Shown here one piece after another: positions 1 to 64,000 of a stretch of 64,000 nt of DNA. Within the stretch, counting starts at the first letter, position 1. Every line of letters begins with the position of its first letter. The notes under the pieces were generated by a model. The model had not been told where the DNA came from and made no database searches. It was given only the letters and a program-made list of their open reading frames with translations. Position numbers and translations under genes: made by a program. Where the stretch lies: contig CAZXMM010000001.1 in NCBI GenBank assembly GCA_964641255.1, forward strand, positions 537,984 to 601,983, read 5' to 3'. The DNA is from an uncultured Gammaproteobacteria bacterium. GTDB taxonomy: Bacteria > Patescibacteriota > Microgenomatia > JAMCZE01.

Positions 1-895
1 GTGATGTCCCAATTTTCGGCCGTTTAACTACTAATACTATTAACCCAAGAAGTGAAAAGAGAAATAATGGCGGTGTTAAGTAACTGCTTAACCACCTACT
101 ACTAAGCTCCATGTTAGGAGTAAAAAGTGCTCCAAAAGCGGGAGAAGCCAGTTTGGCCCCCGGAGTATAGTCCAAAGATTTTCTAATGTATTCAAAATAT
201 CCCGTCGAAACGATGTTAATGTTGGCTACGATCTGACAAGTTAAAACGGCGCACAATAACAAAAAAACAGTACCCCTTGTTAATAAAGGTCGTGTTTGCA
301 CCAAAAATACTAGTGGGGTAATGCCTAAATATAAAATGGCCGGGGATTTACTCAGAAAGGCAAATCCTAAAAAAAGTCCCCACAAGAGTGCGTCCCTTAG
401 TTGCCTTGTCCGAGCCGTCCTACAGGCTAGGTAAGCACCCATTGTCATCATGGCAGCTAGTTGGCTGTCATAAAGAAGCATCCGGTCATGAAATAGGAGA
501 AATGGAGTGAGAATAGCTATTAAGGCTGCTAAGAGTGCCACCCTCTTTGACTTAAACCATAAATAAGTAAGTCGGTAGGTGGCAATTATAGTTATTGCTC
601 CAAAAAATACTGAGGGTAGCCTACCTGCCAAAAGGTAAAGGTGTTCTGGTAAGATCTTGAGAAAAAAAGCCACCATCCAGATGAGGGGAAAAGCCTTACC
701 TGAAGTGAAACTAATAAACAAATGACTATTGGAAACCGCAATTCGTTTTGCCCACATCAGATAGTTAGCTTCATCAAAAAAGATGGGTAGGAGATCGAGA
801 TTAATTAGGCGTGTTACAAGGTAAAGACATGCTAAGATGACACTAATGAAAATAAATAGTTTATCCCTGTTATTTTTTAGTCTCTTAACCCTCAT
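1..895 (-). CDS. GT-C membrane glycosyltransferase, ArnT/PMT (GT39)-like. Its 3' end lies beyond the window start.
   Basis: The minus-strand frame is open from an ATG at about 895 down to position 1. Translation begins MRVKRLKNNRDKLFIFISVILACLYLVTRLINLDLLPIFFDEANYLMWAKRIA, the typical GT-C N-terminus with a D-E-x-x-Y loop motif after the first TM helix. It is followed by multiple hydrophobic helices. The ORF track omits it because its stop is outside the window. Confidence 0.5.
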   Translation of the reverse strand, partial: MRVKRLKNNRDKLFIFISVILACLYLVTRLINLDLLPIFFDEANYLMWAKRIAVSNSHLFISFTSGKAFPLIWMVAFFLKILPEHLYLLAGRLPSVFFGAITIIATYRLTYLWFKSKRVALLAALIAILTPFLLFHDRMLLYDSQLAAMMTMGAYLACRTARTRQLRDALLWGLFLGFAFLSKSPAILYLGITPLVFLVQTRPLLTRGTVFLLLCAVLTCQIVANINIVSTGYFEYIRKSLDYTPGAKLASPAFGALFTPNMELSSRWLSSYLTPPLFLFSLLGLIVLVVKRPKIGTS

Positions 896-2438
896 TGTTA
901 CCTTCCCTTTGGCTCTACATTTGAATACTCTTATTCTTGATCGTTATGACGGATTGTTAATTACTTGGATTATCAATTGGAATGTTCATAGTTTTAGTTT
1001 GGGACTTCCAGGGATTCTTAATTATTTTAACGCCAATATCTTCTTTCCTTATCATAACACGCTTGCTTTCTCTGATTACCATTTCTTAAACGGCCTAATT
1101 GCCCTGCCCTTCGTCTTTATTACTGGTGAACCGCTCGTAGGCTACAATATTAACTATCTTCTAGGATTTAGTCTTACTGCTTGGGCAATGTTTCTTCTCA
1201 TAAGATCCCTCACGCGAGATACTAGGTGTGCGCTCCTTTGTGGCACACTGTTTTCCTTCTCTATGATCCACTTAAGCTACATGACCCATTTGCAGCTGTT
1301 TGATTTTTACCCGGTAATTTTTGCTACCCACTTCTTATTACAACGTCGCTTCCTTCTTTTTCTTTGTACGTTTATCCTCGCTGTCTTGACTATGCCCCTC
1401 AACATTTTCTTTCTACTCGCCGTGGTAACTAGCTACTTTCTTACCATAAAAAGGGATGATAAAAGGCTTTTACTTTCTGCTGTCGTAGCTTGGGCAGTGA
1501 GTGGACTACTATTACTTCCTTATGTTTTTGTTTCTCACGAGTTTAATTATGTTCGCCCAATCCAAGAAGTCATCCACTTTTCTCTTAAATATCCAGACTT
1601 GGTTCGCATTAACGAAAGTAGTCGCCTTGTCAGTTTTTTAGGATCACAAGACTCAGGTACCCCCGCATTTTTTGGAGTCATATTTCTCCTTCTATTGTTA
1701 ATTCTTTTCTGGCAACGCCTAAGAAATTTTTCCTTGATTACTCCTAGCCCACAACTTAACTTTGCTTTTCTCCTCGGTGCTCTGTCTTTTATTCTCTCTT
1801 TTGGCCCGGCTTTCCACGTGGTTACCCATACAATTCGGGCTGGGTTTCTGCCCTTTATTCCCATGCCGTATCTTATTCTTTACTATCTCTTGCCTGGATT
1901 TTCTGGCTTTCGGACTCCATCTCGCTGGATACTTCTTAGTGCCTTCGCCCTAGTAATTGCTATTGGCATTCATTTTAAAAGAAAGATTTCCTCAGTAAGT
2001 CTCAGCTTCCTCATTGCTCTTATTCTTTTAGAGATTAATTTGCCCTTTTCCTACATTTTGGTACCGACTGTCAAAGACTTTCCACCAGAACAAGCGTGGT
2101 TGAAGGCTAATTCTAGTGGCCAAGCCATTATTCAATTCCCCATTTACAATTGGGCTGATTTTGACGGAGTTGGCGAGGAGACACTTAGGATGTACTATTC
2201 AACAATTCATTGGCAGCCAATGTTTAATGGCTACTCCGGATTTTTTCCTGAAGCGTGGCAAAACAAAGTGGGCTGGTTGAGAAAAGAGTTTCCCTCGACT
2301 AAAACTTTACAGTTTCTTAAAGATAAACAGATAAAATTAATTTTGGTTCCAGAAGGTTGGAAGGCTAGAATGCTACCCTTTAACCAAGTAGAATTGATAG
2401 AGGAATTTCCCAACACTTTAATTTATAAGCTGCAATGA
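837..2438 (+). CDS. Polytopic membrane protein of 533 aa, about 12 predicted helices plus a C-terminal soluble domain. Putative GT-C-like glycosyltransferase.
   Basis: Long hydrophobic ORF, divergent from the GT39-like gene. Its 5' end overlaps that gene by about 59 nt. Its C-terminal domain of about 150 aa is hydrophilic. Placement in a glycosylation cluster supports the call. Confidence 0.4.
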   Translation: MTLMKINSLSLLFFSLLTLIVTFPLALHLNTLILDRYDGLLITWIINWNVHSFSLGLPGILNYFNANIFFPYHNTLAFSDYHFLNGLIALPFVFITGEPLVGYNINYLLGFSLTAWAMFLLIRSLTRDTRCALLCGTLFSFSMIHLSYMTHLQLFDFYPVIFATHFLLQRRFLLFLCTFILAVLTMPLNIFFLLAVVTSYFLTIKRDDKRLLLSAVVAWAVSGLLLLPYVFVSHEFNYVRPIQEVIHFSLKYPDLVRINESSRLVSFLGSQDSGTPAFFGVIFLLLLLILFWQRLRNFSLITPSPQLNFAFLLGALSFILSFGPAFHVVTHTIRAGFLPFIPMPYLILYYLLPGFSGFRTPSRWILLSAFALVIAIGIHFKRKISSVSLSFLIALILLEINLPFSYILVPTVKDFPPEQAWLKANSSGQAIIQFPIYNWADFDGVGEETLRMYYSTIHWQPMFNGYSGFFPEAWQNKVGWLRKEFPSTKTLQFLKDKQIKLILVPEGWKARMLPFNQVELIEEFPNTLIYKLQ

Positions 2439-3187
2439 TTTCTATCTGTATTCTTACTCATAACAACGCAAGAACACTAGAAAATTGCCTAAACTCCGTT
2501 TCTTGGGGGGATGAAATAGTTGTGGTGGACGATAATTCTACAGATGGTAGCGTGGCTTTAGTAAAAAAGATTATCCCTAAGGCCCGTATATTTACAAGAT
2601 CACTAGAAGGAAACTTCGCGGCTCAAAGAAATTTTGCTCTAGAGAAAGCAACGGGGGACTGGGTGCTTTTTGTTGATTCAGATGAAGTAGTAACTTTTAG
2701 ACTGCGAGTGGAAATTGAGTCGGCGATTAAAGCACAAAAGACCAATGGCTTTTTGCTAAGCCGCCACGATATATTTTTTGCCAAGAGATTGCATTTTGGG
2801 GAGACAGGGCAGATTCGTCTTTTGCGTTTGGGGAGAAAAGGCAAAGGAAAGTGGAAACGCGAGGTACACGAAAAATGGGAGATTGAAGGAAGGATTATGG
2901 CAATATCTGCCCCTCTTGAACATTATCCCCATCCTACTATTAAAGAATTTGTTCATGATCTTAATTTTTACACCTCAATTGATGCCGCTTATATGTACTT
3001 TAAGGATGGTATTCGTTTCAGCTATTTCCGTGTTGTAGCTAATCCTCTTGGGAAGTTCTTACACAACTTCTTTTTAAAGTTGGGATTTCTCGATGGGAGA
3101 GCTGGATTTATTATAGCTGTTATGATGAGCTTACACTCTTTGCTAGTAAGAGTAAAACTCTATGAGTACAAAACTAAAGCCGACTAA
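2435..3187 (+). CDS. Family 2 glycosyltransferase
   Basis: ILTHNNARTLENCLNSV...VVDDNSTDGS...FVDSDE matches the GT2 nucleotide-sugar binding fold with DxD. There is a 4-nt overlap with the upstream gene. Confidence 0.75.
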   Translation: MISICILTHNNARTLENCLNSVSWGDEIVVVDDNSTDGSVALVKKIIPKARIFTRSLEGNFAAQRNFALEKATGDWVLFVDSDEVVTFRLRVEIESAIKAQKTNGFLLSRHDIFFAKRLHFGETGQIRLLRLGRKGKGKWKREVHEKWEIEGRIMAISAPLEHYPHPTIKEFVHDLNFYTSIDAAYMYFKDGIRFSYFRVVANPLGKFLHNFFLKLGFLDGRAGFIIAVMMSLHSLLVRVKLYEYKTKAD

Positions 3188-4373
3188 GGCCCACTTACCC
3201 CTTATGAAAATTATCATCGGCTTACTGCTATTGCTATTTTCCTTGGGCCAACTAGGACGGCTGAATATTTTTGGTTCGGAGTTAGTTATTCACCTCAATG
3301 ATGTGGCCGTTGGTTTATTTGTGCTTGGCACATTCATTTGGAAGCGGGCGACCCTAATTTCTGTGGTAAAGAGGGACCCCCTGTCACTTCCACTCGTCCT
3401 ATGGATTGGAGCAATGAGTTTATCACTTATTATCAACAGTATGCGCCTTTCCCTCTCTGAGCTCGTGATTTCGTCACTGTACGCCGTGCGCTTTGTTGCC
3501 TATACTGGAGTTTACTTTGCTGTTAAGCTGACACTGACTAAAGACATTGAATCCTTCTGGGGCAAAGGGCTAGTCTTAGCTACCGTAGCAGTAGCGGGAG
3601 TAGGAGTTTTGCAATACGTCTTTATTCCCGACGTCTCCTTTCTGCAAGCCACTTCCTGGGACGATCACTACTACCGGCTAATTTCTACATTTTTTGACCC
3701 CGGCTTTACCGGAGCAATCTTGGCTCTGGGGTTATTGGTGGCCTTTTTAGGCCGAAAACACAAATCCGACTGGGGAGTAATTACTCTTATCTATCTTGCC
3801 CTGGCGCTGACCTATTCTCGGGCCTCGTTTCTTCTCTACATGGCCGGATTTACGATCATTGCGCTTTGGCAGCGGTCGACAAAGCTTTTTATTGGAGCGG
3901 CTCTGCTTCTTGTGATCACCATTGCTCTGCTGCCTAATAATATACAAAGCGAGGGGACGCAACTTAACCGCGAAAATAGTGTGTGGTCAAGAATTAATAA
4001 TTGGCAGCAAAGCATTACTATATGGACCAAGGCCCCTCTCTTTGGTCACGGGTTTAATACCTACCGATATGTACAAAGGGATCTTGGGTACCTTAGGCCC
4101 GAGCTCATTAATGAAAGTCACGCAGCAGCGGGGGCTGACTCCTCCCTACTATTAGTATTAGCAACTACGGGAGCCGTCGGGTTAGGCGCCTACCTTTATT
4201 TGCTTTTTACAATGGCCAGACTGGGAAGATATAACAGTCTTTTTTTAGCGAGCTTTGCTGGGGTAGTGGTGCACAGTTTTTTTAATAATACACTTTTCTA
4301 TGCGTGGATTATGGAGTGGCTATGGATACTGTTGGCTCTCGTCCCACTTAGAGAACCAAAAAAAGTCTCTTAA
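3162..4373 (+). CDS. O-antigen ligase (Wzy_C) family membrane protein
   Basis: Polytopic membrane protein with the YSRASFLLYMAGF motif typical of the O-antigen ligase / Wzy_C domain. Confidence 0.65.
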   Translation: MSTKLKPTKAHLPLMKIIIGLLLLLFSLGQLGRLNIFGSELVIHLNDVAVGLFVLGTFIWKRATLISVVKRDPLSLPLVLWIGAMSLSLIINSMRLSLSELVISSLYAVRFVAYTGVYFAVKLTLTKDIESFWGKGLVLATVAVAGVGVLQYVFIPDVSFLQATSWDDHYYRLISTFFDPGFTGAILALGLLVAFLGRKHKSDWGVITLIYLALALTYSRASFLLYMAGFTIIALWQRSTKLFIGAALLLVITIALLPNNIQSEGTQLNRENSVWSRINNWQQSITIWTKAPLFGHGFNTYRYVQRDLGYLRPELINESHAAAGADSSLLLVLATTGAVGLGAYLYLLFTMARLGRYNSLFLASFAGVVVHSFFNNTLFYAWIMEWLWILLALVPLREPKKVS

Positions 4374-5101
4374 GGTTCGTATTTTATCGTCACTTCTTTT
4401 ACTGTTTCATTTCCTGCTTCATCCCGAGCCGTGATTTTAATTTTGTTCTCGCCATTATTCATCTGGAAAATATAATTGAAGTTTCCCGTTCCTGAAACGA
4501 TTGCCAAGTGTTCATTAACAATCACGGTGTTATCTGGATCGGTGCTGCCACTAATTTGTAGTGGGTTTTCCCTCACTGTATCTCCCTCTTTGGGGTTAGT
4601 AAGATCAAGCTTGGGAGCTCCGGTTAGGAGTCTGACAGAGTAATTGTCTGAGGCTGGACTTTTGCCACCACTTTTGCTGATGGCTACCGCTGAAAAGGTA
4701 TTGGTATTTTTTTCTAAATCCACTATCATCTCAAATTTCCCCATTTCGTCAGTTGTGGCGGTGCCAAGTAGGCGGTCGTTCTGATATATTTCTACTTCGG
4801 TCTCACTGTCTGAACGACCGGAGAGAGTAATACTTGCTGACTTAGTAGCCGAGAAGTTTTCAATAAATTGTGGTTGACTGGGAATAATCATGGTGGTGTC
4901 CTCAGCCCTGCTTGCCCCACCGTGCCTTACCCCACTGATCAGCCCAGTAAGACCAAAGACCGCCTGGGTGCCGAAGGTAACGAGCAGCAGGATGGTAACA
5001 ATAGAGCCCGCCAATAGTAGGTAAGTATTGCGTTTGGCTTTTTGTGCCTGGCGACTGCGTAAACGGGAGCCGTAATTCTTTTCCACACCCAATATTAGCA
5101 T
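4370..5101 (-). CDS. Membrane-anchored hypothetical protein with a beta-rich (Ig-like) ectodomain
   Basis: Basic N-terminus followed by one TM helix (LLLAGSIVTILLLVTFG), then a Thr/Ser-rich beta-strand-like sequence. No catalytic motif found. Confidence 0.35.
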   Translation of the reverse strand: MLILGVEKNYGSRLRSRQAQKAKRNTYLLLAGSIVTILLLVTFGTQAVFGLTGLISGVRHGGASRAEDTTMIIPSQPQFIENFSATKSASITLSGRSDSETEVEIYQNDRLLGTATTDEMGKFEMIVDLEKNTNTFSAVAISKSGGKSPASDNYSVRLLTGAPKLDLTNPKEGDTVRENPLQISGSTDPDNTVIVNEHLAIVSGTGNFNYIFQMNNGENKIKITARDEAGNETVKEVTIKYEP

Positions 5102-5136
5102 ATCCGTGCTAGCTTCGTGTTAAAATTCTTCAGGGT

Positions 5137-5208
5137 GCCGAAGTGGCTCAGTGGTAGAGCAGCTCTTTCGTAAAGAGCGGGTCGAGAGTTCGATTCTCTC
5201 CTTCGGCT
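5137..5208 (+). tRNA. tRNA-Thr (anticodon CGT)
   Basis: Manual cloverleaf: acceptor GCCGAAG/CTTCGGC, D arm GCTC-AGTGGTA-GAGC, anticodon arm GCTCT-TTCGTAA-AGAGC, T arm GAGAG-TTCGATT-CTCTC. CCA is not encoded. Confidence 0.8.
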
Positions 5209-5224
5209 CAAGGAGTTAATAGTA

Positions 5225-6661
5225 GTGAAAGTAAAAGACATTTATCAAAAGTTTGGCATTCCTCCGAACCTGCAAGACCACATGGTTCAGGTTTCCGGTA
5301 TTACAACCTTCATTGAAGGTCATTGGAAAAAAGCAGCGCCCACTGTGGATTGGGATTTGGTGAAGAAAGTGGCTCTTCTCCATGATTTGGGCAATGTCGT
5401 AAAATTTGATTTGGATCGTCACGTTGATTTTCTTAAGGGAGAAGAGGCAAACATTGATTACTGGCGAACGATGCAAAAAAAGATTATCGATACTTATGGT
5501 GTTGATGATCATGAGGTAACAAAAAAGATGCTTCAGGAGATCGTCATGAGTCAAGAAGCTATTGATGTAATTCAAAGTAAGGGTCTTAGTAATGCCATGG
5601 CAACAATGGATTCAGACAACTGGTCATTAAAGATTCTGTTTTACGCTGACATGCGAACATTGCCTAGTGGCATTGGTTCCCTCTCCGAACGCATGGACGA
5701 TATTGCAAAGCGTTTGCCTAAATACGGTCTGCGACCCGATTTCCAAGAACTTGTTGATGCGTGTCATGAAATCGAACGCCAAATTCAGGCAAATATTGAT
5801 GTTTCAATCTTGGACATAACCGATCGTTCTGTGGAATCGAACCCCCACGCCTTTTTGGAAATTGATGTGAGTAAGAGATTAATGAATGTTCTCTTTGATT
5901 CCATAGGGAGAACTTACGGTCTGACGCGAAAAGCCGACCCTCGAATAGTAGCAAGGCTTATTGAGCTTTTGGGCCTTCCAAAAGGATCAATAATTGCAGA
6001 TGTTGGTGCCGGAACGGGGAATTATAGCGCGGCGTTAACTGAGGCAGGCTACCGAGTTATTGCTGTAGAACCATCAATTGTTATGCGCAGCCATGGCAAA
6101 CAGCGAGTCGGGCTGGAGTGGAGAGATGGCTGGGCCGAAAATCTTCCAGTTGAGGATTCGTCGGTGGATGGAGTGATTTGCACAGCTGCCATTCATCACT
6201 TTGATGATATCCCACAAGCCTTATCTGAGATGGCCCGAGTGGTTAAAGTAAATGGTTCTATTGTGATTTTCAATGCTAAGCACGCAGACCGAAAAAACGT
6301 TTGGATTGATGATTATTTTAATCCCGAAACAACGAATACCTATCCTAGTTCAGTGGAAATAGCTGATAAACTTGACGATTTCCTTCATTCAAAAGCGGAC
6401 GTGGAACCATTCATGATTCCCCATGACATTGATGACATGTTTTTTATTTCCGGGTGGCGTCGTCCGTGGTTGTATCTTGATAAGACATTCTGTGACAACA
6501 TCTCTCCTCTTGCTAAAGCGCCAGAAGCAAAATTGACCGCCTTTCAGAATAAATTGCGGAAGGATTTACTGTCTGGTAAATGGCTAGAGAAATACGGAGA
6601 AATCCTCAAAAAAGACAGCATTGATTCAGGCTACTTTTTTGTTTATGGTAAAAAGTCCTAA
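5225..6661 (+). CDS. Fusion protein: N-terminal HD-domain phosphohydrolase and C-terminal class I SAM-dependent methyltransferase
   Basis: The N-terminus has H...ALLHDLGNV (an HD motif). The C-terminal half has IADVGAGTGNYS (methyltransferase motif I) followed by DGVICTAAIHHF. Confidence 0.55.
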   Translation: MKVKDIYQKFGIPPNLQDHMVQVSGITTFIEGHWKKAAPTVDWDLVKKVALLHDLGNVVKFDLDRHVDFLKGEEANIDYWRTMQKKIIDTYGVDDHEVTKKMLQEIVMSQEAIDVIQSKGLSNAMATMDSDNWSLKILFYADMRTLPSGIGSLSERMDDIAKRLPKYGLRPDFQELVDACHEIERQIQANIDVSILDITDRSVESNPHAFLEIDVSKRLMNVLFDSIGRTYGLTRKADPRIVARLIELLGLPKGSIIADVGAGTGNYSAALTEAGYRVIAVEPSIVMRSHGKQRVGLEWRDGWAENLPVEDSSVDGVICTAAIHHFDDIPQALSEMARVVKVNGSIVIFNAKHADRKNVWIDDYFNPETTNTYPSSVEIADKLDDFLHSKADVEPFMIPHDIDDMFFISGWRRPWLYLDKTFCDNISPLAKAPEAKLTAFQNKLRKDLLSGKWLEKYGEILKKDSIDSGYFFVYGKKS

Positions 6662-6685
6662 TGAAGCCGTTCCGGAAGAGGTTGA

Positions 6686-7153
6686 CTAATTTCCACGTCT
6701 TAGCATTATCGTTCCTTGTCCCTGCTCCATAGGACTAAATTCAATCGTCTGGCTATCATCGAATTGGGGAGGCATAGTTTGCGCTTCAGCTGCTCCTTGG
6801 TATTCATTACCTGGATAGGTCGGAGCCATTCCTTGACCAAAGCCGCCACCCATATACATCATTTGCATTTGCTCTAATCGCCGCACGCGTCGTTCTAAAT
6901 CATTATGTCTTTTTTGCATTTTGCAATGCCTCATTTGCAGTAGGAGAGCTTTCTTACGGTTAACCATCATCTCTTCCTGCACTCTTGTCGAAGGGGCCAC
7001 AGAGGTGGTTTGCCTTTGTCCAAGCAGGGGAGCGAGACGATTTTTGATTTCCACTTTGTTGTTTTGATAGGCAATGCCGAGGATAAAAGCGGCGACTGCT
7101 ACCATGACGAGAAGGATTCCTCCGGTGGCGTATTGCCGTTGTTCGTAAGTCAT
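6686..7153 (-). CDS. Hypothetical membrane-anchored protein with low-complexity Gln/Met/Gly-rich regions
   Basis: Single N-terminal TM (ILLVMVAVAAFILGIAY). No recognisable motifs. Confidence 0.3.
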   Translation of the reverse strand: MTYEQRQYATGGILLVMVAVAAFILGIAYQNNKVEIKNRLAPLLGQRQTTSVAPSTRVQEEMMVNRKKALLLQMRHCKMQKRHNDLERRVRRLEQMQMMYMGGGFGQGMAPTYPGNEYQGAAEAQTMPPQFDDSQTIEFSPMEQGQGTIMLRRGN

Positions 7154-7289
7154 AGTTATTATTATACACCCTGTGCAAAGTCCCAGAATTCCCTTACTAT
7201 AACTGTTCGTCAGTAGTGACTATTAAGCATTAACAAAGTGGTTTTTCTCTTGCTATACTAGCTCTGATAAAAGTTAGGAGGTGAGTTAA

Positions 7290-7778
7290 TTGGAAGAAAC
7301 CAAAAAATCCTATCTTAAATATGTTGTCCCAGTCAGTATTATTGCAGTCGTTGTGGTAGCCGCGGTGGTTGTTTATACCACCCAAATGGCTGGTGACAAG
7401 GCAGCGATGAAGCAAACCGCTCCGGTAGAGGTAGTTGAGGTGGCACCAAATGATGCCATGATGCAACAAGAAAACGCGAGTGGTTATAAGGATGGTACTT
7501 ACACTGTCACCGGCAAGTATGTTTCTCCTGGTGGGCCCAGAGAAGTGGGTGTAACCGTTACGCTTAAAGACGGAATCGTTACAGATTCTACTTTTGAAGG
7601 GCGGGCCACTGATCCCGCTTCAATGCGGTTTCAAAAAGAATTTGCTGAGGGCTACAAAGCTATGGTGGTGGGAAAACCCATCGAAGATCTAGCTTTGACT
7701 AAAGTGTCCGGATCGTCACTAACCCCAAAAGGATTTAATGACGCTCTTGAACAAATCAGGGCTAAGGCTCAGTCATGA
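7290..7778 (+). CDS. Exported, membrane-anchored FMN-binding (FMN_bind) domain protein, NqrC/RnfG-like
   Basis: N-terminal TM (VVPVSIIAVVVVAAVVVY), then DGTYTVTGKYVSPGGPREVGVTVTLKDGIVTDSTFEGRATDP. This resembles the FMN_bind fold and a degenerate Dxx(s/t)GA(T/S) flavinylation motif. An RBS aggagg precedes a TTG start. Confidence 0.55.
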   Translation: MEETKKSYLKYVVPVSIIAVVVVAAVVVYTTQMAGDKAAMKQTAPVEVVEVAPNDAMMQQENASGYKDGTYTVTGKYVSPGGPREVGVTVTLKDGIVTDSTFEGRATDPASMRFQKEFAEGYKAMVVGKPIEDLALTKVSGSSLTPKGFNDALEQIRAKAQS

Positions 7779-8644
7779 TCACGTTCGATGCTATTGGTAC
7801 GAGCTGGTCAATTAATGTCTTTGAAACACTAAGGCAGACTGATAGTGGGTTACTAAAAGACGCTATTTCTCAACGAATTAGCGTCTTTGACAAAGCCTAC
7901 TCTCGGTTTAGGAGCGATTCTTGGGTCAGTGAAATTGCAAAAAAGCAGGGTACCTACACCATTCCTCCTGACGGCGAGCCAATGTTCTCCCTTTACGAAA
8001 AGCTCTACAAGTTAACTGGTGGAGCTATGACTCCTCTGATTGGTAGGGCAATGGAGGAAGCTGGCTACGATGCTAACTATTCCCTGGTTCCTAAAGAGAT
8101 TCACACTGTTCCTACTTGGGAGGAAGTGGTGGCATTTTCTTTCCCAAAATTAGAACTAAAAGCGCCGGTCCTTTTTGACTTTGGAGCCATGGGCAAGGGG
8201 TATTTGGTGGATATTGTGGGAGGAGTGATGGAAGATCGGGGTGTGACTAACTATTGCATCGATGCCGGGGGAGATATTTTGTATAAAACAAGTAGTAAAA
8301 AACAGCTAGAAGTCGGACTTGAGCATCCAGGAGACAAATCGCAAGTTATTGGGGTGGCAACTATCCTTAATCAGTCCATCTGTGGTTCGGCAGGAAATAG
8401 ACGAAAGTGGGCAAATTTTCATCACGTAATAGATCCTCACACGTTAACCTCTCCCAAAGAGATTTTGGCCACCTGGGTAGTAGCCAAGACCGCTATCTTA
8501 GCTGACGCTCTTACTACCGCACTTTTCTTTGCTAAACCGGAAATATTAATACCAGAGTTCGAATTTGACTACTTAGTTATTGATGAAGACTATCAAGTTG
8601 ACAAGTCAGAAAACTTTCCTGCCACCCTGTATTATAAAGAGTAA
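7775..8644 (+). CDS. apbE: FAD:protein FMN transferase (ApbE family)
   Basis: IDAGGDILY...GSAGNRRKW..HHVIDPHTLTSP matches the ApbE signature H-H-x-I-D-P-x-T-G/S. There is a 4-nt overlap with the upstream FMN-binding gene. Confidence 0.75.
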   Translation: MITFDAIGTSWSINVFETLRQTDSGLLKDAISQRISVFDKAYSRFRSDSWVSEIAKKQGTYTIPPDGEPMFSLYEKLYKLTGGAMTPLIGRAMEEAGYDANYSLVPKEIHTVPTWEEVVAFSFPKLELKAPVLFDFGAMGKGYLVDIVGGVMEDRGVTNYCIDAGGDILYKTSSKKQLEVGLEHPGDKSQVIGVATILNQSICGSAGNRRKWANFHHVIDPHTLTSPKEILATWVVAKTAILADALTTALFFAKPEILIPEFEFDYLVIDEDYQVDKSENFPATLYYKE

Positions 8645-8646
8645 CT

Positions 8647-10140
8647 ATGTTTCTCGCTGACCGCCTTTTAAACAAGGTAACGATGTACTTCCTAGTTTTA
8701 AACGGACTGGGAATACTCTCAATTATTGCCATTCTTTTGGGCTTTATTGGGCTGCTTCCTTATTCGGGTATTCAATTTTCTATTCTTCTGGCTGTTATCT
8801 ATGGGTCCTGCCTGGCCTTTCACTACACCTTAGCCAAACTCTTTAAAGCTACTACCAATAAAGAATCCTACCGCATTACAGCTCTCATTCTTTTTTTCCT
8901 TCTGTCACCGATCTTTAACTGGACAGACCTAGTAGTTACTATTGTGGCTTGTTTTATCGGGATGGCGTCAAGGTATGCTTTTGCCATTGAAAAAAAACAT
9001 ATCTTCAACCCCGCAGCGATAGCGATTTTCCTCTTAGGGCTGTTTGGTTATGGCAATGCCATTTGGTGGGTAGGAAGCACTGTTCTTTTGCCTTTTGTCC
9101 TTACTTTGGGACTGGCAGTAGTAAGAAAGATTCGAAAGTTTCGGCTGTTCTTGCCTTTCTTGGGAGCTTCCCTCATCACTATTTCTGTCTACGGGGTCGA
9201 TCCAGTCCAAGCCTTAACCTCTTGGCCCCTTATTTTCCTTGGGACCATCATGCTTACCGAGCCTCTTACTACCCCGCCCACAAAGTACAAAGCGATGATC
9301 TATGGAGCACTCGTTGGCATCTTAACCGGAGCTCAGTTTAGTGTTGGACCACTGCATGCCTCCCCCGAATTTGCTCTAGTGGTGGGAAACATTTTCTCCT
9401 ATATTGTAAGTCCTAAGAAAAAACTCTTTAGTGAACTTAAGGAGAGGATTCAACTAGCACCAACGATCTTTGAATTCGTCTTTGCCAAGGACAAAGACTT
9501 TTCTTTTACACCGGGACAATACCTGGAATGGACCATTGCTCACAACCACCCTGACAGTAGGGGCAACAGGCGCTACTTTACGATTGCCTCTTCTCCCACC
9601 GAAAAAGATTTAAGACTGGGAGTCAAGATAGTTGAAGGTAGTTTTAGTAGTGCCAAAAAGACGCTGCTTGGAATGGAACTCGGGACTAAAATAGTTGCCT
9701 CCCAGCTAGCCGGTGATTTTATTCTTCCTAAAGATGACAAGCAAAAACTGGCCTTCATTGCGGGGGGAATTGGGGTGACTCCCTACAGAAGTATTATTAA
9801 ATATCTTCTGGATAAAAAAGAAAAGAGAGATATTATTTTTTTCTATACCTGTGGTAGTGAAAGCGAATTTGTTTACAGGGATATCTTTGCTCAAGCTGTC
9901 AGTGAACTGGGAATAAAAGTAATCTATGTAATTACGGAGGAAGATAAAGCACCCGAAAACTGGAGCGGGGAAAGGGGCAGAATCAGCAAAGAGATACTTG
10001 AGAAACACATTTCTGATCTGAAAGAAAGAAAATTTTATCTTTCTGGACCCAATGCTATGGTGGAGTCGTACGACCAGTTAATAAGAAGCATGGGGGTAGG
10101 CAGAGGTAAAATTGTTAAAGACTACTTCCCGGGGTTTTAA
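8647..10140 (+). CDS. Membrane-bound flavoprotein oxidoreductase: N-terminal polytopic membrane domain fused to an FNR-type FAD/NAD(P)-binding reductase domain
   Basis: About 250 aa with 6-7 TM helices. Then RRYFTIASSP (FAD-binding RxYS motif) and GGIGVTP (NAD(P)-binding GGxGxxP), with a C-terminal YLSGP. Confidence 0.6.
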   Translation: MFLADRLLNKVTMYFLVLNGLGILSIIAILLGFIGLLPYSGIQFSILLAVIYGSCLAFHYTLAKLFKATTNKESYRITALILFFLLSPIFNWTDLVVTIVACFIGMASRYAFAIEKKHIFNPAAIAIFLLGLFGYGNAIWWVGSTVLLPFVLTLGLAVVRKIRKFRLFLPFLGASLITISVYGVDPVQALTSWPLIFLGTIMLTEPLTTPPTKYKAMIYGALVGILTGAQFSVGPLHASPEFALVVGNIFSYIVSPKKKLFSELKERIQLAPTIFEFVFAKDKDFSFTPGQYLEWTIAHNHPDSRGNRRYFTIASSPTEKDLRLGVKIVEGSFSSAKKTLLGMELGTKIVASQLAGDFILPKDDKQKLAFIAGGIGVTPYRSIIKYLLDKKEKRDIIFFYTCGSESEFVYRDIFAQAVSELGIKVIYVITEEDKAPENWSGERGRISKEILEKHISDLKERKFYLSGPNAMVESYDQLIRSMGVGRGKIVKDYFPGF

Positions 10141-11189
10141 GAAGCTAATCCCAAAAATTCGCCCATCCGCATAGTCTCTGCTTCTAGCTCTTTTTCAAAC
10201 TGTTTGCTCTTTGGTCGGAACTTAACAAAGCCCAAATCCACATTTAAGGCGTTACTAACTACTTTAACATTGGCCCAGCCAATAATATCTTCTTGCCACA
10301 GAAGGGGCATAGCATAGTAGCCGCGAATTCTTTTGGGGGCAGGAGTGTAGGCCTCAAATTGATATAGCCAACCCCACAGATGCTCAAAGCGGTACCGATC
10401 ACGCACTACTGGATCAAAGGGAGTTAAGAATTTAACCGTAGAAGGTACTTCTTCCTCTTTTAATTCCCCTGTTGGGTAGTAGTAAACTAAACCATCAATA
10501 GTTTCTTTAGTTAATTCGCCGCTTGCTACCAGTTGTTTAAGGATGGGCCTCGTATCACCATGCTGGCGATGAATTCGATGAAACGACTGCGCCAAAGTCT
10601 TAGCTGTAACCGGAGCCATAATGCGAACGGTAAGCATGACGAGGCTTTTTAGTCGCTCGGAAGCGGGTAGGGTGGGTTCGGAAATTATGGTTGGTTCATA
10701 AATCCGAAAGCCATTCTCCCTTTTGGCCACCCTGAGGAGTCCATAGTAGTGCAGTCTTTCCAGAGACATCTTACTGGCTCGTGAGTACCCACTCCACCAA
10801 TTAATTTCCCGCCCTTTGCCAAAGTGCTGCTCTAAGTTCTTTGGGTGAATTGCTCCCAACTCACAAACCTTGTCATAGACACTCTTATCAGCTTTCGTAA
10901 GATCGATTTCATTACGAGGATGTAGCAGTAACCAGCTCTCACGAGTAATATAGCCATGAGCAAAGAGGAAGTCTTCCTCAAGACGTAAGTCACAATACGC
11001 CCGGTCGATATCTCCCACATGATAATCTTTTACTCGGTGACGCAGCGTTAGGTCTTGAGCCCTGGCGGGAGAGCGAATGGGATCAATTTGCACAAACTGC
11101 ATTCGCTCTATTGCTTCCTTTAGGGTAGTGGGCGCAAAAAGTGAGTTAGTAAGAGTCAGGTTTTTAAGTTGTTGTTTGGATAGTTTCAT
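10137..11189 (-). CDS. Winged-helix DNA-binding protein, YcaQ/AlkZ-like (putative DNA crosslink-repair glycosylase family)
   Basis: 350 aa. The N-terminal MKLSKQQLKNLTLTNSLF...IERMQFVQIDPI resembles the YcaQ family. Confidence 0.45.
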   Translation of the reverse strand: MKLSKQQLKNLTLTNSLFAPTTLKEAIERMQFVQIDPIRSPARAQDLTLRHRVKDYHVGDIDRAYCDLRLEEDFLFAHGYITRESWLLLHPRNEIDLTKADKSVYDKVCELGAIHPKNLEQHFGKGREINWWSGYSRASKMSLERLHYYGLLRVAKRENGFRIYEPTIISEPTLPASERLKSLVMLTVRIMAPVTAKTLAQSFHRIHRQHGDTRPILKQLVASGELTKETIDGLVYYYPTGELKEEEVPSTVKFLTPFDPVVRDRYRFEHLWGWLYQFEAYTPAPKRIRGYYAMPLLWQEDIIGWANVKVVSNALNVDLGFVKFRPKSKQFEKELEAETMRMGEFLGLAS

Positions 11190-11239
11190 TAACGAATTCT
11201 GTCCTTCATTTTATACCAAAATAATCTAAACTAAGAAGA

Positions 11240-11944
11240 GTGTCCAAAAAACTGCCCAAGAAAAAAGGCAATTGGCATAAAGCCGTAACTATCGGCGCTT
11301 CTGTTCTCGTTGCCTCCGGGGCTTTATGGTTTTTGACCACCGCCAGCGGCAGCAAAATTCCCGTCCCGTCTTATCAAGCCATGCGTGTCGTTGACGGCGA
11401 CACTTTTGAGACCAACGAACGGCAGCTGATCCGCCTTTCGGGAGTTGACGTCCCAGAACTCAAAAACTGTGGCGGCCCAGAAGCCAAAAAAGCTCTGGAA
11501 AAACTCATTTCGGGTAAAAATCTTTACGTCAAAGTGATCTATCGGGACGGCTCCAATCGTCTTATTAGTCATGTTTACAACGATCAAGGTTTTGTTAGTG
11601 CCCAAATGGCTAGACTTGGTAATGCTTACTATCTCGGCAGTGGAGCCAGCGATTCCACTCTTACGGCTGCTTCAGACTATGCCAGAGAGCACAAGCTTGG
11701 CATTTTCAGTTCAAAATGCACTCAAGTTACAAACACTAAACAGCCAGATTGTGTCATCAAAGCCAACAATCGGGACTATTCAAAACCAGGCGCTCCAAAA
11801 CTTTATCATTTCCCAGGTTGCGGCCAGTACGACCACACGCAAGTGGAACTCTATAAAGGTGATCAGTGGTTCTGTACCGAAAGCCAAGCACAAAAAGCTG
11901 GTTATTCCAAAGGTTCAGATTGCTTTGCCAAAAAATGGAGATGA
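11240..11944 (+). CDS. Membrane-anchored thermonuclease (SNase-like) with a Cys-containing C-terminal extension
   Basis: N-terminal TM, then VVDGDTFETNERQLIRLSGVDVPE (the classic staphylococcal nuclease motif). The C-terminal 80 aa contain 6 Cys. Confidence 0.7.
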   Translation: MSKKLPKKKGNWHKAVTIGASVLVASGALWFLTTASGSKIPVPSYQAMRVVDGDTFETNERQLIRLSGVDVPELKNCGGPEAKKALEKLISGKNLYVKVIYRDGSNRLISHVYNDQGFVSAQMARLGNAYYLGSGASDSTLTAASDYAREHKLGIFSSKCTQVTNTKQPDCVIKANNRDYSKPGAPKLYHFPGCGQYDHTQVELYKGDQWFCTESQAQKAGYSKGSDCFAKKWR

Positions 11945-12285
11945 GGTAAAAAAGAGGGGGAGTGTATTTGGCTATTACATCAGATCCTTAATCTCTTGGT
12001 TACTTTTTAGAACTTGATCTATATATGGAACTGGGTACCGTAATTGGCTCGAATCTATGTGTCCGCCGTAGCCTTGGCGTAGGTGGATTTAGCCAGGACG
12101 AGTATATCAAAAAATATCTGCTCGATCCTCATATTCCACTTATCACTGTTGTTAAAATTAGTCTTCGCTATTACATACAGCCCAACCTCAATTGATTTTA
12201 CAACTTAATGTCTTTAAAGACTATCATGAGAAGATTAATCCATTTCTATTTTTAGAAGTGTTTGGGAAACAACGCAAAGATCGAC

Positions 12286-12963
12286 TTACCTCACCTCTTT
12301 AAGTAAAGTTTGCAACATCCATTCCAAAAGAGTAATTCTATCGTCATACCCCTTTTTATCACCCTTTTCTAAGTCACAGCCTAATAAGTCAGCATGCATT
12401 AAAAGAGTTAACTCAATAGCAACATCGTCAACCGTCTCATTAAATATTCGAAAGTATTTTTCTTTGCCTTGATTAGCAATCATTAAATTAAGGATTTCTG
12501 AGATAAAGCCATGATATCTAACTACTCGCTCTACATATGATTCTGCTTTACTATCTAAATCAAATCTTTCTGCAAAATTCTTTACTCTTCCAGCTGCAAT
12601 TAAATCATGACCTGGACACCCGGCTGTCCCATCTGGTTTTTTAACGAGTACATCAGTTTTAGCAATGTCATGAAGTAAAGCGGCGACTTTAAGAGTATTT
12701 TGTCTCGTTTGATTACCAATGACCTCTGATAGATACTTTTTTAATGCATCTTTTTGGTTAAGTTCCAAATTATTAAACTCCAATACCGTTTCAAGACCAG
12801 CATAAACAGCGATGACGTGATCTAGAACATTTTGATTGTTATGCCATAAGCTATTTTCAGTTACTAAGGCTAATTCGTAGTACTCAGGGAATGAAGACAA
12901 ATATGCTTTATCTCTAAGTGATTTTGATGTTACTTGTGATATGTCTATAAAAATTGGTGGCAT
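12286..12963 (-). CDS. HD-domain phosphohydrolase
   Basis: H...LLHDIAK...GHD...YHG...HAD are HD-superfamily metal-binding motifs. The gene lies in an AT-rich segment. Confidence 0.6.
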   Translation of the reverse strand: MPPIFIDISQVTSKSLRDKAYLSSFPEYYELALVTENSLWHNNQNVLDHVIAVYAGLETVLEFNNLELNQKDALKKYLSEVIGNQTRQNTLKVAALLHDIAKTDVLVKKPDGTAGCPGHDLIAAGRVKNFAERFDLDSKAESYVERVVRYHGFISEILNLMIANQGKEKYFRIFNETVDDVAIELTLLMHADLLGCDLEKGDKKGYDDRITLLEWMLQTLLKEVR

Positions 12964-13013
12964 AATTGTCAGTTCCTAGTAACTTTGTGTACATTTCTGT
13001 ACGTAATTGTCAT

Positions 13014-13052
13014 ATGGAGCGGGAGACGCGAATTATTTTGAACTCCTGCTCG
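13014..13052 (-). repeat. Degenerate copy of the 3' end of tRNA-Gly (T-arm plus acceptor 3' strand). Candidate att-site remnant.
   Basis: tggagcgggagacgcgaattattttgaactcctgctcg aligns with 13743-13775, tggagcggggtacgagaattgaactcgcttctc. The match is 9/9, then 8/11, then a 5-nt insertion, then 6/6. Confidence 0.4.
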
Positions 13053-13150
13053 ATTAAATTCTAATTCATTTTAACAAGTTGATGGAGGCTATACTTGTGA
13101 ATAGCCAAAAAAAGTCATGGTTCAAACAATGGTTAGTTTTGTAATACTTC

Positions 13151-13585
13151 TTATCCACATTTCTCACTTGTCCAAGGTGTGACAAAAAGAGCAAAAAACC
13201 CATTTAGTACATTTGAATACCTCCTACAGGTATGACGCGTTTGAAATTTAATTAACTTCCATCCTTTGTTCTGTTTTTCTACAATATATTTATTTTCGGT
13301 AGGGCCAACTGAGTCATCCCCTACGTATTGTTCTTTAACATAAATTTCTAGTCTTTTATTAAAAAGGTTAGTAACAACTCTAATAAGGCCTTTGTTACCT
13401 TTTTCATCCATATGTTTTATGCTCAACCGGTTGGCTAGATCGTCTTGGGAAAGAACATTAAAATCCTTTAAATCTACGTAATGTTGATAGATCCAGTCGG
13501 ATTTAAGCGGAGTCATGAAGCCATAATCAGAAAAGAAAAATCCTATTAATGTCCTAATAAAAATAATTAAATAAATGAATTGCAT
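13151..13585 (-). CDS. Hypothetical small exported protein in the AT-rich islet
   Basis: The ORF is listed as 13151..13609. The likely start is the ATG at 13585, MQFIYLIIFIRTLIGFFF, which is signal-peptide-like. GC is about 33%. No recognisable domain. Confidence 0.35.
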   Translation of the reverse strand: MQFIYLIIFIRTLIGFFFSDYGFMTPLKSDWIYQHYVDLKDFNVLSQDDLANRLSIKHMDEKGNKGLIRVVTNLFNKRLEIYVKEQYVGDDSVGPTENKYIVEKQNKGWKLIKFQTRHTCRRYSNVLNGFFALFVTPWTSEKCG

Positions 13586-13742
13586 ACGAATTTTAAACAC
13601 CAATAGCACTTACTAGTGCAAAACACGCGATAATTTATATTGTTATTTTAACATGAGAATGATGAAATAAATTATTGAATTAAAATAATAATATTAGCGT
13701 TGTATCGGTACATGCGCACATTTGAGGGGACTACTGCCCGTC

Positions 13743-13816
13743 TGGAGCGGGGTACGAGAATTGAACTCGCTTCTCATCCTTGGGAAGGATGCATACTACC
13801 GGTGTACTAACCCCGC
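13743..13816 (-). tRNA. tRNA-Gly (anticodon CCC), CCA encoded
   Basis: Manual fold on the minus strand: GCGGGGT-TA-GTAC-ACCGGTA-GTAT-G-CATCC-TTCCCAA-GGATG-AGAA-GCGAG-TTCAATT-CTCGT-ACCCCGC-T-CCA. The discriminator is U, as expected for Gly. Confidence 0.85.
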
Positions 13817-13891
13817 ACTATTTTTTTAAATTCCTTTCCTTTCGTGTAGGAAATTCTCCTTGTTGCACTAATTACAATTGTTTTTATATAT

Positions 13892-13943
13892 ACTCGCTTC
13901 TCCCCGCCTTTGGCGGGGCATACTACCGGTGTACTAACCCCGC
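13892..13943 (-). repeat. tRNA-Gly-derived pseudo-tRNA fragment: 5' two-thirds, with the anticodon arm replaced by a 7-bp/3-nt hairpin
   Basis: There is an exact 26-nt match to tRNA positions 1-26 (gcatactaccggtgtactaaccccgc) and an 11-nt match to the variable loop plus 5' T-stem (actcgcttctc). Between them, CCCCGCC-TTT-GGCGGGG replaces the 17-nt anticodon arm at the same length. The T-loop and 3' acceptor strand are absent. Confidence 0.55.
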
Positions 13944-13999
13944 GACTGCAAAATATTATATGCCTAATTGAGTTTTTGTGAAACCAAAAGAGCCCCTAG

Positions 14000-14437
14000 T
14001 TAAGGATTGGTTGGTCTGATAGGAACTTTCGGGATAAGAAGTGTTTGGCCAACAGCGATTTGGTCAGGACTATACAGTTTATTGGCTTCCATAATATCAA
14101 TTGAGTTGTTGCCACTGGTGTAATAGTATTCGGCGATACTCCAGAGGTTCTCTCCTTCTTGGACAACATGACTCGTGGGGAGGGCCACGGTACTACTAGC
14201 ACTGGCTAAGCGGTCTTGTTCTAGGACGGGTACCACCGCTTGAATCGGAACAGAGGGGGTACTCCTTTTACCACTCTCGTGCCAATACCTTATTTTGCCA
14301 AGGAGAAAGCCACTAAGGACCAGCACGGTGACTATACCCAGTAGCAGCGCCACTGTTCTTTGGGGGCCGGCATCTGGCACCTTGGCCACAGGAAAGGGCA
14401 TCTCCTGCTCCACACTAAGTACCTGTTTAAGGATCAT
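14000..14437 (-). CDS. LysM domain membrane-anchored protein
   Basis: C-terminal GENLWSIAEYYY...DQIAVGQTLLIP is a LysM domain. The ORF track extends to 14557, but that overlaps the upstream gene. An internal ATG at 14437 (MILKQV) followed by the TM helix TVALLLGIVTVLVLSGF is the more likely start. Confidence 0.6.
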   Translation of the reverse strand: MILKQVLSVEQEMPFPVAKVPDAGPQRTVALLLGIVTVLVLSGFLLGKIRYWHESGKRSTPSVPIQAVVPVLEQDRLASASSTVALPTSHVVQEGENLWSIAEYYYTSGNNSIDIMEANKLYSPDQIAVGQTLLIPKVPIRPTNP

Positions 14438-14441
14438 ATTT

Positions 14442-14849
14442 TTACTTACAGCTAATTCTAAGAACATCGCCAGCCTGCAGAGCTCGATTTCTTTTATAAC
14501 CATTTTCGCTAGCAATAATCTCTGCAAAAGTACTATCACCACAAACCAGTTCAGCAATCTTTGAGAATGAATCGCGCGGGGCTACGACGTAATGGATAGT
14601 GCCTGCAGTATCTGCAAGTCTTTTAATTTCCATCTCTTCAGTCTGTTTCGCCTCTTCCGCCGTTTGTTTAGTTTCTGTGGTAGTACCAATTTGAGTATTT
14701 TGATTTGGTCTCCAGAAGTTACTTCTGGCGGCTACGATTCCCACCACAATAAGGGTAGAGAGCCCGAGCCAAAGTTCTGGTCTAGCCCACTGCCTAGGTT
14801 GGGAAGCCCTAATCGTAGAACCTGATTTTGCTAATTTTTGTTTTGGCAT
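14442..14849 (-). CDS. LysM domain membrane-anchored protein
   Basis: TM helix LGLSTLIVVGIVAA, then DSFSKIAELVCGDSTFAEIIASENGYKRNRALQAGDVLRI (LysM). Confidence 0.6.
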   Translation of the reverse strand: MPKQKLAKSGSTIRASQPRQWARPELWLGLSTLIVVGIVAARSNFWRPNQNTQIGTTTETKQTAEEAKQTEEMEIKRLADTAGTIHYVVAPRDSFSKIAELVCGDSTFAEIIASENGYKRNRALQAGDVLRISCK

Positions 14850-14856
14850 AGTAGAG

Positions 14857-15645
14857 TCACCCCCCGTCTTTTTTATGGGCAGCAGCCACAGTGTCGATTA
14901 TATTTAAGATTTCTTGATTTGTCTGGGGGGAATTTGGCTCATTGTCATAAGCCAGTGTCAAAGTGGAAAAAACTGAGTTACTTGTACTTAAAAACACCTC
15001 AGATTGCCCCTTATTACTGGCTATCAGACTGTGGCGGCTAACTTTTTCTACGATTGGAAGCGCTTTTGGCTTTTGATAGCTTAGGGTATTTGCTTCGCTT
15101 AAAGAATTGACCAGGCTCGTTTCGCCACAGGAAGCTTTAATGAGTTCTCTTAGCGGTACTAATGTCTCTTTGCCGTTTACTTCCAAAGTAACTGTTTCTT
15201 TCTTATCCTGCCAGTTAATAGTCTCTTTCCCGAGGGTTACTACCGCTTTTAACTCCCCGTTACTAAAATCACACACCACAACCGAGTAGGTAGCCTTCGG
15301 ATGCTGTGAAATTAAGGGTAAGAGTCCTTGCGCCAAGGCTTGCTGAAGAGCTAGATCAAACGAGGTACCAATTTGTAATCCCGCGCAGCCTAGGTCGGTA
15401 GTATAGTTTTGTTTGACTTCTTCAAAAAAAAGAGAGTAAGTAGACCCCATGCGATTTAGTCCCTGCTTACTGTCGTAGACAAGAATACCGCTAACATCAA
15501 AAACTTGGGACTCCTTGCACCGGTTCAAGTTCACTGGAAGTACTAGTTCACTGGCTAGTACCGATGACGCTTTTGACAAAGATACTCCAAGGATGATTCC
15601 CAAAGCTATCCCCACCAAGGTTAAGCGGCGTTTTAGTTTGGTCAT
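14857..15645 (-). CDS. Hypothetical N-terminally anchored surface protein
   Basis: Signal/anchor MTKLKRRLTLVGIALGIILGVSL. No recognised domain. Co-oriented with the sortase gene and overlaps it by 4 nt. Confidence 0.35.
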   Translation of the reverse strand: MTKLKRRLTLVGIALGIILGVSLSKASSVLASELVLPVNLNRCKESQVFDVSGILVYDSKQGLNRMGSTYSLFFEEVKQNYTTDLGCAGLQIGTSFDLALQQALAQGLLPLISQHPKATYSVVVCDFSNGELKAVVTLGKETINWQDKKETVTLEVNGKETLVPLRELIKASCGETSLVNSLSEANTLSYQKPKALPIVEKVSRHSLIASNKGQSEVFLSTSNSVFSTLTLAYDNEPNSPQTNQEILNIIDTVAAAHKKDGG

Positions 15646-16121
15646 GGGTGGTTGCTACTATCTAAACTAGCGTGCACCACAAAGCGCTGCTTGTCGTTTT
15701 CCTGGGCACAGGTGTACAGCGTAAGTTGTGGCCCACCAGCGTGTTTTAAGACTGAGAGGTCCTCGGGTTCAACCACTTGAACACTCGTTACTGAGTAGAT
15801 AAACCAATCGAGGCTCGTAAAAATATGGATTTTGTCTCCCACTTTAATTTTAGGCAGGTTGCCAAACAGGTGGGGAAGAGCGTGAGAAAAGATAACGGTG
15901 TTGCCATTACTACCAGGGTAGGCCGTGCCTTGACCAAACGAGGCGCCCGCCAGGCTTACTTGCCAGGTATCATAGGCAACTGGAGCCTCAACTACCGAAA
16001 GATGAATATTGGCTGTGGGAATGGCAATGTGGGTGGGAGGAAGATTAAAGGTGGCCACCACTGGGGTGGCAGCAAGAAAGAACAGTCCAATAAAAAGCCC
16101 GACCACTGCTAAAATTTTCAT
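15642..16121 (-). CDS. Sortase family transpeptidase
   Basis: N-terminal TM, then NTVIFSHALPHLFGNL...GDKIHIFT...YSVTSVQVVEPEDLSVL...QLTLYTCAQ. This carries the sortase His, the TLxTC catalytic Cys, and a downstream basic residue. Confidence 0.7.
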   Translation of the reverse strand: MKILAVVGLFIGLFFLAATPVVATFNLPPTHIAIPTANIHLSVVEAPVAYDTWQVSLAGASFGQGTAYPGSNGNTVIFSHALPHLFGNLPKIKVGDKIHIFTSLDWFIYSVTSVQVVEPEDLSVLKHAGGPQLTLYTCAQENDKQRFVVHASLDSSNHP

Positions 16122-16156
16122 ACGTTTAGTGTCGGGCAGGACAAAATAGCACTTTG

Positions 16157-16230
16157 CGGGACCGACCGGACTCGGACCGGCGACCTCTTCCGTGACAGGG
16201 AAGCGCTCTAACCAACTGAGCTACGATCCC
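16157..16230 (-). tRNA. tRNA-Asp (anticodon GTC)
   Basis: Manual fold: GGGATCG-TA-GCTC-AGTTGGTTA-GAGC-G-CTTCC-CTGTCAC-GGAAG-AGGTC-GCCGG-TCCGAGT-CCGGT-CGGTCCC-G. The discriminator is G, typical of Asp. Confidence 0.85.
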
Positions 16231-16263
16231 AAAGTGTGCTAGAATTTTAACATAGCTACGCTG

Positions 16264-18069
16264 ATGAACGCAATGAAAGGGACTCAGTTTACTAATACAG
16301 AGATTGCCCGGCTTTTTAGAAAAGTGGCTGCCGCTTACACCATAAGTGGCGAAAATCGCTTCAAAGTTATTGCCTACGATAATGCAGCCACCGCTGTGGA
16401 GCACGCTACTTCGGAATTAAAAGACCTGTGGGAAGAAGGAGAGCTTGAAAGTGTCCCCGGCCTTGGCTCCTCAATCATTGGGCACCTTGACGAACTTTTT
16501 AGAAATGGATCGTCTAAGCATTTTGAGGCGGTTCTAGCAAAAGTCAATCCTGCCGTTTTTCCCCTTCTTGAAGTGCCCGGGATTGGACCCAAAAAAGCCG
16601 GAAAACTGGTCGAAATTCTCCACCTTAGCAGCGCCGCTACCGCGATAGCTGATTTAAAAAAAGCGGCAAAGGACGGTAGAATCGCTGAAATAGAGAGTTT
16701 TGGAGAGAAAAGCGAACAAGATATTCTCGCTAACATCGAGCGTCACTCGAAAGGAGCCATTAAAGAAAAAAGGATGGTGCTTCCCCTTGCTTCCCGAATT
16801 GCTGATGAAATTACAGAGTACATGCAAAAGAAACTGGGAAGTAAAATTGTGAAGATTGATCGTTTGGGCAGTCTGAGGCGCCAGGTCGCCACTATTGGTG
16901 ATTTAGATTTTGCTGTGGCCACCAATCATTTTGAGGACGTCATTGATGCTTTTGTGAGTTTCCCTGGGACTGCCAGTCTGATTGAGCGTGGTCCCACGGG
17001 GGCTTCAATTCTTTTGGGCCTGGGCAGGCAAGCAGATTTGAGAGTGTCAAAGCCAAAAGATTATGGGGCGATGCTGCAGTACTTTACCGGATCTAAATAC
17101 CACAATATTCTTCTTCGCGAATACGCTCTTAAGAAGGGTCTATCTTTAAATGAATACGGGATTAAAAACCTTAAAGTGAAGAATGGACAGCCCAAACCAT
17201 TCGAGACGGAAGAAGAACTCTATAATTTTCTGGGTCTTGATTATATTGCCCCCGAACTTAGGGAGGACAGCGGTGAGCTTGAAGCAGCCAAAAATCATAC
17301 CCTCCCCAAACTTGTAGAGCTTAAAGATATTAAGGGGGATTTACAGGTTCATTCAAGCTTTGATTTGGAAACCAGTCACGATGCGGGAAAGGATTCAATG
17401 CCGGATATTCGGCTAATGGCGAAGAGGCTAGGGTACGACTATGTAGGAATTACCAATCACAACCCCTCTTCAAAACACACGACGGAACAAATAGTGGCGA
17501 AACTTAGGAGCCAAAACGAATATATAGAACACTTAAATAGCTCGACTAAAGGCACTCGAGTAATAGGCTTACTCGAAGTCGATATTTCACCCGATGGGAC
17601 TCTTCCAGTACCCCAAGAGGGTCTTGATTATTTGGACGGCTGCCTGGTGTCGATCCACTCCTCATTTCAAATGGACAAAGAGGCGATGACTAAAAGAGTC
17701 TTACTGGGACTTAGTAACCCGGTAGCAAAGATTCTTGCCCACCCCACAGGCAGGTTGCTAACTGAGCGCGAGGGCTTCGAACTGGATTGGGATAAGGTTT
17801 TCTCTTTCTGTATTGCCAATGACAAAGCGGTTGAAATTAATTGTTATCCCAACCGTTTAGACTTGCCCGATACTTTGGTTCGGGAGGCAGTAAAGCGGGG
17901 AGTGTTACTGTCTTTGGGGACCGACTCTCACGCCGCCGTTGATATGGATAACATGCGGTTTGGAGTGTCAGTAGCCAGACGGGGGTGGGCGGAAGCGAAA
18001 AATATTATTAATTCTTGGGAGTATAATAGACTCATAAAGTGGATGCGAACTAGGAAGGTGGTGAACTAA
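16264..18069 (+). CDS. polX: DNA polymerase X family protein with C-terminal PHP domain
   Basis: NTEIARLFRKVAAAYTISGENRFKVIAYDNAA is the Pol beta-like N-terminus. HhH GIGPKKAGK is present, and the C-terminal half is PHP-like (HSSFD...SHD...HT). Confidence 0.8.
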   Translation: MNAMKGTQFTNTEIARLFRKVAAAYTISGENRFKVIAYDNAATAVEHATSELKDLWEEGELESVPGLGSSIIGHLDELFRNGSSKHFEAVLAKVNPAVFPLLEVPGIGPKKAGKLVEILHLSSAATAIADLKKAAKDGRIAEIESFGEKSEQDILANIERHSKGAIKEKRMVLPLASRIADEITEYMQKKLGSKIVKIDRLGSLRRQVATIGDLDFAVATNHFEDVIDAFVSFPGTASLIERGPTGASILLGLGRQADLRVSKPKDYGAMLQYFTGSKYHNILLREYALKKGLSLNEYGIKNLKVKNGQPKPFETEEELYNFLGLDYIAPELREDSGELEAAKNHTLPKLVELKDIKGDLQVHSSFDLETSHDAGKDSMPDIRLMAKRLGYDYVGITNHNPSSKHTTEQIVAKLRSQNEYIEHLNSSTKGTRVIGLLEVDISPDGTLPVPQEGLDYLDGCLVSIHSSFQMDKEAMTKRVLLGLSNPVAKILAHPTGRLLTEREGFELDWDKVFSFCIANDKAVEINCYPNRLDLPDTLVREAVKRGVLLSLGTDSHAAVDMDNMRFGVSVARRGWAEAKNIINSWEYNRLIKWMRTRKVVN

Positions 18070-18072
18070 TTT

Positions 18073-18633
18073 ATGCCAATGCTATACATTATTCTTGGAG
18101 CTATTGCCCTCATCGTTGTCTTTTTATGGATGACGTACAACTCGCTAGTCACAAAAAAGCTGCGCGTTGATGAGGCTTGGAGTCAAATCGACGTCCAACT
18201 CAAAAGACGCATTGATCTTATCCCCAATTTGGTAGAAGCGGTAAAGGGCTACGCCAAACACGAAAAAAGCGTTTTTGAGCAAGTAACCAAGGCAAGGTCC
18301 GCGCTCATGGGAGCCAAGGACCCGGAGCAAAAAGCCGCCGCTGATAACATGTTAACGGGAGCTTTAAAATCAATCTTTGCGGTTGCTGAAGCTTATCCCC
18401 AGCTGCGGGCTAATGAGAACTTTCAACAGTTACAGGAGCAGTTAACGGACACTGAGGATAAAGTCGCTTACAGTCGTCAGTTCTATAACAACGTAGTCAT
18501 GGACTATAACACGGCGCTGATGGTCTTTCCGACTGTTCTTTTTGCCCCGATGCTCGGGTTTAAGTCCGCGGAGTTCTTTGGCAAGGATTTAAAAGATTCT
18601 GACAAGGAACCAGTCAAGGTGAAATTTGACTAA
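18073..18633 (+). CDS. lemA: LemA family protein
   Basis: N-terminal TM, then [34 protein letters not shown]...[11 protein letters not shown], typical of LemA. Confidence 0.8.
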
Positions 18634-18718
18634 GTACCTGCCTAGAGTCCAGATAGTGGGCGGTCAGATATAATAGTTTGACGCCCAGGAATCTGGATCT
18701 CTTAGGTTTTAATTCAAA

Positions 18719-19615
18719 ATGACAATTTATTCTGAAATTGCTAGCAACAAACGCCGCACCTGGTTAGTTATGATCCTCTTTATTGTATTTATCGCCACCA
18801 TTGCCTTTGTTTTTGGCCGGGCGTCAGGCGAGGGTTATGCCTTTGCTGGCATAGCTGTCGTGGTTTCTGGGTTAATCTCGATTTGGAGTTATTTCTTCTC
18901 TGACGGCCTGGTTCTGGGGATTTCTGGAGCCAAACAGATTGCAGAAAATGACAATCCCGAACTATTTCATCTGGTCCAGAATATGACAATAGCGAGCGGT
19001 CTGCCTATGCCCAAGATCTATCTTATTCATGACTCCTCCCCCAACGCCTTTGCTACTGGCAGAGACCCTAAGCACTCTTCAGTAGCGGTGACGACCGGAT
19101 TACTAGAAAAACTGGACCGAGTGGAACTGGAAGGGGTCATAGCTCATGAGATGTCCCACATTCAAAATTATGATATTCGCCTGATGGCGGTAGTGACAAT
19201 CCTCGTCGGCTCAGTGTCTCTGCTGGCCGACTGGTTTGCTAGGAGCCTGTGGTGGGGTGGGGGGGATAGTGATAAGGGAAGTAGCAAGCTTGAGGTGATT
19301 CTTATGATTCTTGGTCTAGTTCTAGCAGTCTTGTCTCCACTTATTGCCACTCTGATCCAACTGGCTATTAGTAGACGCAGGGAATTTCTGGCCGATGCCA
19401 GCGCTGCTTTGATGACGAGGCATCCAGAGGGATTAGCCAGAGCGCTCGAGAAGATTGCTGCCGATCGCCGGGTGCCCCAGTTTGCTAATAATGCCACTGC
19501 CCACCTTTTTATTGTGAACCCTTTTAAAGGGAAAGACCTAGCCTCAAAGCTGAGTGGACTATTTGACACCCACCCTCCCACAGCAGAACGCGTCGCCGCC
19601 CTTAGGTCAATGTAG
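18719..19615 (+). CDS. htpX: Zinc metalloprotease HtpX (M48 family)
   Basis: HEMSHIQNYD is the HExxH motif. There are 4 TM segments and the C-terminal DTHPPTAERV motif. Confidence 0.85.
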   Translation: MTIYSEIASNKRRTWLVMILFIVFIATIAFVFGRASGEGYAFAGIAVVVSGLISIWSYFFSDGLVLGISGAKQIAENDNPELFHLVQNMTIASGLPMPKIYLIHDSSPNAFATGRDPKHSSVAVTTGLLEKLDRVELEGVIAHEMSHIQNYDIRLMAVVTILVGSVSLLADWFARSLWWGGGDSDKGSSKLEVILMILGLVLAVLSPLIATLIQLAISRRREFLADASAALMTRHPEGLARALEKIAADRRVPQFANNATAHLFIVNPFKGKDLASKLSGLFDTHPPTAERVAALRSM

Positions 19616-19638
19616 GTTGGGTTTTCTTCGCTATTGTA

Positions 19639-20958
19639 GTGTTACAATTCAATACAATGACTGTAATCTTTTGCCTGCTAGCTCGCTGTCTCGGCTTTAT
19701 ATTTTGCAACTTAAGACTTGGTACCGGGGTAACTTGGTCGGGAGAGCTGGCTTTAAAGGTACGGCCAAATATTCTTTCCCAGTTAATTCCCACCACCTCC
19801 CCCGTTATTCTCATTGCCGGCACCAACGGTAAAACCACTACCGCCAAGATGGTTAAAACCATTTTGGAGTCAAAATATCAGGTAATCTGTAACGAGACCG
19901 GCGCAAATTTAGTCAACGGGTTAGTGGGGACAATTCTTACTCAGCAGCCACTTTTTTCTAAAAAACAAGCAGCTTATGTATTCGAAATTGACGAATCTAG
20001 TCTTCCCCTGGCTTTAAAAGCTTTTAAACCGACAACACTCGTCCTGCTTAACCTTTTCCGTGATCAACTTGACCGTTATGGTGAGGTCGACACCATTGTA
20101 GCAAAATGGGAACAGGCATTTAGCTCGAGTGATTTGAGTAAGACTAACTTAATTGTCAACGGAGACGACCCGCAATTGGCCTATCTCGGGCAGAAGTATA
20201 GCTCTAAAGTTTTTGGACTAAAAACTTTTGGCCTTAACAATAGTGACTATTATCTCTCTGCCAGTGACCACGCCACTGATTCAATTTTTTGTCCCGCGTG
20301 TGGCCACCGCTTAGTTTTTACCGGTGTTTATTTTTCCCATTTGGGTACTTGGCACTGCTCTTCGTGTAATTTTAAGCAGCCTTCCTTTACTCTGTCGTCT
20401 CTAGATGTACACTCACCACTTGAAGGACTGTATAACCGCTATAACGTCATGGCCGCCCTTTTGGTAGCTGAAGCTACTGGGGTCAAAAAAGTAGTTGCAG
20501 CCGAGCGGCTAGTCGGGTTTAAGCCCGCTTTTGGTAGGCTAGAAGAGCTCAAATATCAAAACAAAAATGTCAAAGTCTTATTATCTAAAAATCCTGCTGG
20601 CTTTACGGTGTCTTTGCGAGCGCTGCTTGAGAGCTCCCAAAGAGGTCCAATTGTGCTTCTCCTTAATGACCACGTGGCTGACGGACGCGACGTCAGTTGG
20701 ATTTGGGATGTAGATTTCGAGCTTCTTAAAGGGTGCAAATTTCCCATTTATGTTAGTGGTACCCGCGCTTATGATTTAGGATTAAGACTCAAATATGCGT
20801 TAGGAGCAACCGGCGACTTTATGATTGATCTAGATTTAAAAAGTACGATTAATAGGGCGGTGGTCAAAGCTAAAACCGAGGAAACCATCTGGGTGCTTGG
20901 AACTTATACAGCGATGCTGGAAGCACGGAAAATTCTCACGGGCAGAAAGATACTCTAG
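19639..20958 (+). CDS. murT: Lipid II isoglutaminyl synthase subunit MurT (Mur ligase family)
   Basis: IAGTNGKTTTAKMV is the Mur ligase P-loop. The Cys-rich CPACGHR...CSSC insertion and the C-terminal DUF1727-like region are typical of MurT. It is followed by gatD. Confidence 0.75.
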   Translation: MLQFNTMTVIFCLLARCLGFIFCNLRLGTGVTWSGELALKVRPNILSQLIPTTSPVILIAGTNGKTTTAKMVKTILESKYQVICNETGANLVNGLVGTILTQQPLFSKKQAAYVFEIDESSLPLALKAFKPTTLVLLNLFRDQLDRYGEVDTIVAKWEQAFSSSDLSKTNLIVNGDDPQLAYLGQKYSSKVFGLKTFGLNNSDYYLSASDHATDSIFCPACGHRLVFTGVYFSHLGTWHCSSCNFKQPSFTLSSLDVHSPLEGLYNRYNVMAALLVAEATGVKKVVAAERLVGFKPAFGRLEELKYQNKNVKVLLSKNPAGFTVSLRALLESSQRGPIVLLLNDHVADGRDVSWIWDVDFELLKGCKFPIYVSGTRAYDLGLRLKYALGATGDFMIDLDLKSTINRAVVKAKTEETIWVLGTYTAMLEARKILTGRKIL

Positions 20959-20965
20959 AAACTCT

Positions 20966-21736
20966 ATGAACTTAGAACTAACTATTGGTTGGCTTTATCC
21001 AGAACTGATGTCGACTTACGGTGACCGGGGCAATATTTTTGTCTTGGAAAAAAGATGTAAGTGGCGCGGCATTAAGGTTGTCGTCCAGCCAATCGATTTT
21101 GGCACCAGCAAGGCCCTACTAACAAGCTGCGATCTTATTATTGGTGGCGGGTCACAAGATAGACAGCAAGAATTAGCAATCGAAGACATGCTCAAAAAGA
21201 AAGAAAGCTTAAAAGCGCTTTTTGACAGGGGAGTCCCGGGACTTTTTGTGTGTGGCTCTCCCCAACTACTGGGGCATTTCTACATGACCGGGGAAGGGAA
21301 AAAACTTCCCGGACTGGGACTCTTTGATATGGAGTCAAGGCATTTTGGCCATGATAAACCCCGGTGTATTGGCAATACCGTGGGCAGGATCACCGACCGG
21401 TTTAGGCTGCCGGGGCTAGAGTATAAAAATACCATTGTCGGGTTTGAAAACCATGGGGGCAGGACTTACCTAGGAAAAGTAGAGCCGTTTGCTAAGGTGC
21501 TAGTCGGTTTTGGCAATAATGGAGAAGATGGCACGGAGGGTGCCATCTATGAAAATGTTATCGCTTGTTACTCTCATGGTCCGTTTCTGCCCAAAAATCC
21601 GCACCTGGCCGACTACCTGATAAGTTGTGCCCTTGAGACCAAGTACAAAAAACCAGTACAATTGAAACCACTGGATGATACGCTCGAGTGGCAAGCCCAT
21701 ACTTTTATGCTAAAAAAATTGGGCGTAAATAGATAG
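20966..21736 (+). CDS. gatD: Lipid II isoglutaminyl synthase glutaminase subunit GatD (CobB/CobQ-like GATase)
   Basis: MNLELTIGWLYPELMSTYGDRGNI...LIIGGGSQ...FVCGSPQLLGH matches GatD. The start is taken at the internal ATG at 20966 to avoid overlap with murT. Confidence 0.7.
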   Translation: MNLELTIGWLYPELMSTYGDRGNIFVLEKRCKWRGIKVVVQPIDFGTSKALLTSCDLIIGGGSQDRQQELAIEDMLKKKESLKALFDRGVPGLFVCGSPQLLGHFYMTGEGKKLPGLGLFDMESRHFGHDKPRCIGNTVGRITDRFRLPGLEYKNTIVGFENHGGRTYLGKVEPFAKVLVGFGNNGEDGTEGAIYENVIACYSHGPFLPKNPHLADYLISCALETKYKKPVQLKPLDDTLEWQAHTFMLKKLGVNR

Positions 21737-21738
21737 TT

Positions 21739-22032
21739 ATGACTAGTTTAAAACTTAGTACTAAGGAAGTAAAACACGTCGCGACGTTAGCGGCGCTTCC
21801 TTTATCCGAAAAGGAACTACTACAATTTGGCCAAGAACTGTCAGCCACTGTCGACTATGTGTCCCATCTAAACGAACTGGATACTAGCGATATTATTCCC
21901 ACTCCCCAGGTTACTGAGAAGACCAATGAACTGCGAGATGACGTTGTCACCCCTTCACTGCCCCAGGAACTAGCGCTCAAAAATGGCAAAACCCATAACG
22001 GTTACTTTGTCAGCAAGATTTCATGGAGTTAA
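21739..22032 (+). CDS. gatC: Asp/Glu-tRNA amidotransferase subunit C
   Basis: 97 aa immediately upstream of gatA, overlapping it. The N-terminal VKHVATLAALPLSEKEL is GatC-like. Confidence 0.7.
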   Translation: MTSLKLSTKEVKHVATLAALPLSEKELLQFGQELSATVDYVSHLNELDTSDIIPTPQVTEKTNELRDDVVTPSLPQELALKNGKTHNGYFVSKISWS

Positions 22033-23417
22033 ATACCTTAACTGTCACTGAGGCCCAAAAGGGCTTAGCAAAAAAAAAGTTTTCTTCGTTTGATTTGGTC
22101 AGTGCTTGTTTTGCCCGAATCAGCGAGGTGGATACCAAACTCCACGCTTTTTTAGCTCTAACAAAAGAGGCAGCGCTTAAGCAGGCTAAGGAAGTGACTG
22201 CCACACCGTCAAAAGACCAACCACTACTGGGTATTCCTTTCGCCGTTAAAGACAATTTTAATACCGAGGGGCTAGAGACAACTGCTGCCTCCAATATCCT
22301 TAAGGGATATATTCCTCCTTACGATGCCACGGTAGTAGCTAAGCTAAAAGCAGCCGGGGCAATTATTTTGGGAAAAACCAATCTGGACGCTTTTGCTCAC
22401 GGCTCATCAACTGAGACTAGCGACTTTGGCCCCACTCTTAACCCTTGGAACACCGACTATTTACCTGGGGGATCCTCGGGTGGAGCCGCCGCTGCCATAG
22501 TGAGTGATGAAACTATTGGCTCTATCGGCAGTGAAACCGCCGGCTCAGTGCGCGGCCCCGCCGCTTGGTGTGGGTGTGTGGGCCTAAAGCCCACTTACGG
22601 ACGAGTCAGCCGCTACGGGCTTATTGCCATGGCCTCCTCCACTGATTGCCCGGGTCCACTGGCAAAAAATGTCGCTGATGCCAAATTAGTCCTAGAGCTT
22701 CTTTCTGGTTTTGATCCCCACGATGCCACTTCGAGTCACAAAGAGTTAGATCTGAGTATTTTTAAACCAACTAAGCAGTTAAAGATAGGACTACCAAAGC
22801 AGTATTTTCGTTCAGAATCACAAAGTGGCATTAACGAAGCGGTGCTGGAAGCGGCTAGAGTGTTAGAGACACTGGGAGCCAAACTCGTCGAGGTAGAAAG
22901 CTTTGATCCAACATATGCCGTCTCTGTTTACACCATTTTGCAGCGGTCGGAAGTATCTTCCAATCTAGCCCGCTTTGATGGTATTCGTTTTGGTAAAACC
23001 AGAGACCAGTTTAACGCCGAAAACAAACGGCGCATCATGTTGGGAACCTACACTCTGTCGGCGGGCTACTACGACGCCTACTATAAAAAGGCCCAACAGG
23101 TTAGGACGCTGATTGTACAGGATTTTACCAAGCTGTTTGGTATGGTAGATTTGCTGTTGGCCCCCACTCTTCCGTCTGTGGCTCCGAAAAAGGGTGCTAC
23201 TGAGGGTGAGCCGATGTGGGGGGAACTGGCGGATATTTTAACTGAGCCCAGTAGTATTGCCGGTCTGCCGGGGATAAGTTTACCCTGTGGTTTTATAAAT
23301 GGTTTACCGGTGGGGATGCAACTAATTGGTCCCCAATTTTCTGAGGCTCAAGTCTTAGCTACCGCGGCTGATTTTGAAAAAAATACTGATTGGCATAGAC
23401 AAAAACCTGCTTTGTAA
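22023..23417 (+). CDS. gatA: Asp/Glu-tRNA amidotransferase subunit A (amidase)
   Basis: Amidase signature GGSSGGAAAAIV...GSIGSETAGSVRGPA. Confidence 0.85.
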   Translation: MELNTLTVTEAQKGLAKKKFSSFDLVSACFARISEVDTKLHAFLALTKEAALKQAKEVTATPSKDQPLLGIPFAVKDNFNTEGLETTAASNILKGYIPPYDATVVAKLKAAGAIILGKTNLDAFAHGSSTETSDFGPTLNPWNTDYLPGGSSGGAAAAIVSDETIGSIGSETAGSVRGPAAWCGCVGLKPTYGRVSRYGLIAMASSTDCPGPLAKNVADAKLVLELLSGFDPHDATSSHKELDLSIFKPTKQLKIGLPKQYFRSESQSGINEAVLEAARVLETLGAKLVEVESFDPTYAVSVYTILQRSEVSSNLARFDGIRFGKTRDQFNAENKRRIMLGTYTLSAGYYDAYYKKAQQVRTLIVQDFTKLFGMVDLLLAPTLPSVAPKKGATEGEPMWGELADILTEPSSIAGLPGISLPCGFINGLPVGMQLIGPQFSEAQVLATAADFEKNTDWHRQKPAL

Positions 23418-23419
23418 TT

Positions 23420-24772
23420 ATGGACAAAAAATACCATCCAGTCATCGGTCTGGAAGTTCATGTCGAACTCGCAACATTATCAAAAATGTTTTGTGGCTGT
23501 CGTGCTGATTACTTTGGCAAAGAGCCCAATACTCAGACTTGTCCGGTGTGTTTAGGACTACCTGGGGCACTGCCAATTCCCAATAAAAAAGCTATTGACT
23601 GGACAATTCGTCTGGGACTGGCGCTTAACTGCAGTGTCAATGAGCACTCCAAATTCGATCGTAAAAACTATTTTTATCCCGATCTGCCTAAGGGCTATCA
23701 GATTAGCCAGTATGACGAGCCGCTCTGCCAAAACGGCTCAATTGTAATTGGCAGCGGTGAAAGCGAAAAAGTAATTCGCATCAGGCGGGTCCATATCGAG
23801 GAGGACACCGGAAAATTGCAGCACGGTGTGCTTGATGAAGAAAAAGTCACCCTCGTGGATTTTAATCGTAGTGGAGTACCTCTGGTGGAAGTCGTTACAG
23901 AGCCGGATTTTAGCTCCATTGAGGAAGTTGACGAGTATGTTAAAAAGCTCCAGCAAATCATTCGTTACTTGAAAATTTCTGGGGCGGATATGGAAAAAGG
24001 GACCATGCGGCTAGAGCCGAGCATTTCCCTGACTACTGATTACAAGTTACCGCTTCCAAATTACCGGGTAGAGCTAAAAAACATTAATTCCTTCCGTTTC
24101 GCGAGGAAAGCGCTGGAGTACGAAGTAAAGCGCCAGACAGAAATACTTGCTAGGGGAGACATTCCTAGCCAGCAAACTCGCGGCTGGAATGAAGCCAAAA
24201 ATGAAACTGTCGCCCAAAGAGATAAAGAAGAAGCCAATGATTACCGTTATTTTCCTGAGCCGGATATTCCCCCACTGAGGATTACTAAGGACCAGGTCAC
24301 TAAAATTCGCTCCGAGCTCCCTGAGCTTCCTACTGCCAAAATTGCCCGTTTTGTCGAGGAGTATGCACTTAGAAATGATATTGCCGTCAACTTGACCGAG
24401 ACCACAGAGCGAGCAGATGCTTTTGAGACACTCGTAAGACGTGCCCGCAAACTAAAAACCCCAGAACTTATTGTGCCATCTGGTCCTACTATAATTGCAA
24501 ATTACTTGATAAATAGGCGAATCGTGATCGCGAATTTGAATCCTGATGAATGTCTCCAGCAAATATCCTTGAGTTTTGCTAAGAGAGCTAATGATGAGGG
24601 TCCGATTATTCAAGAAATCAAGAAAATTTTAGCTGGCAATACAGAAATGGTAGCAAAGTACCAAGCCGGGCAAAAAGGAGTGATTGGTTTTTTGATGAGC
24701 CAGCTGATAGCCAAGTTCCCAACTGTTAATAAGGGCCAATTGATGCAAAAACTTCAGGAAGCATTAGACTAA
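23420..24772 (+). CDS. gatB: Asp/Glu-tRNA amidotransferase subunit B
   Basis: MDKKYHPVIGLEVHVEL...CPVCLGLPGALP is the GatB N-terminus. Confidence 0.9.
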   Translation: MDKKYHPVIGLEVHVELATLSKMFCGCRADYFGKEPNTQTCPVCLGLPGALPIPNKKAIDWTIRLGLALNCSVNEHSKFDRKNYFYPDLPKGYQISQYDEPLCQNGSIVIGSGESEKVIRIRRVHIEEDTGKLQHGVLDEEKVTLVDFNRSGVPLVEVVTEPDFSSIEEVDEYVKKLQQIIRYLKISGADMEKGTMRLEPSISLTTDYKLPLPNYRVELKNINSFRFARKALEYEVKRQTEILARGDIPSQQTRGWNEAKNETVAQRDKEEANDYRYFPEPDIPPLRITKDQVTKIRSELPELPTAKIARFVEEYALRNDIAVNLTETTERADAFETLVRRARKLKTPELIVPSGPTIIANYLINRRIVIANLNPDECLQQISLSFAKRANDEGPIIQEIKKILAGNTEMVAKYQAGQKGVIGFLMSQLIAKFPTVNKGQLMQKLQEALD

Positions 24773-24778
24773 ACTGTT

Positions 24779-25357
24779 ATGGACTCAAGTGATCGTGCTG
24801 ATTTATCTACAGAAAAGCTACTCGGGGAAATTCGTATTCTTTGGGATCGTATCCGCGCCCTGGAAGCGGCTAATTATGCTCTTAAATTTGATCATAAAAC
24901 CAAGGCTCTGCGCGGAGATCTATCTGCTGATGAGATTGCGGGAGTTTATGCCCACGCGACCAAATACCACCTTAGCTTAACTATCATGCTGGTGGACCTT
25001 GACGATTTTAAGCTGGCGCAGGATAGTCGTAGTCATCTTTGGGGTGACGCAGTTTTAGCTGGAACCGTTGCTGATATTCACGCTCATCTGCGCACCTATG
25101 ATCTTATTTTTCGTTACGGAGCTGGTGACGAGTTTTTAATTATGATGACCGGGCTCAGTCTTGAGCTGGCTCACGTTGTTCGAGCTCGACTGGAGCAGGT
25201 GCTGGCACAGCGCACGGTCAGCGCCGATGGTTATAATGGTCAAGTGAGTGCGACGCTTGGTTTAGCTTTTGCCAGCCAGGCTCCATTTGAGGATTTGATA
25301 AAACAGGCGGACCAGGATTTGAAAGAGCGCAAACGGGAGAAAAAGGTGGGCCGATAG
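24779..25357 (+). CDS. Stand-alone GGDEF-domain protein with a degenerate GAGDEF active site
   Basis: LVDLDDFKLAQDSRSHLWGDAVL...RYGAGDEFLIMM matches the GGDEF domain core (DxDxFK...GH..GD..L...RxGGDEF) with the first Gly replaced by Ala. There is a short coiled-coil N-terminus and no sensor domain. Confidence 0.5.
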   Translation: MDSSDRADLSTEKLLGEIRILWDRIRALEAANYALKFDHKTKALRGDLSADEIAGVYAHATKYHLSLTIMLVDLDDFKLAQDSRSHLWGDAVLAGTVADIHAHLRTYDLIFRYGAGDEFLIMMTGLSLELAHVVRARLEQVLAQRTVSADGYNGQVSATLGLAFASQAPFEDLIKQADQDLKERKREKKVGR

Positions 25358-25375
25358 GGTATAGTGTTTTTGGCT

Positions 25376-28300
25376 ATGAGTAACTACGTCTCACTGCACA
25401 CGCACTCTGAATATTCGCTTCTCGATGGGGCTAGTCGTATTAAGGATCTGATTAAGAAATGCCAGGAATATGACATGCCGGCCATGGCTCTAACGGATCA
25501 CGGGTCCATGTACGGGGCGATCAAATTTTACCTGGCGGCCAAGGAAGCGGGTGTCAACCCAATTATTGGTATGGAAGCCTATCAGGCAGAGAAAGGTCGC
25601 TTGCAAAAAGATGCTGCCGCTGAAAAAGACCGTTTCCATCTAATTCTTCTTGCGACCAATTTTACAGGCTATCAAAATTTGATGCGTCTCAACTCAATTG
25701 GTCATCTTGAAGGCTTTTACTACAAACCCCGAGTTGATTGGGAAGTTTTACAGCAGTATCACGAAGGTTTAATTGCGACCTCGGCCTGTACCAGTGGGCT
25801 GATCGCTACGCGATTAGACCAGGGCGACTGGGCGGGAGCGGTGGAGGCAGCTAGGCGCTACGAGGCAATTTTTGGCAAAGATAACTTTTATCTGGAAATT
25901 CAGCACCATCCGGGTCTGGATAAAATTAACGCCCTTTACGATCAGGTGGTCAAGTTATCTCGTCAGCTGGGCATTCCCCTAGTGGCGACTAATGATTCCC
26001 ACTATACCAACAAAGACGATGCCGAGGCTCAAGAAACTTTACTTTGTATTCAAACCCAAAAGACCTGGAAGGACGAACATCGGCCCCTGACCATGATTGA
26101 TTGCCCCGATTTTTATATCAAATCCCCCAGTGAAATGCAGGCTGCCTTCGCACAGTACCCAGATGCGCTGGAGAATACCTTGAAAATTGCGGCCCGCTGT
26201 CAACTGGAGATCCCTCTAGACAAATACATTTTCCCCAAATTTCCCATTCCCCAGGGAGAAACGTACGATTCATACTTAAGACGCCTGATTGATGAGCGCT
26301 TACCTAGCCGTTACGCGGAGCGCACCGCTGAGATTGACAAGCGAATTAACCACGAGCTGGAAATCATTGAGGCCATGGGCTACGCTTCCTATTTTCTAAT
26401 TGTTGCCGATTTTGCTAACTGGGCGAAAGAACAAAACATTCAAAAAAATGCCCGTGGTTCGGCGGCAGGCTCAATTATCTCTTACATTATGGGGATTTCT
26501 TCCCTGGACCCGCTGGAATATAAACTGCCGTTTGAACGGTTTTTGCACAAAGCTCGTCCCACCCCCCCAGATATTGATATGGATCTAGCTGATGACTCCC
26601 GGGACCGGGTTATTGACTACGTTAAAGAAAAGTACGGGGCTGATAAAGTCGCCCAGATTATTACTTTTGGGACGATGGAATCCCGGGCGGCTGTGCGGGA
26701 CGTTGCCCGGGCCCTAGGTTTTCCTTACGCCGTGGGTGACCGGCTAGCTAAGCTGATTCCACCGGGTAGTCAGGGCTTCCCCATGACGTTTAACCACGCT
26801 TTAGAAATTACTCCCGAGCTAGCTAAAGCTTACAAGGAAGAACCAGAAACCAAAAAAATTATTGATTTGGCTAAAAAATTGGAAGGGGTGGCCAGACACG
26901 CTTCGGTGCACGCTGCCGGAGTAGTGGTCTCGGATGAGCCGCTCACCAGCTACACCCCCCTCCAGCTCGACCCTAAAGGAGGCAAACTGATCACCCAGTA
27001 TGATATGTACGCCCTAGATTTGAATGCGAGTAAACACGCGATTGGCCTGTTAAAAATGGATTTTTTGGGACTGCGCAATTTAACCATTCTTGGACAGGCG
27101 ATAAAGTTTATTGCGGAAAACCAGGGAATAACCATTGATTTGACCAAGCTCCCCCTAGACGACGCTGCAGTTTATAACATGATTGCGAGCGGGGATACGA
27201 CCGGAGTTTTTCAACTGGAGTCGGGAGGAATGCGCAAACTGGCTAAAGAGTTAAAACCGACCGTAATTTACGATTTGGGCGCCATGGTAGCCCTGTATCG
27301 CCCGGGCCCGATGGAAATTATTCCCGAATTTGTGAAGCGTAAGAGAAACCCCGACGTCATTGAATACCTCCACCCCGATCTAGAGCCAATTTTGGGTGAG
27401 ACTTATGGCCTCATTATTTACCAGGAGCAGGTCATGCAGGTGGCTCACGATATGGGCGGTTACACCATGGCCGAAGCCGATGGTTTCAGAAAAGCGATGG
27501 GTAAAAAACTGCCGGAACTCATGAAAAAAGAGGGAGAAAAATTTAAAGCCGGTATGTTAGCTAAGGGCTATACGCAGGATTTGGCAGATAAACTTTTTGC
27601 TTTAATTGAAAAATTTGCTGCCTACGGTTTTAACAAAGCCCATAGCGCCGACTACGGTTTGATTGCTTATCAGACCGCCTATATGAAGTACCACTATCCG
27701 GTCGAGTTTATGACAGCGATGTTAACTGCTGAATCCCGGGGCAATACTGGCGACACCAAAGACGAAAAAATTCAAATGTGTATTGAAGAGTGTAAGCGGA
27801 TGAAAATTGCCGTTTTGCCCCCTGATATTAACCGATCCTTCGTCGAATTTAAAATTGAAGACGGCAAGATCCGTTTTGGTTTATCGGCCATTAAAAATGT
27901 CGGTAGTGCGGCCATCGACTCGATTCTTAAAGCTAGGGAGGGGGGCACTTTTAAATCACTGACCCAGTTCGCAAAGCGGGTGGATCTGCAAAAGGTCAAC
28001 CGCAAGACACTGGAGAGTTTGATTAAGGCGGGGGCCATGGACGCTTTTGGTAAGCGTTCTGCTATGTTAGCTACCCTGGATCAGCTGATTCAAAAGTCAC
28101 ACCGTGAGGCCAAACAGATCAGTAGCGGCCAGACCGGGCTATTTGATTTATCCAGCGAAGACAGTGCTAATGGGGTTGAGGCGGAAGAATTTAGTTTGCC
28201 AATGCTAGCTGAGTTACCCCGGGAACAACTACTGCTCTTTGAACGGGAATTTTTGGGCGTCTACTTGAGTGAGCACCCGGCGCAAAAACAGCTCCTTGAA

Positions 28301-28612
28301 GTGCGGGATATGGTGACTCACGAAATCGCAGATTTGTCTGCCGAGCTACATTTGGGCAAAACCGTCCAGGTGGCGGGCGTAGTGACGACGGTTAAGCGGA
28401 TTTTTACCAAAAAGGCTAACGAAGAAATGGCTTTTTTTACGGTCCAAGGGGTAAGCGGTGCTAAGATTGAGTGTGTGGTCTTTCCCAGAACCTATGCGCT
28501 CCATGCTAGTGAGGGTTTTTGGCAGGAAAATTCTGTCATGCTCATTACGGGTAAACTCGACAACCGGGACGAGCGCCTATCCCTGCTGGTAGAAAGTTGC
28601 CAAAAAGTTTGA
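25376..28612 (+). CDS. dnaE: DNA polymerase III alpha subunit
   Basis: The PHP domain starts YVSLHTHSEYSLLDGA. Full-length PolIIIA architecture of about 1080 aa. Confidence 0.9.
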   Translation: MSNYVSLHTHSEYSLLDGASRIKDLIKKCQEYDMPAMALTDHGSMYGAIKFYLAAKEAGVNPIIGMEAYQAEKGRLQKDAAAEKDRFHLILLATNFTGYQNLMRLNSIGHLEGFYYKPRVDWEVLQQYHEGLIATSACTSGLIATRLDQGDWAGAVEAARRYEAIFGKDNFYLEIQHHPGLDKINALYDQVVKLSRQLGIPLVATNDSHYTNKDDAEAQETLLCIQTQKTWKDEHRPLTMIDCPDFYIKSPSEMQAAFAQYPDALENTLKIAARCQLEIPLDKYIFPKFPIPQGETYDSYLRRLIDERLPSRYAERTAEIDKRINHELEIIEAMGYASYFLIVADFANWAKEQNIQKNARGSAAGSIISYIMGISSLDPLEYKLPFERFLHKARPTPPDIDMDLADDSRDRVIDYVKEKYGADKVAQIITFGTMESRAAVRDVARALGFPYAVGDRLAKLIPPGSQGFPMTFNHALEITPELAKAYKEEPETKKIIDLAKKLEGVARHASVHAAGVVVSDEPLTSYTPLQLDPKGGKLITQYDMYALDLNASKHAIGLLKMDFLGLRNLTILGQAIKFIAENQGITIDLTKLPLDDAAVYNMIASGDTTGVFQLESGGMRKLAKELKPTVIYDLGAMVALYRPGPMEIIPEFVKRKRNPDVIEYLHPDLEPILGETYGLIIYQEQVMQVAHDMGGYTMAEADGFRKAMGKKLPELMKKEGEKFKAGMLAKGYTQDLADKLFALIEKFAAYGFNKAHSADYGLIAYQTAYMKYHYPVEFMTAMLTAESRGNTGDTKDEKIQMCIEECKRMKIAVLPPDINRSFVEFKIEDGKIRFGLSAIKNVGSAAIDSILKAREGGTFKSLTQFAKRVDLQKVNRKTLESLIKAGAMDAFGKRSAMLATLDQLIQKSHREAKQISSGQTGLFDLSSEDSANGVEAEEFSLPMLAELPREQLLLFEREFLGVYLSEHPAQKQLLEVRDMVTHEIADLSAELHLGKTVQVAGVVTTVKRIFTKKANEEMAFFTVQGVSGAKIECVVFPRTYALHASEGFWQENSVMLITGKLDNRDERLSLLVESCQKV

Positions 28613-28625
28613 TATCATCCTCCCT

Positions 28626-28919
28626 ATGACCCTAGACTTTCGCGTTGGCGATACTATCCGAGTCCACCAAAAGATTCAGGAGGGGGAAAAAACTCGCGCC
28701 CAAATCTTTGAGGGTATTGTTCTTAAAATTGACAATAATGCCCAGACTTTTACGGTGCGCAAAGTGACTGAAGGAATTGGAGTGGAGCGGATCTGGCCTT
28801 TTGTCACGCCTTGGGTAGAAAAAATTGAGGTCAAAAAAAGGGCCAAAAAAGTCATTCGGGCTAAACTCTACCATTTGCGCAATTTAACTGTTAAAGAGAC
28901 CGCTAGGGTAGTGGCCTAA
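28626..28919 (+). CDS. rplS: 50S ribosomal protein L19
   Basis: VGDTIRVHQKIQEGEKTRAQIFEGIVLKI...FTVRKVTEGIGVERIWPF...RAKLYHLRNL. Confidence 0.8.
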   Translation: MTLDFRVGDTIRVHQKIQEGEKTRAQIFEGIVLKIDNNAQTFTVRKVTEGIGVERIWPFVTPWVEKIEVKKRAKKVIRAKLYHLRNLTVKETARVVA

Positions 28920-28936
28920 GTGTTACAATCTAGGGG

Positions 28937-29449
28937 ATGGGAATACTACTTCTTGATGACCGCCAGTCGGACCTTAAAGTTAGTCCCCTAACCCTTATCT
29001 TTCTTCGGGACGGTGATAAAGTTCTAGCGCTTAAACGCAGCTTTCAAAAAAAGATTCACCCCAATAAATGGTCTGGGTTTGGAGGCAAGGTGGAGCCGGG
29101 TGAGGAACTTTTTGCCTCAGCTAGACGCGAACTCCTCGAGGAAACAGGCCTGACTGTGGATACTCTTACCCTCAAAGGTACTTTTATCCGTTTGATTTAC
29201 GGTTACGTAAATTTTATCTATCTGTTGGTGGCGACTGGTCATCATGGCCAGCTTAGGAAAACAGATGAAGGCGAAATAGCCTGGCGTCAAATTCCCGACC
29301 TACTGGCCGATCCGAACTTAGTGGACCATTTAAAGCTCTATCTGTCTCAGATTTTAGAGCCGAATTCGGATTTCTTTTCTGCGATAGCTAACGAGGACCT
29401 TTCGTTTTATGTCACTAATCACTCGCATTTTGCAGAGAGAGGGAAATAG
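28937..29449 (+). CDS. NUDIX hydrolase
   Basis: Nudix box GFGGKVEPGEELFASARRELLEETGL. Confidence 0.8.
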   Translation: MGILLLDDRQSDLKVSPLTLIFLRDGDKVLALKRSFQKKIHPNKWSGFGGKVEPGEELFASARRELLEETGLTVDTLTLKGTFIRLIYGYVNFIYLLVATGHHGQLRKTDEGEIAWRQIPDLLADPNLVDHLKLYLSQILEPNSDFFSAIANEDLSFYVTNHSHFAERGK

Positions 29450-29494
29450 CAACGAGTTGTGACCACCCAATTTAACATAGTATAATCACCCAGC

Positions 29495-29569
29495 GGGGTG
29501 ATAGCTCAGTGGTAGAGCAGGAGCCTTTTAAGCTCTTGGTCCAGGGTTCGAATCCCTGTCACCCCACCA
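29495..29569 (+). tRNA. tRNA-Lys (anticodon TTT), CCA encoded
   Basis: GGGGTGA-TA-GCTC-AGTGGTA-GAGC-A-GGAGC-CTTTTAA-GCTCT-TGGTC-CAGGG-TTCGAAT-CCCTG-TCACCCC-A-CCA. Confidence 0.85.
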
Positions 29570-29591
29570 TAAAGTAAGACATCGATTTTGC

Positions 29592-29663
29592 GGCGCGTTC
29601 ATCTAACGGTTAGGATAGCAGATTTTCACTCTGCTCACAGGGGTCCGACTCCCCTACGCGCTA
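29592..29663 (+). tRNA. tRNA-Glu (anticodon TTC), with atypical features
   Basis: GGCGCGT-TC-ATCT-AACGGTTA-GGAT-A-GCAGA-TTTTCAC-TCTGC-TCAC-AGGGG-TCCGACT-CCCCT-ACGCGCT-A. It has G1·U72, C at position 55 in place of the conserved U55, an A73 discriminator, and no encoded CCA. Confidence 0.6.
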
Positions 29664-29680
29664 CTGGGATTTTGTAGGGC

Positions 29681-30241
29681 ATGTCAAAGAATTTCACCGC
29701 TCTCAAATCGACACTTCTGACTCTTTTATCTCAAGCTGAGTTTGAACTGAAGTGCGAACACGCCCTAGATACTCTGAAATGGGTAAAAAGAATGGCTAGT
29801 CAAGCCGATGAGGCTCTTCAAATTGCCGCTTTAGCTCACGATCTTGAACGAGCTGTTCCTCCAATGATCAGGAGGCGAGTCAACGAAGCTCATAAAGACT
29901 ACAAAAAGAGACATGCCAAGCGCAGCGCCTTATTAATTATGGACCTAATGCGTAAACAGGGCTATTCCCAGCCGCTTTGGGAAAAGACGGGGTTGTTGGT
30001 GGAAAATCATGAAATTGGGGGAGATTTGGAGACAGATATCTTAAGAGATGCCGATAGTATTTCCTTTTTTTCCTGTAACATTGATTGGTATTTTCACTAT
30101 AAGCAGGGTGATTTAGAGCTGCTGAAAAAACAAATAGCCTACAAGTATGATCGGGCCAGCCCTAGAGCAAGGAGTCTAATTAAGCTGATTAAAATCAAAA
30201 ATCCAGTGCTAAGTGAGGCTTGTCGAAATATTTTTACCTAG
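29681..30241 (+). CDS. HD-domain protein
   Basis: H...LAHDLER...HE...D pattern. Confidence 0.5.
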   Translation: MSKNFTALKSTLLTLLSQAEFELKCEHALDTLKWVKRMASQADEALQIAALAHDLERAVPPMIRRRVNEAHKDYKKRHAKRSALLIMDLMRKQGYSQPLWEKTGLLVENHEIGGDLETDILRDADSISFFSCNIDWYFHYKQGDLELLKKQIAYKYDRASPRARSLIKLIKIKNPVLSEACRNIFT

Positions 30242-30354
30242 GAAATTACGACTAACTTTGTTACTTCGTTATTATTTCAGGCGTGGTAATTGCATCTGGT
30301 TGATTGTCCGCTATACTACTATGGGGTATAATACGGTTAAGGGAGTAGCTTAAC

Positions 30355-30888
30355 ATGCCGAGAGAAACTGGAAATAGAAGCTTAGATAGCTTTATAGCTC
30401 AATTACCAGAACACGGTGCAAGTTATCGTGCTAAGTTGCGCGCTTGCGGTCCACTTCTTCTTGGCTCATTACCGCTGCAAGAAATTAACGAACATCGTTT
30501 AGTATGTGAAGCTCCCGTGTGCCGAGCTTGGCATCAAATTCCCAATCTGCCAACCGGACTTAGAATTGTGCAAGGCCTCCTGGCTGTAAATGACCAACGG
30601 CTTTCGTTTGGGGACTCAAGACAGCGTAATCATACTTATGCGGTTGTAGAACATACTGGACAGACTCGTGTAATTGACTTTTGCCCAGCCCAGGTAGTTA
30701 GGCCCGGAGACAAACTTGAACCGGGCGAGCGAATTGCTGTTTTAGAACTCATGGCGCCAGAATTATTTTTAAAGTTTGATGCTGAGCGAGTACTTTTTGC
30801 TAGTCCGGAAGCGATAAGTGCGCAGCTTGGTCTAATCTACGGTGGGTCTCCGCCAGTTACTCAAAGAGCTCGTAATAAAAGGAAATGA
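30355..30888 (+). CDS. Hypothetical protein, no recognisable domain. Contains a CxxxxC pair.
   Basis: Preceded by a TTG..(17)..TATAAT-like promoter and an RBS, ggtataatacggttaagggagtagcttaacATG. Contains CEAPVC. Confidence 0.3.
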   Translation: MPRETGNRSLDSFIAQLPEHGASYRAKLRACGPLLLGSLPLQEINEHRLVCEAPVCRAWHQIPNLPTGLRIVQGLLAVNDQRLSFGDSRQRNHTYAVVEHTGQTRVIDFCPAQVVRPGDKLEPGERIAVLELMAPELFLKFDAERVLFASPEAISAQLGLIYGGSPPVTQRARNKRK

Positions 30889-30907
30889 GCTTACCCTTTA
30901 TTCACTT

Positions 30908-31357
30908 ATGATAACCGAGAGCAAAGAAAATATTGTTGTTGTTAAATTTTCACCCGATGTGGTAGTGCCCAAGACCGCTTGGACTCTTGATAATGCCCAA
31001 AGGGATAAGTTTGCTTATCCAGGCAGCAAAAACGTTAGTGTCAATGTAATTACTCCACTTAGTCTGGATAAGCCGTGTACGGTGAGCTTTAAGCCCAATG
31101 GTTATTCAGCTCAGCGATTAGAACTGAATGGCTCAAAAGTTACTATCGCTGAAGTATTTGCTAACGGTAAACCGCAGGTCAAGCGCGTTTTAGGTACAGA
31201 AGCCTGGGAGTTTCGTCCCAACATTCCCCCAGCTGGGCCCTTTGCCGCAATCGCCCTGCTATTGCCGGCCTTTTACACCGAGAAACAGCTTTTAGCCTAC
31301 ATGGAAAGTTTTGACGTTCTTTACAGCACGGTTTTTATTAAAGGTATCACCCGTTAA
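30908..31357 (+). CDS. Hypothetical protein, no recognisable domain
   Basis: The ORF is listed from 30842. The internal ATG at 30908 (MITESKENIVVVKF) avoids overlap with the upstream gene. Confidence 0.3.
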   Translation: MITESKENIVVVKFSPDVVVPKTAWTLDNAQRDKFAYPGSKNVSVNVITPLSLDKPCTVSFKPNGYSAQRLELNGSKVTIAEVFANGKPQVKRVLGTEAWEFRPNIPPAGPFAAIALLLPAFYTEKQLLAYMESFDVLYSTVFIKGITR

Positions 31358-32162
31358 ATTGCCGATTCTTTAAATCAATAATGGCTTGGGGGACGGTAGC
31401 AATTGATTTGGCTAACACTAGTTTGCCCTGGGCGATGAACGGCTCAACCTCGTCTGTTGAGGGGGAACTACGCAGCCCGGGCACTAAGATTGCTCGGCCC
31501 CCGAGCATAAGGACTGGCCTAGCTCCGGCCTTCCAATTATCCTCAACAATCAGAAAGCGGGCGGGGTCGATATCTCTTGCTGTCAAAGCTTCCGCTATTT
31601 GCTCCGCCTTGGGTCTATAAACGTGGAAGTCTACGATTTGTTCTTCGGAAAAAAACTGAGTCCAATTGTTGGCTTCCAGTTTCAGCTTAGTCCACAGCCC
31701 CGTGGCGTGGCTCATCAGTAGTAGCTTTACGTTACAACGCGCCAATAGTTCTAGTGTCTCAGTAGCTCCAGCCAGGGCCCTAGGAGTGAGTTCTGGGGTA
31801 TAAATGGCTCGCATACAAGCTTGGGCCCGCTCGATTGCTGATAAATCCGCAATTCCCATAGATTCTGCGGTCGCCTGAACGGCGGCTTCAACGATTGGAG
31901 GTGCCACATTAAAAGTGGGCGCTAGTGCTCCAGTGGCCTGAGATAGGTTTTGCTTTACTTCGGCAAAGGTGATACTAGTACCTCTAACGGCCGCATACAG
32001 GGCTTGGGCCGCCTGGTGATAGGCTAGAATAAACACCGTCTCGGTGTTAACTAGGGTCTGGTCCATATCGAGCCCAATATGGCTAGGATCTAAAACCCTA
32101 ACCGCTTCCTGAAGTGCTAAGAGCTCGGTTTCTTGCTGGAAAGCTTCTACTGCCTGCTTCAT
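31347..32162 (-). CDS. HAD-superfamily hydrolase
   Basis: GLDMDQTLVNTE is HAD motif I (DxDxT). The track ORF extends to 32258, overlapping the typA start, so the start at 32162 (MKQAVEAF) is preferred. Confidence 0.6.
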   Translation of the reverse strand: MKQAVEAFQQETELLALQEAVRVLDPSHIGLDMDQTLVNTETVFILAYHQAAQALYAAVRGTSITFAEVKQNLSQATGALAPTFNVAPPIVEAAVQATAESMGIADLSAIERAQACMRAIYTPELTPRALAGATETLELLARCNVKLLLMSHATGLWTKLKLEANNWTQFFSEEQIVDFHVYRPKAEQIAEALTARDIDPARFLIVEDNWKAGARPVLMLGGRAILVPGLRSSPSTDEVEPFIAQGKLVLAKSIATVPQAIIDLKNRQFNG

Positions 32163-32232
32163 TCGTGCTATAATACTTTCGCTACCGGAAATTGCAACCC
32201 CGATGCCTACCAAGCGGGGTTTTTTACTGACT

Positions 32233-34053
32233 ATGAACAATATAAGAAATGTTGCCATTATCGCTCACGTGGACCACGGTAAAACTACTCTGGTGGATGC
32301 TCTGTTGCGCCAGTCCAAGACCCATATGACTAAGGATCAGGCGGCCCTGGGCGAGCTCATCATGGATAGTAATGATTTGGAGCGGGAGCGGGGTATTACC
32401 ATTTTTTCCAAGAATGCGGCGGTTAATTGGCGGGGAGTAAAAATTAACATCATTGATACCCCCGGCCACGCAGATTTTGGCGGCGAAGTAGAGCGAGTAC
32501 TTAAGATGGCTGACGGGGCACTTCTCCTTATTGACGCCAAAGAGGGGCCAATGCCCCAGACTCGCTTTGTTCTTAAAAAAGCCTTAGAGCTGGGGCTTAA
32601 AATCATCGTGGTGGTCAACAAAATCGACAAACCAGACGCCCGGCCGGAGTGGGCTTTGGGAAAGACTTTTGATTTGTTTGTCGAGCTGGGGGCGGATGAT
32701 AATGCGGCCTTTTTCCCTATTCTCTACGCTGTCGGGCGCGATGGTAAAGCCGGCCCCACCGCCAATATCTCGGAAATGACTGATATTGCTCCAGTCTTTG
32801 AAATGATCATCAAAGAGATTCCCGCTCCCAACGGCGATTCCTTGGCCCCACTCCAAATGCTGGTCACCACCATTAAGGGCAATGAGCATAAAGGCAGGAT
32901 CGCAACCTGCCGGATTTATAACGGGACAGTCAAAAACAAGCAGGAAGTGGCCCATATCAACCGGGACGGGGTGATCAAGAAAGTGCGTCTGACCTCCCTT
33001 ATCAGTTTTGAGGGACTCGATCAGGTAGAAATCGAGGAGGCCCAGGCTGGAGATATTGTGGCTGTGGCTGGAATCAGCGATGTCAATATTGGTGAAACTA
33101 TCGCCGACCCAGTTACACCAGTAGCTCTGCCGCTACTAAATATTGAACAGCCCACCGTCAAAATGACTTTTTCCATTAATAATTCCCCTTTTGCCGGCAG
33201 GGAGGGCAAATTTACTACCTCACGTCAGATCCGTGAGCGGCTGATGAAAGAATTAGAGACAGATATGGCTCTGAGGGTTGAGGATACCAGCAGCGCCGGA
33301 GAGTGGGTGGTGTCCGGCCGGGGCGAGCTGCATCTTGCCATTCTCATTGAGCGTTTGCGGCGGGAAAATTATGAACTGCAGGTCAGTAAGCCCCAGGTTA
33401 TTGAGCAGGTAGTTGGTGGCCAGAAACTTGTTCCTTATGAACAGCTGTTGATTGAGGTGCCGGAGCAATTTAGTGGCATCATCATGCAAAAGATGGGGAG
33501 CCGCCACGGAGAGCTTAAGGACATGCGCACAGAAGCCAACGGTGTTACAACTTTTGAATTTCTTATCCCCACTCGCGGGCTTCTTGGTTACCGGGGAGAA
33601 TTTTTGACTGACACTAAGGGGCTCGGCATTATGAATTCTTCACTGGCTGATTATGCCCCCGATGTGCCGGTTTGGGCGGAAAAGGACCACGGCTCTATTG
33701 TGGCCTTTGAAACGGGAGTCACGACCTATTACGGACTATTAGCAGCCCAGGATCGGGGCCTCCTTTTTATTCAATCCGGTATGCCAGTCTATAAAGGCCA
33801 AGTGGTCGGAGAAAGCTCCCGAGCGGAGAACATTGTGGTCAATGTGTGTAAAGAGAAGCACCTTACTAACAATCGTTCCAAAGGCGAGGGCGTTGGTGAA
33901 CATTTTAACTCGGCCAAAGAGATGACTCTGGATGATGCTCTAGAATATATTGGGGATGATGAGCTGGTGGAAGTCACTCCCAAGAGTATTCGCTTGCGAA
34001 AGAAAATCCTAGATGAACAAGAAGCCAAAAGAGCAGCACGGGGTTTACTCTAA
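32233..34053 (+). CDS. typA: Translational GTPase TypA/BipA
   Basis: NIRNVAIIAHVDHGKTTLVDALL...DTPGHADFGGEVER...NKIDK. It is about 600 aa with an EF-G-like architecture. Confidence 0.9.
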   Translation: MNNIRNVAIIAHVDHGKTTLVDALLRQSKTHMTKDQAALGELIMDSNDLERERGITIFSKNAAVNWRGVKINIIDTPGHADFGGEVERVLKMADGALLLIDAKEGPMPQTRFVLKKALELGLKIIVVVNKIDKPDARPEWALGKTFDLFVELGADDNAAFFPILYAVGRDGKAGPTANISEMTDIAPVFEMIIKEIPAPNGDSLAPLQMLVTTIKGNEHKGRIATCRIYNGTVKNKQEVAHINRDGVIKKVRLTSLISFEGLDQVEIEEAQAGDIVAVAGISDVNIGETIADPVTPVALPLLNIEQPTVKMTFSINNSPFAGREGKFTTSRQIRERLMKELETDMALRVEDTSSAGEWVVSGRGELHLAILIERLRRENYELQVSKPQVIEQVVGGQKLVPYEQLLIEVPEQFSGIIMQKMGSRHGELKDMRTEANGVTTFEFLIPTRGLLGYRGEFLTDTKGLGIMNSSLADYAPDVPVWAEKDHGSIVAFETGVTTYYGLLAAQDRGLLFIQSGMPVYKGQVVGESSRAENIVVNVCKEKHLTNNRSKGEGVGEHFNSAKEMTLDDALEYIGDDELVEVTPKSIRLRKKILDEQEAKRAARGLL

Positions 34054-34076
34054 TTTTTGGGTGCTATACTTACGAA

Positions 34077-34607
34077 GTGAAGAAAAAACACTTTCTAATC
34101 CCCCAAACAGTGCCTACAACCTTTGCCTTCATCGATAGTCAAAACCTAAATTTAGGAGTTAAAAGCCAAGGCTGGCAACTAGACTTTAGTCGGTTTTACA
34201 TTCTTCTTAAGGAGAAATACCATGTCAGCAAGGTCTTTCTTTTTATTGGCTTTGTCAAAGAAAATCAGCTTCTTTACACCTATTTACAAAAGGCTAATTA
34301 CATTTGTGTATTTAAGCCAACCCTCGAACACTCGGAAAAAGGAAAGTTAGTTATAAAAGGCAATGTTGACGCTGAACTTGTTCTTCACACTATGATTGAG
34401 TATCCAAATTATGATAAGGCAATCATCGTCTCCGGTGATGGTGATTTTCGGTGCCTAATTGAGCATCTCGATCATAAGCATAAGCTAGCAAAAATAATTG
34501 TCCCCAGTCGGAAGTATTCCTCACTACTTAGAGCATTTAGTCAATATATTGTTAGTGTGGAGCTTTTCAGGGATAAGGTGAAGAAACAAAAGAGAGGCAT
34601 TCCCTAG
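34077..34607 (+). CDS. NYN-domain (LabA-like PIN) ribonuclease
   Basis: FAFIDSQNL...VDAELVLHTM...IVSGDGDF is the NYN/LabA catalytic Asp pattern. Confidence 0.7.
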   Translation: MKKKHFLIPQTVPTTFAFIDSQNLNLGVKSQGWQLDFSRFYILLKEKYHVSKVFLFIGFVKENQLLYTYLQKANYICVFKPTLEHSEKGKLVIKGNVDAELVLHTMIEYPNYDKAIIVSGDGDFRCLIEHLDHKHKLAKIIVPSRKYSSLLRAFSQYIVSVELFRDKVKKQKRGIP

Positions 34608-34644
34608 GGACAAAACCCTTTGGTAGTCCTCTCATCGTGATCAG

Positions 34645-35796
34645 GTGATTATAGCTCATTGTATGAAATTATTCAAAGTGATTTTATTTTTCGCCCTGCT
34701 GCTTTGGGCTAGCCCACCAGTGTCGGCTATCTACGAGCCTACTTCTGTTGCCAACAATAGGTACGGCATCCACGTCTTTGACCCAAATGAACTGGATAAA
34801 GCTTCCCAGCTGGTTAATACCAGTGGGGGTGAGTGGGGTTACATCACCGTTCCAATTCGCGCCAATGAGCGCGATCTTGAGAAGTGGACTAAATTTATGG
34901 AGGAGGCTCGTAAAAAGAAAGTAATTCCCATCCTGCGAATAGCTTCATTTCCAGTAGGTGACCACTGGATGGCCCCCAATGAGTGGGATTTAGTAGATTT
35001 TGCTAACTTTCTAAATGAATTGCCTTGGCCCACTAAAAACCGCTATGTCATCGTTTACAACGAGCCTAATCACACTAATGAATGGGGGGGATTTGTATAC
35101 CCAGAAGAATACGCTAGAGTCCTAGCCCGAGCGGTAGATATCTTCCACCAAAAGCACCCAGACTTTTTTGTTATTTCGGGAGGTATGGACGCTTCTGCTC
35201 CCAATGGAGTTTCAACGATGGATCAATACGACTATATGAGGCGGATGAATGAAGTAGTTCCAGGAATTTTTACCAAAATTGACGGCTTCTCAGCTCATGC
35301 TTACGGCAACCCGGCTTTTAGTGCGGCTCCCAATACCACCAGCAAAGTTAATGTGGCGAGTTATCGCTTTGATGAGAAGTTTCTTGATGACTTAGGCGCT
35401 CCTAACCAGCGGCTATTTCTTACCGAGGTTGGGTGGAACGCAAGTGACATTGGAGATGACCAAACTGCCAAATACTACCACGAGGCTTTTACCAAGATCT
35501 GGACGGAAGATAATATCGTCGCTATTACTCCCTTTGTTCTTGAAGCTCACGACGGGCCGTTTAAAGGCTTTAGCTTTGTGAGAGAGGGCGGAGGCTGGAA
35601 AGTATTTGCTAAAACGCTGCAGGCACTTCCTAAAGTAGCTGGTAAGCCTTATCTCACAAAGGAAACTTCTAATGCCAATGCTAATATCCCAACTAGGGTA
35701 GTTAGTAAAGGAAAGTCAGCCTTTACCGATCTTACCTATTCGCTTTCGGAAATGCTTGCCAAAGTAACGGCATTTCTTGGTATAGTGAGTAACTAA
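34645..35796 (+). CDS. Secreted glycoside hydrolase, GH5-like
   Basis: Signal peptide, then IVYNEPNH (the NEP acid/base motif) and LFLTEVGWN (the TE-x-G nucleophile motif). Confidence 0.6.
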   Translation: MIIAHCMKLFKVILFFALLLWASPPVSAIYEPTSVANNRYGIHVFDPNELDKASQLVNTSGGEWGYITVPIRANERDLEKWTKFMEEARKKKVIPILRIASFPVGDHWMAPNEWDLVDFANFLNELPWPTKNRYVIVYNEPNHTNEWGGFVYPEEYARVLARAVDIFHQKHPDFFVISGGMDASAPNGVSTMDQYDYMRRMNEVVPGIFTKIDGFSAHAYGNPAFSAAPNTTSKVNVASYRFDEKFLDDLGAPNQRLFLTEVGWNASDIGDDQTAKYYHEAFTKIWTEDNIVAITPFVLEAHDGPFKGFSFVREGGGWKVFAKTLQALPKVAGKPYLTKETSNANANIPTRVVSKGKSAFTDLTYSLSEMLAKVTAFLGIVSN

Positions 35797-35799
35797 ACT

Positions 35800-36189
35800 A
35801 TGAAGTGGGTTAATGCTCCTGATGTCAAAAAGCGACTCATTTTTCTCCTGGATTTTTTGGAGATGCCCCACGTTTTAGGCCACCGCTTGATTGCCTTTCG
35901 CAGTTACGGTTCGACTGGGCGGGCCATTGCAAGGATTTGGTCACTACCTACCGTGTGGCAACAAGCACTTAAGGTTAAGCCCCACTATGTTATTGAAGTT
36001 ATTGCCGAGCGTTTTGACCGTTTGTCTGAGGAAGATCGGGACCGGACACTAATTCATGAGCTGATGCACATTCCCAAGACCTTTTCAGGGGCCCTAGTCC
36101 CCCACCGGGGCCGGGGACACGGTATTAACCATAAAACGGTAGAGCGGAAATACCAGGACTATTTAACCCAGAAAGGGCGACCGGTATGA
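35800..36189 (+). CDS. Putative zinc metallopeptidase with HExxH
   Basis: HELMHI motif in a 129-aa protein, with a downstream H...H. Family not assigned. Confidence 0.4.
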   Translation: MKWVNAPDVKKRLIFLLDFLEMPHVLGHRLIAFRSYGSTGRAIARIWSLPTVWQQALKVKPHYVIEVIAERFDRLSEEDRDRTLIHELMHIPKTFSGALVPHRGRGHGINHKTVERKYQDYLTQKGRPV

Positions 36190-36878
36190 CTCTCTTATTA
36201 TTTGGCGAGAACGAAGTAGCTATCAATCGGCGCAAAGCCGAAATTAAGGCTGAATTTAAGGCCGAGCAGATTTGGGAATTTGCTGGCAAGAGTGTGACCC
36301 CGGAAGACGTAGCTCAGGCACTGGGGGGGCAGTCTCTTTTTGGCACCGAGCCAAAACTGGTCATTATTGACGGACCGCTTGGTAACAAAGCTCTACTAGA
36401 GAGCCTTTTTGTCCCGGCAGCTGAGACTACCTTACTAATTCTCGAAAACAAAAAATTAACCGCCACCCAAATTGCCAGTCTTAAAAGCGTCCTTTCCGAC
36501 CTGTCGCTAGTTGAGTACAAGCTGGATAGCGCTATCTTTAAGTTCGTTGACAGCCTGGCACCAGGAAGCCGAGAAGCAGTATCGATCCTTAAAAACGAGC
36601 TGGCAGACGAAGTGCCGGAAGTGATTTTTGTCATGCTGGTTAGACAGTTTCGCTATCTCTTGCTGGCTAAAGAACGAGTAAGTAGTGGACCGGAGGACTA
36701 CCAACGACTAGCTCCCTGGCAAAAACAAAAGCTACAGTCACAAGCGATGCACTTTAAATTGGAAGTACTTAAGGACTTATACCAAAAACTCCTACTGATT
36801 GATTTACAGACTAAATCCGGCCAGTTTCCCGGGACGCTAAAGGACGCGTTAGAGACTTTTCTGCTTCTGCTACAATAA
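36186..36878 (+). CDS. holA: Putative DNA polymerase III delta subunit
   Basis: LLLFGENEVAINRRK...SLFGTEPKLVII matches the delta-subunit N-terminal pattern. Size and context are consistent. Low confidence. Confidence 0.4.
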   Translation: MTLLLFGENEVAINRRKAEIKAEFKAEQIWEFAGKSVTPEDVAQALGGQSLFGTEPKLVIIDGPLGNKALLESLFVPAAETTLLILENKKLTATQIASLKSVLSDLSLVEYKLDSAIFKFVDSLAPGSREAVSILKNELADEVPEVIFVMLVRQFRYLLLAKERVSSGPEDYQRLAPWQKQKLQSQAMHFKLEVLKDLYQKLLLIDLQTKSGQFPGTLKDALETFLLLLQ

Positions 36879-36882
36879 CTAC

Positions 36883-39048
36883 ATGCACCCAAGACTGCTC
36901 ACTTGGTTTAATGATCCAATAGATGAAGGAGAAGGAGGTTTAGAAGATAGCAGAGCCTCCCGACTTACTAGTCTTAGTGAACTGGGTATTCCAGTTATAC
37001 CCGGCTTTATTATTACCCCGGCAGCCAGAGACTATTTTTTCCAAGAATCGGGCATAGGTCTGAAAATTAGTCAGCAGCATAGCGCACTAAATATTCTTGA
37101 CCCCCTAGCTTTACTGGACTGCGCTAATGATTTGCAGCGCTTGATAGTAAAAGCCGAAATACCCCACGATTTGGCTCTGAGTACTTTTCAGTTTTATGAG
37201 GAGTTAAGCCGAAAGGTCAGTCCCAAAAAGCGGCGATTCTGGCCCAAAAATGGCCCCTCTTCGCCTACTTTGGTGGTAAGCGGTCACGGCGGCCGCCAAG
37301 AGCCTCTAACGGGAGAGGCAAATCTGCTTGAGCTTATGAAGCAGCAGTGGGCTTTGGATTTTACTCCCGAGAAACTCTACCACCGGTTAATGCCACGCGC
37401 TACTCCCTTGATAGTCGAGCTGGATTTAGCTATGGCCAGGGTGGGAAAGATTTATTCCCAGGATCCACTGACTTTAGCTAAAAACCTTTTGGTGATTGAA
37501 CTTGCCAGCGAGCGGATAGTAATTAACAAAGAGTCTCAGGCTATTTTGTCCCCAATTGGCAGTAAAAGTCTCTCACTAGAACAAATTACTCAGCTGACTA
37601 AACTGGAAAAGCAGTTGGCCCGGCATTTTTATTTTCCGCACATTAGTCAGTTCGTTCTAAGTAGTAGTGGCCCGCAATTTTTTGATATTAAGCCGCTGCC
37701 CCCAAAGCTTACGGACCTGCCCCCTAGAGCCAAAAAATTCGTACCCGTAGCTGCTAGTGGCACAACGATTGTGGAAGGGCTACCGGCCAGTCCGGGGTTA
37801 CACACTGGCCCGGTGCTAATCTTAAAAAATCCGCACGAGCTCCATAAAGCTCGGGTTGGGACAGTGCTAGTTCTGAACCACCCCTCGGAGCTATTTGCCG
37901 GAGCGATTAAAAAGGCGGGGGCCCTCATCCTTGGGAGATTAGACCACAATGCTTACGGAGTAGCCCTCTGTCAAAAACTAGGGATTCCGTGCGTGCTTCT
38001 TAGTCCGCCAGACCTAGAATTACTACCCAGTGGTTTGGTAGTTACGGTGGATGGAACTGCTGGGGTAGTGACGCGAGATCAGTCTTTGGCCCGCACTTCC
38101 CGGCCCCAATTTTCCCCGTCTCCCGTTACCCCAAAGCAGGTAAGTAGTAGCTTTGCTACGGCCACTAAGCTTTACCTGGACTGGGCCAGGGCTAGTGACC
38201 CTGATCCAAAGCTCGTTGGCAGCGTTGATGGAGTTGGGATACTACGTCTTGAGGATTTAATTGTCAGCTTGGGCACTCACCCCAAAAAGGTTCTAGCTGA
38301 TCGGACACAAAAAGTATTCATCGAGGCCCTGGCTAACCAATTAGCGACTATTGCACAGCTCTTTTACCCAAAACCGGTTATCTGTCGTCTGTCAGATTTC
38401 CAAACTGCCAATTTTTTGCAGCTAACCGCCGGTGATAGGTACGAACCGAGGGAAAGTAGTAGTTTACTAGGTTTTCGGGGAGTTGGACGCCATTTGGTGC
38501 AAGCGGCAGTTTTACAGCTCGAGGTAGCGGCTATTCTTCAGGTGCGCCAAAAATTAGGGCGAAAGAATTTATCAGTGATGGTGCCGCTTTGCCGCACCCC
38601 AACTGAACTGGAAGAACTAAAAAAACTTTTCGGGCTGTGGGGACTTTACCAAAGTCCGACACTGAAACTCTGGTGGTCGTGCGAAACTCCAGCCAACTTG
38701 TGGCAACTTAGTCAGTTTATCGCTTTGGGTCTTGACGGTGTGGCTTTTAATGCCGACTCACTAAGTCAACTGCTACTGGGAGTAGATAAAACTAACTTAA
38801 ATGTCCAAGGTTACTTAACAGAGGTTACCGCTGTTTTAGGAGAAAGTCTTACCGAAGGCACTAAAGCCTGTCATAGAGGGAAAGTTGCCAGTGCTATTTA
38901 TCACTTGCCCACCAAGGCAGGAGGAGAGGATTTGCTAAGGGAGCTAATTTGGGCCGGGATTAGCGCTCTATGTGTTTCCGCCGAGCAAGTCGTTCGGACC
39001 CGGGAGCTGATCGCTTTGTCCGAGCACCAACTAGGGACGAAGGAGTAG
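36883..39048 (+). CDS. PEP-utilising enzyme family protein (PEP synthase / pyruvate phosphate dikinase-like)
   Basis: The N-terminal PEP/pyruvate-binding domain is LSELGIPVIPGFIITPAARDYF. The central mobile-domain-like region is ILGRLDHNAYGVALCQKLGIPCV. The C-terminal TIM-barrel region includes GILRLEDL. The canonical GGRTSHAAI phosphohistidine motif is not conserved. Confidence 0.55.
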   Translation: MHPRLLTWFNDPIDEGEGGLEDSRASRLTSLSELGIPVIPGFIITPAARDYFFQESGIGLKISQQHSALNILDPLALLDCANDLQRLIVKAEIPHDLALSTFQFYEELSRKVSPKKRRFWPKNGPSSPTLVVSGHGGRQEPLTGEANLLELMKQQWALDFTPEKLYHRLMPRATPLIVELDLAMARVGKIYSQDPLTLAKNLLVIELASERIVINKESQAILSPIGSKSLSLEQITQLTKLEKQLARHFYFPHISQFVLSSSGPQFFDIKPLPPKLTDLPPRAKKFVPVAASGTTIVEGLPASPGLHTGPVLILKNPHELHKARVGTVLVLNHPSELFAGAIKKAGALILGRLDHNAYGVALCQKLGIPCVLLSPPDLELLPSGLVVTVDGTAGVVTRDQSLARTSRPQFSPSPVTPKQVSSSFATATKLYLDWARASDPDPKLVGSVDGVGILRLEDLIVSLGTHPKKVLADRTQKVFIEALANQLATIAQLFYPKPVICRLSDFQTANFLQLTAGDRYEPRESSSLLGFRGVGRHLVQAAVLQLEVAAILQVRQKLGRKNLSVMVPLCRTPTELEELKKLFGLWGLYQSPTLKLWWSCETPANLWQLSQFIALGLDGVAFNADSLSQLLLGVDKTNLNVQGYLTEVTAVLGESLTEGTKACHRGKVASAIYHLPTKAGGEDLLRELIWAGISALCVSAEQVVRTRELIALSEHQLGTKE

Positions 39049-39699
39049 GACAAATTCCCCGCGGGGTTTTGTAAACTGAGTTAGAGCTTGTGTTAGACTT
39101 CCACTCCAGATCTCTTCGTGAATTTTCGTTAGTTCCCGAGTCAGAACTACCGGGCGGTCGCCCAAAACGCTGTGTAAAGTAGTTAAATTCTTAAGCAGTT
39201 TGTAGGGAGAGACCAAAAATATTACAGTGCTTGGCCAAATTTCCCAGTAGTCGCTGATTTTACTAGCTAATTGGATTAAATGGCTTTCTCGCTCTGGTGG
39301 GTAACCTAGATAAAGAAACTTATCTGGTGGCAAACCACTGACACTAAGAGCCGCAATAACGGAACAGGGTCCCGGGACGGTGTCTACTCTGACTCCCGTT
39401 CTTACAGCTTCTCGGACCAGTTTGAAGCCGGGGTCAGAAATAAGTGGGGTGCCGGCATCACTGACCAAAGCAATTTTTTGGTCACTGCTAATAAGTGCTA
39501 GGAGGTCAGCAAGTTTTTGCTCCTCGACCTCATCGTAGTAGGAAATAAGGGGTTTATGGGGAATGGCAAAATGTTTTAGCAAAAGGCCAGTGTGTCTGGT
39601 GTCTTCACACAAAATGACGTCAGCCTCCCTTAGAATCCGCAGAGCTCTAAGAGTTATATCCTCAAGATTTCCGATTGGGGTTGAGACCAGGTAGAGCAT
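39031..39699 (-). CDS. rsmI: 16S rRNA (cytidine1402-2'-O)-methyltransferase
   Basis: MLYLVSTPIGNLEDITLRALRILREADVILCEDTRHTGLLLKHF is the tetrapyrrole methylase-fold RsmI signature. Confidence 0.85.
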   Translation of the reverse strand: MLYLVSTPIGNLEDITLRALRILREADVILCEDTRHTGLLLKHFAIPHKPLISYYDEVEEQKLADLLALISSDQKIALVSDAGTPLISDPGFKLVREAVRTGVRVDTVPGPCSVIAALSVSGLPPDKFLYLGYPPERESHLIQLASKISDYWEIWPSTVIFLVSPYKLLKNLTTLHSVLGDRPVVLTRELTKIHEEIWSGSLTQALTQFTKPRGEFVLLLRP

Positions 39700-40351
39700 A
39701 GGCTAGATCGCGCACCATATGCAGTAGTTTGGTTCGTGAGTCCCTATCTTTAAGAACGTGGACCACGGTAGGTAGGACTGAAAGACCAATGACCGCAATG
39801 ACAATTAACAGAAAGTAATTATCGACCTGCTTAGGGGTAAATTTATCTCTGAGCCAAGTCCCAATGGCGTAGCCCACTAGGGGCATACCAACTCCCCAAC
39901 CGAGTCCTCCGATGAGGTTGTAGATGAAAAATTTGCGGTAATCCATTCGCGCCGCCCCTGCTACAATGGGGGCAAAGGTGCGGACAAAAGGCATAAAGCG
40001 CGCCAAAATGATAGTTTTACCACCATGCTTATTGTAAAAAGCTTGAGCTTTTTCCAGGTGGCTTTTTTTAAACAGTCTTGATTCCTCTCGATTAAAAAGC
40101 TTGCTGCCGGTTTTCCTGCCGAACCAGTAACCAACTGTATCTCCCAAAATAGCTGCTCCAGCACAACCCGCAATTAGGGTGACCAAATCTAAGCTGCCCC
40201 GCGAAGCGAACAGCCCAGCGGTAAGTAGCAAACTATCTCCTGGAAGAAAAAAGCCAAACAACAGGCCCGACTCGGCAAAAACAATGGCAAAAATTCCCAG
40301 CAGTCCAAAAGTGCTGATCAAAAAATCCGGACTTAGAAAGTCTAAGTGCAT
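39662..40351 (-). CDS. DedA/TVP38 family membrane protein
   Basis: GFFLPGDSLLLTAGLFAS is the DedA motif. Confidence 0.8.
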   Translation of the reverse strand: MHLDFLSPDFLISTFGLLGIFAIVFAESGLLFGFFLPGDSLLLTAGLFASRGSLDLVTLIAGCAGAAILGDTVGYWFGRKTGSKLFNREESRLFKKSHLEKAQAFYNKHGGKTIILARFMPFVRTFAPIVAGAARMDYRKFFIYNLIGGLGWGVGMPLVGYAIGTWLRDKFTPKQVDNYFLLIVIAVIGLSVLPTVVHVLKDRDSRTKLLHMVRDLAYALPGLNPNRKS

Positions 40352-40392
40352 GAGAGTGAGTATAACAAGAATTTTTATGATTAACTAGTAAT

Positions 40393-41249
40393 ATGTCGCA
40401 TCTTAAGCCCGAATCAGAGTTTGTAAGCCAAAGCATAGAGAAGCAGCTAATTGTGACTAGTTTTGGCGAAACTGCCTATACTAGTTCTGGTAAGGGACAA
40501 ACGACTATCATCGAGCTGCCCGGTTGGCCAGTCACTGGCGATGTTTTTGCTCCGGCCAATCGGGTACTGGCAAGGAAGGCGCGGACGCTCGCGCTGGATC
40601 TACCAGGTATCGGACGTAGTACGCCGTTAAGAGCAGATGTCGCTTGTAATTTTACGGTCCTGGGGCAGTGGCTACTGGAATTTATGAACGCCCAAGGAAT
40701 TGACAAAGCCTCGTTTGCGGGTACTTCTTTTGGCGCCGCCCTTAGTATCCATTTTGGACTACAGCATCCAGAGCGGGTCGATAAGATTGTAGCCACTGCT
40801 CCGCCAATTCGCTTTGGGGACGAAGTAAACGCCTTTCAAAGATTCATCTTGGACTTAACCCAACAACACCCTGCTTTAAGTCATTTAATCATTGACCAGG
40901 CACTAAAGTCTAATCGCCTAATTTACTTTTTTTAGGCTGGACTTTACCTGATTTGACTAACCCTTTTGAACGGCGGGTGCAGCAGGAGGTACAACGCTCG
41001 GATCTAAATGCTATTCAAAAAATTTTCAATCTGTTTGCCAGTGATGATTTGACCCAAAAGATCAAGCACATTCAAGTCCCCTTAGAGATCATGGTTGGAA
41101 CAAAGGACCCTCGTTTTTTGCACCAAGCTCAGCTAATCGCAAAGAGCGGTATACCCATAGAATTTATCCCGGGGGTCACCCATGAATTTGTGTTTTTTGA
41201 AGCCGAGTATTGGGCCCTGAAGATTCTGCGCAAACTTAATTTAGTCTAG
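40393..41249 (+). pseudogene. Alpha/beta hydrolase split into two ORFs (40393..40935 and 40953..41249) by a frameshift at a T7 homopolymer
   Basis: The N-terminal part has the nucleophile elbow GTSFG. The C-terminal part has the catalytic His (GVTHEF). Adding one T to the T7 run at 40927-40933 fuses the frames to read ...RLIYFFLGWTLPDLTNPFERR... Confidence 0.55.
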
Positions 41250-41259
41250 TCCAAGCTTC

Positions 41260-41901
41260 CTAAGCTTGGTATTTGCGAATTAGGGCAACCATTTTGCCTT
41301 GGATGTGAACATCAGTAGCATAAATTGGCTTCATAGTGGAATTAGCCGGCATCAGTTTTATCTGGCCGTTTTCCCGGTAAAAGCGCTTCAGAGTAGCTAG
41401 GCCGTTATCAAGAAGTGCCACCACCACGTCACCTTCTTTGATAGCTGTTTCGACTTCTTTGATGAGTACCACGTAGTCGTCCTCAAAAATTCCGTCTTCA
41501 ATCATAGAATTGCCCTTTACTTTAAGAACAAAAGCCGTCTTATTTTGGGGTACTAAATTAGCCGCGACTTTAAAGGTGGCGGTGGGGTCGTCATAGGCCA
41601 TGAGGGGTTGGCCGGCGTGGATATAACCTAGGAGGGGCAGTTCCATTCCAAGTACTGGTTCGGAGTTGACCTCACTGCCTTCAAACTCCTGAATGATGGC
41701 GATCCCTCTCACTTCATTGTCGTTGCGTTTGATTACTCCCTTGCGCTCTAGGATCCGCAAGTGTTCGTGAATAGTAGCTGGAGAGGTCAGTCCCATCGCT
41801 TTGGCGATTTCCATGAGGGTCGGGGAATAACCGTACTTCTTGATGAAGTTTTGGATAAATTCTAAAATTTGGCGTTGCCGTTTATAAAGAACTACTGGCA
41901 T
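41260..41901 (-). CDS. lexA: LexA repressor
   Basis: N-terminal wHTH (ILEFIQNFIKKYGYSPTLMEIAKAMGL). C-terminal S24 peptidase with GNSM (catalytic Ser) and a conserved Lys. Confidence 0.85.
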   Translation of the reverse strand: MPVVLYKRQRQILEFIQNFIKKYGYSPTLMEIAKAMGLTSPATIHEHLRILERKGVIKRNDNEVRGIAIIQEFEGSEVNSEPVLGMELPLLGYIHAGQPLMAYDDPTATFKVAANLVPQNKTAFVLKVKGNSMIEDGIFEDDYVVLIKEVETAIKEGDVVVALLDNGLATLKRFYRENGQIKLMPANSTMKPIYATDVHIQGKMVALIRKYQA

Positions 41902-41904
41902 AAT

Positions 41905-42007
41905 TTTTTTTACGCTATACTAGTCAAGAGACACTCAGACTGCTAAACTTATACATAAGAATAGCGAAATAAATCCGCACGTCAAGCCGAACAATAGCGA
42001 ACATACT
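41905..42007. promoter_or_regulatory. Divergent lexA/uvrB promoter region with CGAACA direct repeats and recurring ATAGCG/CGCTAT motifs. Candidate SOS operator.
   Basis: CGAACAatagCGAACA at 41988-42003. AATAGCGAA occurs at 41960 and 41993. CGCTAT is at 41913. The same ATAGCG...CGTTTCGCTAT motif lies upstream of uvrA at 44376-44401. Confidence 0.3.
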
Positions 42008-44038
42008 ATGTCAAAATTTCAACTGAAATCTGACTATCAGCCCATGGGGGACCAGCCCACTGCCATCAAGGAGTTGGTTGAGGGTGTGGCGGCGGGCAAA
42101 AGTGATCAGGTCCTGCTGGGAACAACAGGTAGCGGCAAAACTTTTACGGTTGCCAATGTTATCCAAGCGGTTCAAAAGCCTACTCTCGTTATAGCGCACA
42201 ATAAGACTTTGGCTGCCCAGCTCTATCAGGAATTTCGGGAGTTTTTCCCCAGTAACGCCGTGTCCTATTTTGTCTCCTACTACGACTACTATCAGCCAGA
42301 GGCCTATATTCCCAGAACTGATACTTATATTGAAAAGACCACTGAAATTAACGAGGAAATTGATAAGTTAAGGCTGCAGGCCACGACCAACCTTTTGACC
42401 CGCCCCGATACCATTGTAGTGGCCTCAGTCTCCTGTATCTATAACATCGGTAATCCGACTGAGTACGCCAAATTTGTCTTGAGTTTGGCTACCGCCCAGC
42501 AGTGGCACTCCCGTGAGGAAATTTTACGGCAGCTCATAGATTTGCATTATGAGCGTAGCCAGTTTGGCTTTGACCGCGGGATGTTTAGAGTTAAAGGAGA
42601 CACAATTGATATTTACCCCTCTTATGAGGATTTTGCCCTGCGCCTAGAACTACAAGATAACAAAATCAGCCAGTTAGTTAAGATTGAGCCGGTGAGTGGG
42701 AAGACCCTAGGCAGTCTTGACAGATTCGTTCTTTATCCTGCCAAGCATTTTATGACTGATCCGGCCTCTCACCGGCAGGCCTTTGCGCAGATTAATCGGG
42801 ATTTAGAACTAAGAGTCAAAGAATTAAAGGCAGCGGGGAAAGAAATGGAGGCCCACCGGCTGAGTCAGCGGGTGAAATATGATCTGGAGATGCTTTCGGA
42901 AGTTGGCTTTGTTAACGGCATCGAAAACTACTCCCGCTATTTTGACGGTCGGGAGCCGGGGGCGGCCCCATATTCGCTACTGGACTACTTTCCTAAGGAC
43001 TACTTGCTAGTCATTGACGAGTCGCACATGACAATTCCTCAGATTAGAGGGATGCATAACGGCGATCGCAGCCGCAAGCAAACTTTGGTTGATTTCGGTT
43101 TTCGACTCCCCGCCGCGCTTGATAACCGGCCCCTGCGTTTTGACGAGTTTTTAAGACGCAAGGGTAGGACAATTTATACCTCAGCTACCCCGGATGAGTG
43201 GGAAAGGGACATGGCAGGTAGGGTAGTAGTCGAACAACTGATTCGCCCCACGGGGATTGTTGACCCGCAGGTAGAAGTTAGGCCGACTGAGGGCCAGGTG
43301 CCCAACTTAATTGCCGAAATTAAAGCGCGGATCAAAAGTAAGCAGCGGGTGCTAGTGACCACCCTGACCAAGAGAATGTCTGAGGAGTTGACCGACTACT
43401 TAAAAGAGGTGACCATTTCTGGCCAGCCCCTTAAAGTCGCCTATTTACATAGTGACGTTGAGACGCTGGAGCGCAGTAGTATTTTAAAAAAGCTGCGGCT
43501 CGGCGAGCACGACGTGCTAGTAGGAATTAATTTACTGCGGGAAGGACTGGATTTGCCAGAAGTGGGGCTAGTGGCCATACTGGATGCGGATAAAGAGGGG
43601 TTTTTAAGATCAGAAGTGTCTCTGCTGCAAACCATGGGGCGGGCGGCCAGGAATACCGATTCCCGGGTGATTCTCTATGCCGATAGTATCACGGGTTCGA
43701 TGCGGCGGGCGATGGATGAGGTGCTAAGACGCAGGAAAATTCAGCTGCAGTGGAATAAAGACCACCATATTACGCCCCAAAATATTACTAAGCCCATTAG
43801 GGATGACGTGATTGAGGGTGGGGATGGTAGCTATAAAAGTAACCGGCAAAAAAGACTTACGGGCCACTACGGGATTTTAATGGATAGTGAAATTGCGGAT
43901 ATTAACCCTGAGGAGTTACTGCCGGAGCAAAAAAGGGAGTTAGCCCGGGTGCTGGAAAAGAGGATGAAGGAAGCGGCCAAAATTTTGGACTTTGAAGGCG
44001 CCACCTTCTACCGCGATTATCTAAAAAAGCTGATTTAG
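42008..44038 (+). CDS. uvrB: Excinuclease ABC subunit B
   Basis: GDQPTAIKELVEGV...GTTGSGKTFT...FVSYYDYYQPEAY. Confidence 0.95.
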   Translation: MSKFQLKSDYQPMGDQPTAIKELVEGVAAGKSDQVLLGTTGSGKTFTVANVIQAVQKPTLVIAHNKTLAAQLYQEFREFFPSNAVSYFVSYYDYYQPEAYIPRTDTYIEKTTEINEEIDKLRLQATTNLLTRPDTIVVASVSCIYNIGNPTEYAKFVLSLATAQQWHSREEILRQLIDLHYERSQFGFDRGMFRVKGDTIDIYPSYEDFALRLELQDNKISQLVKIEPVSGKTLGSLDRFVLYPAKHFMTDPASHRQAFAQINRDLELRVKELKAAGKEMEAHRLSQRVKYDLEMLSEVGFVNGIENYSRYFDGREPGAAPYSLLDYFPKDYLLVIDESHMTIPQIRGMHNGDRSRKQTLVDFGFRLPAALDNRPLRFDEFLRRKGRTIYTSATPDEWERDMAGRVVVEQLIRPTGIVDPQVEVRPTEGQVPNLIAEIKARIKSKQRVLVTTLTKRMSEELTDYLKEVTISGQPLKVAYLHSDVETLERSSILKKLRLGEHDVLVGINLLREGLDLPEVGLVAILDADKEGFLRSEVSLLQTMGRAARNTDSRVILYADSITGSMRRAMDEVLRRRKIQLQWNKDHHITPQNITKPIRDDVIEGGDGSYKSNRQKRLTGHYGILMDSEIADINPEELLPEQKRELARVLEKRMKEAAKILDFEGATFYRDYLKKLI

Positions 44039-44053
44039 TGATATAATTCCTGT

Positions 44054-44338
44054 ATGTATGGAATTAAAAAGGAGTATGAGCCCCCAGTGACAGTTAGTTT
44101 TAAGGATGGCCAACGAATTAAGGTTTCTGGCCTTTGGATAACTAATGGTGGTCAAGACTATTGCGCTATAGATTACAGCGATGATGGAGGCTCACGAGCT
44201 ACGGCTTTAATTTCGTTTCCACTTTATAAAGGCATTTTAACGTTGGCTAGCCAATCCGGAAGTCAGCTTAGACAAACTTTTACAGATATAGATTTTGAAT
44301 CAATGCATAGATTCCAGTCCCCGAAAAATAAGCCGTAG
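44054..44338 (+). CDS. Hypothetical small protein of 94 aa between uvrB and uvrA
   Basis: ORF with no recognisable motif. Co-directional and tightly spaced after uvrB. Confidence 0.3.
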   Translation: MYGIKKEYEPPVTVSFKDGQRIKVSGLWITNGGQDYCAIDYSDDGGSRATALISFPLYKGILTLASQSGSQLRQTFTDIDFESMHRFQSPKNKP

Positions 44339-44481
44339 TAATGTAGTCTCTCAAATCAACAGCTCTACCAAGTAAATAGCGGCTCAGGCACGTTTCGCTA
44401 TGGTACAATTACGCTGGTTCAGTTGGCTGAATCTCGGCTTATGCCGGAGTTTTTCGTGGTTAAGAGGCTACAGGAACATCT

Positions 44482-47397
44482 ATGACGCCAAGCATTACTA
44501 TTCGGGGAGCGAGGGAGCATAATCTTAAAAATGTCGACTTAGTCATCCCCAAAAACCAGTTAGTGGTGTTTACCGGGGTGTCCGGCAGTGGCAAGTCGTC
44601 AATGGCGTTTGACACTATTTATGCCGAGGGGCAGCGGCGCTATGTGGAATCACTCTCTTCCTACGCCAGGCAATTCTTAGGAATCATGGATAAGCCGGAC
44701 CTGGATTTCATCGAGGGGCTATCACCCGCGATTTCCATTGATCAAAAAACGACTTCCCACAATCCGCGCTCCACAGTTGGCACCATCACGGAGATTTACG
44801 ACTATTTGCGCCTCCTATTTGCCCGGGTGGGACACCCCCACTGCCCCTCCTGTGGGCGGGAAATTACGCACTTGAGTTTGGAACAAATAGTCACTCAGGT
44901 AGTTAGCCAAGTTAAGCAGTCAGCGGGGGCTAAAAAGCAGCAGCGCTATTTGATTTTGGCTCCCCTTGTTAAAGACCGTAAGGGGGAGTATTCCCAACTA
45001 CTGAGTAGTCTAAAGAGTAAAGGAATTACCAGAGTGCGAGTCGATGGTCAGGTATTTGGGGTGGAGGATGATTTGGTGTTGATAAAAACCAATCGGCACA
45101 GCATCGAAGCGGTGTTAGATCGGCTCACTTTTACTGGGAAGGCAATTGATCAGGCGCGGCTGCGTGAGGCAATCGAAGCGGCGCTGCAGCTCTCAAGCGG
45201 GGAAGTCATAATCAGTGAAGTGGGGGACGCGGCACTCGAGTTTCCTGATAAACCCAAAGTGATGACGGATCAACTTTATTCGGAAAAGTTTGCCTGTCCG
45301 ACCTGCCAACTCAGTTTACCGGAGATTGAACCTCGCCTGTTTTCGTTTAATTCTCCCCAGGGGGCTTGCCCCACCTGCACGGGCTTGGGGTATCTTTTAA
45401 AAATTGACGAAGAATTGATTATTAATCCCGAACTCTCCATCATGGAGGGAGGGCTGCTGCCTCTGGGTAGTGAAGTTGAGCACGACACCTGGTTTATGCG
45501 CATGATTAAGGCGGCCGGGGATAAGCACCACTTTTCCACTACCCGGCCCATAAGAGAACTGTCCGCTTCGGCTCTTAAAATTATTCTCTACGGCACCGGG
45601 GAGGAAGAACTGTATATCCAAGGGACCAATCGCCAAGGGAAAATGACCGGTTTTTACGAAAAGTATGAAGGAGTAATTTCCCGGCTGGAGAGACTCTATA
45701 AAGAGACTGAGTCCGAGTGGCGCCGCCAGGATATTGAAAAATATATGCGCAATACCCCTTGCCCTACCTGTAAGGGGCAGCGGTTAAAGCCCGAAGCGCT
45801 AGCAGTCACCATTGCTGACGAAAACATTTCTCAAGTCACTACCAAAAGTATTGAGGCAGCCTTAGCTTGGGTAAAGAGGGTACAGATGGAGGCCTTGGGA
45901 AACAGCCGGGAGGCCACCATTACCGGCCCGATTATGAAGGAGCTGGTAGCAAGACTGGGTTTTTTGTTCGACGTCGGTCTTAACTATTTGTCCCTCAGTC
46001 GGGCAGCCAACACCCTCGCTGGTGGAGAAGCCCAGCGCATCAGACTGGCCAGCCAGATTGGCTCGGGGCTCTCAGGAGTCCTCTATGTTTTAGACGAACC
46101 CTCAATTGGGCTGCACCAAAGGGATAATACTAAACTAATTGAGACCCTAAAACACTTACGGGATATTGGCAACAGCGTCATTGTGGTTGAGCACGACCGG
46201 GAAATGATGGAAGAGGCCGACTATATTTTTGATTTTGGTCCGGGCGCCGGCGAGCACGGTGGTCAAGTAACCGCCTTTGGTACCGTAGCAGAAATTAAAA
46301 AAAATCCCCAATCGCTCACTGGCCGCTATCTAAGCGGTAAAAAACAAATTGAGACTGCAGATTTTGGCAAAGAAATGCGCCCACAGTCAGGAACAAAAGA
46401 GGGTAAATCCCTCAAACTAGTAGGGGCTAGAGCCCATAATCTTAAAAATCTCACCGTAGAATTTCCTCTGGGTAAATTCATCGTCGTTACCGGCGTTTCC
46501 GGCTCTGGCAAATCCACTCTAATTCATGACATCTTGTATCACGCTCTCGCTGCTGAATTTTATCCCCAGCACAAAGAAAAACCGGGAGAATTTGATGGCT
46601 TAATTGGCGCTTCAGAACTGGATAAAGTAATTCTTATCGATCAGTCGCCCATTGGCCGAACCCCCCGGTCCAACCCAGCTACTTATACCGGAGCTTTTAC
46701 TTTTATTCGGGAGTTGTTTGCTAGTACCAAAGAGGCTCGGATTAAGGGCTATAAAGCCGGACGCTTCAGTTTTAACGTTAAGGGGGGGCGCTGCGAAGCT
46801 TGCGAAGGGGAAGGCCAGTTAAAAATTGAGATGAATTTTTTACCTGATGTTTTTGTGGAGTGCGAAGTTTGTCACGGTAAAAGATATAACGCTGACGCCC
46901 TAGATATAGTCTTTCACAACAAAAACATTGCCGAAGTTTTAGATCTAACTGTCGAAAGTGCTCTTGGTTTTTTCGAAAATGTTCCTTCTCTGCGGGGAAA
47001 ACTGGAAACACTCTTTGATGTGGGGCTGGGCTACATTAAGCTGGGACAGCCAGCCCCCACTCTCTCGGGTGGAGAGGCCCAGCGGGTTAAACTGGCGGCG
47101 GAACTGGCCAAACGGGCGACGGGTAAAACTGTTTACATCCTCGATGAACCCACTACGGGCTTGCATTTTGCGGACCTAGAACGGCTCCTTTTTGTGTTAA
47201 AAAGATTAGTAGTTTTGGGCAACACCGTCATCGTTATCGAGCACAATTTGGACGTGATTAAAAATGCCGACCATATCATTGATTTGGGACCAGAGGGAGG
47301 CAGCGGCGGCGGCCTCGTGGTTGCTACTGGCACTCCTCAAGAGATAGCGCGCGTTTCTGGGAGTTGGACCGGAAAATATCTTGCCTCGGTGCTATGA
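44482..47397 (+). CDS. uvrA: Excinuclease ABC subunit A
   Basis: [36 protein letters not shown]. There are two ABC modules and zinc-finger Cys clusters ([19 protein letters not shown]). Confidence 0.95.
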
Positions 47398-49238
47398 AGT
47401 TAATTTTACTTGGACTAATTGCTTTAATTTTTGCCCCAATTACCTGGGCGAATGAAGCGACTAGCTCAGCTAAATTTTCCCTTAAATTTGATAACACCTA
47501 TAAAGTTCATGACAGCGGTTTAACCACAGTTAGTCAAGATTTTTCTCTTACCAATTTACAGTCTGACACTTTTGCTTCCGAATACCGCCTAGCCTTAGGT
47601 AAAACCCAAGTGAGGAATCTGCGGGCTTTTGATAGAACCGGGGCTTTGCCCCTTGATCTACTGCCCACAGGGGATGGCAACTTTGAGGTGCGGATCAATT
47701 TTCGCGACTTGGCAGTAGGCAAGACCACAACCCTTAATTGGTCGGTGGTGTACGAAACCAGTGACCTGGCCACGAGTTCCGGCGGAGTTTGGGCCGTGAC
47801 TATCCCTAGTCCGCTGGAGCCTAAAGCCGCAACTGATTACACCGTCAAGTTAGAAGTACCTCCCAGTTTTGGCCCGCCGGTATTTATTAAGCCTACCGCT
47901 TCAGCTATTGGAAACTTTTGGCATAAGGAGCAGCTAGGGGGTCGAACTATTACTGCTCTCTTTGCTCCCAGTCAGACCGCTACTCATTCGCAAAGTTTTG
48001 ATTTTTTACTTAAGTACCGACTGACTAACCACGAGGTGTTACCCAGGACTTTATCCCTGGCACTGCCTCCTGATACGCCTTATCAAACAATTTTTCTCAA
48101 TTTTTTAAATCCCCGACCTCTTGATGTGGTTACTGGTCTGGAAGGCAATTGGCTAGCGAAATACCGTGTAGCTGGCTTAAGTAGCTTAAACGTGGTAGCC
48201 AGTGGCTCGGCCCTTATTTCGGCCCGACCAATTTATCCAGAAAAGACAGCGGCGCCGGAAAAATTTCTTGGCTTTAACACTGTTTGGACAAAAAGCAGGG
48301 AAACGGAAAAAATTGCCGATTCTCTAAAGGACATTGCAGCTATTTATGATTTTGTAGCCAGTAACATCCAACTGGATACTAGCCAAGTCGTGTCTTCTTT
48401 TAAGCCAGCCGGGGAAATTTTAGCCGGCTTGCCGAACAAAGGGTCATGCTTTGACGCCGCCACTATCTTTATTACTCTAGCTCGGCTGAAAAATATTCCT
48501 GCTCGCCAGGTAGACGGGTTGGTTATTCCCCAAACGGGGCAAAAGATTACCAAGCTGCATTGTTGGGTGCAATATTTTGATTATCCCCAGGGAAAATGGA
48601 TTATGGTAGATCCAACTTGGGAGAGCGCCACTGGCCTCGACTATTTTCATTCGTTAGATTTTAATCATTTAGCGTTAGCGATCCACGGTCAAAATCCCAC
48701 TAGCCCTTTGCCGGCCGGGCTCTATCAGGGAGACTTTCCGACTGACAATATTACTGTTACTCCCGCTAAGACGCCACCAGTTGTTAGTACCAAGACACCG
48801 ATTGTCATTCGGGCTGATATTCCCAAGATGGCTACTTCGGGTCTAACTTATACTGCCAAAATATTTTTGGAAAATACTACCCCTGTGGCCCAGGAAGAAC
48901 AGACTCTTTATTTTTCTTCGCCACAGCTGGCACTTTTCCCCCAGGTTGTAAAAACAGGGGTCCTACCTCCGTTTGCCAGTCGAGAAATCACTCTCAGCTT
49001 GGCTAAAGTACCTTTTAACCAGGCTCGAGATGTTATAATCAGCTTGCGGGTGGGGGCTAACAGTCGCGACTATCAGATCGCCTTTAGACCTCTTTACACT
49101 TCCCGATGGTTAGTGGTCGTGGGAGCGCTGACAATTCTTGGTTGCCTATCAATCATTGCCCAAATTACCCGGAGTGTACTTCTTCAAAAACAAAAAAGGG
49201 GAAGTGATTTACGTGGGCAAGGCCAAAAGTCTGCGTGA
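47394..49238 (+). CDS. Exported transglutaminase-like (Cys-His-Asp) domain protein with a C-terminal TM anchor
   Basis: Signal peptide [19 protein letters not shown]. Transglutaminase core GSCFDAATIFITLARLKNIPARQVDGL...HCWVQYFD...WIMVDPTW. C-terminal TM plus a basic tail. Confidence 0.6.
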   Translation: MKLILLGLIALIFAPITWANEATSSAKFSLKFDNTYKVHDSGLTTVSQDFSLTNLQSDTFASEYRLALGKTQVRNLRAFDRTGALPLDLLPTGDGNFEVRINFRDLAVGKTTTLNWSVVYETSDLATSSGGVWAVTIPSPLEPKAATDYTVKLEVPPSFGPPVFIKPTASAIGNFWHKEQLGGRTITALFAPSQTATHSQSFDFLLKYRLTNHEVLPRTLSLALPPDTPYQTIFLNFLNPRPLDVVTGLEGNWLAKYRVAGLSSLNVVASGSALISARPIYPEKTAAPEKFLGFNTVWTKSRETEKIADSLKDIAAIYDFVASNIQLDTSQVVSSFKPAGEILAGLPNKGSCFDAATIFITLARLKNIPARQVDGLVIPQTGQKITKLHCWVQYFDYPQGKWIMVDPTWESATGLDYFHSLDFNHLALAIHGQNPTSPLPAGLYQGDFPTDNITVTPAKTPPVVSTKTPIVIRADIPKMATSGLTYTAKIFLENTTPVAQEEQTLYFSSPQLALFPQVVKTGVLPPFASREITLSLAKVPFNQARDVIISLRVGANSRDYQIAFRPLYTSRWLVVVGALTILGCLSIIAQITRSVLLQKQKRGSDLRGQGQKSA

Positions 49239-50391
49239 TCGGGTCGCCTCCTATTTTGCTTCCACCGAGTTACTTCCGAAAACCGCCAAAATGATGAGTG
49301 AAGCGGTGGATTTATCGTTTCAAGTCGTCGAATCGGAAATTGACGCCCTCCTTTTGGAAGCCAATTATATTCGCAAACTTGCGCCGCGCTTTAATGTAGA
49401 CTGGAAAGATGGGAAAGCCTATCCGCACATTGAAATTACTGTAAAAGATTTAGTTCCCCAAGTGTCTTACGTGCGAGCCGAAACTAATCCCCAGGCTCAG
49501 TACTTTGGACCCTACCCCACTGGCTCTGATCTTCTCGGGTTACTGCGCTTTTTAAGGCGGGTCTTCCCCTATGTTTCCCAAAAGCACCCCAAAAACAGAC
49601 CATGTCTTCGCTCCCACTTGGGACTATGCCCCTGTCCGGCAGTCTATACTGACCGGCTAGCCCGGCTGCGTTACCGAAGGGATCTTAAAAGTTTAGTGAA
49701 GTTTTTGGAAGGAAAGCGCCAAGTGGTACAAAAGAGACTGGAGAGGGAAATGCATCAGGCGGCCAAAAATCAGGAGTACGAGCGGGCCGGAGAGCTAAAG
49801 ACCAAACTGGAGCAGATCAGTTATGTGGTCAGTCCTCGTACCTTGCCCTGGGAGTATGAAAGTAATCCTAACCTGGCAAGTGACCGCCGAGCTGCTGAAA
49901 TTACGGAGCTAAAAGCAAAACTTGGCCTTACCCAGTTAACTAAAATTGAATGCTATGACATTAGTAACACTTTTGGACAAGACGCTACCGGAGCGCAGGT
50001 AGTCTTTGTTGATGGGGTAGCCGACAAAAATCTTTATCGCCGGTATAAAATTAAACTCAAGAGAACTCCTGACGATTTCGCTATGATGAAGGAAATGGTT
50101 AGTAGACGGCTCAATTCAAAAATCCCCCTGCCAGAACTGATGGTGATTGACGGGGGAATGGGTCAGCTGGGGGTAGTACTGACCGCGTTTAAAGAGCAAG
50201 GTATTACCCCACCCAAAGTTATTGGCTTAGCCAAGAAACTGGAGACAATTATTCTTCCAGGTGGGGAAACCATCCAACTAGGCAGTGCTAGTCCGGCCCT
50301 GCAACTACTGCAGCGGCTTCGCGATGAAGCCCACCGTTTTAGTCGCCGCTACCATTTTTACTTACGCAGCCGCCGCTTATTAGCTAAGTAG
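49138..50391 (+). CDS. uvrC: Excinuclease ABC subunit C, short form of 417 aa lacking the C-terminal HhH region
   Basis: GIY-YIG LPKLPGVYFFKNKKGEVIYVGKAKSLRDRV. UVR domain EYERAGELKTKLEQI. VIDGGMGQL...RLRDEAHRFSRRYH is the start of the endonuclease-V-like domain. TTG start overlapping the upstream gene by 101 nt. Confidence 0.75.
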   Translation: MVAYQSLPKLPGVYFFKNKKGEVIYVGKAKSLRDRVASYFASTELLPKTAKMMSEAVDLSFQVVESEIDALLLEANYIRKLAPRFNVDWKDGKAYPHIEITVKDLVPQVSYVRAETNPQAQYFGPYPTGSDLLGLLRFLRRVFPYVSQKHPKNRPCLRSHLGLCPCPAVYTDRLARLRYRRDLKSLVKFLEGKRQVVQKRLEREMHQAAKNQEYERAGELKTKLEQISYVVSPRTLPWEYESNPNLASDRRAAEITELKAKLGLTQLTKIECYDISNTFGQDATGAQVVFVDGVADKNLYRRYKIKLKRTPDDFAMMKEMVSRRLNSKIPLPELMVIDGGMGQLGVVLTAFKEQGITPPKVIGLAKKLETIILPGGETIQLGSASPALQLLQRLRDEAHRFSRRYHFYLRSRRLLAK

Positions 50392-50400
50392 CCCAAAAGC

Positions 50401-51186
50401 ATGCTAGCTCTTTATTGGCAAATTGTTCGGTTTCGCGCTTTACGCTTTTTGGCCTATCCGCACGAGATCTGGGCGGGGATTTTGCGCAAGCTGATTTCCA
50501 TTATCAGTTTGTCACTACTGTGGTACCTAGCTCTTAAAAGCTCGCCAGTGGCCCAAAGTTTTAACCAAGTGTTAGCCTATTTCCTAATCGCTGAAGGAGT
50601 AGAGGAGATTGCGATGGGTAAGTGGGGAGTGGCGGGTCACCTACTAGGCCAGTCTATTCGTCAGGGAACGCTCTCCAATTTCTTAATGAGACCCATTGCT
50701 ATCTTTCCTTATCTTTATAGTTATGCCTTGGGAAGCAATGGGTTGGCAATCCTCATAGGTGGTGTAGGGATTATCGCTGGTATCATTATTGCCCCGCCAC
50801 TTAGCGCACTTAATTTTTTGCTCTTTTTGGTTTTTTTACCTCCGGCTATGATGGTTGGATTTGCCTACAATATGTTTTTGGGGATGATCTTTTTTTCGCT
50901 GGCTGATGGTAGCGGGGTAAAAAATGCGATTACTCACCTGGTGCGGATTCTATCCGGCTCCTGGATTCCCCTGGTTTACTTTCCCGAACAAGCGCGAAAC
51001 CTAGTCCTGTTGCTGCCCTTTCAGGTGATGGTTTCCGGCCCGACTCGGGCGCTTAGGACTGAGGACTTTGCCCAGTCGGCACTGGCGGCTATCGCGATTG
51101 CTTATTTTTGGTCTATGACTCTCTTAGTGCTAATTAGACTCAGGTGGGGCAGGCAGATTAAAAAATATGAAGCAGTCGGTCTTTAA
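50401..51186 (+). CDS. ABC-2 family transporter permease
   Basis: Six hydrophobic helices. Followed by a second permease and an ABC ATPase. Confidence 0.5.
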   Translation: MLALYWQIVRFRALRFLAYPHEIWAGILRKLISIISLSLLWYLALKSSPVAQSFNQVLAYFLIAEGVEEIAMGKWGVAGHLLGQSIRQGTLSNFLMRPIAIFPYLYSYALGSNGLAILIGGVGIIAGIIIAPPLSALNFLLFLVFLPPAMMVGFAYNMFLGMIFFSLADGSGVKNAITHLVRILSGSWIPLVYFPEQARNLVLLLPFQVMVSGPTRALRTEDFAQSALAAIAIAYFWSMTLLVLIRLRWGRQIKKYEAVGL

Positions 51187-51985
51187 TCTTTGGCACCAGT
51201 TAAAACTACTTTGGACTTTTACGGTCTTTTCTTATCAAACGGAAACTTTTGACCGGACCAATAACTGGGCCAACATTATTAGTACAACGTTTTATATTTT
51301 ATCGCAGACGATTTTTATTACGGTAATCTTTGCCAATGTTACGACGATTGCCTCTTACACTCGCAGTGAAATGCTGTTTTTTGTTTTTCTGGCGCAGCTT
51401 GGCTACTATTTGAGCTGGTTGATTCAGGGTAACCTTAAAGACTTAGTAGACTTTGTTAATACGGGCAGATTGGATAACCTTTTGCTGCGGCCTACTAGTG
51501 CACTATTTTACGTCACCTTTCGTAAAATTCGGTTGTTTTCTACCCTTAGAGACGCGATAGCTCCTACAGTCTTTATGATCCTAGTCATTAATTGGCCCAG
51601 TCTACACTTGCAGCTAGAGACACTGATAATTGGAATAGTAATTTTGGTGCTTGGCCAGATTTGTGTTCACTGTCTCTTCTTTCTGGCGGTGCTGCTCGTT
51701 TTTTGGCTGGGAGAAAGTAGCACAATTTTTTCCCTCGTAGCAGACGTTGACTATTTAATTGGTAAGACCATACCGCTTGAGGGTTTTGCTACCAACTTGC
51801 GACTAGTGCTAACCACTCTAGTGCCAATTTTAATTAGTGCCGGTGTCAGTACTAGCGTTATACTGGGTAAGACCCTGCCGTACCCGGCTCTTTTATCAGC
51901 CATCGGCGTCACCATTTTGGCGCTGGTCGTGAGACAATATGCCTGGAACCTTGCTATAAGAGCATATAGCTCGGCGTCATCTTAA
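51167..51985 (+). CDS. ABC-2 family transporter permease
   Basis: Polytopic membrane protein, overlapping the upstream permease by 20 nt. Confidence 0.5.
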   Translation: MKQSVFNLWHQLKLLWTFTVFSYQTETFDRTNNWANIISTTFYILSQTIFITVIFANVTTIASYTRSEMLFFVFLAQLGYYLSWLIQGNLKDLVDFVNTGRLDNLLLRPTSALFYVTFRKIRLFSTLRDAIAPTVFMILVINWPSLHLQLETLIIGIVILVLGQICVHCLFFLAVLLVFWLGESSTIFSLVADVDYLIGKTIPLEGFATNLRLVLTTLVPILISAGVSTSVILGKTLPYPALLSAIGVTILALVVRQYAWNLAIRAYSSASS

Positions 51986-51990
51986 AAACC

Positions 51991-52971
51991 ATGGTGATTA
52001 CTGTTGAACACTTAGCCAAAACCTACCGCACTAAAGAGAAGTTGTCGCTATGGAAGGATCTATTGTGGCCCAAATACCGTGAGACTAAAGCGGTTAATGA
52101 CATCTCTTTTACTATCGACCGGGGTGAGGCGGTGGCTTTTTTGGGACCCAATGGGGCGGGTAAGACAACCACTATGAAGATGCTTGCTGGATTGCTTTTC
52201 CCCACTAGTGGCCAAGTACAAGTGCTAGGTTTTACCCCTTTTGACCGCAAACCCGAGTTTTTACGCCGAATCGGCCTAGTTATGGGTAATAAGGCGAGTC
52301 TAGAGTGGGATTTAACGGCCCAGCAGAGTTTTTCCTTATTTCAAAAGATTTACAAAATTAGTGATCTGGACTTTAGCCACCGAGTCGAGCGTTATACGAC
52401 CTTACTTGGTACCACTAAACTACTGGATCGGCCCATTCGTAAATTGTCTTTAGGAGAGCGACTAAAAATGGAGCTGATCGCGACCTTACTTTACGAGCCC
52501 GAAATTTTATTTTTAGACGAACCAACCATTGGTTTAGATCTGACCGCCAAACATAGTATTCGGGATTTTTTGCGGCAACTGCAAGCCGAATCGGGCGTTA
52601 CTCTGCTCTTAACCAGCCACGATATGGACGACGTAGAAAAGGTCTGTGACCGGGTGATTGTAATCAACGAAGGACAAAAGGTTTATGACGACAGCTTGGT
52701 TAAACTCACTAGCTCTTACAACGAGGAAAAGTTTGTGACCCTATTGTTTGATATCCTACCGAGGTTAGAAAAAGTCAACCCGTTGGCTCCAGTCATTAGT
52801 TACACTGATCATTCCTATACTCTTAAGGTGCCACGGACCAAACTGGCCAAGACTCTGGCTCTAGTTACTCGTAAACTCGTACCCATCGATATTGAAATTG
52901 GAGCCGTACCACTGGAAGAAATTATCTCTCATCTTTACCAAAAACCGGTGTATGCTAGGATTAATGAGTGA
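51991..52971 (+). CDS. ABC transporter ATP-binding protein
   Basis: Walker A GPNGAGKTT, signature LSLGERLKMEL, Walker B LLFLDEPTIGLD. Confidence 0.85.
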   Translation: MVITVEHLAKTYRTKEKLSLWKDLLWPKYRETKAVNDISFTIDRGEAVAFLGPNGAGKTTTMKMLAGLLFPTSGQVQVLGFTPFDRKPEFLRRIGLVMGNKASLEWDLTAQQSFSLFQKIYKISDLDFSHRVERYTTLLGTTKLLDRPIRKLSLGERLKMELIATLLYEPEILFLDEPTIGLDLTAKHSIRDFLRQLQAESGVTLLLTSHDMDDVEKVCDRVIVINEGQKVYDDSLVKLTSSYNEEKFVTLLFDILPRLEKVNPLAPVISYTDHSYTLKVPRTKLAKTLALVTRKLVPIDIEIGAVPLEEIISHLYQKPVYARINE

Positions 52972-53372
52972 TCAAACACGTCTTTCGTTCCTACTTAATT
53001 AACCTTTTTGCACTCTGGGCCACCTCCCAGTTTATTGGGGCCTTTATTCTTAGTGGTGGGGTGCAAGGGCTACTTATAGTGGGAGCTGGATTTACGATTT
53101 TACACCTGCTGATTCGGCCCCTCTTATCAGCAATTTTGGGAACGATCAATTTTTTGACCCTGGGACTGGTAGGACTACTATTAGATAGCGCCATTTTATA
53201 CGGTTTGACGCTCTATTTCCCCCAAGTGTCGGTAGTGCCTTGGGATTTTCCTGGCGGGGTGGTTTACGGATTTATTCTGCCTCCTTACTCATTTGGGCTC
53301 ATCCTGGCCACTATCTTAACAGCGTTAATAATTAATGTGATTCGCCAAACGCTCCAGACACTGGCTTCCTAG
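52968..53372 (+). CDS. DUF360 / phage-holin-4-like small membrane protein
   Basis: 134 aa with four TM segments. LLIRPLLSAILGTINFLTLGLVGLLLDSAILYGL is typical of the YvlD/DUF360 family. Confidence 0.45.
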   Translation: MIKHVFRSYLINLFALWATSQFIGAFILSGGVQGLLIVGAGFTILHLLIRPLLSAILGTINFLTLGLVGLLLDSAILYGLTLYFPQVSVVPWDFPGGVVYGFILPPYSFGLILATILTALIINVIRQTLQTLAS

Positions 53373-53421
53373 CTGGAGTAAGTGGCTGGCATGTTAGTGT
53401 AATTTTAGTTACAATAGCTAA

Positions 53422-53643
53422 GTGGTGACAACCATTCTTACTATCGGTGAAATCCTGATTGCCACGTTATTGATTGGGGCCATTTTGCTTCAGGTCAAGG
53501 GGACTGGGCTGGATTCTTCATTTGGTGGAGGTGGGGAGTTCTACAGGAGTAAGCGGGGGATTGAGCGGACTCTTCTTTATGCTACGATTATTTTGATTGT
53601 TCTGTTTGGTCTGACTTCAGTTGGTTTGCTGATTTTGACATGA
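53422..53643 (+). CDS. secG: Preprotein translocase subunit SecG
   Basis: 73 aa with 2 TM segments. LLQVKGTGLDSSFGGGGEFY is a SecG-like Gly-rich loop. Confidence 0.6.
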   Translation: MVTTILTIGEILIATLLIGAILLQVKGTGLDSSFGGGGEFYRSKRGIERTLLYATIILIVLFGLTSVGLLILT

Positions 53644-54983
53644 AGCATTTTTTTGGGAACACTTACCGCGGAGTGCGGCTCACGGTTAGACTGTTAATCT
53701 CCTATTTAATCACTAACCGGCGGTTGTTCTTCTTTGGTCTAGTGGTTGGTATCAGTGCGATTATTTTTTTACCCCAGCTTTTTGCTTCCCTAAGTCAGAA
53801 GCGGTCGCCAGTATTAGGTATTGTCGGTAATTACACCATCGCTACCCTGCCACTAGCCATTCAACAGGAATTAAGCATTGGTCTTACTCGGTTACTACCC
53901 AGTGGTGAAGCTACTAGCGGAGCGGCCCTAACTTGGATTAGTGAAAACCAAAGCAAAGAGCTAACTTTCAAATTGGATCCCAATTTATTTTGGCAAGATG
54001 GTAGCCAATTTTCCTCAGCCGATATTAACTATAACTTAAAAGGAGTCGCTACTAAGGAGCTTGGTAGTCATGAAATTAGGTTTAGTCTGCAAGAACCCTT
54101 TGCCCCCCTGCCGGTGATTGTGTCTCAGCCACTGTTTAAAAAGGGACTGGTGGGACTGGGCGAGTATCACCTAAAGGAACTTCGGATGAACGGCCGGTTT
54201 ATCGCTTCCTTAACTATTCAAAGCGTGACCACCGGAGAAATTAAAACTTACAAGTTTTACCCCAGTGAGGACACGGCCGCCTTGGCACTTAAATTGGGAG
54301 AGATCACCAGTGTGGCACAACTGCACAGTAAATATGACTTTGCCCAGGATAGCCATTACAAAATCATAGACACCACTGATTACACTAAGGTCGCTACCGT
54401 GTTTTATAATACTCGGGACGATTTACTAACCGATAAAACACTTCGTCAGGCTCTAACCTATGCTCTACCCAATACGTTTCCCGAGGGGGAGCGAGCTTTT
54501 TCTCCCATCGTTCCTCACAACTGGGCCCACAACGAGAGCGTAAAACACTATCCCCAAAATTTAGGCACTCTACCCAATTATTTAAAAAAAATAGCCACCA
54601 GTTCGGCTAAATTGTCACTAAATTTAGCGACCAGCCGAGAGTTATTACCGACAGCCGAGAGCATTGCCAAAATCTGGACCGGCCAGGGGATGCAGACTAC
54701 TGTAACAATTGTCAATATTTTGCCTCAAAATTTTGACGTCTATCTCGCTTATTTAGATTTGCCCAGTGACCCAGACCAATATGCTCTCTGGCACTCCACC
54801 CAGCGGGGCAACATCACTAGTTACAAAAGTGCCCGTGTCGATAGCCTGCTGGAAAATGGTCGGAAAACGGCAGATAAAAAAGAACGCCTGTCCATTTATG
54901 AGAACTTTCAGCGCGCCTTGACCGAAGATGTTCCCGCCAGCTTCCTTTTTTATCCCCGAATCTATACTATTTCTCGCCAGTAA
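53640..54983 (+). CDS. Membrane-anchored solute-binding protein, ABC peptide SBP family 5-like
   Basis: N-terminal anchor, about 400-aa ectodomain, LRQALTYALP-type motif. Weak call. Confidence 0.4.
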   Translation: MKHFFGNTYRGVRLTVRLLISYLITNRRLFFFGLVVGISAIIFLPQLFASLSQKRSPVLGIVGNYTIATLPLAIQQELSIGLTRLLPSGEATSGAALTWISENQSKELTFKLDPNLFWQDGSQFSSADINYNLKGVATKELGSHEIRFSLQEPFAPLPVIVSQPLFKKGLVGLGEYHLKELRMNGRFIASLTIQSVTTGEIKTYKFYPSEDTAALALKLGEITSVAQLHSKYDFAQDSHYKIIDTTDYTKVATVFYNTRDDLLTDKTLRQALTYALPNTFPEGERAFSPIVPHNWAHNESVKHYPQNLGTLPNYLKKIATSSAKLSLNLATSRELLPTAESIAKIWTGQGMQTTVTIVNILPQNFDVYLAYLDLPSDPDQYALWHSTQRGNITSYKSARVDSLLENGRKTADKKERLSIYENFQRALTEDVPASFLFYPRIYTISRQ

Positions 54984-55018
54984 ACAGCTGGCTGGAAGCG
55001 GATTGGTAGGCGCATGCG

Positions 55019-55645
55019 TTAGACTTTAGTGGTATTGGTGTTTTTTATTTCTTTACTAAGAATCTTACCTGTGGTGTCAATCTCATAAACATACACCTCT
55101 CCAGTTGTGATCTCTAGTGAAGGAATTTGCTCTTCGGGCACATTTTCCAAAAGCTTAACTAAAGCCCGCAGTGAGTTATGAGAAGCAGTGACCAAAATGT
55201 TTTTACCTTGTTTTAAAACTGGTAAAATATGGTTCTCGTAGTACGGAGCTACTCGGTTATACACGTCTTTCAATGTTTCACCCCCAGGAATAGGACAATC
55301 CCAGCCCCGGCGCCACTTTTGAAATTGTTCCTCACCATATTGTTTCTGCACGTCCCATTTATTTTTTCCGGTGAGCTCACCGTAATTTCTCTCATTTAAA
55401 GCCAAATTTTCCTCAACGGGCAAGCTATCTTGACCGATAAGGTGTTTAATTTCATTCATAGTTTGCTGGGCCCGGATAAGCTTCGAAGTGAACCCTTGAT
55501 CAAAATGAATTCCTTTTATATTTTCGCCTGCCTTTCTGGCTTCTTCGATGCCTTGTTCCACAAGAGGTACATCCGTCCAGCCGGTCCAAAGACCTTTAAT
55601 ATTCCATTCAGACATTCCGTGGCGAACAAGAACCAGATAAGCCAT
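55019..55645 (-). CDS. gpmA: 2,3-bisphosphoglycerate-dependent phosphoglycerate mutase
   Basis: LVLVRHGMSEWNIKGLWTGWTD is the RHG catalytic motif. Confidence 0.85.
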   Translation of the reverse strand: MAYLVLVRHGMSEWNIKGLWTGWTDVPLVEQGIEEARKAGENIKGIHFDQGFTSKLIRAQQTMNEIKHLIGQDSLPVEENLALNERNYGELTGKNKWDVQKQYGEEQFQKWRRGWDCPIPGGETLKDVYNRVAPYYENHILPVLKQGKNILVTASHNSLRALVKLLENVPEEQIPSLEITTGEVYVYEIDTTGKILSKEIKNTNTTKV

Positions 55646-55646
55646 A

Positions 55647-56930
55647 TTACTTTGTCGCAGCTTTGGGATTAAATAAAGCGCTACGTCCCAAGAGTTCTTC
55701 GATTCTTAAAAGTTCATTATACTTAGCTACCCGGTCGGTGCGAGATAGCGAGCCAGTCTTGATTTGCCCTGTCGCCAGGCCGACGGCTAGGTGGGCGATA
55801 GTCGTGTCTTCAGTCTCCCCAGAACGGTGTGACATGATAGTGCTAAAGTTAGCCTCCTTGGCCATTTGTACCGCTTCTATAGTTTCTGTCAGCGTTCCTA
55901 TTTGATTGGGCTTGACTAAAATAGCGTTAGAAGCACCCTCGACAATGGCTTTTTTAAGGAAAGTGGTATTGGTAACCAAAAGGTCATCGCCGACAAGTTG
56001 TACTTTATCCCCAAGTTTAGTAGTTAATTCTTTCCAGCCGTCCCAATCAGACTCAGCCAGACCATCTTCGATAGAGATAAGAGGGTAGCGATTCGTTAAA
56101 TCGACGAGCCAGTCAATCATCCCAGTACTACTAAGTGACTGGTTCTCGGCTTTTAGATTATATTTGCCATCTTGAAAGAATTCCGAGGCGGCTACATCCA
56201 GGCCAAAGGCCACATCCACCCCTACCCTGTAATTAGCCTTCTCAACCGCCTTAATAAGAAGTTCCAACGCTTCGGCATTACCTTGTTTTACCCGGGGGGC
56301 AAATCCACCCTCGTCACCAACAGTTGTGTCATAGCCCGCTTCTTTCAGCACACTCTTTAAGTTTTGAAATATTTCCGATCCCATTTGCAGCGCCTGGGAA
56401 AAGCTTTTAGCCCCAATGGGGAGAATCATAAATTCCTGAACATCAGTAACAAAAGAGGCGTGAGCCCCTCCATTAATGATGTTCATGAGGGGCAGGGGAA
56501 GCAGGGGACTTGGGTTACCAACCAGGTTAGCCACATATTCAAACAGTTGTTTACCTTGGGTGTGAGCGGCCGCTTTGGCGCAGGCCAGTGAGACCGCCAA
56601 AATGGCATTGGCGCCTAGGTTACTTTTATTGTTCGTACCGTCAAGACTAATCAGGGCTTCGTCAATCTGTTTTTGGCCCGTAACCTCTGTGCCAATGAGC
56701 CTGGCAGCAATCTCACTATTAATATGCCCCACCGCTGTTAGTACTCCTTGGCCACCATAAACTGATTGATCGTTATCTCTTAGCTCGAGGGCTTCATGGG
56801 TACCAGTAGAAGCGCCGGAGGGAACAGCTGCTCTCCCTATTACTCCATTATCTAAAATGACGTCAGCCTCCACGGTAGGTTTACCGCGCGAGTCCAGAAT
56901 TTGTCGGCCAATTAAAGTTTTAATTTTCAT
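55647..56930 (-). CDS. eno: Enolase
   Basis: [18 protein letters not shown]...[13 protein letters not shown]. Confidence 0.95.
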
Positions 56931-57532
56931 TATTGCCTAGTAGCCCTAAAGACAGTATAGGTTTTCCCTTGAGCAAGCTTAGCGCAGTTACCAAAGGTTT
57001 GAAAGAGCTGTTTTTTAAAAAAGTCCTTAAGACCCAAAATGCACACTACAGTGAGCTTACCACCGGGTTTTAGGTAGTCCTTTGAGCCAGTGATAAAAGC
57101 GATTAGCTGTTCCTTGCCCATTCGGGCAGGAATATTGGAGGCAATATTGTCAAAGTTGTTCCGGGGCACGGCGCTAAAGAGGTTACTAAGGTAGATTTCT
57201 GCGTTCACCAACTCATTGGCCACAGCGTTTCGTTTAGCAAAATCAATCGCGACAAAGTCCTTATCAACCAAATGAGTGTGTCCTTGCGCCGCCTTCTTAG
57301 CCATAGTCAAACCGATGGCTCCGTAACCACAGCCAAAATCAAGATTGTTGTCCCCCAGCCGTACCGTCAAATTGTCAATCAAAAGCCGGGTCCCCTCGTC
57401 AATTTGTTTGGGACTAAACAGTCCCCAGGTACTTTGAAAAGTGAAAGGATAACCACCCACAACATCGCTAAAAACTATTGTCTCTGAAGAAGAATTAACT
57501 GGTATCATCTGCCTATATTGTAACATTTGCAA
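56930..57532 (-). CDS. Class I SAM-dependent methyltransferase (small-domain, RsmC/RlmG-like)
   Basis: Motif [20 protein letters not shown]...NIPAR region. Confidence 0.6.
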
Positions 57533-57562
57533 TATTTTTCTTATGCACTAAGATGGTAGGTA

Positions 57563-59524
57563 ATGATCAAAACCCTCCTGGTAGTAACGGTAATTTTACT
57601 GGTTTTTGGTTTCGCCACTCTGGCCCTCTACTTCCTATTTCCTTCGCGACTTGCCTGGCCACCTCAGCGGGACCAGTCAGTTAACAATTTAATTACTGAT
57701 TCTGAAGTAAGTGAGACCCAGAGCGAAGAGGGTCAAGAAGTAAAGTTCTCTGGCACCCTAACGCTCCTTGACAATGACCTGGGTCTAATTGTTCCCACCG
57801 AGGACTACGCTCTTAACAATCTTGGGGCTAAGGTGGTCTATTACTCTGCCGGCACTTACCAAAATACAGCGTACCGAGGTTACACCCGCTATTTAGCTGT
57901 CCGTGAGGCAGTTGATCCCAGCGGCCCCAAGGTCTTTATTTTTGCTTCTAAGGATCAAAAAACTTATGTAGCTGATAGTGCCGGTTACGATGATTATTCG
58001 CGGGAGCTGGAGAGTAGCAAGATAAGTAAGGCTGCTGCTCTTCCTAGTGCTCAACCCAAAATCCTAGACTTGAGTGAGAAGTTTAGTTTGTACCGCAAAG
58101 GCCTCAAAATTATTTCTCAGCCGACCGGGAAGAAAGACCAGTATGGTAATAATGAAACTGAGTCGGTGTTGCCTCGGCAAACCGCCACTTATCTTCCGCT
58201 CGCCCTACCGAGTGGTACCTCTAGTTTAGGTTTGAAATTGTTTTTTGAACCTTGGACGCCGAGTCCCTTTTTGGACAAAATGGCTTCCGAGCAAAAGGCA
58301 CTGGAACAAATTAAATCCGATTTCTTTGCTACCACCACAGAAATCCTGGCTGTGGATTCGGTGGGCCTAGTCATGGAATACGATTTAGTCAACCAGCCAA
58401 CGGTGGCTGCCTACGAGCCGGCCTTGAAAATTTTCAATGAACAGTACCAGACCTACCAACAGGCAGTGAAGCGTTGGAAGACTGGCGAAAAATATCCCCC
58501 CTACCCAGAGGTTCCCCAACGACCCAGTTTGGCCCTAAAGAAAGAGCAAATTGTCGGCCCGGTGGGCTATATCAACTACAGTGTCGCTTTCCCCGCGGCT
58601 TGTTCGCAAGAGGTGAGTACGGTGGTAGTTAAAAATATTGCCGAGGCAGATTTACAATCTTTAGGCACTTCACCCAACGGCGAACTACTTAGGCTGGTTA
58701 ATCCCAATCACCCCCTTTACCACTTGGAATATGCCATTAAAACGGCTGACAAAATTGGGTTTGCAGACATGAATAAGGTGGCTATACCCACCTTTAGTGA
58801 GTATGTGGCCAAATACCCTCTGCTATTTTTTCGTGATCCCTGGGATCGGTTAGTGGTACTGGGCGAATACGACTTTAAACTGGCCGGCGGTTGCGGTAAA
58901 CCGGTACTTTACTTTTATCCACCCAAAACCACCGATATTACGGTCAATTTTACTGCCCCAGTGGATTTAACCCTAGCCATTCCCAACTATCAGGGGGGCT
59001 GGTTTGTAAGAGCCACCCCGGAGGGAACCCTTACCGATTTACAGCCAGAGTACACCGTTTGTAGTGATATTAAGAGCGACCGTGCTGGCTCAGAGTATGC
59101 TAAGCAGGCTTGCCAGACTAACACCTACCCCTATATCTATTGGGAGGGTAACGGGAAAAAGGGCCAGTATCCCGAGCCCAGCTCTGGCTGGATTGTCGCC
59201 GCCGCTGATTTGCCGGACTTTCTAGATAGAAGACTTAGTGAGGTTGGGCTAACTACCAAGGAAAGGGCGGACATGCTCTCTTACTGGCTACCCAGGATGG
59301 CGGCGGAGGCAGTGCCGTTTTATCGCGTGGCATTTTTACAGACCCGGGAAATGAATCAGATCGCGCCCCTGACTATTAATCCCCAACCAGATAGTTTTTA
59401 CCGCCTGTTTCTAGACTATTTACCACTAGTAGCTAAACCTATTTTGAAGCTTTCACCCCAGAAACTAGAGCCAATTGTCAGGCGGGGCTTTACCGTAGTA
59501 GAGTGGGGGGGACTAAAACGCTAG
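57563..59524 (+). CDS. Hypothetical large exported protein of 653 aa, N-terminally anchored
   Basis: N-terminal TM LLVVTVILLVFGFATLALYF, then a long hydrophilic domain with scattered Cys. No identifiable domain. Confidence 0.35.
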   Translation: MIKTLLVVTVILLVFGFATLALYFLFPSRLAWPPQRDQSVNNLITDSEVSETQSEEGQEVKFSGTLTLLDNDLGLIVPTEDYALNNLGAKVVYYSAGTYQNTAYRGYTRYLAVREAVDPSGPKVFIFASKDQKTYVADSAGYDDYSRELESSKISKAAALPSAQPKILDLSEKFSLYRKGLKIISQPTGKKDQYGNNETESVLPRQTATYLPLALPSGTSSLGLKLFFEPWTPSPFLDKMASEQKALEQIKSDFFATTTEILAVDSVGLVMEYDLVNQPTVAAYEPALKIFNEQYQTYQQAVKRWKTGEKYPPYPEVPQRPSLALKKEQIVGPVGYINYSVAFPAACSQEVSTVVVKNIAEADLQSLGTSPNGELLRLVNPNHPLYHLEYAIKTADKIGFADMNKVAIPTFSEYVAKYPLLFFRDPWDRLVVLGEYDFKLAGGCGKPVLYFYPPKTTDITVNFTAPVDLTLAIPNYQGGWFVRATPEGTLTDLQPEYTVCSDIKSDRAGSEYAKQACQTNTYPYIYWEGNGKKGQYPEPSSGWIVAAADLPDFLDRRLSEVGLTTKERADMLSYWLPRMAAEAVPFYRVAFLQTREMNQIAPLTINPQPDSFYRLFLDYLPLVAKPILKLSPQKLEPIVRRGFTVVEWGGLKR

Positions 59525-59529
59525 CAAGA

Positions 59530-60051
59530 CTAGTAACTTAGTTGTTGATAACCCAATAGACTAAGTTTGTCTGCCAAATCGGCAAATTTTTTCCCGGCAA
59601 TTTTTCCTCCCGCTAACCACTCAAATTCGCTGCCGGTAATCTCTGCTCCACAAAAATCGGGAGGAATAAACCCGGCTGCTTCCTCTGTTGAGGCAAACTC
59701 TACTTCTAAAATCCCCAGGCCATAAAGATCACCCGTCCAGAGATCCAGTTCCGCTTCTAAGTTTCCTAAGGGGAGATAATAGCGGGTTTTGGTCTGACCT
59801 AAAGAGTCCAGCTTGGCTAAAGCGTCGTATTCAACGACTGACAGGGTAATTGTTTCTTCGGTCATCTCTGTCCCATTACCACCGGCTTTGGGTCGTTTTT
59901 TGGTCAGTTCCCGCTCCTCCCCCCTGCGCCGCAATCTAAGACTCGGGTGCTCCTCACCAGTTAAAATCATGCGGTCTTCAATGGTGAGACTATGCAGTCC
60001 ACCCAGATCGGGGAGTGATTTTAAAAGGAACCGGCGCTCAATTTCTAACAT
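59530..60051 (-). CDS. CYTH-domain protein (CyaB/thiamine triphosphatase-like)
   Basis: MLEIERRFLLK is the EIERKFL N-terminal signature of CYTH, with acidic clusters downstream. Confidence 0.6.
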   Translation of the reverse strand: MLEIERRFLLKSLPDLGGLHSLTIEDRMILTGEEHPSLRLRRRGEERELTKKRPKAGGNGTEMTEETITLSVVEYDALAKLDSLGQTKTRYYLPLGNLEAELDLWTGDLYGLGILEVEFASTEEAAGFIPPDFCGAEITGSEFEWLAGGKIAGKKFADLADKLSLLGYQQLSY

Positions 60052-60060
60052 TATAGTTAT

Positions 60061-60375
60061 TTAGTTGTTAAAAAACTGGGAGCCATCTAGCGTTAGACGT
60101 GGCCGGACAACGGCAAATTGATCTGCTACAACACCATCGAGTGATCTAACCTCAGCTGCGACCACTGCACAGTCCCTATTGCAATATACGCTCAAAGGGC
60201 AACGGTGATTGGTTTTTCCGGCCCTTCCATTTAGACAAAAAACAGCATCTCCAATAGTGGGGCGTAGTCGACCCACAGCGGAAACCCTCAGCTTAGTAGA
60301 TTCGCAAGTAACTAAATATTCGCCAGTTTTCACATCCAAAATTATAGAGCGAGGGAGACAAGTTGCAAGATGCAA
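60061..60375 (-). CDS. Hypothetical Cys-rich small protein. May be spurious.
   Basis: 104-aa ORF with 6 Cys, upstream of the CYTH gene on the same strand. Overlaps the start of the plus-strand hydrolase gene by 13 nt. Confidence 0.2.
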   Translation of the reverse strand: MHLATCLPRSIILDVKTGEYLVTCESTKLRVSAVGRLRPTIGDAVFCLNGRAGKTNHRCPLSVYCNRDCAVVAAEVRSLDGVVADQFAVVRPRLTLDGSQFFNN

Positions 60376-61319
60376 TTTCCACTATAATGGGAGCTCTTAT
60401 GACTAAGCTGGGGTTACTAGTTATAGTTCTTTGCGTTTTGTCTCTAGGTTTAGTGGCGGTCGCCATGATCAGGGCCTTTATCTTGCCGCTACTTCCTACC
60501 TCTGCCTCCCCAGTGAGGACTGTTCCCACGGCCGTCAGTGTGGTTCCAACTAAAAACGTTGCCAAGACTGGGCTAGCAGAACTAGTGACTAAGGCTCTTG
60601 CGGGGAGTAAAGGCACTTACGCGGTAGTCGTGATTAATTTACGAACAGGAGAAAGCTACCGCCTCAACGAGGAGCGGGTCTTCGAATCTGCCAGCCTCTA
60701 TAAACTGTGGGTCATGGCCACGGCCTTTAAGCAAATTGAGGCGGGCAGTCTAAAGAGAGACGAGGTCTTAACTGATTCCATCGCTCAGCTGAACCGCGAC
60801 TTTGATATTGCCTCGGAGTCGGCTGAACTAACTAGTGGGGGAATTTCTCTAACGACCAAGACGGCGCTGGAACAAATGATTACCATTTCTCATAACTACG
60901 CTGCCATGCTGCTCTCAAAGCGGGTAAAGCTGTCTCAGGTCAGCGCGTTTTTAGCTGCCCATAATTACACCCATTCGGCTCTTGGGACCCCGCCCAAGAC
61001 TACCGCCGCAGATATGGCTCAGTTTTTAGCTGATTTGTACCACGGCAAATTAGGTAGTGAAAGTAGCACGCACGATATGCTGGCGCTCCTGAAGCGCCAA
61101 CAGTTAAACAATAAATTGCCACTCTATTTGCCCCCTGAAGTACAAATGGCTCATAAGACTGGGGAACTAGACCGAGTGACCCACGACGCGGGAATTGTCT
61201 TTTCTAACCAGGGAGACTTCATTATTGTCGTTTTGTCAGAAAGTGACTCTCCTGTAGGAGCCGAAGAGCGGATAGCTCAAATCAGCAAGGTAGTCTACGA
61301 CTACTTTTTAGTTAAATAG
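60363..61319 (+). CDS. Class A beta-lactamase-like serine hydrolase (PBP-like)
   Basis: N-terminal anchor. Motifs SLYK (SxxK), SHN (SxN) and HKTG (KTG). Confidence 0.7.
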   Translation: MQDAISTIMGALMTKLGLLVIVLCVLSLGLVAVAMIRAFILPLLPTSASPVRTVPTAVSVVPTKNVAKTGLAELVTKALAGSKGTYAVVVINLRTGESYRLNEERVFESASLYKLWVMATAFKQIEAGSLKRDEVLTDSIAQLNRDFDIASESAELTSGGISLTTKTALEQMITISHNYAAMLLSKRVKLSQVSAFLAAHNYTHSALGTPPKTTAADMAQFLADLYHGKLGSESSTHDMLALLKRQQLNNKLPLYLPPEVQMAHKTGELDRVTHDAGIVFSNQGDFIIVVLSESDSPVGAEERIAQISKVVYDYFLVK

Positions 61320-62395
61320 GTGATGAGGACTACAAGGGCGTACAACAGACCCAGCAATCCCGCATTAATGAGGATGTTTTGCCACAGTGGGGTGTAACTA
61401 GGCAAGATCAGATTGATGGGAAAGATCAACAGAGCGTGTAGTCCGTAGGCAAGCAGCGAATTGGCGCCGAATGTTTTAAAAAAGCCTTTTGACCAAGCGT
61501 TAATTTTTTGCTCGTGCCTTCGTACCCAGTAGTAGAGGGCACTAAACCAGAGCAGGGCTAAAAGAGCCCGCCCCGGCCCCAGTTTCCCTTTGTCAAAAAC
61601 ACTCACTAGTAGCTCTTTGTGCCAATAGCTTAGGTCTTTTAAAGCGCTAAGATTAGCCTGGCTTAAAAAATCAAGGTGCCAGTTAAGATCAAGAAGGGCC
61701 TTTACTCCAAAGACCATAACTACACTGAGGAAAAGTGTTAGGAGTGAAAGAGTGTACAGCCAGGTAACGTACGTAGGGCGCAGTTTTTTTTCTAGCTGCA
61801 AGAGATAATAGCCACCCGTAATACCAAAAGTAAAAAGCAGTTGCCAAGAGAGATAAAAATTGTCTTGTCTTAGTAGCCAGACACCACTTGTGGCGAGAAT
61901 TACTAGCCACCAGCGGCGTTTGGCGAGGAGCCAAAGAGCTAGGGGGGCAAAGAGCATAAAGATAGCATAGTAAGGCAGGAAGTCGGCCCAGCCGTAGGTA
62001 TAGCGCAAACTGAGAGTGTCTATAAGTAGCCGCAGGGGATCACTAAGAGAAAGCCAGTTTTGTTTGATTTTTAAGGAGGGAGTAAGATTGGCCCAGATTG
62101 TAAAAAAAAGTGTTAGAGCCACTGCCCAAAAATAAAGAGTGGCGGCCCGTTTCCACAGTTTGGTGGCCACTGCCCAAAAATGAGTTTTTACTGCCTCCCG
62201 GTAAATAAAGCCTACGAGTACTCCGGAAATCAGAAAAAACCCTTCAGCCGCCGACACCCAGAGCTTGCCCTGGCCACTAAAAATATCGAAAAAACCCGGA
62301 AAGCGGTAAATATGATCGACTAAAACGACACACAAAAAATAGCCGCGCAATAGATCCAAAGCTAGTATTCGCTGCGATTGTGGTTTAGTCTCCAT
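61301..62395 (-). CDS. Acyltransferase 3 (OpgC-like) family membrane protein
   Basis: ILALDLLRGYFLCVVLVDH at the N-terminus. About 10 TM segments. Confidence 0.6.
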   Translation of the reverse strand: METKPQSQRILALDLLRGYFLCVVLVDHIYRFPGFFDIFSGQGKLWVSAAEGFFLISGVLVGFIYREAVKTHFWAVATKLWKRAATLYFWAVALTLFFTIWANLTPSLKIKQNWLSLSDPLRLLIDTLSLRYTYGWADFLPYYAIFMLFAPLALWLLAKRRWWLVILATSGVWLLRQDNFYLSWQLLFTFGITGGYYLLQLEKKLRPTYVTWLYTLSLLTLFLSVVMVFGVKALLDLNWHLDFLSQANLSALKDLSYWHKELLVSVFDKGKLGPGRALLALLWFSALYYWVRRHEQKINAWSKGFFKTFGANSLLAYGLHALLIFPINLILPSYTPLWQNILINAGLLGLLYALVVLITYLTKK

Positions 62396-62398
62396 CGC

Positions 62399-63640
62399 TT
62401 AGTTAGCAAATGTCAGAGCAATCCCTTTTTTGTCGGCGCGACCAGTGCGACCAATGCGGTGCACATAGTCTTCATAAGTAGCGGGTAGTTCGTAGTTAAT
62501 GACGTGACTGACGCTGGGAATGTCAATTCCCCTAGAAGCGACGTCGGTAGCGAGTAAAATTTTAATTTGGCCGCTTTTAAAATCATTTAAAATCCTCTGC
62601 CTTTGGTTTTGATTCTTATTACCATGGATAGCGCCAGCCCGAAAACCCCGTTTAACTAAGTCCTCGCTAAGTTTTTGTACCGCCCATTTGGTGCGACCAA
62701 AAATTAACACTCGGTCGAAACCATCACTGGCCAAAAGGTCGTGGAGGGTATCGATTTTAGTTTTACCAGGAGTTAGGCGAATAACATCTTGGGTAATCGT
62801 TTGGCTACCGACTGACTGTTTAACAGTCACAGTAACGGCACTATGAACAAAATCTCTTAGAATATCCGCCACTTTACCAGAGATAGTGGCGGAGAAAAAT
62901 AGTGACTGCCGCTCTTTGGGCAAAAAGGACAAAAAGTACTTAATTTCATTGATAAAGCCAATATCGACCATCCGGTCGGCTTCATCTAAAACCACGTTTC
63001 TAAATTGCCCCAGATAAAGCTGTTTCTCCTGGGCCAAATCTTTGAGTCGGCCAGGAGTACCGATCACAAAATTGGGGTTACGCCGAAGGTCCATCCGCTG
63101 CCGGCCCATGCTTAGGCCGCCAATGCAGACCGCGGCCGTCAGATTTAAGCCCTTAGTAAACGAGCGAAATTCGTCAAAGATTTGCGTCGCCAATTCTCGG
63201 GTGGGAGTAATGATTAGGACCTTTTCGGCACGATTTTTTAACACTTTGTTAATTAGTGGCAGTAAAAAGGCGGCCGTTTTGCCGGTTCCAGTGCTCGCCA
63301 CTCCAATAACGTCTTGACCATTTAAAGCTAAGGGGATAGCCTGGTCTTGAACAGGAGTTGGCAGTTCGTAGCCTTTGGCAACAATATTGGCTTGGAGTTC
63401 GGGGACGAGAGCAAAGTCACTAAAGCGGTGGGTGGGGGTAAAAGCCACTTCCTCGCTGGCTACTAACCGCTGTTGCATATCACGATTGCCCTCAATGATC
63501 CGAATAATATCAATGTTGGGGGCAGCTGGACCCCGACGGCCGCCAAACCTAGGGCCAAATTTGCGGTAGCTACCCCCTCCCCGAATGGAGAATTGGGCAC
63601 TGCGGCGAAAATTTGGGTGGGATTGATACATAGTAAACAA
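62399..63640 (-). CDS. DEAD-box ATP-dependent RNA helicase with an RGG-rich N-terminus
   Basis: Q-motif PTPVQ, Walker A ASTGTGKT, DEAD in VLDEADRM, SAT, HRIGRTGRA. The N-terminus is GGGSYRKFGPRFGGRRG. Confidence 0.9.
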   Translation of the reverse strand: MFTMYQSHPNFRRSAQFSIRGGGSYRKFGPRFGGRRGPAAPNIDIIRIIEGNRDMQQRLVASEEVAFTPTHRFSDFALVPELQANIVAKGYELPTPVQDQAIPLALNGQDVIGVASTGTGKTAAFLLPLINKVLKNRAEKVLIITPTRELATQIFDEFRSFTKGLNLTAAVCIGGLSMGRQRMDLRRNPNFVIGTPGRLKDLAQEKQLYLGQFRNVVLDEADRMVDIGFINEIKYFLSFLPKERQSLFFSATISGKVADILRDFVHSAVTVTVKQSVGSQTITQDVIRLTPGKTKIDTLHDLLASDGFDRVLIFGRTKWAVQKLSEDLVKRGFRAGAIHGNKNQNQRQRILNDFKSGQIKILLATDVASRGIDIPSVSHVINYELPATYEDYVHRIGRTGRADKKGIALTFAN

Positions 63641-63802
63641 ATAGCAAAATTAGTTCCAACGGCAAGAATCTCTCAAAATTTAAAAAAATAGAACTAGTGT
63701 AAAGATTTGCAAATGGAGCTTAAAAAAGAAGAGTTTGTGGCAATTCAACTTAAGCTGTTCTATTGGAACCACATGGAGTGTACCACACTCCACTTGCAAT
63801 TG

Positions 63803-64000
63803 CTAGTTCAAAATTCCCAGTGCCTTGACCTGAGTGGAGAGATAGTTTTTAATATCTGCTGGAGACGTGGGTTGGCCAACAAAGTCAATGGTAAAGTCAG
63901 TGATATCGTCAAAATAGACAAGTTGTTGCAGAAACAGGCGTGCCGAGAATTCTGCTCCACGGCGCTTTTCTGTAATCTCAAGTAATTCCGTTAGGCTCAC
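63803..64000 (-). CDS. Partial hypothetical CDS. C-terminal 65 codons. Continues beyond the window end.
   Basis: The frame is open to the window edge. The GTG at 64000 is probably not the true start. Confidence 0.25.
   Translation of the reverse strand: MSLTELLEITEKRRGAEFSARLFLQQLVYFDDITDFTIDFVGQPTSPADIKNYLSTQVKALGILN

Follow-up and report, generated by a model that had tools for sequence, protein, structure and literature searches.

Introduction

The closest described relatives of the locus reported here belong to the NQR/RNF-like system, which was defined by Méheust et al. 2021 in eLife (PMC8238504) and modelled by Huang et al. 2024 (PMC10979944). Both papers noted the system in CPR bacteria. 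It was defined by a single protein with an N-terminal PF03116 domain and a C-terminal PF00175 domain, encoded no more than five genes from ApbE or FMN_bind genes, and its RnfD-like subunit has no conserved equivalent of the flavinylated NqrB/RnfD Thr. In an AlphaFold-multimer model of the Ktedonobacter complex, the flavinylation site of the acceptor lies where the RnfD-like subunit binds its non-covalent flavin (PMC10979944). Earlier work reported 127 NQR/RNF-like clusters. We found no experimental characterisation of any member in the literature.

The parent proteins RnfD/NqrB hold a riboflavin near the cytoplasmic side of the membrane and an FMN near the periplasmic side, ~8 Å apart (PMC12174285). 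Covalent FMN is attached by ApbE, which recognises a seven-residue motif, canonically D-x-x-[ST]-G-A-[ST], at the C-terminal end of the FMN_bind domain; in mutagenesis, the Asp of the motif was dispensable, as Asp-to-Ala changes had minor effects, and Ser was accepted as the nucleophile (PMC12052999). The requirement of the enzyme is this motif, and no folded domain. In Listeria, the ApbE-type enzyme FmnB leaves the cell as a lipoprotein, and an ECF transporter exports FAD (PMC9973259). The ApbE of K. pneumoniae has no signal peptide and flavinylates a soluble fumarate reductase (PMC12052999).

Results

Operon layout and genomic context

Three co-directional genes on the plus strand were found in the window, which is the whole stretch of 64,000 nucleotides analysed. 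Gene 1 (g1; 7290-7778, 162 aa, TTG start) encodes a membrane-anchored, NqrC/RnfG-like FMN_bind protein and predicted flavinylation acceptor, g2 (7775-8644, 289 aa) encodes an ApbE FAD:protein FMN transferase without a signal peptide, and g3 (8647-10140, 497 aa) encodes an RnfD/NqrB-like membrane domain fused to an FNR-type reductase. The first two genes overlap by 4 nt (ATGA, 7775-7778), and 2 nt (CT, 8645-8646) separate the last two, exactly as the initial annotation had described. The TTG start of g1 is backed by its homologues because they share the MEE.. N-terminus, and it is preceded at a distance of 8 nt by a Shine-Dalgarno sequence, AGGAGG (7276..7281, plus strand). A promoter-like site on the same strand (TTAACA, 18 nt, TG-TATACT; 7230..7259) matches 10 of 12 positions with an extended -10, lies 31 nt upstream of the g1 start and is the top-scoring site within 6600-10400. 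It is only suggestive, since the total of such sites in the region was not above that in shuffled sequence.

The operon is flanked by genes for a methyltransferase/HD protein, an AlkZ-like glycosylase and an SNase-like nuclease. No Rnf or Nqr subunit besides the trio was detected among the 27 other window proteins scanned. Likewise, the scanned ORFs of the window contained no respiratory gene outside the operon, as had been claimed, neither the operon nor these ORFs contained Ndh2 or Eet genes, and no FAD exporter was linked to the module. The host is CPR-like, a possibility raised initially, judging from its closest named relatives, Levybacteria and Daviesbacteria.

Assignment to the NQR/RNF-like system, distribution and subtypes

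By its domain content and gene arrangement, the locus is a member of the published NQR/RNF-like system. PF03116 and PF00175 occur at the N- and C-terminal ends of the single protein g3, the ApbE gene lies 2 nt upstream of this fusion, and the gene with the FMN_bind fold lies next upstream. The RnfD flavinylation site is lost, as in the published system, and the taxonomic range agrees with the reported one (CPR, Actinobacteria and Ktedonobacteria). The architecture is not new and shows no essential difference from the published one. The window locus represents a subtype in which ApbE is longer (~290 aa) and the acceptor motif is non-canonical. The modelled Ktedonobacter type differs from it in having a ~247-aa ApbE and a D-x-x-S-G-A-T acceptor.

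The gene order acceptor, ApbE, RnfD::FNR was kept in ~70 of 80 related loci from five phyla (CPR, Chloroflexota, Actinobacteria, Alphaproteobacteria and Spirochaetota). Because the same order recurs in ~70 independent loci of five phyla, the operon is not a chance arrangement, and these sequence comparisons establish that the three genes are inherited together in these phyla. At least 420 loci were confirmed by tblastn, and clustering resulted in 652 clusters (50% identity, E <= 1e-10); by these sequence counts, the module is commoner than the 127 clusters reported previously. The recurrent neighbours of the module were only two-component regulators and ABC/HlyD exporters, neither of which occurs in the window, and no conserved terminal reductase or acceptor gene was detected among the neighbourhoods of the related loci.

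The related loci fall into two subtypes. Type A, which includes the window, combines the ~290-aa ApbE with an x-G-S-S acceptor (in its fuller form, x-[KR]-[VI]-[SA]-G-S-S), and type B combines the ~247-aa ApbE with the canonical D-x-x-S-G-A-T acceptor. The ApbE subtype and the acceptor motif co-vary, as G-A-[ST] was present in 47 of the 49 type B loci and G-S-S in 15 of the 20 type A loci. These two ApbE/acceptor subtypes appear not to have been reported earlier.

A membrane domain fused to a reductase

The initial annotation had described g3 as a fusion of a membrane domain and an FNR-type reductase, and our searches bear this out. The N-terminal domain (residues 1-257; 8647..9417, plus strand) contains ten helical segments (AF2 pLDDT 88.6), and residues 141-253 match the Pfam family NQR2_RnfD_RnfE (PF03116) at 2e-10 with 41 bits against a cutoff of 27.7. 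A profile built from 28 membrane domains retrieved A. vinelandii RnfD (8ahx_D) at 5.8e-7, with only the C-terminal half aligned, whereas the domain submitted as a single sequence had no match in the PDB. The membrane domain is accordingly RnfD/NqrB-like, one of the two families (the other being ferric reductases) that the initial annotation had named for testing, and does not resemble an unrelated transporter, which had been raised as the contrary outcome. Foldseek of full-length g3 was uninformative on this domain because the reductase domain dominated the matches.

The C-terminal domain (9418..10140, plus strand) was identified as an FNR-type FAD/NAD(P)H reductase by Pfam and by PDB sequence and fold matches. 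Residues 370-475 match NAD_binding_1 (PF00175) at 2.6e-18 with 67 bits, and the two motifs previously noted are present, RRYFTIASSP at residues 308-317 (9568-9597) and GGIGVTP at residues 373-379 (9763-9783). Its top PDB hits, by sequence and by fold, are the FAD/NAD domains of NqrF, the reductase domains of flavohaemoglobins, and Fre. The K/R-rich loops of g3 alternate in a manner consistent with an N-in/C-in topology, with the reductase on the K/R-rich side. Sequence and structure model thus identify g3 as an RnfD/NqrB-type membrane domain joined to a predicted cytoplasmic, NqrF-like FAD/NAD(P)H reductase.

The flavinylation loop of RnfD appears to be lost in g3. The motif [STA]G[AS][ST] is absent from the protein and was not conserved in sets of 40 or 75 relatives, and a shortened loop follows the NPA helix, with only ~40 residues between this helix and RKIRK. 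The loss was judged by motif absence and loop length, not by residue-by-residue alignment, because the profile aligned only the C-terminal half of the membrane domain. We also considered g3 as a second, cytosolic ApbE substrate; this was rejected, as the sequences showed neither a flavinylation-like motif nor a residue fixed differently between the subtypes.

A predicted membrane-anchored acceptor with a variant flavinylation motif

The transmembrane anchor of g1 comprises residues 11-29, YVVPVSIIAVVVVAAVVVY (7320..7376, plus strand), with a Kyte-Doolittle 19-residue mean of 2.74, and AF2 predicts a helix at residues 9-33. The remainder was initially annotated as an FMN-binding acceptor domain. 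Its score against Pfam FMN_bind (PF04205) is 14.1 bits, below the cutoff of 22, but the fold search resulted in a clear match to the FMN_bind fold, and 24 of 36 g1 relatives matched the FMN_bind model at E <= 0.1, the best at 7e-6.

The flavinylation site, however, had been placed in the stretch DGTYTVTGKY..., with which the domain begins. The putative site corresponds to the variant motif T137-K-V-S-G-S-S143 (7698..7718, plus strand), 19 residues from the C-terminus of g1, at the position that the canonical motif occupies in FMN_bind. Compared with the canonical motif, the Gly and the terminal Ser are kept, whereas Asp(-6) is replaced by Thr and Ala(-1) by Ser. G141, S142 and S143 are invariant in the 36 relatives, and Ser143 (7716-7718) is predicted from the motif to be the acceptor of the FMN phosphoester. 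Sequence comparison and modelling together establish g1 as a predicted single-pass membrane protein with a C-terminal FMN_bind domain carrying an invariant G-S-S flavinylation-type motif.

With regard to topology, the K+R count among the acceptor relatives was higher in the N-terminal than in the C-terminal flank of the anchor in 57 proteins and lower in 20, a bias that favours an N-in, C-out orientation of g1-type acceptors. Lipoboxes were found in acceptor relatives of five loci. Acceptors of the same subtype as g1 carry the clear lipoprotein signals VVTGC and LAGC in Actinobacteria and MVGC in Peribacteria. Cleavable signal peptides were found in Spirochaetota; those of the spirochaetal and type B acceptors are classical and positively charged. 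In the CPR type A acceptors the positive-inside signal is weak because the net charge of the N-flank is near zero.

An ApbE without an export signal

The product of g2 matches Pfam ApbE (PF02424) at 1.5e-38 with 133 bits (cutoff 25.6) and contains HHVIDP at residues 216-221. Its residues Ser205, His217 and Asp244 align with S255, H271 and D299 of E. coli ApbE, which are equivalent to S241, H257 and D285 of V. cholerae, and this triad is conserved at 90% or more in both subtypes. The alignments establish g2 as an ApbE with an intact catalytic triad, in agreement with its initial description as a canonical member.

The expectation that this ApbE is exported did not hold. An in-frame stop lies three codons upstream of the g2 start, the alignment to E. 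coli ApbE pairs residue 7 of g2 with residue 42, and the 10-residue Kyte-Doolittle mean of g2 does not exceed 0.94, whereas the lipoprotein signal of E. coli, used as a control, reaches 2.84. A hydrophobic N-terminus was absent from g2, from all 71 cluster ApbEs and from all 120 of the closest database relatives. We therefore predict from these features that g2 is cytosolic and not exported. The initial annotation had regarded a cytoplasmic location of both the FMN domain and ApbE as fatal to its proposal; ApbE is indeed predicted to be cytoplasmic, but the FMN domain is predicted to lie outside. That all cluster ApbEs lack a signal peptide, although acceptor relatives carry lipoboxes or cleavable signals, appears to have gone unreported. 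Some ApbE relatives have short Lys/Ser-rich N-terminal extensions.

Comparison with other flavin-based systems

Compared with Na+-NQR/RNF, g3 unites an NqrB/RnfD homologue with a homologue of the NqrF FAD/NAD domain, and g1 is a homologue of NqrC/RnfG, with a single N-terminal helix, an FMN_bind domain and ApbE-dependent covalent FMN (predicted here). The canonical operon encodes six subunits, whereas three genes are present here. The window operon lacks the Fe-S subunits NqrD/E (RnfA/E), NqrA/RnfC, RnfB and the 2Fe-2S domain of the reductase, and the RnfD-like domain of g3 lacks a covalent FMN site of its own. Electron flow in Na+-NQR/RNF is semicircular, whereas one-way outward flow through the RnfD half-path is predicted for the window; no sign of ion pumping was seen in the operon.

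The initial annotation had also proposed a minimal analogue of the extracellular electron transfer (EET) of Listeria monocytogenes. As a functional analogy this is sound, since both systems would link cytosolic NADH to an ApbE-flavinylated FMN_bind protein at the surface, but homology does not extend to it. The membrane step of Listeria (Ndh2, demethylmenaquinone, EetA/B) is not homologous to that of the window, and no Ndh2, EetA/B or Dmk was seen in the operon or the ORFs scanned; PplA is a two-domain lipoprotein, unlike g1, and its model scores 20.4 bits here against a cutoff of 325. FmnB is exported, whereas the window ApbE has no export signal. In the latter respect g2 resembles the cytoplasmic ApbE of K. 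pneumoniae, which likewise has an intact catalytic core and no signal peptide. The known substrates of cytosolic ApbEs are FMN_bind domains that belong to soluble reductases of the cytosol, whereas the only candidate acceptor in the window is a membrane-anchored protein that is clearly exported in relatives.

Discussion

We consider the trio to be a two-subunit, Nqr/Rnf-like transmembrane electron conduit with a dedicated maturation enzyme, in which electrons would flow to an extracytoplasmic flavin. From sequence, structure models and analogy with described systems, we assign this reading a probability of about 0.62. We infer the cofactor content, electron donor, direction of flow and acceptor as follows. 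On the cytoplasmic side, NAD(P)H would reduce the FAD bound by the reductase domain of g3, and the electron would move on to a flavin held non-covalently at the RnfD/NqrB riboflavin site, which lies in the cytoplasmic half of the RnfD-like domain. It would then cross ~8 Å to the outer site, which holds covalent FMN in true RnfD/NqrB; in g3, where the loop is deleted, this site would be filled by the FMN that ApbE esterifies to Ser143 of g1. From the g1 FMN, the electron would leave to an extracytoplasmic acceptor. The initial annotation had drawn the same path, from NAD(P)H through FAD and the membrane domain to an outward covalent FMN, and it coincides with the literature proposal (PMC8238504, PMC10979944).

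CPR cells do not have respiratory chains. In a fermentative CPR cell, the conduit may serve as an outlet that oxidises NAD(P)H, or as a reductase for external Fe(III), flavin or another oxidant. The module is common in these bacteria, whose redox balancing is poorly understood, and it would be the simplest of the predicted routes that link cytosolic NAD(P)H with an extracytoplasmic flavin, consisting of two proteins with flavins only, free of haem, Fe-S clusters and quinone. Earlier surveys probably under-counted it in CPR, because the CPR-type acceptor is sub-threshold in Pfam and the cluster ApbE lacks a signal peptide.

The absence of signal peptides from all cluster ApbEs could also mean that the entire flavin relay is cytoplasmic, with g1 oriented N-out/C-in and the RnfD-like domain acting as an ion channel or pump or feeding a membrane-soluble acceptor. 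Cytosolic ApbEs with cytosolic substrates are known, such as that of K. pneumoniae, which acts on a fumarate reductase (PMC12052999), the positive-inside signal of CPR type A acceptors is weak, and RnfD/NqrB is related to Amt/urea channels with a candidate ion path (PMC12174285). We nevertheless regard this arrangement as quite improbable, given the lipoprotein signals of same-subtype acceptors in Actinobacteria and Peribacteria, the classical signal peptides of spirochaetal and type B acceptors, the N-in bias of the K+R counts (57 versus 20), the outer-face position of the acceptor in the published multimer model (PMC10979944) and the extracytoplasmic location of the RnfG/NqrC homologues (PMC12174285). 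It is less probable still that the cluster ApbE is not a flavinyl-transferase here but hydrolyses FAD as an Ftp-like pyrophosphatase or loads g3 with flavin, so that the flavin of g1 would be non-covalent or g1 would be structural or regulatory. ApbE/Ftp members can hydrolyse FAD, as described for T. pallidum Ftp (PMC4436053), and the g1 motif lacks the canonical Asp and Ala. The conserved Ser/His/Asp transferase triad, the invariant G-S-S of the acceptor family and the co-variation of ApbE subtype with acceptor motif argue for a transferase, and neither the replaced Asp nor the Ser nucleophile should be an obstacle in view of the mutagenesis data (PMC12052999).

Within the electron conduit that we prefer, ApbE is predicted to be cytosolic and the acceptor domain external, so maturation would need a putative special route. 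Most likely, the short g1 chain would receive its FMN on the cytoplasmic side and be translocated afterwards. If flavinylation does precede export, this would represent a novel means of providing the cell surface with a cofactor, and export of the cofactor in protein-bound form would make a FAD exporter unnecessary. The full proposal, in which a cytosolic ApbE acts before translocation, the cofactor leaves bound to protein, the module is the sole transmembrane electron outlet of CPR cells and the subtypes are co-evolved enzyme-substrate specificities, is advanced tentatively, as a speculative extension. Export of ApbE by an unrecognised route, such as piggy-back with a partner or a non-classical signal, with flavinylation of g1 outside and the electron path unchanged, seems unlikely to us. 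It would agree with every characterised extracytoplasmic acceptor, all of which are modified outside by an exported ApbE, and with Salmonella, where ApbE in the cytosol could not substitute for the periplasmic form (PMC12052999); some ApbE relatives also have the Lys/Ser-rich extensions noted above. However, a hydrophobic N-terminal segment was found in 0 of 71 cluster ApbEs and 0 of 120 closest database relatives, FAD would have to be exported as well although no exporter is linked to the module, and no acceptor-ApbE fusion was found among the related loci. Long ORFs in three of them (L070, L020 and L082) had resembled fusions that would carry ApbE outside, but they were rejected as ORF-calling artefacts of high-GC genomes. 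The Tat route for a pre-folded flavoprotein was likewise rejected as a general solution, as most acceptors, including g1, have no RR pair; one spirochaetal acceptor does contain an RR pair.

Operon layout and flanking genes

The operon was confirmed as real and the initial annotation as correct in outline, and the operon is an instance of a published predicted system. Its three open reading frames, which coincide exactly with those first placed, are g1, the FMN_bind-type acceptor gene (7290-7778, forward strand; 162 aa, TTG start), g2, encoding ApbE (7775-8644, forward strand; 289 aa), and g3, encoding an RnfD/NqrB-like membrane domain fused to an FNR-type reductase (8647-10140, forward strand; 497 aa). 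Read directly, g1 and g2 overlap by ATGA, and g2 and g3 are separated by a 2-nt spacer. A strong AGGAGG lies 8 nt 5' of the g1 TTG start, and a promoter-like TTAACA-18-TGcTATACT lies upstream of g1 (7230-7259, forward strand). The unit is a three-gene operon, since g3 ends 4 nt within a convergent AlkZ-like glycosylase gene.

Directly upstream, a divergent 155-aa ORF (6686-7153, reverse strand) matched no Pfam family; its product has a single hydrophobic segment and a tail rich in Gln and Met. Both identical Logan contigs carry this ORF as a called gene of 139 or 155 aa. A tRNA (5137-5208) immediately precedes a 478-aa gene (5225-6661, forward strand) fusing an N-terminal HD-like domain (weak match) to a class I SAM methyltransferase. 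The rest of the window is housekeeping (PolX, MurT, GatA/B, DnaE, BipA, UvrABC, enolase, and tRNAs). Envelope genes at 1-5101 and 61301-62395 (PMT-family glycosyltransferase, GT2, Wzy_C/O-antigen ligase-like, and OpgC-like acyltransferase), with a Big_6/Glucodextran_B surface protein annotated on the identical contig, fit a CPR surface-glycan locus.

Domain assignment of the three proteins

The g3 protein matched NQR2_RnfD_RnfE above the gathering score, as well as NAD_binding_1, and a profile built from 28 membrane domains matched A. vinelandii RnfD at 5.8e-7. By sequence and fold, its reductase half was closest to the NqrF FAD/NAD domain, flavohaemoglobin reductase domains, and Fre. The confident AF2 model (pLDDT 88.6) has ten helical segments, in agreement with RnfD/NqrB topology (PMC12174285), and alternating K/R-rich loops put the N-terminus and the reductase both on the cytoplasmic side. 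No flavinylation-type motif was found in the g3 sequence, where the NPA helix and the RKIRK loop are only about 40 residues apart; this concurs with the loss of conservation of the RnfD Thr in the NQR/RNF-like family (Huang et al. 2024, PMC10979944).

Residues 140-144 of g3, WWVGS (9064-9078), form the outward loop right after the NPA helix, the position of the flavinylated loop in true RnfD/NqrB. This loop carries no flavinylation motif; conservation is complete at W140 and W141 and about 90% at G143/S144, and these residues may line the pocket receiving the g1-bound FMN. Also conserved, in both subtypes of the module described below, are E73/S74 (8863-8868), S108/K109 (8968-8973), and H118..N121-P122 (8998-9012), which cluster where helices 3-5 reach the cytoplasmic side and are candidates for a riboflavin-equivalent site or a docking surface for the reductase domain.

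The g2 protein matched Pfam ApbE at 1.5e-38. Alignment with E. coli ApbE/Ftp and 68 ApbEs of related loci showed Ser205, His217, and Asp244 to be conserved and equivalent to the V. cholerae ApbE triad Ser241/His257/Asp285, whose catalytic roles are known (PMC12052999).

Against Pfam FMN_bind, g1 scored 14 bits, below the cutoff of 22. The model was matched by 24 of 36 g1 relatives, the soluble domain was predicted with pLDDT > 90, and these comparisons still place g1 in the FMN_bind fold. The family alignment contains an invariant G141-S142-S143 within K-[VI]-[SA]-G-S-S-L-T-P-K-G-F, at the position of D-x-x-[ST]-G-A-[ST] in FMN_bind proteins, and Ser143 is therefore the predicted flavin acceptor. 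The stretch first quoted as the flavinylation site is instead the start of the domain.

Relation to the NQR/RNF-like system

Méheust et al. 2021 (PMC8238504) defined an "NQR/RNF-like" system by a PF03116::PF00175 fusion within a flavinylation gene cluster, exactly the fusion found here. By this fusion and its context, the window operon belongs to a system already described but known from prediction only, for which our literature search found no experimental studies. The architecture and electron path first proposed agree with the published system and are thus not new, and the likeness to Listeria EET holds as a functional analogy only. In the AlphaFold-multimer model of the Ktedonobacter racemifer complex (Huang et al. 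2024, PMC10979944), the RnfD flavinylation site is gone, and the acceptor places its own at the site where the RnfD-like subunit binds flavin non-covalently. The interest lies in the system's simplicity, its CPR abundance, and the unexplained missing signal peptide on ApbE.

With the domain identities, g3 topology, conserved motif and catalytic residues, and conserved synteny established here, the following path is proposed. NAD(P)H would reduce the FAD of the g3 reductase, and a non-covalent flavin at the site equivalent to that of riboflavin would take the electron next. From there it would move to the FMN attached to g1 Ser143, which would occupy the FMN site left empty in the RnfD fold, and finally to an acceptor outside the cell. 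This flow would reverse the RNF/NQR half-path RnfG -> RnfD -> riboflavin, whose two flavins are about 8 Å apart (PMC12174285).

Two subtypes of the module

The module has two ApbE/acceptor subtypes, a point absent from both papers. In subtype A (15 of 20 loci fit), an ApbE of about 290 aa starting ..FEAIGT.. accompanies an x-[KR]-[VI]-[SA]-G-S-S acceptor; it occurs in this window, other CPR, and Actinobacteria. In subtype B (47 of 49), an ApbE of about 247 aa starting ..MGMPITVEI.. accompanies the canonical D-x-x-S-G-A-T, in Ktedonobacteria, other CPR, Alphaproteobacteria, and Spirochaetota. Against Pfam, type-B acceptors score above the threshold (39.5 bits), whereas type-A acceptors mostly fall below it. 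We infer ApbE-acceptor specificity from the pairing, which shared ancestry of the whole operon could also yield.

Predicted export of the acceptor and location of ApbE

Export had been predicted for both the FMN domain and ApbE; the prediction stands for the former, and ApbE is predicted to be cytoplasmic. An in-frame stop lies 3 codons before the g2 start. In alignment, residue 7 of the g2 protein falls opposite residue 42 of E. coli ApbE, whose lipoprotein signal MEISFTRVALLAAALFFVGC is obvious by the same hydrophobicity measure. None of the 71 cluster ApbEs has an export signal, a feature that neither Méheust et al. 2021 nor Huang et al. 2024 mentions. The 120 nearest relatives in the database likewise lack any hydrophobic segment before the fold, and 109 of them have fewer than 10 residues there. 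A minority of type-A ApbEs (P0397, P0468, P0486-P0488) carry a short Lys/Ser-rich N-terminal extension, e.g. ..SKSKxKxK..; it is hydrophilic and is not a signal peptide.

The acceptors of related loci, judged by their N-termini, are clearly exported: five loci have lipoboxes (VVTGC, LAGC, MVGC), Spirochaetota acceptors have cleavable A-x-A signal peptides, and type-B acceptors have classical MKK-hydrophobic N-termini. The K+R bias in the g1 family (57 cases N-in/C-out vs 20 opposite) favours N-in/C-out for the window g1. A relay facing the cytoplasm entirely would suit the signal-less ApbE but not these acceptors, and is improbable. The same electron path with ApbE reaching the outer face by cryptic export would suit the acceptors and leave the uniformly bare ApbE N-termini to be explained; we regard it as unlikely. 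A non-transferase role for the cluster ApbE sits poorly with the conserved triad and seems very unlikely. We favour, speculatively, flavinylation of g1 on the cytoplasmic side ahead of translocation, because ApbE requires only a 7-residue motif and acts on terminal tags, and cytosolic ApbEs exist (PMC12052999).

The 2021 survey, in which CPR were "strikingly underrepresented", accepted a cluster once a single one of its target genes encoded a signal peptide (PMC8238504), so a signal-less ApbE would go unflagged. This rule and the weak match of type-A acceptors to Pfam probably explain the low CPR count.

Related loci and their neighbourhoods

At least 420 loci were confirmed in a scan of species-representative genomes, and the best 80 were examined. 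The order acceptor, ApbE, RnfD::FNR was kept in about 70 of these, from many CPR lineages, Ktedonobacteria and other Chloroflexota, Mesorhizobium, Kaistia, Microbacteriaceae, and Spirochaetota. The membrane domain alone was found in 652 clusters (50% identity, E up to 1e-10), most about 500 aa long and thus fusions. No terminal reductase or acceptor gene travelled with the module among the examined loci. Two gene pairs were the only recurring neighbours. About 15-20 of the 80 loci have a sensor kinase (HisKA/HATPase) next to an OmpR-type regulator, and about 10-17 CPR loci have an ABC exporter and an HlyD-like adaptor; examples are at L078:7561-9305, L047:7505-9615, L027:8960-12179, and L032:470-3727. 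The window contains neither pair. Such neighbours may have a link to regulation, or to export of an acceptor or a flavin.

Among named relatives, those closest to g1, g2, and g3 belong to Levybacteria, Daviesbacteria, and other Patescibacteria. The MAGs of seven of the closest loci (L003, L005, L006, L010, L031, L060, and L078) are labelled uncultured Gammaproteobacteria, a label that may be unreliable; their module is nearest to that of Patescibacteria and their contigs look CPR-like.

Follow-up and report, generated by a model that had tools for sequence, protein, structure and literature searches.

The 64-kb window, which is the whole stretch of DNA analysed here, carries on its minus strand a functional tRNA-Gly(CCC) gene that is accompanied on both sides by sequences resembling parts of a tRNA-Gly. 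Upstream lie a promoter-like sequence, a pseudo-tRNA with a GC-rich hairpin and the probable stump of an open reading frame (ORF); downstream lies an AT-rich islet. In the direction of the tRNA gene, the features are:

13955-13982, minus strand: sigma-70-like promoter, TTCACA-16-TATAAT, the best match (11/12) in 11900-14100
13892-13943, minus strand: pseudo-tRNA-Gly leader consisting of tRNA positions 1-26, a hairpin and 11 nt of variable region and T-stem 5' strand (sequence comparison)
13902-13918, minus strand: GC hairpin C-CCCGCC-AAA-GGCGGG-G in the place of the anticodon arm (sequence)
13807-13893, minus strand: probable stump of a GIY-YIG ORF, 28 codons in frame, VYIKTIVISATRRISYTKGKEFKKIVRG*, no start codon (frame, alignment)
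13743-13816, minus strand: functional tRNA-Gly(CCC) with encoded CCA (ARAGORN; Rfam, 58 bits)
13053-13742, minus strand: module 1, the most AT-rich segment, 31.7 % GC
13151-13609, minus strand: ORFan p152 (no family match)
About 13014-13052, minus strand: relic 1, a putative decayed tRNA-Gly 3' end (T arm with a 5-nt insertion, acceptor strand, CCA; gapped alignment)
12273-13026, minus strand: core of module 2, a 51-nt spacer and an HD phosphohydrolase gene (90.3 % nucleotide identity over 754 nt to the related contig L134)
12286-12963, minus strand: HD phosphohydrolase gene (weak Pfam HD match)
12087-12281, minus strand: tail of module 2, non-coding or with a frameshifted small antisense ORF (79 % nucleotide identity to L134, 8393-8582)
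12026-12057, minus strand: relic 2, a tRNA-3'-end-like repeat at the GC transition at the distal edge of the islet (alignment and shuffles)

The intact tRNA-Gly was recognised by both ARAGORN and Rfam at the position at which it had been predicted. The tRNA of a related locus with an intact ORF, L132, is one base pair off that of the window: paired positions 6 and 67 are the sole differences in a comparison that excludes the 3' terminus, where the ARAGORN call ends. L001 and L002, near-identical DNA from independent assemblies of two sequencing runs, agree with the window in the proteins encoded and in their order, the peptide of the stump among them; the arrangement is therefore no assembly artefact. 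In relatives, 0-3 unrelated genes separate tRNA-Gly(CCC) from pyrG and several of the sites are empty; synteny of the window with these relatives stops exactly at tRNA-Gly(CCC), and the window lacks pyrG. A contig scan with the AlkZ-like neighbour protein gave two loci only, both non-syntenic.

The islet (12026-13742) has a GC content of 34.2 %, against a mean of 45.9 % for the window (sd 3.3, 700-nt windows). All 25 of the lowest-GC windows fall inside it, and nowhere else in the window does the GC content drop below 37 %. The sliding-window plot thus bears out the AT-rich islet next to the tRNA that was described in the original prediction; its treatment as one unit has to be given up, as the islet comprises two modules and ends in a second relic at 12026-12057. 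The first module encodes p152, which has no family in Pfam, PADLOC, NCBIfam or PHROGs, matched only itself among 5.8 billion proteins and is missing from all related loci. The HD protein matches the C-terminal region of the A-adding enzyme of A. aeolicus in profile comparison (E 6e-13), and its homologues form 91 clusters, the named ones of which are all from Patescibacteria. A defence or toxin assignment, which had been considered for both proteins, was obtained for neither in searches of PADLOC, PHROGs and NCBIfam; HD gave marginal Cas3-HD matches only (E about 0.005). L134 also has an AT-rich islet, in which an extra gene of 190 aa lies between the HD core and the tail. The antisense ORF of the tail (12087-12281) is open in L134, is frameshifted in the window and has no Pfam family. 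As judged by these sequence comparisons, the HD gene is a clade-wide gene rather than recent cargo; the p152 module is lineage-specific and the HD module is old and common to relatives.

In gapped alignment, no site in the 64 kb matches the 3' half of the tRNA better than relic 1, at about 13015-13051 (score 17, versus 12.5 for the next independent site, relic 2). Its score was reached by none of 1000 shuffles, so that the decayed 3' fragment predicted at 13014-13052 exceeds random expectation. Scoring of 271 tRNAs placed it nearest to the 3' halves of A-type tRNA-Gly(CCC/GCC) (17-18, versus 12.5 for UCC); an assignment to a B-type tRNA-Gly end, suggested by the CTCCCGC acceptor strand of relic 1, was rejected on the same scoring. 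Relic 2 can be aligned over its full length from the CCA onwards, with 23/31 identical positions and a single gap, and is the third best site of the window (4 of 3000 shuffles). Its counterpart in L134 (8583-8612) was matched by 13 of 2000 shuffles, and in L137 a clean direct repeat of 44 nt flanks HD (0 of 2000 shuffles). As relic 2 lies inside the conserved antisense reading frame, its conservation could be partly coding. In L010, where HD lies behind a tRNA-Gly(CCC), a suspected tRNA relic upstream of HD was not significant (1406 of 2000 shuffles).

Genomic islands that target tRNA genes carry attL/attR repeats of the tRNA 3' end and can form tandem arrays, as in the surveys of K. Williams. 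The downstream side of the locus resembles them in having an intact tRNA, compositionally deviant DNA and partial 3' copies, with both relics on the tRNA strand and downstream of it; two modules and two relics stand in series, and the content is variable in relatives, in which the sites behind tRNA-Gly(CCC) are empty or filled differently and the HD module is shared at another tRNA-Gly. It differs from them in that no integrase lies inside the island, the modules are tiny (0.7 and 1.0 kb) and the HD module is clade-conserved rather than sporadic. As had been predicted, an integrase is absent: none of the genes in the neighbourhood, between about 5.2 and 16.1 kb of the window, encodes an integrase or recombinase, and the islet holds only p152 and HD. 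Viral contigs scanned with the 5' and the 3' 26-mer of the tRNA gave zero matches and therefore no phage attP candidate. The order tRNA, p152 module, relic 1, HD module, relic 2, in which a copy of a tRNA-Gly 3' end closes each module, would result from serial site-specific insertion at the 3' end of a tRNA, by a recombinase that may since have been lost or that may have been supplied in trans.

Relic 1 itself could have come from the 3' end of tRNA-Gly(CCC) by displacement, or it could be what is left of a different tRNA-Gly gene; its origin is ambiguous because HD sits directly behind an intact tRNA-Gly(UCC) in four related contigs (L134 and L135 at one locus, L136 and L137 at another). These contigs bring in a different, albeit doubtful, history, in which relic 1 would be a truncated separate tRNA-Gly (UCC in relatives) preceding HD, and in which two tRNA-Gly loci would have been joined by rearrangement or gene conversion, with nuclease cuts in both loci perhaps as the trigger and the p152 DNA as filler. 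Such an event would agree with the intact tRNA-Gly(UCC) upstream of HD, with the synteny break exactly at tRNA-Gly(CCC) and the missing pyrG, and with the 90 % nucleotide homology to L134, which begins in the last 12 nt of relic 1, that is, of the tRNA-Gly(UCC) there, and includes the 51-nt spacer. It is at odds with the T arm of relic 1, which scores closer to A-type CCC/GCC genes than to any UCC gene seen, and with L137, in which the HD module is bracketed by the tRNA-end repeat, as after insertion; moreover, losing the sole tRNA-Gly(UCC) should be lethal.

On the other side of the tRNA, the flanks of the pseudo-tRNA are identical to the real tRNA over 26/26 and 11/11 bases, and its 26-mer had no chance match in 100 shuffles, in agreement with the 52-nt 5' copy that had been predicted at 13892-13943. 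The T-arm 3' half and the acceptor 3' strand are missing, and the copy cannot form the paired acceptor stem and T arm of a cloverleaf. Neither the pseudo-copy nor the 3' fragments were detected as tRNA by Rfam at E<=5, and the pseudo-copy was not detected by ARAGORN either. The predicted replacement of a 17-nt anticodon arm by a hairpin of equal length stands with respect to the hairpin and to the length, but only the inner 15 nt of the arm are replaced, by CCCGCC-AAA-GGCGGG on the tRNA strand. The spacer between pseudo-copy and tRNA is 75 nt rather than 76 nt. The hairpin is single-copy within the 64-kb window, and no Rfam family matches the hairpin leader. Three other identities were considered for it and rejected: an intrinsic terminator (a T-run is absent on both strands, and a terminator scan reports none there), a REP-like repeat (the hairpin is single-copy in the window) and a group I intron in the anticodon loop (no Rfam intron match in 11900-14100 at E<=5, and a replacement of only 15 nt).

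The promoter ends 11 nt upstream of the 5' end of the pseudo-tRNA and would drive pseudo-tRNA, spacer and tRNA as a single transcript. The spacer is probably the remnant of a GIY-YIG nuclease gene. Its reading frame can be aligned to the C-terminus of the GIY-YIG family, EATRRERQIKSYKGGNEFKKLLAG, and its stop codon, TAG, coincides with tRNA positions 8-10; the ORF of a related locus, L064, has the same phase and stop position. The similarity is weak when searched for over the window (tblastn E 0.4; E 2.6 and rank 4 of 2481 in a six-frame profile-HMM search), and the stump is credible because of its predicted place, frame and stop, not because of its similarity score. Leader and stump would now merely form a 5' extension of 127 nt that RNase P would cut off the tRNA precursor.

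The same pseudo-tRNA architecture was found at the DNA level at 10 loci, including the window; the other nine are L012, L064, L122, L123, L124, L125, L130, L132 and L133. A further degenerate copy is present in L113. The cassettes start with a tRNA promoter; in those other than the window, a -10-like box precedes the pseudo-tRNA by 12-19 nt. The leader is made up of tRNA-Gly positions 1-27, the GC hairpin CCCGCC-N2-3-GGCGGG where the anticodon arm would be, and 10-16 nt of variable region and T-stem. An ORF of 81-85 aa follows, assigned to GIY-YIG (Pfam E 2e-14 to 3e-17), and the cassette ends with a complete tRNA-Gly that holds the last codons and the stop of the nuclease ORF. The 5' arm of the hairpin, CCCGCC, does not vary among the 10 cassettes aligned, and each of them also has the 3' arm, GGCGGG; the tRNA-derived flanks, by contrast, vary. 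Most cassettes have a hairpin loop of 2 nt, one base shorter than that of the window copy; the identical length of the replacement, which had been pointed out in the original prediction, is particular to the window. Both tRNA-Gly(CCC) and tRNA-Gly(GCC) serve as host genes, in differing genomic contexts. More than 200 homologues of the nuclease were found at E<=1e-5; the 120 listed are 61-82 % identical, and every named source among the matches listed belongs to the Patescibacteria (Levy-, Roizman- and Gottesmanbacteria). Of 17 homologue gene calls that extend upstream, at least 12 include a peptide encoded by the hairpin; two of these are loci already among the ten, and the extended gene calls imply about a dozen further cassettes. 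The gene tables list an integrase in none of the cassettes examined. What had been taken for a decay accident or a one-off belongs, as a conserved leader, to a GIY-YIG nuclease cassette that recurs.

Related genomes are polymorphic for the presence of the cassette at the same site. L064 has the cassette and L007 does not; their flanks are 85 % and 73 % identical (BLAST), and the tRNA-Thr gene and the DNA beyond it appear nearly identical by eye in the alignment. This is the one pair of filled and empty sites, and it does not fix the ends of the element. In the context PolX-Asp-LysM-tRNA-Gly, L124 has the cassette and L016, L027, L056 and others are cassette-free. The ORFs range from intact through truncated to lost: they are full-length in L064, L122-L125 and L130-L133, and a deletion series leads from the full ORF in L064 and L132 to 51 codons in L012, 28 in the window and 11 in L113. 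The functional tRNAs of cassette-bearing genomes show no visible difference from those at empty sites; a distinctive anticodon stem as a source of immunity of the cassette-bearing tRNAs was considered and rejected, as the same stems occur at empty sites.

Origins of the pseudo-tRNA that do not involve a nuclease were weighed against this recurrence. An origin in which the tRNA was duplicated locally in tandem and the copy then decayed at random, with the hairpin a coincidence, would account for flanks that match the adjacent tRNA perfectly, as if the copy were recent, but is effectively refuted by the comparison of related loci: the same hairpin, junction and neighbouring ORF recur in about 20 independent cassettes with differing tRNA-Gly backbones. 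It is also very unlikely that a classical integrase element with the 5' part of a tRNA left the pseudo-tRNA behind as an att-type by-product, in which case both sides of the tRNA would be integrase scars. tRNA genes are classic integration sites, and the copy ends in the T-loop, a crossover position of tRNA-targeting integrases, and the downstream relics fit integrase scars; yet an integrase is absent here and in all cassettes examined, every cassette has a GIY-YIG ORF between the copy and the tRNA, att repeats of integrases copy the 3' part of a tRNA and not the 5' part, and decay of an att site is not expected to give a fixed hairpin substitution. A further, improbable explanation is that the hairpin leader is an RNA or DNA element kept for a function of its own, in the processing or expression control of tRNA-Gly or as a nuclease site, and has survived in the window under selection after loss of the nuclease gene. 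The stems are constant across cassettes while loop and flanks vary; the flanks in the window are still 37/37 identical to the tRNA despite the lost ORF; and the hairpin forms in the predicted fold of the 201-nt transcript, which is better than 200/200 shuffles (z -4.0). Invariance without covariation is, however, no sign of a selected RNA structure, a match to an Rfam family is absent, and the hairpin leader was never seen without a GIY-YIG ORF or its stump. Gene conversion from the tRNA, 127 nt away, explains the identity of the flanks equally well.

The reading preferred here, to which a probability of about 70 % is assigned on the strength of the sequence, is that two kinds of relic flank one tRNA-Gly(CCC): a degenerate GIY-YIG cassette upstream and tandem insertions of two modules downstream. 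The predicted tRNA hotspot with decayed insertions is borne out by the variable and empty sites in relatives, the tRNA-3'-end relics and the lack of an integrase; to interpret everything as the remnant of such insertions fails for the pseudo-tRNA, which is a conserved cassette leader, and for the islet, which is not single. The window locus itself would be a dead relic, and the islet an ordinary, integrase-less pile of small insertions.

A description of the cassette was not found in the literature. On the preferred reading, its ORF would encode a free-standing homing-type endonuclease driven by the tRNA promoter, which would cut cassette-free tRNA-Gly genes, as T4 SegB does at the T arm. Repair would then introduce the cassette, along with a tRNA that replaces the old one and in some cases cargo, and the nuclease gene would decay once the cassette was fixed. 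Simple homing does not predict the additional tRNA 3' piece with a hairpin that follows the functional tRNA in L125, L130 and L113, which counts against it. The likeness of the functional tRNAs at filled and empty sites and the lack of a DNA-binding domain in the 81-aa protein weigh against this reading as well. It is further proposed, tentatively and at somewhat less than even odds, that the hairpin leader and the minimal GIY-YIG protein make up an undescribed mobile cassette for tRNA-Gly genes of the candidate phyla radiation (CPR), with the palindrome as a working part. The GC palindrome might be the recognition or cleavage site of the nuclease, or the source of immunity of the occupied allele. 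The cassette may also have moved from one isoacceptor gene to another (CCC, GCC) and from lineage to lineage, with replacement tRNAs and small cargo, and may have seeded rearrangements at tRNA-Gly loci.

The closest known analogue of the cassette, by comparison with the published account, is SegB of phage T4. This homing endonuclease of the GIY-YIG type is free-standing and is encoded within the cluster of T4 tRNA genes; its recognition site of 27 bp contains the conserved TpsiC stem-loop motif of the tRNA gene, and its homing takes neighbouring tRNA genes along (PMC2330249). As SegB is described there, the cassette resembles it in that its GIY-YIG gene lies among tRNA genes, the pseudo-tRNA breaks off in the T stem/loop and the cassette of L064 brings its own tRNA-Gly. 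Unlike the phage-borne SegB, the cassette is chromosomal and encodes a catalytic domain only, always comes with a hairpin-bearing, tRNA-derived leader and has an ORF that overlaps the 5' end of the tRNA. The 27-bp site of SegB implies a DNA-binding capacity that the cassette protein of 81-85 aa lacks; unlike SegB or I-TevI, the 81-aa protein has no DNA-binding domain. SegB is more than twice as long.

Sparse non-intron insertions that encode GIY-YIG proteins have been described in the 16S and 23S rRNA genes of CPR bacteria (bioRxiv 10.1101/2024.02.27.582315); tRNA is mentioned nowhere in that text. They share with the cassette the bacterial group and a GIY-YIG ORF in a structural RNA gene without a group I or group II intron, whereas the tRNA host gene is not interrupted but duplicated into a dead hairpin copy and an intact copy. 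[quoted passage not shown] The hairpin of the cassette is likewise a GC palindrome, with a centre of 2-3 nt, a likeness that serves as a lead only: unlike the cassette nuclease, both enzymes are larger and paired with methyltransferases.

Should the cassette be active as a homing-type element, we would know of no earlier case in cellular genomes of a GIY-YIG element that targets tRNA genes. With a nuclease of 81 aa, a leader of 50 nt and a single tRNA, it would offer a compact model. Hairpin-bearing pseudo-tRNA halves should be recognised as such by annotators and not be reported as odd tRNA fragments, and the cassettes would account for short contig breaks at tRNA-Gly loci in CPR metagenome assemblies. 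The element would also help to explain why tRNA-Gly loci are synteny breakpoints in Microgenomates, and would show how a selfish nuclease can live in an essential, unmutatable RNA gene by duplicating it instead of hiding in an intron.

The tRNA-Gly(CCC) of the window, one of five tRNA genes called there by ARAGORN, reached 58 bits against Rfam and lies among the following features.

13892-13943: pseudo-tRNA copy (the leader), identical to the tRNA at positions 1-26 and along 11 nt of the variable region and T-stem
13743-13816, minus strand: tRNA-Gly(CCC)
13151-13609: p152, an ORFan of 152 aa
13014-13052: relic 1, a decayed tRNA-Gly 3' end
12286-12963: HD, an HD phosphohydrolase gene
12087-12281: conserved tail downstream of HD
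12026-12057: relic 2, a stretch resembling a tRNA 3' end

In the pseudo-copy, CCCGCC-AAA-GGCGGG, a hairpin that occurs once in the window, takes the place of the 15 inner nt of the anticodon arm; the 26-mer of the copy had no chance match in 100 shuffles. The best match to a sigma-70-like promoter (11/12) ends 11 nt before this leader. In the 64 kb, no gapped alignment to the tRNA 3' half scores better than the fragment at approximately 13015-13051 (relic 1), and its score of 17, when tested against chance, was reached in none of 1000 shuffles. L001 and L002, near-identical DNA from independent assemblies and two sequencing runs, encode identical proteins in an identical order, including the peptide encoded by the spacer. 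ARAGORN, Rfam, the shuffles and these two assemblies thus upheld the original prediction in its description of the tRNA, the 5' copy and the 3' fragment; the position of the pseudo-copy upstream of the tRNA stood, and the sole correction is that the spacer measures 75 nt and not 76 nt. The AT-rich islet was also confirmed: the GC content of 12026-13742 is 34.2 % versus 45.9 % (sd 3.3) for the window, and all 25 of the 25 lowest 700-nt windows fall within it.

The pseudo-tRNA had been regarded as an unusual structure. It belongs to a recurrent cassette with a fixed hairpin. In two other loci, L064 and L012, the 5' part of a tRNA-Gly carries this hairpin too and is followed directly by a small ORF and then by a tRNA-Gly. 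Pfam identifies these ORFs as GIY-YIG nucleases (E 2e-14 to 3e-17). A protein search gave more than 200 homologues at E<=1e-5; among the 120 matches listed, identity was 61-82 %, most were 80-85 aa long, and those with a name were all from Patescibacteria (Levy-, Roizman-, and Gottesmanbacteria). The same design was found at every context of which the DNA was fetched (L122, L123, L124, L125-129, L130/131, L132, and L133), with the parts in this order.

Part 1: -10-like box
Part 2: tRNA-Gly positions 1-27
Part 3: hairpin (C/T)CCCGCC-N2-3-GGCGGG(G/A)
Part 4: variable region and T-stem, 10-16 nt (25 in L125)
Part 5: ATG and GIY-YIG ORF of 81-85 aa
Part 6: complete tRNA-Gly, CCC or GCC, the first 10-22 nt of which code for the last residues and the stop of the ORF

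When ten leaders were aligned, the 5' arm read CCCGCC in all of them and every row contained the 3' arm GGCGGG, whereas the flanks derived from the tRNA diverged widely. The replacement of the anticodon arm by a hairpin of equal length did not prove general, as most cassette hairpins have a 2-nt loop. Among 17 homologue gene calls extended upstream, two of them from loci already counted, the hairpin is translated in at least 12 (e.g., as MPRHGGE or CPAEAGR) and, as judged by eye, in two or more of the rest. An intact counterpart of the window is L132; the only differences between the two tRNAs are at positions 6 and 67, which pair with each other, in a comparison that leaves out the 3' terminus, where ARAGORN's call ends. 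The leader matches the neighbouring tRNA in the window, L122, L132, and L133 and does not match it in L012, L124, L064, L125, and the first leader of L130. This distribution would be consistent with transfer between lineages and subsequent local gene conversion.

The window's own copy of the cassette is, by its sequence, a dead relic. Read in the frame ending at the TAG of tRNA positions 8-10, the spacer gives VYIKTIVISATRRISYTKGKEFKKIVRG*, and the C-terminus of the GIY-YIG family is EATRRERQIKSYKGGNEFKKLLAG; the ORF of L064 stops at the same tRNA position and in the same phase. A loose C-terminal motif, written with the window sequence known and therefore a partly circular test, matched only true GIY-YIG ends and the window spacer in some 1.5 million six-frame residues (1.39 million in the loci and 0.13 million in the window). 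Window-wide, the similarity is weak (tblastn E 0.4). With the family profile it is weak as well (E 2.6), the peptide ranking 4th of 2481, with the genuine GIY-YIG domain of UvrC shortly ahead of it; for this one peptide, predicted beforehand, the result corresponds to roughly p = 0.001. A deletion series exists in other loci: in L012, 42 N-terminal codons are joined to the C-terminal GGNGFKKLLAG, and in L113 only GNGLKKLIRRG* is left. Position, frame, deletion series and weak matches taken together suggest, with a probability of about 0.75, that the spacer is the stump of a nuclease gene. The place of the leader in the cassette family is independent of this assignment.

One pair of loci represents a filled and an empty site. 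L064 and L007 have both flanks in common (left 85 %, right 73 % identical by BLAST), and by eye the tRNA-Thr gene and the DNA beyond it are nearly identical. The order in the empty L007 is flank, tRNA-Gly, 4 nt, tRNA-Thr; that in the filled L064 is flank, hairpin leader, GIY-YIG, a second tRNA-Gly(CCC) that differs from the first and has no ARAGORN call, an ORF of ~130 aa (glyoxalase/VOC-like by eye only) and tRNA-Thr. The two layouts indicate that the cassette can arrive with a replacement tRNA and cargo. Genes following the cassette-borne tRNA-Gly in L125-L129 encode a cupin, a 2',5' RNA ligase/cyclic phosphodiesterase family protein and an OLD/AAA_15-type ATPase, i.e., RNA-repair and defence-like cargo beside a tRNA.

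Other arrangements were more complex. In L125 and L130, just after the functional tRNA, and in L113, an additional hairpin-containing tRNA 3' piece is present, which simple homing does not explain. L113 (oriented, -48 to +500) carries a hairpin-bearing tRNA-like gene with its D-loop split by an 11-codon GIY-YIG stump and an intact tRNA-Gly(CCC), and further on a different GIY-YIG ORF and a 16-nt repeat of the tRNA-like 3' end. In L115 (oriented, +35 to +145 from the tRNA start), ~110 nt flanked by CCCGC...GCGGG interrupt the anticodon loop of a tRNA-Gly(CCC) and hold a complete second tRNA-Gly(CCC), after which the 3' part of the first resumes; L067 and L053 have the same 5' junction, and their outer tRNA lacks the 3' part. 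Other small GIY-YIG subfamilies or C-terminal stumps lie directly beside tRNA genes (Gly, Asp, Val/Phe, and Trp) in L063, L015, L022, L052, L081, L103, and L118, usually without the CCCGCC hairpin. GIY-YIG genes beside tRNAs thus seem to be a more general feature of this group of genomes.

When metagenomes were scanned with a relaxed version of the tRNA 5' pattern, 117 loci emerged, mostly groundwater or aquifer contigs; many of the loci share PolX, tRNA-Asp, a LysM gene and tRNA-Gly(CCC) in the order of the window. In this group, pyrG and rplS normally lie 3' of tRNA-Gly(CCC); pyrG begins 234-357 nt past the tRNA at empty sites, and 1-3 unrelated genes are inserted after it at others. As pyrG is absent from the whole window and rplS is 15 kb away, synteny ends exactly at tRNA-Gly(CCC). 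This establishes the site as a hotspot. In many relatives, a homologue of the 243-aa gene at 4370-5101 (minus strand) is followed by tRNA-Gly(CCC) and tRNA-Thr(CGT). Only the tRNA-Thr (5137-5209), 35 nt from the gene, is found there in the window, which points to two alternative chromosomal homes for tRNA-Gly(CCC) in the clade. The gene bordering the islet (11240-11944) encodes a staphylococcal-nuclease domain and a C-terminal "sunset" domain (NCBIfam NF051437, E 5e-9) and weakly matches the SNc+LTD candidate defence protein of PADLOC. In L014 (oriented, +74 to +251), 19 nt of the tRNA-Gly 3' end recur exactly ~160 nt beyond the tRNA and bracket a GC-rich insert, which looks like a miniature att-flanked insertion. 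The public metagenome contig L090 shows an assembly artefact: its end is an Illumina adapter joined to the tRNA-Gly gene at mid-length.

Within the islet, p152 belongs to no family, and no protein but p152 itself matched it in a search of 5.8 billion. Homologues of HD fall into 91 clusters (40-90 % identity), the named ones all from Patescibacteria. In L134/135 (90 % aa identity) and L136/137 (81 %), an intact tRNA-Gly(UCC) immediately precedes the HD gene. Window 13026-12273 is 90.3 % identical in nt to L134, spanning the last 12 nt of the L134 tRNA, a 51-nt spacer and HD; window 12281-12087 resumes at 79 % after an additional gene in L134, the islet of which is likewise AT-rich. On the opposite strand of this conserved tail (L134 8393-8582, 79 % conserved), L134 has an 88-codon open frame in the 281 nt translated, in which no start codon was identified; the window copy carries a frameshift and a 30-nt in-frame insertion, and no Pfam family was found for the frame. 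Relic 2 is identical to the tRNA at 23/31 positions from CCA inward (third best site in the window; 4/3000 shuffles). L134 has a homologous relic (13/2000 against its own tRNA), and in L137 a clean 44-nt repeat of tRNA end and spacer lies on both sides of HD (0/2000). The simplest reading of the islet is a tandem array of tRNA, p152 module, relic 1, HD module and relic 2.

Relic 1 scores 17-18 against A-type tRNA-Gly(CCC/GCC) ends and 12.5 against UCC genes, which favours the original reading as a displaced tRNA 3' end. Less likely, though plausible, is that relic 1 is what is left of another tRNA-Gly gene that a rearrangement brought to the site. The stated absence of an integrase also held, no recombinase being present at the locus. 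In the distant relative L010 (4580-9300), an AT-rich region after tRNA-Gly(CCC) contains an unrelated small ORF, an HD homologue (67 % aa identity) and, labelled by eye, an aldo/keto-reductase-like gene, an HExxH protein (ImmA-like) and an IS1595-type transposase.

A profile built from 20 HD homologues hits the Aquifex aeolicus A-adding enzyme at residues 250-449 (E 6e-13; 3wfr and related entries, deposited as "Poly A polymerase"), so that HD is related, as a stand-alone protein, to the C-terminal region of class II A/CCA-adding enzymes. HD also matches the CCA-transferase model TIGR02692 weakly, and the invariant columns of its alignment include several His and Asp, among them the pair H98-D99. 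In the CCA-adding enzyme of E. coli, the HD domain acts as a 2',3'-cyclic phosphodiesterase and as a phosphatase. Because of these activities, and because HD was downstream of a tRNA-Gly gene in all contexts examined (directly behind it in L134-L137), the stand-alone protein may act on RNA 3' ends, which is offered as a lead.

The closest known systems are SegB of T4, GIY-YIG non-intron insertions in CPR rRNA genes (bioRxiv 10.1101/2024.02.27.582315) and classical tRNA-linked islands, in none of which a minimal GIY-YIG ORF occurs together with a hairpin leader derived from a tRNA and an intact tRNA that the ORF overlaps. A full-text literature search found no description of such a cassette. 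In the account of PMC2330249, SegB recognises the DNA of the TpsiC stem-loop in tRNA genes, and tRNA genes nearby are carried along with it.

The architecture and recurrence of the cassette, its decay series, one filled and empty pair and the position of the promoter have been demonstrated. By analogy with SegB, the nuclease, a catalytic domain of 81 aa, would cut unoccupied tRNA-Gly genes, and repair of the cut would copy the cassette into them. The leader would then be the leftover of a disrupted or duplicated target, the function of which would be restored by the intact tRNA of the cassette. As the ORF overlaps the tRNA, RNase P cleavage at the tRNA 5' end would take off the stop codon of the ORF, and this could hold expression of the nuclease low.
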